The notes: generated from the letters alone by a model not told the origin. Shown: positions 1 through 64,000, numbered from the stretch's first letter. The stretch is DNA of 64,000 nt from an uncultured Caldilinea sp. (GCA_937928035.1 CALFWA010000109.1:221-64220), one strand, 5' to 3'. Numbers and translations are program-made.

Positions 1-26342: not shown

Positions 26343-26789
26343 TCAGCGGTCGCCAAGCTGACGCGCAGTGGCGATGGCGTCCTTGCCGCAGTGGGGACAG
26401 TGATAGCCGGGGCGTCTCGTCCAGTGAATTTCTCCGCCCAGCGGCTCTTCACAGTGAGGGCAGCGCAGATCGAGCGCCTGTAAGATGCGCCACTGCCAGT
26501 AGTTGTTGAGGAAATAAACGGTCGCAAAGAGAAGCGCTGCCGGCAAGAGGAAAAGGACGATGCCGGCGTCGGCGGAGACGTTGCGGCTGATCCAAAAGCT
26601 GCTGAAAAAGACCAACGCCAGCCCCACGCCGAGCGCAATCAGCAGCGTTTTCGCCATGCGCGCTCGCGCATGCTGCGCTGCGCGCTGCGCAGCAACGGTA
26701 GCGGCGTCCAATTTTTTGCCGTCGAGTATAATGGACTGACGCGACGAACGCTCATCGGTGTGCGCAGGTTTCCGCACAGACTTGCTCAT
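26343..26789 (-). CDS. hypothetical membrane protein with C-terminal zinc ribbon
   Basis: Track ORF 26343..26864 (TTG start) trimmed to the ATG at 26787-26789 (MSKSVRK...). It has two TM helices, then CPHCEEP...x14...CPHCGKD. No recognisable family. Confidence 0.5.
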
Positions 26790-26891
26790 AGTTGTGTAGT
26801 ATCTCACAGCAGCACTGTTTTCAGCAACGGTCAGTGGTTTAAGAAAGAAAGATTGCATCGACAATCAGATGTCCACGTTTAAGGAATTGCG

Positions 26892-28286
<1,395 letters not shown>

Positions 28287-28375
28287 GCCAATCGTATCAG
28301 GGATTGGCGCGGAAAAATGCGATTGAACCCTCGTGGGAATTGTCGTAAACAGGTGCACCAAAGAAAATCCAAATC

Positions 28376-30193
28376 ATGAGAACACTGCAGCATTCGTCGT
28401 TTTTTCTCATTGCATTATTGGGTTTGCTTTCTTCTCTGCTCGTTCCCCTTCCTCTACAGGCGCAACAGGCGTCTCCCGCCGAACTCTTTTTCAACGAGCT
28501 TCAGACGATCCATCTGATCAACCTGGAGCGCCGACAAGCCGGACTGGCGCCGTTGCGTTGGAATCGGGAGCTGACGGCTTCGGCGCGTGCGTTTGCGCAG
28601 GACGTCATCGTCAACCAGCCCTCTGGCTATTGCGACCACGTCGACAGCCAAGGCCGCGCTCCGGGCGAGCGCATGCGCGCGGCGGGTTTTGTGCGCCTGG
28701 GCGCCTGGGCGGAGAACGCAGTTTGCAACTATACATCGCCGGAGGCGGCCGTGCGCGCCTGGATGCGCAGCGATGCGCATCGGCAAAATTTGCTCGATGC
28801 GCGTCTACGCGAAATCGGCGTGGGCTATGCGCTGTCGGAGTCTAACCGCGGCTACATCGTCGCCGATCTCGCCGTCGACGCCGCCTATGCGCCCGTCGTC
28901 ATCGAAAATGAAGCGCCTTTCACCGGGAGTCGTCAGGTGAACCTCTACATTTATGACCCGGCCACCGTTCCCGGGATGCTGGGGCTTGGCTTGGCCGTCG
29001 AGATGATGATCTCGAACGATCCGAATTTCACCGAGGCAACCTGGCAGCCCTATGCGCCGGAGACCCCCTGGCTGCTGAGCGAGGGGGAGGGGTGGAAGCG
29101 CGTCTACGTCAAGACGCGCGACGCCTTGGGTCGCACGGCGGTGACCTCCGACGCCATCTACCTAGGAGAGAACCTGCCGCTGGACGCCCTTACGCTGGAC
29201 GGCGCCAGCCATTTCGATACGGGGATACGGCTGCAACGCATCGAGGCGGGAGGCTGGCCCCAGGTTCAATTCAGCCTGGATTGGGTGGGCGACGACAGCG
29301 ACCCCCGTTTTTCCTTCACGCCCACCTTCGCCACCAGAATTGAGGATGGCGATGCCATTGGCGGCGCTGCGGTGCGGTTGACCGGCGCCGGCCTCGTCAC
29401 CTTATGGGCGGGCGACTATCTGGCCTCGCAGCCGGGCGTGGCGTATTTCCGCCTCAAGGTGAGCGACAATGCAACGACGCAGACGGTGGCGAAGCTCCGC
29501 GTGGTAGGGCCGCATCGAGAGCTGGCGCAGCGCACATTGCGCGGAAGCGACTTCGAGATCGCTGCGGCGTATCAGGAGTTCGCCGTGCCCTATGCGCCGG
29601 ATGCCGACGCCCAGACGCTCACGTTTCGAGTGGATGTCACCGGCGCAGCAGAGGTCGTGGTGGACGCGGTGACGCTTTTCTCTGCGCCGGTGGCGGCGAC
29701 GGCGCCGCTGCAATGGCTTTCGCCAGAGCGCTACTTGCGCAACCGTGGGGTGCAGGCGAGGCTGTTGCGCGAGGATGGCGCCTTCTCGCCTGCGTTCGAC
29801 GTCCACCCTGCCAGTGGAACGCTGATTGCACCCTCCGCAGAGCCGGTTCAGCCGCCGTCGCTTTCGGTGACGCCGAGCGCAGTGACGTTGCAAGCCGAAG
29901 AGTCAGAACTTCCCACTGCCCTGCTCGTGGTTGAGTGCGCCAACTGCACAAGCGGCGTATGGCGGGCCTCCACTGAGACTCCCTGGTTGGCGCTTGCCGT
30001 GACGGAGGAAGGTCTGCTGGAGATTCGCGCCCTCGTCGAAGGGTTGGCGCCGGGCATCTATCAGGGAGAAATTCTCATCTCCGTCTCTGCGGAGAGCGGC
30101 GTTTCTCCGCTCGTCGTGCCGGTCACGCTGTGGGTGGGCGACATCGAGGATCTGCTGGGCCAAAAAATCTATCTTCCGGCCGTCCTCCGATAA
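28376..30193 (+). CDS. secreted CAP/SCP (PR-1-like) domain protein with ~430-aa C-terminal region of unknown fold
   Basis: Signal peptide MRTLQHSSFFLIALLGLLSSLLVPLPLQAQQ. The CAP domain reads LINLERRQAGLAPLRWNRELTASARAFA...AVRAWMRSDAHRQNLLDARLREIGVGYA. The remainder is beta-rich with no recognised motif. Confidence 0.8.
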   Translation: MRTLQHSSFFLIALLGLLSSLLVPLPLQAQQASPAELFFNELQTIHLINLERRQAGLAPLRWNRELTASARAFAQDVIVNQPSGYCDHVDSQGRAPGERMRAAGFVRLGAWAENAVCNYTSPEAAVRAWMRSDAHRQNLLDARLREIGVGYALSESNRGYIVADLAVDAAYAPVVIENEAPFTGSRQVNLYIYDPATVPGMLGLGLAVEMMISNDPNFTEATWQPYAPETPWLLSEGEGWKRVYVKTRDALGRTAVTSDAIYLGENLPLDALTLDGASHFDTGIRLQRIEAGGWPQVQFSLDWVGDDSDPRFSFTPTFATRIEDGDAIGGAAVRLTGAGLVTLWAGDYLASQPGVAYFRLKVSDNATTQTVAKLRVVGPHRELAQRTLRGSDFEIAAAYQEFAVPYAPDADAQTLTFRVDVTGAAEVVVDAVTLFSAPVAATAPLQWLSPERYLRNRGVQARLLREDGAFSPAFDVHPASGTLIAPSAEPVQPPSLSVTPSAVTLQAEESELPTALLVVECANCTSGVWRASTETPWLALAVTEEGLLEIRALVEGLAPGIYQGEILISVSAESGVSPLVVPVTLWVGDIEDLLGQKIYLPAVLR

Positions 30194-30199
30194 GCAACA

Positions 30200-30246
30200 C
30201 TTACGGAATCACCGCGGTTTTCCGTAGGTGCGGCTCCCAGCCGCAC
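30200..30246. terminator. two adjacent hairpins in the convergent gap (CAP gene / pheS), no U-tract
   Basis: CTTACGGAA...TTCCGTAGG (9 bp including one G-U, 30200-30228) and GTGCGGC-TCCCA-GCCGCAC (30228-30246). Confidence 0.4.
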
Positions 30247-30290
30247 ATCCTCGACAGACCCCTGAGATCGTGGACGTCGCCTGACACGGA

Positions 30291-31346
<1,056 letters not shown>

Positions 31347-31421
31347 TGCGATGAAAAAATCGTCTCGATTATATCATCGCCGCAGCAAAGGGCAACGAAG
31401 GCCCCTAGGCTAGATCGCTTT

Positions 31422-32486
31422 TCAATCGACCATCTCCGGCAGCGGCAGGGAGGCGTGCACGTCGATTCCCAGCCCATCCTCCGGACGCGGATTGGCTAGC
31501 CAGTTGTAATAGGCGGCGGCGCCGATCATGGCGGCATTGTCCGTGCAGTAGGCAAATGGCGGAATGTATAAAGGGACACCCAACTCCGCCATGCGCGCGG
31601 CGGCGGTGGCGCGCAGGCAGCGGTTGGCGCTGACGCCGCCGCAGATGCAGACCTGGCGCGCGCCCGCAGCCAGCGCAGCCTCGGCGGTCTTCTCCACCAG
31701 CGCGTCGGCCACCGCCTGTTGAAACGAGGCGGCGAGATCGGCCAGCAAATGCGGATCGCGCAGATCCCTGCCCTGCTCCCTCAGTCGCTTGGTCAGGTTC
31801 AGCATCGCCGTCTTCAAGCCGGAGAAGCTGAAATCAAACCTGTGCACGGGATCATGACGCAACGCGCGCGGCAGCTCAAAGGCGGCGGGATCGCCCCCCT
31901 CCGCCGTGCGCTCGATGGCCGGCCCGCCGGGAAAGCCCAGGTCGAGCAGCCGAGCCACCTTGTCGAAGGCCTCGCCGGCTGCGTCGTCGAGCGTGCCGCC
32001 TAGGCGTCGATAGCGGCTGTGGCCGCGCATTTCAATGAGCTCGGTGTGGCCGCCGGAGACGATCAACACCACCACCGGAAAATTATCTGCAGGTTGCCCT
32101 TGATCCACACCGGGCGCTTCCAGCCAGTTCGAGTAGATGTGCCCCTCCAGGTGATTGACGGCGAGCAGCGGGCGCTCGGTAGCGAAGGCCAATCCCTTGG
32201 CGGCGTTGACGCCCACCAGCAGACTGCCCGCCAGTCCTGGGCCGTGCGTCACGGCGATGGCGTCGAGCGCTCGCGCAGAAACGCCCGCCTCCGCCAGCGC
32301 CTGTTCAATGACGGGCGCAATGGCCAGCACATGCTGTCGGCTCGCCACCTCTGGAAAAACGCCGCCAAAGCGACGATGCAGCTCGATTTGCGTCGCCACC
32401 ACGTTGGAATGGACGCAGCGTCCATCCTCGATCACGGCGGCGGCGGTTTCATCACAGCTGGTTTCGATTGCAAGAATTTTGGTCAT
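31422..32486 (-). CDS. tsaD: tRNA N6-adenosine threonylcarbamoyltransferase TsaD
   Basis: Trimmed to the ATG at 32484-32486 (MTKILAIETSCDETAAAV...). Kae1/TsaD blocks HLEGHIY, VSGGHT and GGVSAN are present. Confidence 0.95.
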   Translation of the reverse strand: MTKILAIETSCDETAAAVIEDGRCVHSNVVATQIELHRRFGGVFPEVASRQHVLAIAPVIEQALAEAGVSARALDAIAVTHGPGLAGSLLVGVNAAKGLAFATERPLLAVNHLEGHIYSNWLEAPGVDQGQPADNFPVVVLIVSGGHTELIEMRGHSRYRRLGGTLDDAAGEAFDKVARLLDLGFPGGPAIERTAEGGDPAAFELPRALRHDPVHRFDFSFSGLKTAMLNLTKRLREQGRDLRDPHLLADLAASFQQAVADALVEKTAEAALAAGARQVCICGGVSANRCLRATAAARMAELGVPLYIPPFAYCTDNAAMIGAAAYYNWLANPRPEDGLGIDVHASLPLPEMVD

Positions 32487-32598
32487 ACGCGAAAGTGTTG
32501 CTGTCAACGTTACATAGTGCGGTTTCGCAAGCGCCTTTGCTTGCATCTGCCCAGGCATGGAACGACCCCAAACGCGGCAACAGCGCCCTATCCGCCTG

Positions 32599-32634
32599 TT
32601 TCCATCGTCGCTCATCTTTCCATCGTCGCTCATC
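32599..32634. repeat. perfect 18-bp tandem duplication (TTTCCATCGTCGCTCATC x2) in the tsaD / HExxH-gene divergent region
   Basis: Copies at 32599-32616 and 32617-32634 are identical. This produces the spurious MSDDGKMSDDG N-terminal extension of the tsaD ORF in the track. Confidence 0.9.
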
Positions 32635-32671
32635 TATTTTATGGTATATTTATCTTGAATTCCATATCCGC

Positions 32672-34216
<1,545 letters not shown>

Positions 34217-34226
34217 GCGTCGCGCC

Positions 34227-36239
34227 TCACTCTGATTTTTCTTCAAACCAATATCTGTACTTTGCCCTCTCTGCGGTCACGCGCGTCAGACCGCTGATGG
34301 CGAGAACGACGTGGCGACGGTTGTTCAGCCCGGCCAGCGCAACCGTCGCCCGTCCGTCATCGCCCACCGGTGCGCGCGTGACCTGCTCCAGCCGGTCCTC
34401 GTTGAATTCCAACGCCTGCACCAACCAACGCTGCGGCAGCCGATTGTCGGTGAGAATCCAGCCTTCGCTCTCCCAACCGGCGACCTCGCCCTCAAAGCTG
34501 TCCTCGAAACCGATCGCCGGGATGGCGATGTCGTCGATGAACCAACCTTCTGTGTTGACGGCGTCATCGGTGACGTAACTGAAGCGAACCCAGAGAGGGC
34601 CGCCGGCGAAGGCGCTCAGATCGTAGATCTCCTGCACCCAGCCGGGCGCATCCTCACCGCTCACGCCGGTGTAGCCAGGCCCTAGCGCGTTGCCAGTCGG
34701 GTTGTCGTCGCGCGTGCGTTGGCCGGGCAGGATGATCCAATCAATTCCATCTCGGCTCGCCTTGACGTAGCCGTAGTCGTAGGCCTCCTCGATGCTCCAC
34801 CATGCAGCAAGGGTCATCGTCACCGGCGTTCCCGGCTCCAGCGCGCTGAGGTCGAAGCGTCGCGTCAGCCGAGGATTGGCGTCGTCTCCTCGGTTGCTCC
34901 ACCACATGCGCGCACCGTCGAACGGCTCCGTCGGCGCCAGTTGCGTCCATGTGGCACCCTCAAAATGGAAGACGAAGTTGCCCTCTCCCTCGAGCAGCAG
35001 ATAGTCGACGCCATAGTTGGCCACATCCGCCTCTACAACGCCGAGAGCCTCCACAGCGCCGGTTGTCAGTCGATGCGCGGCCGCAGCCTGCGGCCTGGGC
35101 AGCGAAAGGCGACGGTAGCCGAAGCGTGCGTCATCGGACGCTTCGGAGGCGTCCGCCCAGTTAGCCGCCACCCAGTCTGCAAAGAGATCGTCAAAGCGCT
35201 CGTCGGCGCCGAAGGTCGCCAACGCAGCGTCGACGCCGTTGGCACCGTTGCGCTGCTCCGCCACCAGCACGCCGAGGAACTCATCGCCAAACCGTTGCGC
35301 CAGATAGGCGACAAAGAGGTAGGCGGCGCCATAGTGCGGCGCGCTGGCGCCTGGATTGGGATTCCAGCCCGTGAGCGAGAGGTCAGGGTTGTTGAGAAAA
35401 ATATGGGCGAAGCGGAGGTCCGGCGAATAGCCGGCCACTTCCTGCGCATATTCGCTTAATCCCTCGTTGATCCAGAGGTCCTCCCCGCGATCCTGGTTCC
35501 AGTGAATCATATGCTGAAACTCATGCGCCAACACCGTTTCATAGGTGCGATCATCGCGCAAGCGGTTGAGCCAGTTCAGATTGATGAAAAAGATTTCCTT
35601 CTCGTTGGAGAAAGGGTTAACCACGCGCGGGTATTTGTCGGCGCTGTAAAAATAGCCGGCCACATTTGCGCCCATACGGGTCGTGTGCACTATGTGCAGC
35701 CGCGGATCGCCGTCCACGCCGGGATTCCACTCGCTGCCGAAAAGGTTGACCAGCGCCGGATAGATGTCATTGCTGAAGCGGTCGATCGATTGACGGATGC
35801 GACGGGCGTCATGGGGTTGCTCTAGCTCTACCCAGACGTTCACCACATCGGTCTGGTAGATCAACTCGGCGACGATTTCGATGTTCTGCTTGGCGTCGGA
35901 ATTGTGCACCCAAAATTGCTCTCGATCGCCGACCTGATAGCGTTTCGGCTCGGCGAAGATCGGCGCATCGTCGAGGTCAGGGTTCAGCGCGACAGCCAGA
36001 CGCAACGGATCGCGGCGCGGCGCCTCCACCAGACGAAGCTGCGTCTCGGTGTCCATCTGCGCCAGCACGGCGGCGGGGATGGGCGTTGGCTCGCTGCGCA
36101 GGAGCGTGGAACGGGGAAGCGAGGTGGCGACGGGAGCGACCTCCGCAGGCGCAGGAGGAACGACCGGCACTGCGCACGCCGACAATCCCACAAGCAAAAG
36201 CAGCAGCAACGACCGCACGCGCGACTGCCAGATGCGCAT
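34227..36239 (-). CDS. zinc metalloprotease lipoprotein (MA clan; InhA/M6-like C-terminal region)
   Basis: Trimmed to the ATG at 36237-36239 (MRIWQSRVRSLLLLLLVGLSAC, with lipobox LSAC). The active site is LAHEFQHMIHW plus EGLSEYA. The C-terminal block GWFIDDIAIP resembles immune-inhibitor-A peptidases. Confidence 0.8.
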   Translation of the reverse strand: MRIWQSRVRSLLLLLLVGLSACAVPVVPPAPAEVAPVATSLPRSTLLRSEPTPIPAAVLAQMDTETQLRLVEAPRRDPLRLAVALNPDLDDAPIFAEPKRYQVGDREQFWVHNSDAKQNIEIVAELIYQTDVVNVWVELEQPHDARRIRQSIDRFSNDIYPALVNLFGSEWNPGVDGDPRLHIVHTTRMGANVAGYFYSADKYPRVVNPFSNEKEIFFINLNWLNRLRDDRTYETVLAHEFQHMIHWNQDRGEDLWINEGLSEYAQEVAGYSPDLRFAHIFLNNPDLSLTGWNPNPGASAPHYGAAYLFVAYLAQRFGDEFLGVLVAEQRNGANGVDAALATFGADERFDDLFADWVAANWADASEASDDARFGYRRLSLPRPQAAAAHRLTTGAVEALGVVEADVANYGVDYLLLEGEGNFVFHFEGATWTQLAPTEPFDGARMWWSNRGDDANPRLTRRFDLSALEPGTPVTMTLAAWWSIEEAYDYGYVKASRDGIDWIILPGQRTRDDNPTGNALGPGYTGVSGEDAPGWVQEIYDLSAFAGGPLWVRFSYVTDDAVNTEGWFIDDIAIPAIGFEDSFEGEVAGWESEGWILTDNRLPQRWLVQALEFNEDRLEQVTRAPVGDDGRATVALAGLNNRRHVVLAISGLTRVTAERAKYRYWFEEKSE

Positions 36240-36403
36240 TTGCTCCACGGAGGGTGGATAGGCGGGCGCTGTGGGCGCTTTCTGTTGGAAAAGATTGCAG
36301 AACCATCGCCAAAGACGAAGGCGCCGCTCTGTTCGGCGCTGCTCATCGTTCGGGCGTCGTTCTGCAAAATCCTGTCGCTGCATCTCTACGCTTTTCTTCC
36401 CTT

Positions 36404-40159
<3,756 letters not shown>

Positions 40160-40190
40160 GGTCTAACGTCTCGAACTGGGCTCCGATCGT

Positions 40191-42053
<1,863 letters not shown>

Positions 42054-42210
42054 AGGTCACTTTCCACAACTCATTCTTCCGTGCACAACTCTTGCGAGTA
42101 TAACGCAGCTTGAAGTTTGCACCCAAGATAGGCCACTGGCTGCACCGGTTCGATGCATAGGTTCAATTTTTTTTCCAGAGCCTGAGTCGCCGTCGCATCG
42201 CCGTTGCATG

Positions 42211-42224
42211 TATAATGGCCGATC
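42211..42224 (+). promoter_or_regulatory. -10 element TATAAT followed by GGCCGATC, 8 nt before the first possible murJ start (GTG 42225)
   Basis: GCATGTATAATGGCCGATCGTGGAC. The same TA..ATGGCCGAT(C/T)GTGG string recurs at 47675-47694, and TATAATGGCC recurs at 43894-43903 and on the minus strand at 3768-3777. Confidence 0.45.
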
Positions 42225-43862
<1,638 letters not shown>

Positions 43863-44268
43863 CGGACAATCCTGCATAAAGAGAGTTCTGGTGTATAATG
43901 GCCAATAACCGTCTGCAACCGTCATCGCAGCTGCGGCTCGTAGCCGTAGATTTGGCGTATCATTCCACCATGCCAGAGGTGATAACTTGCATGCACACTT
44001 TTACGGCGCCAGGTGCAGCTCTCATTTGCCATATTCCAGGCAATCGTGCAGTACGTCCGTATGAAATTCCAACACATTTCAAATGAAAATTTAACGTCGA
44101 TGCGTTATAGTTCAATTAACCGATGAGTAAAGTTCGTGCGGTAGGCAATAACGCCGCAGAGAGTGTAGACGATGCGTGATGCGGAAAACACGCTCAAACA
44201 TGCAGTAGGCAAGATGCAACAAAAGTGCACGCAACACGCAACAAAGTGGTAGAAAGAGGTGATGCAGC

Positions 44269-44958
<690 letters not shown>

Positions 44959-44998
44959 GGCGCATTACGGGAAGCCGTCGTTGGGTGCGTATGGCGTA

Positions 44999-45019
44999 GG
45001 CGCCGCTGCGAGCGGCGCC
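44999..45019. terminator. GC-rich hairpin in the convergent gap (Zn peptidase / lysS)
   Basis: GGCGCCGC-TGCGA-GCGGCGCC, an 8-bp perfect stem with no U-tract. Confidence 0.4.
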
Positions 45020-45096
45020 CCGTCGGAGCATCCGTCGTTCCGGGGGCTGTCGGGAACGTGCGGCTGGGAGTCGCACCTACGCAGTCGCCGATGTTT

Positions 45097-46638
<1,542 letters not shown>

Positions 46639-46713
46639 GCATCACCTCTCAGTCTCTTGTGTAGGACGCAGTTGAATTGCGCGCCGCCGTCGCCGAATCG
46701 TTCGGCGCTGCGC

Positions 46714-47200
<487 letters not shown>

Positions 47201-47480
47201 TCCAGCTTCTATATTTTTCCCCTGCAACTGCACATCTAATTCAATCGACGCTTTTGCGTGAACGCACTGGCCGCTTCTTTGCACCAACACCGGTCACCCT
47301 CGAGATGAGGGCGGGGGACGTCGGCAAACTCAGGATTGCGGCTGAAACTTCACTGTGGCACAAGCCAATAGAAGGCGTGCGCTGGCTTCACACGGAGTCC
47401 ACACTCGAAGTGAAGCTGCACGTTGTCATGATAACGTCGCCAAAGCGATGTTCTGTTTCCGATCGCAGCGCTTGAGTATG

Positions 47481-47506
47481 AAAAACACCGCCTGCTAAAG
47501 GCGGCG
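47481..47506 (-). terminator. intrinsic terminator on the minus strand, ~290 nt upstream of greA
   Basis: The minus-strand RNA reads CGCCGCC-UUUAGCA-GGCGGUG: 7 bp including one G-U that only works on this strand, followed by UUUUU. Confidence 0.5.
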
Positions 47507-47586
47507 CCCTGACGCTGTTCTGTTCACGCCATTTTACGCATCAAAGCAAGCGCCGACCCACCTAGGTCGGCCCTCAATACTTCTTC

Positions 47587-47614
47587 ATTATATTCCATGC
47601 AGCGCCATCTGCAA
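47587..47614 (-). promoter_or_regulatory. candidate minus-strand promoter TTGCAG-16-TATAAT overlapping a 13-bp palindrome
   Basis: On the minus strand, TTGCAG maps to plus-strand 47609-47614 and TATAAT to plus-strand 47587-47592. The palindrome TGCAAAATTTGCA lies at 47610-47622. Confidence 0.4.
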
Positions 47615-47669
47615 AATTTGCATTTTCATCTTTGGCCGCGAAGCTTGAATCTACAATCGGCGCTGCACG

Positions 47670-47700
47670 TGCTATACTATGGCCGATTGTGGCCGATTGT
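47670..47700 (+). promoter_or_regulatory. extended -10 promoter (TGcTATACT) of the ABC operon followed by a perfect 10-bp tandem repeat GGCCGATTGT x2
   Basis: TGCTATACT at 47670-47678, with GGCCGATTGT at 47681-47690 and again at 47691-47700. The permease ATG is at 47740. Confidence 0.5.
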
Positions 47701-47739
47701 CCGTCAATGCGATGTGGCGGCTGTAACTCCGTTCTGTCC

Positions 47740-49627
<1,888 letters not shown>

Positions 49628-49677
49628 ACAGGCAATTGACCTTTTTTCGTCAACGTTCCAAGGCAAAGGAGAAACCT

Positions 49678-51408
<1,731 letters not shown>

Positions 51409-51410
51409 CG

Positions 51411-53027
<1,617 letters not shown>

Positions 53028-53042
53028 GACAGGCCGAGGCGC

Positions 53043-55724
53043 TCAGCGGTCGGGCGCCGTCGCCAGCGCCCAGGCGACGGTGTTCCACATCGCCAGATCG
53101 GCCAGGAGCATGAAAGCGTCGGTTTGCGCATGCGCCAGCCCGGTGACCAGGCCGGCGCATGCGCCCGCCGCCACCCAGAAACCGGCGGAGCCTCCCTCGA
53201 CCCGTCGCCGCAACGCCGCCCGAAGCGCCAAAACACACAGCACAAACCAGGCCAATCCCAACACGCCCCAGGTCGTCGTCAGCTCCAGCCAGACGTTGTG
53301 CGGGTGAAGCTGATCGACCTCCACCGCGCCGACAGGCAAATAGGCGGGATAGGTCCAAAAGAACCCGCCCGGCCCTACGCCGACCCAAAAGTGCTCGCGC
53401 CAGAGCGCAAAGGCCGCCGTCCACAGGGTCAACCGCAGCTCAACCGTCTGCAGATTGGCGAGGCGCTCCTGCTGCCAGAAGAAAATGAGCGCAAGCAAAA
53501 CAGCTAGCGCAACTATCGTCGAAAGCACCGGCCTGCGACGCATACGCAACCAACGCACGATCGCCGGTCTGCGATAGAGCAGAAAGCCTGCAAAGGTCGC
53601 CAGCCCTGCCGGGACGGCCAGGAACAACGCGCCGCGGCTGCCCGTCAGCATGAGCGCCCCAGCCAGCGCAAGCAACGCAGCCGCAACGACCATCCGCCGC
53701 CGTTTGTCGATCAGCGCCAATCCCGCCAGCCCGACGAACAGGCTGCGCTCCAAATAGAGCGCCGTATGGTTGGGCGAAAAATGCGGGCCCACCAGCCGTT
53801 GAACGCCGTCGACGTCGACGCCCTGGCCGGCTAGCCAGCGCATTATGCCGACGAGCGCCGCCAACATGCCGCCCGTCAGGAGCGCAAGCAACGCCCAGCC
53901 CCGCTCTCTGGAATCTGCGGTCAGCACGCGCACCGCCAGCCACAGCCCCAAGGGCGCCATCACCAGGTCAAGCGCGCCTCGTGCAAAGGCGGGCCAGCGC
54001 CAGACGTTCACAGCGCTCAGCAGCGTCAGCGGCAGAAGCAGCAGCGGAGCCAGCTCCCACCAGTAGAGGATGAAACCATCCGAAGAGTGAGGGCGGCGGA
54101 GCGCAGCAATGACTGCGGGCAGCAACGCCAGGGTGAGGGCGTGCGCTGGCGGGACAGTCAATACAACGTTGACCAACGCAAGCTCTTTATGCTGGAAATA
54201 GAAAGGGATCAGCGTCAGCGCCAGCCAGAGGCCGACCCGCGGCCGAGCGAGGCAGAGCCAGGTCGCCGCCAGCCAGCACAACCCGATCAACGGCGGGAAT
54301 GTAGCCAGATAATAGATCACCGCCAGCCCGGTCCACGCCAACACGTGCGCCCATTGCGGCGCGCGCCGCCACCGCTCCAGCCAGCGTCGCCAGGCGATTA
54401 TCTGCGCCGCCGCGACGCCGCGCCAGATCACCAACGCTATGGCAACCAGCAGCGCAACCCATTCTCCCCAGGGAACGCAGACCTCGCCTGTTGAGGGGCG
54501 CTGGCGCAGCATCTGCAACCAGTCTGTCAATGCGATGTAGACCGGTGCAGGCGTCCCGGCGAGATCGGTGAGGGCGAAGCCCCACGCTGGCATGCCCGGC
54601 GCTTCCGCCGGCCGGTCAATGACCCAACCCATCGCCTGCAGCCAGGGCCATGCGCGCCACGCCTGCTCCAGCGCGTCGCGCGCATAGCGCGCCTGCGCCT
54701 GCGGCGTCACCGTCCCCCACGGCGAGTTCAGCATACGGTTCCAGCCGAAACGCACCGCCCAGATCGGCTTGTCGCCGAGTCCGGAATCGACCAGCGCGCG
54801 CCGGATCAGGGCGGCGCGACTGAAGTTGAGCACATCCGGCTGCTGGCGAGGATCGGTTGCGCCGTAGCCGAAGCCAAAGGGTTGAATGGCGACCACGTCA
54901 AAAAAAGGCGCGGCGCCGGCTGCAATCATGCGCTGCAGATAATAAATTTCGTCGATGGCCAGATGCCCCCGGTCTATGGTGGGCGCCAAGGCGGCGGCGA
55001 GAATAACGGCGTCGGGGTCGGCCTGGCGCAGCGCAGGCGCCACCGTGCGCAACAGTTGTGCGTATTCGACCGGATTGATGTGGCGACGTCCCCAGTTCGG
55101 CGCGATGTTGGGCTCATCCCAAATCTGGTAATAGCGCACGCGATCGCCGTATCGTTGCGCAAAGCGTTCGACGAAGCGGGCAAAGTCGGCGTACTCCGCC
55201 GGCGGCCCTGTGCGCACGCCGGCTTTGCGATCCATCTCACTCAACGCCCAGTCCGGCGCGCCGGCGAGCACGATCACCGGCTCCAGTCCTGCGCTCGCCA
55301 CCTGCTCCAGCGCGCGGTCGGCGACATCCCAGACCCATTGCCCCGGAATAAGCTCCAGCTCTCGCCACTCCAGGCGAAAACGCACCCACCCGAAGCCGGC
55401 CGCGCGCAGTTGGTGCAACCTGAGGGCGAATTGTTCAGGCGCATACGCGTCGATCTGGAGGTTGACGCCGACGAACGGCGGCTGCGCGCCCCCCGCCGGG
55501 CTGCGGACAGGAACCCGCTGCAGTCCCACGCCCCCTTCCAGCGTTGCACGCCACAACAGGACGCCGGCTGCGATCAAGGCGCATATGATGCCGTAGAGCA
55601 TTGCAAGTCGCAGCCACGCCAGCGTTTGACGCAAGCCGTCGCCTTGTCGCAAGAAGGCGACCCAGAGTTGACCGCTCGCCTGCGTTCTTCGATGCGCAGC
55701 CCTTGTCTCATGCGCGGCGTTCAC
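53043..55724 (-). CDS. fusion membrane protein: N-terminal TIM-barrel glycoside-hydrolase-like domain + C-terminal O-antigen ligase/polymerase (Wzy_C)-like polytopic domain
   Basis: 893 aa, starting at the GTG at 55722-55724. After one TM helix comes a ~330-aa GH5/GH39-like region (FVGVNLQ, YYQIWDEPN with the candidate acid/base Glu, AIQPFGFGY). About 10 TM helices follow, with the Wzy_C-type loop (MLTGSRGALF). Confidence 0.72.
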   Translation of the reverse strand: MNAAHETRAAHRRTQASGQLWVAFLRQGDGLRQTLAWLRLAMLYGIICALIAAGVLLWRATLEGGVGLQRVPVRSPAGGAQPPFVGVNLQIDAYAPEQFALRLHQLRAAGFGWVRFRLEWRELELIPGQWVWDVADRALEQVASAGLEPVIVLAGAPDWALSEMDRKAGVRTGPPAEYADFARFVERFAQRYGDRVRYYQIWDEPNIAPNWGRRHINPVEYAQLLRTVAPALRQADPDAVILAAALAPTIDRGHLAIDEIYYLQRMIAAGAAPFFDVVAIQPFGFGYGATDPRQQPDVLNFSRAALIRRALVDSGLGDKPIWAVRFGWNRMLNSPWGTVTPQAQARYARDALEQAWRAWPWLQAMGWVIDRPAEAPGMPAWGFALTDLAGTPAPVYIALTDWLQMLRQRPSTGEVCVPWGEWVALLVAIALVIWRGVAAAQIIAWRRWLERWRRAPQWAHVLAWTGLAVIYYLATFPPLIGLCWLAATWLCLARPRVGLWLALTLIPFYFQHKELALVNVVLTVPPAHALTLALLPAVIAALRRPHSSDGFILYWWELAPLLLLPLTLLSAVNVWRWPAFARGALDLVMAPLGLWLAVRVLTADSRERGWALLALLTGGMLAALVGIMRWLAGQGVDVDGVQRLVGPHFSPNHTALYLERSLFVGLAGLALIDKRRRMVVAAALLALAGALMLTGSRGALFLAVPAGLATFAGFLLYRRPAIVRWLRMRRRPVLSTIVALAVLLALIFFWQQERLANLQTVELRLTLWTAAFALWREHFWVGVGPGGFFWTYPAYLPVGAVEVDQLHPHNVWLELTTTWGVLGLAWFVLCVLALRAALRRRVEGGSAGFWVAAGACAGLVTGLAHAQTDAFMLLADLAMWNTVAWALATAPDR

Positions 55725-55725
55725 A

Positions 55726-57138
55726 TCAATCCTGCGCCTCGCGTAGGATGGCGGCGAGGCGGTCGGCGGCTTCCCGGTTGGCGTCGATCGCCCTCAGCTT
55801 CTCGCCGTATTGTTTCAGGGTGCGCTCCGTGTGAGGTTCGGCGTCCAGACGGCGCGCCTGGATGAGCAGGTCCTCGATCTCGCGCAGCAGCTCCTGAAGC
55901 ATTCGCTGCATCGGCCTTAAAGAAGGGGACGACATAGCTGCATCCGGCGGCGTCAATCCGGCCAGCCACGCTTCCGCCTCGGCCAGCCGTTTTCGCAACG
56001 CCTCCACTTCGTACGGGGAAGGCGCCTGAGGCGGCTGGGGACGAAAGATCGACGCCGGAAGCTGCGCGACGTCAAACAGCGCGACGTCTGGCGCATTCAG
56101 CCAGAGCACCGGCGTTGCGTAGCCGATGCTGTCGGGGTTGAGCGCATAGAGGCTCGAACGCGCCAAGCTCATGGCGCTCGGCGCAATGCCTGGGCACGGG
56201 CCGGCGAACAGCGCCTGATAGAAATGCTGCGTAAAATCGCCTGCGATCGATTCTTCGATCGCAGCCTGCATGGCGACGACAGCCGGGACGCCACTCTGAA
56301 GCAGTTGAGCGCCGATGGAAGCCAGGCTGCGATTCAACGCGCCTTGCGCGGTGGCGCACGCGTTCAACACGACCATCCGGACGCTTTCGGCGTCGTCAAA
56401 CGCGGTGCGCAGCGTCGACGCCGAGGTCAACACGGGCGTCTCGCCCTGCCAAAACAGCACGCCCTCCGGCTGTCCGTGCGTGGTGATGTGCACGATGTCG
56501 GGGCGCAAATGGTCGATCATTTGGCGCAAATCCACCACGCTGAAACGCCCTTTCAATACGGCGACGTCGATCACCTCCGTGCTCAGCGCGCCGAGCGCCT
56601 CTTCGAGCCGTCGCGTCTCTGCGGCGGCGTCGATTTGGGCCGTGGGGTCCTCAGGCAACACGGCCAGCATGCGCAAGGGAAGTTTGCTGCGCAGCGCGCG
56701 CACCCGCCCCACGCGGCGCAGCTGGGTCTCTGCGCGCACCAGCGGCGTCCGCAGGCTGCGTGCGAACGCCAGGTTGCGGTCAGGGTCGAACAACATCTCC
56801 CAGGGCAGCGCCGCCACGGCCGGCGGCTGCGCCATCAGACGGAGACAGATGCCGGCTGCTCCCTGGTCGAGGTCGGCACAAGCGCGTATCCAGAGGTCGC
56901 GTACATCCTGGCGAAAGAGACGCGCATACAGCAACGCGCCGATCTCTTCGATTACGTTGCGGCCGGGATGGCCGTGCGCAGCGGCTATTTGCTCCAGCCG
57001 ATGAAGCCATGTCGGATCGCCGGCGTCATCGTCGAAACGGCCGGCGGCTGTGTACTGGCGATAGGAAGCGTGCACAAGGTAAGGCGCCTGAGAGCCGTGT
57101 ATGGTGATGTGAAAATCGGCGAAAGTGCAATCGGTCAT
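55726..57138 (-). CDS. CHAT domain (caspase-like cysteine protease) protein with C-terminal coiled coil
   Basis: Trimmed to the ATG at 57136-57138 (MTDCTFADFHITIHG...). The CHAT core has His in DIVHITTHGQPEG and Cys in MVVLNACATAQG. The ~90-aa C-terminus is helical (EVEALRKRLAEAEAWL...LREIEDLLIQARRL). Its TGA stop (55726-55728) is 1 nt from the next GTG. Confidence 0.85.
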   Translation of the reverse strand: MTDCTFADFHITIHGSQAPYLVHASYRQYTAAGRFDDDAGDPTWLHRLEQIAAAHGHPGRNVIEEIGALLYARLFRQDVRDLWIRACADLDQGAAGICLRLMAQPPAVAALPWEMLFDPDRNLAFARSLRTPLVRAETQLRRVGRVRALRSKLPLRMLAVLPEDPTAQIDAAAETRRLEEALGALSTEVIDVAVLKGRFSVVDLRQMIDHLRPDIVHITTHGQPEGVLFWQGETPVLTSASTLRTAFDDAESVRMVVLNACATAQGALNRSLASIGAQLLQSGVPAVVAMQAAIEESIAGDFTQHFYQALFAGPCPGIAPSAMSLARSSLYALNPDSIGYATPVLWLNAPDVALFDVAQLPASIFRPQPPQAPSPYEVEALRKRLAEAEAWLAGLTPPDAAMSSPSLRPMQRMLQELLREIEDLLIQARRLDAEPHTERTLKQYGEKLRAIDANREAADRLAAILREAQD

Positions 57139-57177
57139 TGCGCCGGCCCGTTGAAGGATCGAAAAATCCGTCGGCAA

Positions 57178-57196
57178 TTTTGTGCAAAACACAAAA
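57178..57196. promoter_or_regulatory. inverted repeat TTTTGTG-N5-CACAAAA in the 80-bp divergent region between the CHAT gene and the membrane protein gene
   Basis: TTTTGTG at 57178-57184 and CACAAAA at 57190-57196. A related TGTACACA follows at 57201-57208. Confidence 0.35.
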
Positions 57197-57218
57197 GTAT
57201 TGTACACAAAGATACACT

Positions 57219-58118
57219 ATGCATATTAATCGGTGGAGCATCTGGCGAGAAGGATTCTGGGAACGGTGGCGGTGGCGCCTGCGCGCCGATCTTTCCGGCC
57301 TGGATTATCGCGACCGCATCAGCGTCACGACCTGGGTGCTCGTCTTTGGGTTTGGGCTCAGCCTTATCGTAGAAATTCCCTCCATCGTGATTCGTTTCCG
57401 CGCCTTCGGGACGCCCGCCGAGATCGAGCTGACTTCGACGATGATCATGGGCATCTTCCTGGCGATTGCAGCCGCTGCGGGCGCCGAAAGCCTGATTCGG
57501 CTGCATCCCAAGCGCCAGGCGAATCGGCTGGGATTGACCTGGGCCTATTGGGCGCTGCCGGCCGCCATGTCCATCATCACCGTGGTGCTGCTTCCCAGCC
57601 TGCCGACGCGCTTTTTGCAGATTTTGGTGATCTTGGCGGCGGGCGTTCTGTTGATCATCGCCTTTTTCAGCCTGTACGCTACGGTGGAGCCGGGCCAACC
57701 GGGGTTTCGCCGCGCCCGTCTCTGGCTAGATGCGCTGGCCTACGGGGTGGCGCTATTGCTCTTTCTGTTCGTTTATCAGGCGCGCACGCGCAGCCTGCTT
57801 TCGGGCACGTTGATCGCATTGACGGCGACGCTGCTGGCCGTGGAGCTGCTGCGCACCTCTTCCGATGAGACGCGCCGCGTGCTGATCTACAGCGCGGTCG
57901 TAGGCCTCCTGCTAGGTGAAATGACATGGGCGTTGAACTACTGGCCGCTGTTGCCCGGCCTGACGGGAGGGTTGCTCCTGCTGCTGAGCTTCTACCTGGC
58001 CATCGGCATTGCGCTGCAGAGCCTGCAGGGACGGCTGACCAAACGCGTGATGGTCGAGTTCGGCGTCTTCGCCGTGATTGCCGTGATCCTGATCGTCCTT
58101 TTCGGCCCGGGGTTTTGA
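57219..58118 (+). CDS. polytopic membrane protein of unknown family
   Basis: Trimmed to ATG 57219 (MHINRWSIWREGFWERWRWRL...). About 8 hydrophobic helices and no motif I recognise. Confidence 0.55.
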   Translation: MHINRWSIWREGFWERWRWRLRADLSGLDYRDRISVTTWVLVFGFGLSLIVEIPSIVIRFRAFGTPAEIELTSTMIMGIFLAIAAAAGAESLIRLHPKRQANRLGLTWAYWALPAAMSIITVVLLPSLPTRFLQILVILAAGVLLIIAFFSLYATVEPGQPGFRRARLWLDALAYGVALLLFLFVYQARTRSLLSGTLIALTATLLAVELLRTSSDETRRVLIYSAVVGLLLGEMTWALNYWPLLPGLTGGLLLLLSFYLAIGIALQSLQGRLTKRVMVEFGVFAVIAVILIVLFGPGF

Positions 58119-58163
58119 CACGCTGAACGCACTTGCCGAACGCACACGCCGAGGGCGAGCGCG

Positions 58164-58243
<80 letters not shown>

Positions 58244-58278
58244 GCAAGCGGAAACGTTCGATACAGAGAAAAGCTCTA

Positions 58279-58995
58279 ATGTCTGCACGGGAATATCTTC
58301 GCATTTTACGCAAATACGGGTGGATTGTGGTCGTCGCCGTGGTGTTGGCGGCGCTGGGAGCGTTCGCCATCAGCAATTTCCAAAAGCGGCTCTACCAGGC
58401 CACGGTGGAAGTTAGCACCGTGCCTGCCCGCGCCGACTGGGGGCTCGGCAACACTGCCAAAGATTTGATGCGCAACTTCACCGCCAATCTGCGCACGCCG
58501 GAGGTGGCGGCGCGCGTGATCGCCCGTCAGCAACTCGACATGAATCCTTACGACCTGCTGGCGAACACCCAGATCGAGCCGGATTCGAGCACCTTTACGA
58601 TCAAAATTCAGGTGCGCAACCCAGACGGCGAAGTGGCGAAGCTGGCGGCCCTGGGCTTCGCCGATGAGTTCTACGAGGAACGCACCGCCTACTACGCCCA
58701 GCAGGATAAACGCGACCAGATCGAGGTCAAAATTCGCAGTCGGGACATCAGCTATACGCAAGTTCAGCCTAAGCCGATGCTCAATGCAATTGCAGGGGCC
58801 GTGCTAGGGCTGCTCCTAGGCGTCGCCGTCGTCATGCTGTTGACATGGATGGAAGCAGACATGCTGCGCACGCCGGCGGCCATCGAACGGGCGCTGGGCG
58901 TGCCGGTGCTGGGCGCCATTCCGCGGTCCAACCCGCGCAGAGTCATCAAGCCGGAAGTCCAGCCCGGCCGCGTCGGCGCTCCCAAGACTGCGTAG
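58279..58995 (+). CDS. Wzz/polysaccharide chain-length determinant (PCP2b-type transmembrane modulator)
   Basis: 238 aa. The N-terminal Wzz motif and TM helix read YLRILRKYGWIVVVAVVLAALGAFAISNF. A second TM helix near the C-terminus is followed by a short cytoplasmic tail, as in CapA/YwqC-type kinase activators. Confidence 0.8.
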   Translation: MSAREYLRILRKYGWIVVVAVVLAALGAFAISNFQKRLYQATVEVSTVPARADWGLGNTAKDLMRNFTANLRTPEVAARVIARQQLDMNPYDLLANTQIEPDSSTFTIKIQVRNPDGEVAKLAALGFADEFYEERTAYYAQQDKRDQIEVKIRSRDISYTQVQPKPMLNAIAGAVLGLLLGVAVVMLLTWMEADMLRTPAAIERALGVPVLGAIPRSNPRRVIKPEVQPGRVGAPKTA

Positions 58996-59009
58996 TTCAA
59001 CGTTTTCGC

Positions 59010-62032
<3,023 letters not shown>

Positions 62033-62113
62033 ACGGCTCTTTTGCATCGCCAGCTCCGTCTGGCTTTGAGTTTTCTATGACAAGACGCTGAATACAAGCG
62101 AGGAACAAGAACC

Positions 62114-63931
<1,818 letters not shown>

Positions 63932-64000
63932 CGCAGCAGTTTTATCTGTCTGGGCGTCCTCATTTCGACGCACCCATCGTTCATCGTTTCAGGAGGAGTT

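Follow-up and report, generated by a model that had tools for sequence, protein, structure and literature searches.

To our knowledge, very few bacterial CHAT or caspase-like proteases have a known job outside defence, HetF being the main example; the CRISPR-associated members of the family comprise SAVED-CHAT and the Csx29/TPR-CHAT protease of type III-E. The Psl exopolysaccharide pathway of Pseudomonas aeruginosa includes the GH39 endoglycosidase PslG, and the Wzy_C superfamily includes the WaaL O-antigen ligases, the Wzy polymerases and the PglL/PilO O-oligosaccharyltransferases. HetF of Anabaena sp. PCC 7120, a component of the divisome, is a CHAT protease that binds to the machinery of envelope synthesis and cleaves PatU3 after Arg117 (PMC8406250, PMC9457339). 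In the window analysed here, i.e., the whole stretch of 64,000 nucleotides from an uncultured Caldilinea sp., a CHAT protease gene directly precedes a gene that fuses a PslG-like domain to a Wzy_C-type domain. The initial annotation held that CHAT proteins are not a known component of Wzy-type pathways. In the literature, no link between CHAT and Wzy-type enzymes was found, 'CHAT domain' and 'Wzy' were not co-mentioned, and 'CHAT domain' with 'O-antigen ligase' returned only an irrelevant co-mention.

Like HetF, the protease described here is a housekeeping CHAT protease of filamentous multicellular bacteria, tied to membrane envelope-synthesis machinery. Whereas HetF, a membrane protein of 836 aa, binds FtsI, the present protein is a soluble protease of 470 aa with a separate, co-translated glycan-enzyme partner, and no PatU3-like gene was identified. 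The HetF equivalog model (NCBIfam NF045509) scored 34 bits against a cut-off of 1200, locally over aa 65-125 only; with a score so far below the cut-off and no transmembrane (TM) segment, membership in the HetF family was rejected. The CRISPR-associated proteases (SAVED-CHAT 8TL0, Csx29/TPR-CHAT) have the catalytic domain and dyad motifs in common with it, but the present protein lacks a SAVED or TPR sensor domain, CRISPR and cyclic-nucleotide genes are absent, and the position is in the core genome, not in a defence island. Members of a sister CHAT family (P0064/P0065), encoded in a GH18-GNAT-HAD-CHAT-MatE operon, are about 460 aa long, share the same three-part architecture at 33% identity, and likewise have the gene of a polytopic membrane protein within 3 nt downstream of CHAT; there, the partner is a MatE-family transporter instead of a PslG-like/Wzy_C fusion, and DUF5656 is absent.

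The CHAT protease and its junction with the fusion gene

The protease gene and its junction with the following gene contain these features:

55726-57138 (-): CHAT (caspase-fold) protease gene, 470 aa, soluble, without TM segment; Pfam PF12770, 62 orthologous loci
about 65 aa preceding the CHAT core (-): N-terminal domain of the protease
56101-56931 (-), aa 70-346: CHAT core, Pfam CHAT PF12770
56476-56478 (-): codon of the candidate catalytic His221, THG motif, invariant among orthologues, aligned with the HG motif of 8TL0
56356-56358 (-): codon of the candidate catalytic Cys261, LNAC motif, invariant among orthologues, aligned with the NAC motif of 8TL0
55735-56013 (-), aa 376-468: helical tail
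55722-55728 (-): stop/start junction TGA-T-GTG, CHAT stop 1 nt ahead of the fusion start

The start of the CHAT gene is the ATG at 57138, in agreement with M1 of the orthologues, which gives 470 aa; a longer GTG open reading frame from 57207 was unsupported. Pfam PF12770 matched the protein at 80.6 bits against a curated cut-off of 24 (E=1.7e-22, aa 70-346). His221 (IVHITTHG) and Cys261 (VVLNAC) were unchanged throughout an alignment of 21 orthologues, and their motifs aligned with ILHFIGHG and VVLNAC of the solved SAVED-CHAT 8TL0 (E=1e-14). The His and Cys singled out in the initial annotation therefore lie at the catalytic motifs, and the reservation that they might be displaced from the catalytic positions did not hold. 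Neither a hydrophobic or TM segment nor a signal peptide was found in the protein, which should therefore be cytoplasmic. Judged by these sequence features, the product is a member of the CHAT family (PF12770; caspase fold, clan CD) whose His221/Cys261 dyad is intact, and is predicted to be a soluble cytoplasmic endopeptidase. Similarity to Peptidase_C25 was weak and below the family cut-off (Pfam, E=0.0039). The C-terminus, annotated earlier as a coiled coil, is indeed helical, but it consists of three short amphipathic segments (about 376-393, 410-432 and 440-468) interrupted by prolines, and one long coiled coil is not supported.

At the junction, the CHAT stop codon TGA (55728-55726) is followed by a single T and by the GTG start of the fusion (55724-55722) on the minus strand, verifying the 1-nt gap noted before, and an AGGA is located 5 nt upstream of this GTG. 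The sole alternative in-frame start ahead of the first TM segment (TM1) is a TTG at codon 25, and a sigma-70 consensus scan of 52900-58400 found no promoter-like site on the minus strand between CHAT and the fusion; the alternative of a distant internal start with its own promoter was accordingly dismissed. In most of the related loci, the first possible fusion start is at -26 to +107 nt from the CHAT stop, and several have ATGA-type overlaps. CHAT and the fusion form a two-gene operon, in which the fusion is translated directly behind CHAT.

The PslG-like/Wzy_C fusion protein

The fusion gene was divided as follows:

53043-55724 (-): membrane fusion protein of 893 aa, from profile matches, hydrophobicity and an AF2 model
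55551-55607 (-), aa 40-58: TM1
54450-55493 (-), aa 78-425: PslG-like (GH39-type) TIM-barrel domain, from a profile against the PDB and Foldseek
55113-55115 (-): Glu204, acid/base of the PslG-like domain, Glu in 30/30 sequences
54750-54752 (-): Arg325, at the position of the PslG nucleophile Glu276, Arg in 29/30 sequences
53046-54449 (-), aa 426-893: Wzy_C/O-antigen-ligase-type polytopic domain, about 10-12 helices
53244-53681 (-), aa 682-827: Pfam Wzy_C match region, PF04932

The layout, modelled with a pLDDT of 83.8 and a pTM of 0.82, runs from a cytoplasmic N-terminal helix through TM1 to the outside PslG-like domain and then to the polytopic Wzy_C/O-antigen-ligase-type domain. The N-terminal tail shows poor sequence conservation, and the cytoplasmic parts are short. 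PslG likewise has a membrane anchor at its N-terminus with an outside TIM-barrel behind it, and is the best match in both sequence (profile against the PDB: 4zn2/5bx9, E=7e-28) and fold (Foldseek: 9g17/5bx9, E ~6e-13, TM 0.65, rmsd 3.4 over 331 columns). PslG stands alone, whereas its counterpart here is fused to a Wzy_C-type polytopic domain, and no psl-like genes are conserved around the fusion.

The acid/base Glu204, which matches PslG Glu165 after strand 4, is kept in every one of the 30 sequences, within a W-[ND]-E-P-N motif (here WDEPN) conserved with PslG. In contrast, the nucleophile column (PslG Glu276, end of strand 7) holds Arg325 in 29 of the 30 sequences and Ala in the other. IWAVRFGW of the fusion aligns here with IWSTEWGW of PslG, the score of this local alignment alone being weak, and strand 321-326 of the AF2 model terminates at R325. 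Glu occupies the column in at least some distant fusion relatives, and Arg325 is fixed solely within the CHAT-linked subfamily. The domain thus has the GH39 fold and the acid/base residue, and lacks the nucleophile Glu. A substrate-assisted (GH18/GH20-like) mechanism drawing on the D-E pair of WDEPN was rejected, since conservation of the Asp is not strict, some orthologues having Asn or His instead.

For the polytopic domain, PF04932 scored 60 bits against a curated cut-off of 31.7 (E=3e-16, aa 682-827). Its invariant residues are R643, R660, R697, R754, R764, H807, H809, H865 and D869, and the outside loop 751-819 bears an invariant HPH motif (His807, His809). Of these, R697, R754, R764, H807 and H809 are the candidates for the catalytic Arg and His known from WaaL. 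The above-cut-off match, the polytopic form and the large outside loop with invariant Arg and His are shared with the Wzy_C superfamily, and the sources label the relatives 'O-antigen ligase family protein'. A profile of the domain against PDB sequences gave no match at E<=1, and hence none to solved WaaL; differing from the superfamily also by its GH39-like domain and by its pairing with a cytoplasmic protease, the protein is assigned to the superfamily and not to one of the three activities. Of the polysaccharide polymerase/hydrolase fusion proposed initially, the Wzy_C match and the PslG-like GH39 fold stand, whereas the word 'hydrolase' sits badly with Arg325 in place of the nucleophile Glu.

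DUF5656, the divergent spacer and conservation of the locus

Upstream of the CHAT gene lie a spacer and a divergently transcribed gene:

57219-58118 (+): DUF5656 polytopic membrane protein, 299 aa, about 9 helices, Pfam PF18900
57139-57218 (no strand): divergent intergenic region, 80 bp
57151-57179 (+): degenerate promoter-like TTGAAG-N17-GCAATT, within the spacer
57178-57196: palindrome TTTTGTG-caaaa-CACAAAA, within the spacer
57199-57208, read on (-): TGTGTACAAT, within the spacer

The divergent gene had been taken for a membrane protein of unknown family; it belongs to DUF5656 (PF18900, 320.9 bits against a curated cut-off of 23.3, E=6e-96), and its distance of 80 bp stands because the ATG is at 57219. 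Its AF2 model (pLDDT 78) found no structural match in the PDB (Foldseek; best E 0.78, TM below 0.3), and a literature search found no mention of DUF5656. The palindrome reported in the spacer is present, but it was rejected as a conserved operator: its arms are mismatched already in the two closest relatives (L001, L002), and the other loci contain nothing alike. The sigma-70 consensus scan of 52900-58400 yielded no promoter in the spacer, and Rfam gave no match in the window or in four related loci.

The CHAT gene was found in 62 genome loci, with a single match per assembly; all come from metagenome-assembled genomes, and direct genetics is therefore limited. CHAT and the fusion are kept together in 51 of the 52 genome loci with enough flank, at CHAT identities of 35-94%, in about 60 species of the filamentous Caldilineaceae, one lineage; one genome (L038) has the CHAT gene and not the fusion. 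The adjacency is thus far from being peculiar to this genome. DUF5656 adjoins CHAT in 58/58 genome loci, and the trio is intact across at least 5-6 independent rearrangements of either flank, among neighbours that are housekeeping genes (PanE, GlpABC-like genes, Mur ligase). CHAT and the fusion are jointly absent from one nested DUF5656 clade. Inherited vertically, the pair constitutes a housekeeping module of one filamentous Caldilineaceae clade. The suggested conservation of a triad was borne out for the pair and for its adjacency to DUF5656, but DUF5656 occurs without the pair too, keeping the PanE/glp/dha neighbourhood in those lineages, and is the older element. As a co-evolving partner or substrate it was rejected, no column being conserved in the CHAT-linked copies and different in the nested CHAT-less clade. 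Distant fusion relatives occur without CHAT, and distant stand-alone CHAT proteins (P0067, P0094, P0109) have unrelated contexts without a membrane partner, so that coupling to a membrane partner is not a general CHAT trait.

The nearby genes were correctly identified at the outset as Wzz-like, DUF2079, BY-kinase (TIGR01007, 3.5e-40) and a sugar nucleotidyltransferase (NTP_transferase). They are found only in the window and in L001, L002 and L091, and are missing from the other ~55 loci; the setting of a Wzy-type polysaccharide pathway is therefore limited to the window's own genus. A conserved flippase, chain-length regulator/BY-kinase and initiating transferase, by which a Wzx/Wzy-dependent pathway locus would be recognised, do not accompany the pair.

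Possible roles of the protease

Our preferred reading, held tentatively at a probability of roughly 0.4, is that a HetF-like housekeeping CHAT protease is assembled with a surface-glycan enzyme and gates it. Synthesis of the protease would keep pace with that of the membrane enzyme, and the two would bind to each other; the probable contacts are the helical tail of CHAT and, in the partner, either the cytoplasmic helix at the N-terminus or the Arg-rich loops. The protease would control surface-glycan ligation or polymerisation by limited cleavage on the cytoplasmic side, with the same logic as the CHAT protease HetF controlling septal wall synthesis in filamentous cyanobacteria, and the PslG-like domain with its Arg would hold or transfer glycan instead of hydrolysing it. 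The domains with their dyad, the junction, the conservation of the pair, the stability of the trio, the joint absence, the housekeeping synteny, the lack of a TM segment or signal peptide in CHAT, the PslG-like fold with Arg at the nucleophile position, the sister CHAT-MatE family, the HetF precedent and the local match to the HetF model point to such gating. Several observations speak against it: the partner has its active sites on the outside, whereas the protease is cytoplasmic; conservation of the partner's N-terminal tail is poor; distant relatives of the fusion do without CHAT; and L038 has CHAT without the fusion. The gene order by itself is compatible both with CHAT acting on its partner and with mere co-expression. 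Of the proteolytic switch first proposed for the envelope polysaccharide machinery, the tightly coupled, conserved CHAT/ligase-type pair holds; the switch itself we infer.

HetF acts on PatU3 and not on its binding partner FtsI (PMC9457339, PMC8406250), and the protease might similarly be a regulator of the HetF type whose substrate is a third protein, a soluble or membrane-bound regulator of, for example, cell division or the development of filaments; the membrane enzyme would then only share expression with the protease or place it at the membrane. The local match of CHAT to the HetF model and the short cytoplasmic parts and poorly conserved N-terminus of the fusion fit this explanation, as does the sister CHAT family, whose pairing with another membrane protein, MatE, suggests that the membrane partner serves as an anchor. 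However, no candidate for a third gene conserved with the pair was found among the conserved neighbours, and CHAT, at 34 against 1200 bits, falls far under the HetF cut-off and is without HetF's membrane part; we regard a third-party substrate as rather unlikely. Gene-order inertia, in which descent within one family accounts for the adjacency of the genes and the protease is functionally unrelated to either membrane protein, would be compatible with every locus coming from one lineage, with the distant fusion relatives without CHAT, and with DUF5656, which retains its PanE/glp/dha neighbourhood in lineages without the pair and shows no co-adaptation. It is rendered improbable by stop/start overlaps or gaps below about 110 nt in the pair across 35-94% identity, by the pair outlasting at least 5-6 independent flank rearrangements per side, by CHAT and the fusion missing together from the nested CHAT-less clade, and by Arg325 being fixed in the CHAT-linked subfamily only.

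Since many bacterial CHAT proteins belong to anti-phage or conflict systems (Csx29, SAVED-CHAT), CHAT could be a defence effector or trigger, and the membrane proteins could serve as sensor or suicide effector. The weak match to SAVED_CHAT in PADLOC (1e-6, CHAT domain only) and SAVED-CHAT 8TL0 as closest solved structure by sequence agree with this. PADLOC, however, gave no match for the two membrane proteins, and NTPase, SAVED, TPR, CRISPR and other sensor genes are absent among the conserved neighbours; with neither a STAND/AAA NTPase nor a SAVED/TPR sensor nor type III CRISPR genes conserved next to the pair, an NTPase-centred or CRISPR-linked conflict system was rejected. Because there is one match per assembly, in a vertically inherited, core-genome position with housekeeping flanks and no NTPase/CRISPR partner, a defence role is very unlikely, as is the abortive response considered in the initial annotation. 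PorU and GPI8 are caspase-fold enzymes too, and CHAT could, as they do, act as a sortase-like transpeptidase that cleaves a protein and hands it to a glycan from the ligase-type partner. The weak, sub-cut-off Peptidase_C25 similarity and a partner of the O-antigen-ligase type, joining glycans to acceptors, are consistent with this, but CHAT, without signal peptide or TM segment, should be cytoplasmic whereas the PslG-like domain and the loop of the ligase-type domain are on the outside, and no cargo gene is conserved; we find such a transpeptidase scarcely credible.

In a more far-reaching proposal, which we consider a long shot, a surface-polymer synthase that faces outward includes CHAT as an integral subunit in stoichiometric amount. 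The change from Glu to Arg at the nucleophile position would have turned the GH39 domain of this synthase from a hydrolase into a module that binds glycan or pyrophosphate and possibly acts in transfer. Assembly of the sheath or surface glycan would be gated by proteolysis as Chloroflexota filaments grow, and face-to-face promoters would set the synthase against DUF5656. If true, glycan machines gated by a protease would form a new class.

The fusion family forms a natural series on the role of a 'dead' glycosidase joined to a Wzy/WaaL-type enzyme, with the nucleophile kept in distant relatives and a fixed Arg in the CHAT-linked clade. Caldilineaceae filaments are abundant in activated sludge, which gives these organisms practical importance. 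That the pair is kept in about 60 Caldilineaceae species suggests an undescribed protease-controlled step of cell-surface building. If confirmed, gating of the surface-glycan enzyme by the CHAT protease would be a second, independently evolved case of a CHAT protease firmly coupled to an enzyme of the envelope, this time a glycan ligase/polymerase instead of a peptidoglycan synthase and again in filamentous bacteria, and would suggest that caspase-fold limited proteolysis is recurrent in the control of wall and surface assembly by multicellular bacteria.

Architecture of the CHAT protease and its membrane partner

The three genes considered here lie side by side in the window.

Genes of the trio
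53043-55724, minus strand: fusion membrane protein, 893 aa, with a PslG-like and a Wzy_C part (hydropathy and AlphaFold2 model)
55726-57138, minus strand: CHAT protease, 470 aa (ORF and Pfam CHAT)
57219-58118, plus strand: DUF5656 membrane protein, 299 aa (PF18900, E=6e-96), 80 bp from the CHAT start

The initial annotation had described a 470-aa CHAT protein with a candidate His/Cys dyad, and this was borne out by a Pfam CHAT match over aa 70-346 (80.6 bits, E=1.7e-22) and by the invariance of His221 (IVHITTHG) and Cys261 (VVLNAC) in 21 orthologues of 31-80% identity. A profile of the orthologues retrieved the CHAT domain of 8TL0, a solved SAVED-CHAT structure (E=1e-14), with the HG and NAC motifs aligned. 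Hydropathy analysis found no hydrophobic segment and, as judged from its sequence, the protein has an intact cytoplasmic cysteine-protease domain. The last 100 residues had been read as a coiled coil; they form three amphipathic helical segments with prolines between them and not one long coiled coil. The ATG corresponds to residue 1 of all orthologues in the alignment, and a longer GTG-start ORF from 57207 is unsupported. All full-length orthologues aligned also begin M-x-x-C (Cys4, codon 57127-57129, minus strand), and besides the catalytic dyad His217 is invariant among the orthologues and Cys315 nearly so; Cys4, His217 and Cys315 could provide a metal site or redox control.

The CHAT gene is tightly coupled in an operon to that of a membrane glycan enzyme. 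A single T separates its TGA stop (55728-55726) from the GTG (55724-55722) with which the 893-aa ORF begins, the 1-nt gap reported earlier being read directly in the sequence. An AGGA lies 5 nt upstream of this GTG, a TTG at codon 25 is the sole alternative in-frame start ahead of the first membrane helix, and a consensus scan of the minus strand found no promoter-like site between the two genes. In most related loci the first possible start of the fusion falls -26 to +107 nt from the CHAT stop, and several loci have overlaps of 4 nt or 1 nt.

Hydropathy and an AlphaFold2 model of the fusion (pLDDT 83.8, pTM 0.82) place a cytoplasmic N-terminal helix that continues into TM1 (aa 40-58), an outside domain at about aa 78-410, and then 10-12 more helices with a large outside loop at aa 751-819. 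The C-terminal part is a Pfam Wzy_C domain (3e-16) in which Arg and His residues, among them those of an HPH motif, are invariant; no solved structure matched it in sequence. The profile of the outside domain retrieved PslG (E=7e-28), which was also the top Foldseek match (E ~6e-13, TM 0.65, rmsd 3.4 Å). PslG, a GH39 endoglycosidase, belongs to the Psl pathway of Pseudomonas and has Glu165 as acid/base and Glu276 as nucleophile (PMC11912335). Glu165 corresponds to Glu204 of the fusion, inside an invariant WDEPN motif, and Glu276 (IWSTEWGW) aligns with Arg325 (IWAVRFGW; codon 54750-54752, minus strand). The local alignment of this segment has a weak score alone, the spacing is colinear, and distant fusion relatives have Glu in the exact column. 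Of 30 family members, 29 have Arg at position 325 and none has Glu. Because Arg325 occupies the nucleophile column, at the end of a predicted β-strand (AlphaFold2) where the clan GH-A nucleophile is expected, and Glu stands there in distant relatives, the PslG-like half most likely does not work as a retaining hydrolase. Of the "hydrolase" initially assigned to this ORF, the GH39 PslG-like domain stands, with Arg in place of the nucleophile.

A fusion profile search of 1.84 billion representative proteins returned 1,819 relatives at E<=1e-30, including a large set of two-domain proteins of 950-1100 aa. Since the nucleophile column of distant two-domain relatives is occupied by Glu, Ala, His, Gln or Thr, the predicted nucleophile has been lost repeatedly within the PslG-like/Wzy_C family; Arg was seen only in the CHAT-linked fusions. 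Neither CHAT nor DUF5656 was found near distant relatives at the three loci looked up. Two distant fusions that retain the Glu (L146:2062-4797 and L148:84-2003) adjoin either an ECF sigma/anti-sigma pair with a bactofilin protein or MreB/MreC, cell-shape contexts represented by one to two loci each.

Conservation of the pair and its divergent neighbour

A search of one genome per species gave 62 loci with a CHAT orthologue (35-94% identity, one match per assembly), all from Caldilineaceae/Caldilineales-type MAGs; every carrier found is uncultured. One of them, L004, belongs to Ca. Caldilinea saccharophila, a member of the Caldilineaceae of activated sludge. Conservation of the suggested triad was confirmed among loci with enough flank: both fusion halves lie downstream of CHAT on the same strand in 51 of 52, and DUF5656 is divergently upstream in 58 of 58. 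The sole exception is L038, with CHAT and no fusion; in L024 the fusion is frameshifted. At the DNA level the window matches a Caldilinea sp. MAG with 94.7% identity along 16.3 kb. When the flanking ORFs were all clustered without prior selection, CHAT, fusion and DUF5656 alone proved universal. The next commonest neighbours are housekeeping genes (PanE, GlpABC-like oxidoreductases, PEP-utilising enzyme, Mur ligase) and a 563-aa protein without a Pfam match. At least five different arrangements of the outer flank occur on the DUF5656 side and at least six on the fusion side, with the trio intact.

About 29 relatives encode, downstream of the fusion, a conserved protein of about 560 aa (e.g. 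L009:12259-13950 and L022:13880-15526, both minus strand), and in about 19 of them a Mur ligase gene comes next; the protein has no Pfam or NCBIfam match and is not in the triad flanks of the window's genus.

The divergent membrane protein had been placed correctly at 80 bp from CHAT, and its family, then called unknown, is DUF5656. A DNA pattern built on two invariant motifs of DUF5656 picked out 58 loci in metagenome contigs. CHAT is present in 19 and absent in 18 of the 37 loci with upstream room, and the fusion is present in all 9 of the 19 CHAT-carrying loci that have enough downstream flank. The DUF5656 tree has a distant outgroup without CHAT and a main clade with it, within which one nested subclade lacks both CHAT and fusion; there DUF5656 still lies among PanE, GlpC, glycerol kinase and PtsI-like genes. 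No residues conserved specifically in CHAT-linked DUF5656 copies were found. We conclude that the real unit is the CHAT-fusion pair, which arose next to an older DUF5656 gene in a single gain and apparently disappeared as a pair in a single loss, and that DUF5656 is a persistent neighbour sharing the control region, its partnership being only a candidate one. The pair has been retained jointly over the long term in a housekeeping context.

Where DUF5656 occurs without the pair (L116, L118, L127, L088, L107 and other metagenome loci), its neighbours are glycerol/dihydroxyacetone genes (PtsI-like PEP-utilising enzyme, FGGY kinase, EIIA-man, GlpC-like, PanE), and a distant DUF5656 clade adjoins a glycogen-phosphorylase-like protein (DUF3417) and a TreT-type glycosyltransferase. 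Such surroundings hint at a carbohydrate-related role for DUF5656, a family that goes unmentioned in the library of papers searched.

The nearest sister CHAT family (33% identity, 462 aa, with the same three parts) belongs to a conserved GH18-GNAT-HAD-CHAT-MatE operon (L138:6001-8760 and L139-L141), where 3 nt separate the CHAT stop from the start of the MatE-family membrane protein. For stand-alone CHAT proteins further away in sequence, the contexts are unrelated.

The shared control region and other genes of the window

The palindrome TTTTGTG-N5-CACAAAA noted earlier between the divergent genes is present at 57178-57196 and is not conserved, its arms being broken even in L001 and L002, two of the related loci; no Rfam family matched the region. 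What recurs is a perfect sigma-70-type promoter, TTGACA-N17/18-TA[CG]AAT, which 51 of the 78 distinct upstream regions (loci ranging from L003 to L131, e.g. L009:7960-8000) carry on the strand that codes for DUF5656; in most of them only 5-8 nt separate its -35 box from the start codon of CHAT. The window has a degenerate copy only, TTGAAG-N17-GCAATT, at the corresponding place (57151-57179, plus strand). A second conserved box, TGTGTACAAT (57199-57208, CHAT strand), lies beside the DUF5656 start codon, is common to the window's wider clade (L001-L008, L017, L052, L100, L105, L108) and has the look of an extended -10 serving the CHAT operon. Should both be promoters, they would face each other, and each unit would be transcribed through the 5' region of the other, with overlapping 5' UTRs.

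The four genes said to follow DUF5656 were identified as encoding a Wzz/CspC-like chain-length protein, DUF2079, a BY-kinase (TIGR01007, 3.5e-40) and a sugar nucleotidyltransferase; among trio loci they occur only in the window's genus. A terminator-like hairpin after DUF5656 (58153-58170, plus strand) and a promoter-like site ahead of the Wzz-like gene (58178-58206, plus strand) suggest that these EPS genes form a separate transcription unit. As the mechanically called Wzz ORF (to 58995) and DUF2079 ORF (from 58845) overlap by 150 nt, the true DUF2079 start is probably later. Three envelope genes lie upstream in the window at 36404-43862, and a sensor kinase gene is also present.

Further genes of the window
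21259-26187, minus strand: hybrid sensor kinase, 1642 aa (CHASE, four PAS, HisKA/HATPase, two receiver domains)
36404-40159, minus strand: PA14/NHL-repeat protein, 1251 aa
40191-42053, minus strand: PGA_cap-domain protein
42225-43862, plus strand: MurJ

A possible role at the cell envelope

The closest working precedent is HetF of Anabaena, a septum-localised CHAT protease that binds FtsI, is needed for septal wall synthesis and cleaves PatU3 after Arg117 (PMC8406250, PMC9457339). The window protein is not a member of that family (34 bits against a cut-off of 1200, and no membrane part), although it may work in a similar way. By analogy, the protease would assemble with the membrane fusion protein, the candidate contact surfaces being the helical tail of CHAT (aa 376-468) and, on the fusion, the cytoplasmic helix (aa 15-39) or loops (aa 434-466 and 717-731), and limited proteolysis at the cytoplasmic face would control surface-glycan ligation or polymerisation. 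To the partner-directed version, in which CHAT acts on the fusion and so gates this step, we tentatively assign a probability of about 0.4. Cleavage of some third protein in place of the fusion is rather unlikely, and pure gene-order inertia, which would make the genes neighbours without a functional tie, is less likely again. That the genes form a defence module is highly improbable, since the conserved neighbours include neither a sensor nor an NTPase gene, PADLOC had no match for the partners of CHAT, and the context is that of the core genome. A sortase-like role of CHAT we regard as the most far-fetched of these readings.

The literature search found no report linking CHAT to Wzy-type enzymes, in agreement with the initial view that it has no known place in such pathways. 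The component families are known; what is new is the conserved CHAT-fusion pairing, the Arg-substituted PslG-like domain joined to a Wzy_C-type domain and, possibly, the promoter layout. The mechanism of partner-directed control is one that we infer; the association of CHAT and fusion is solid and unreported, and we group the pair with the housekeeping CHAT proteases tied to envelope machinery.
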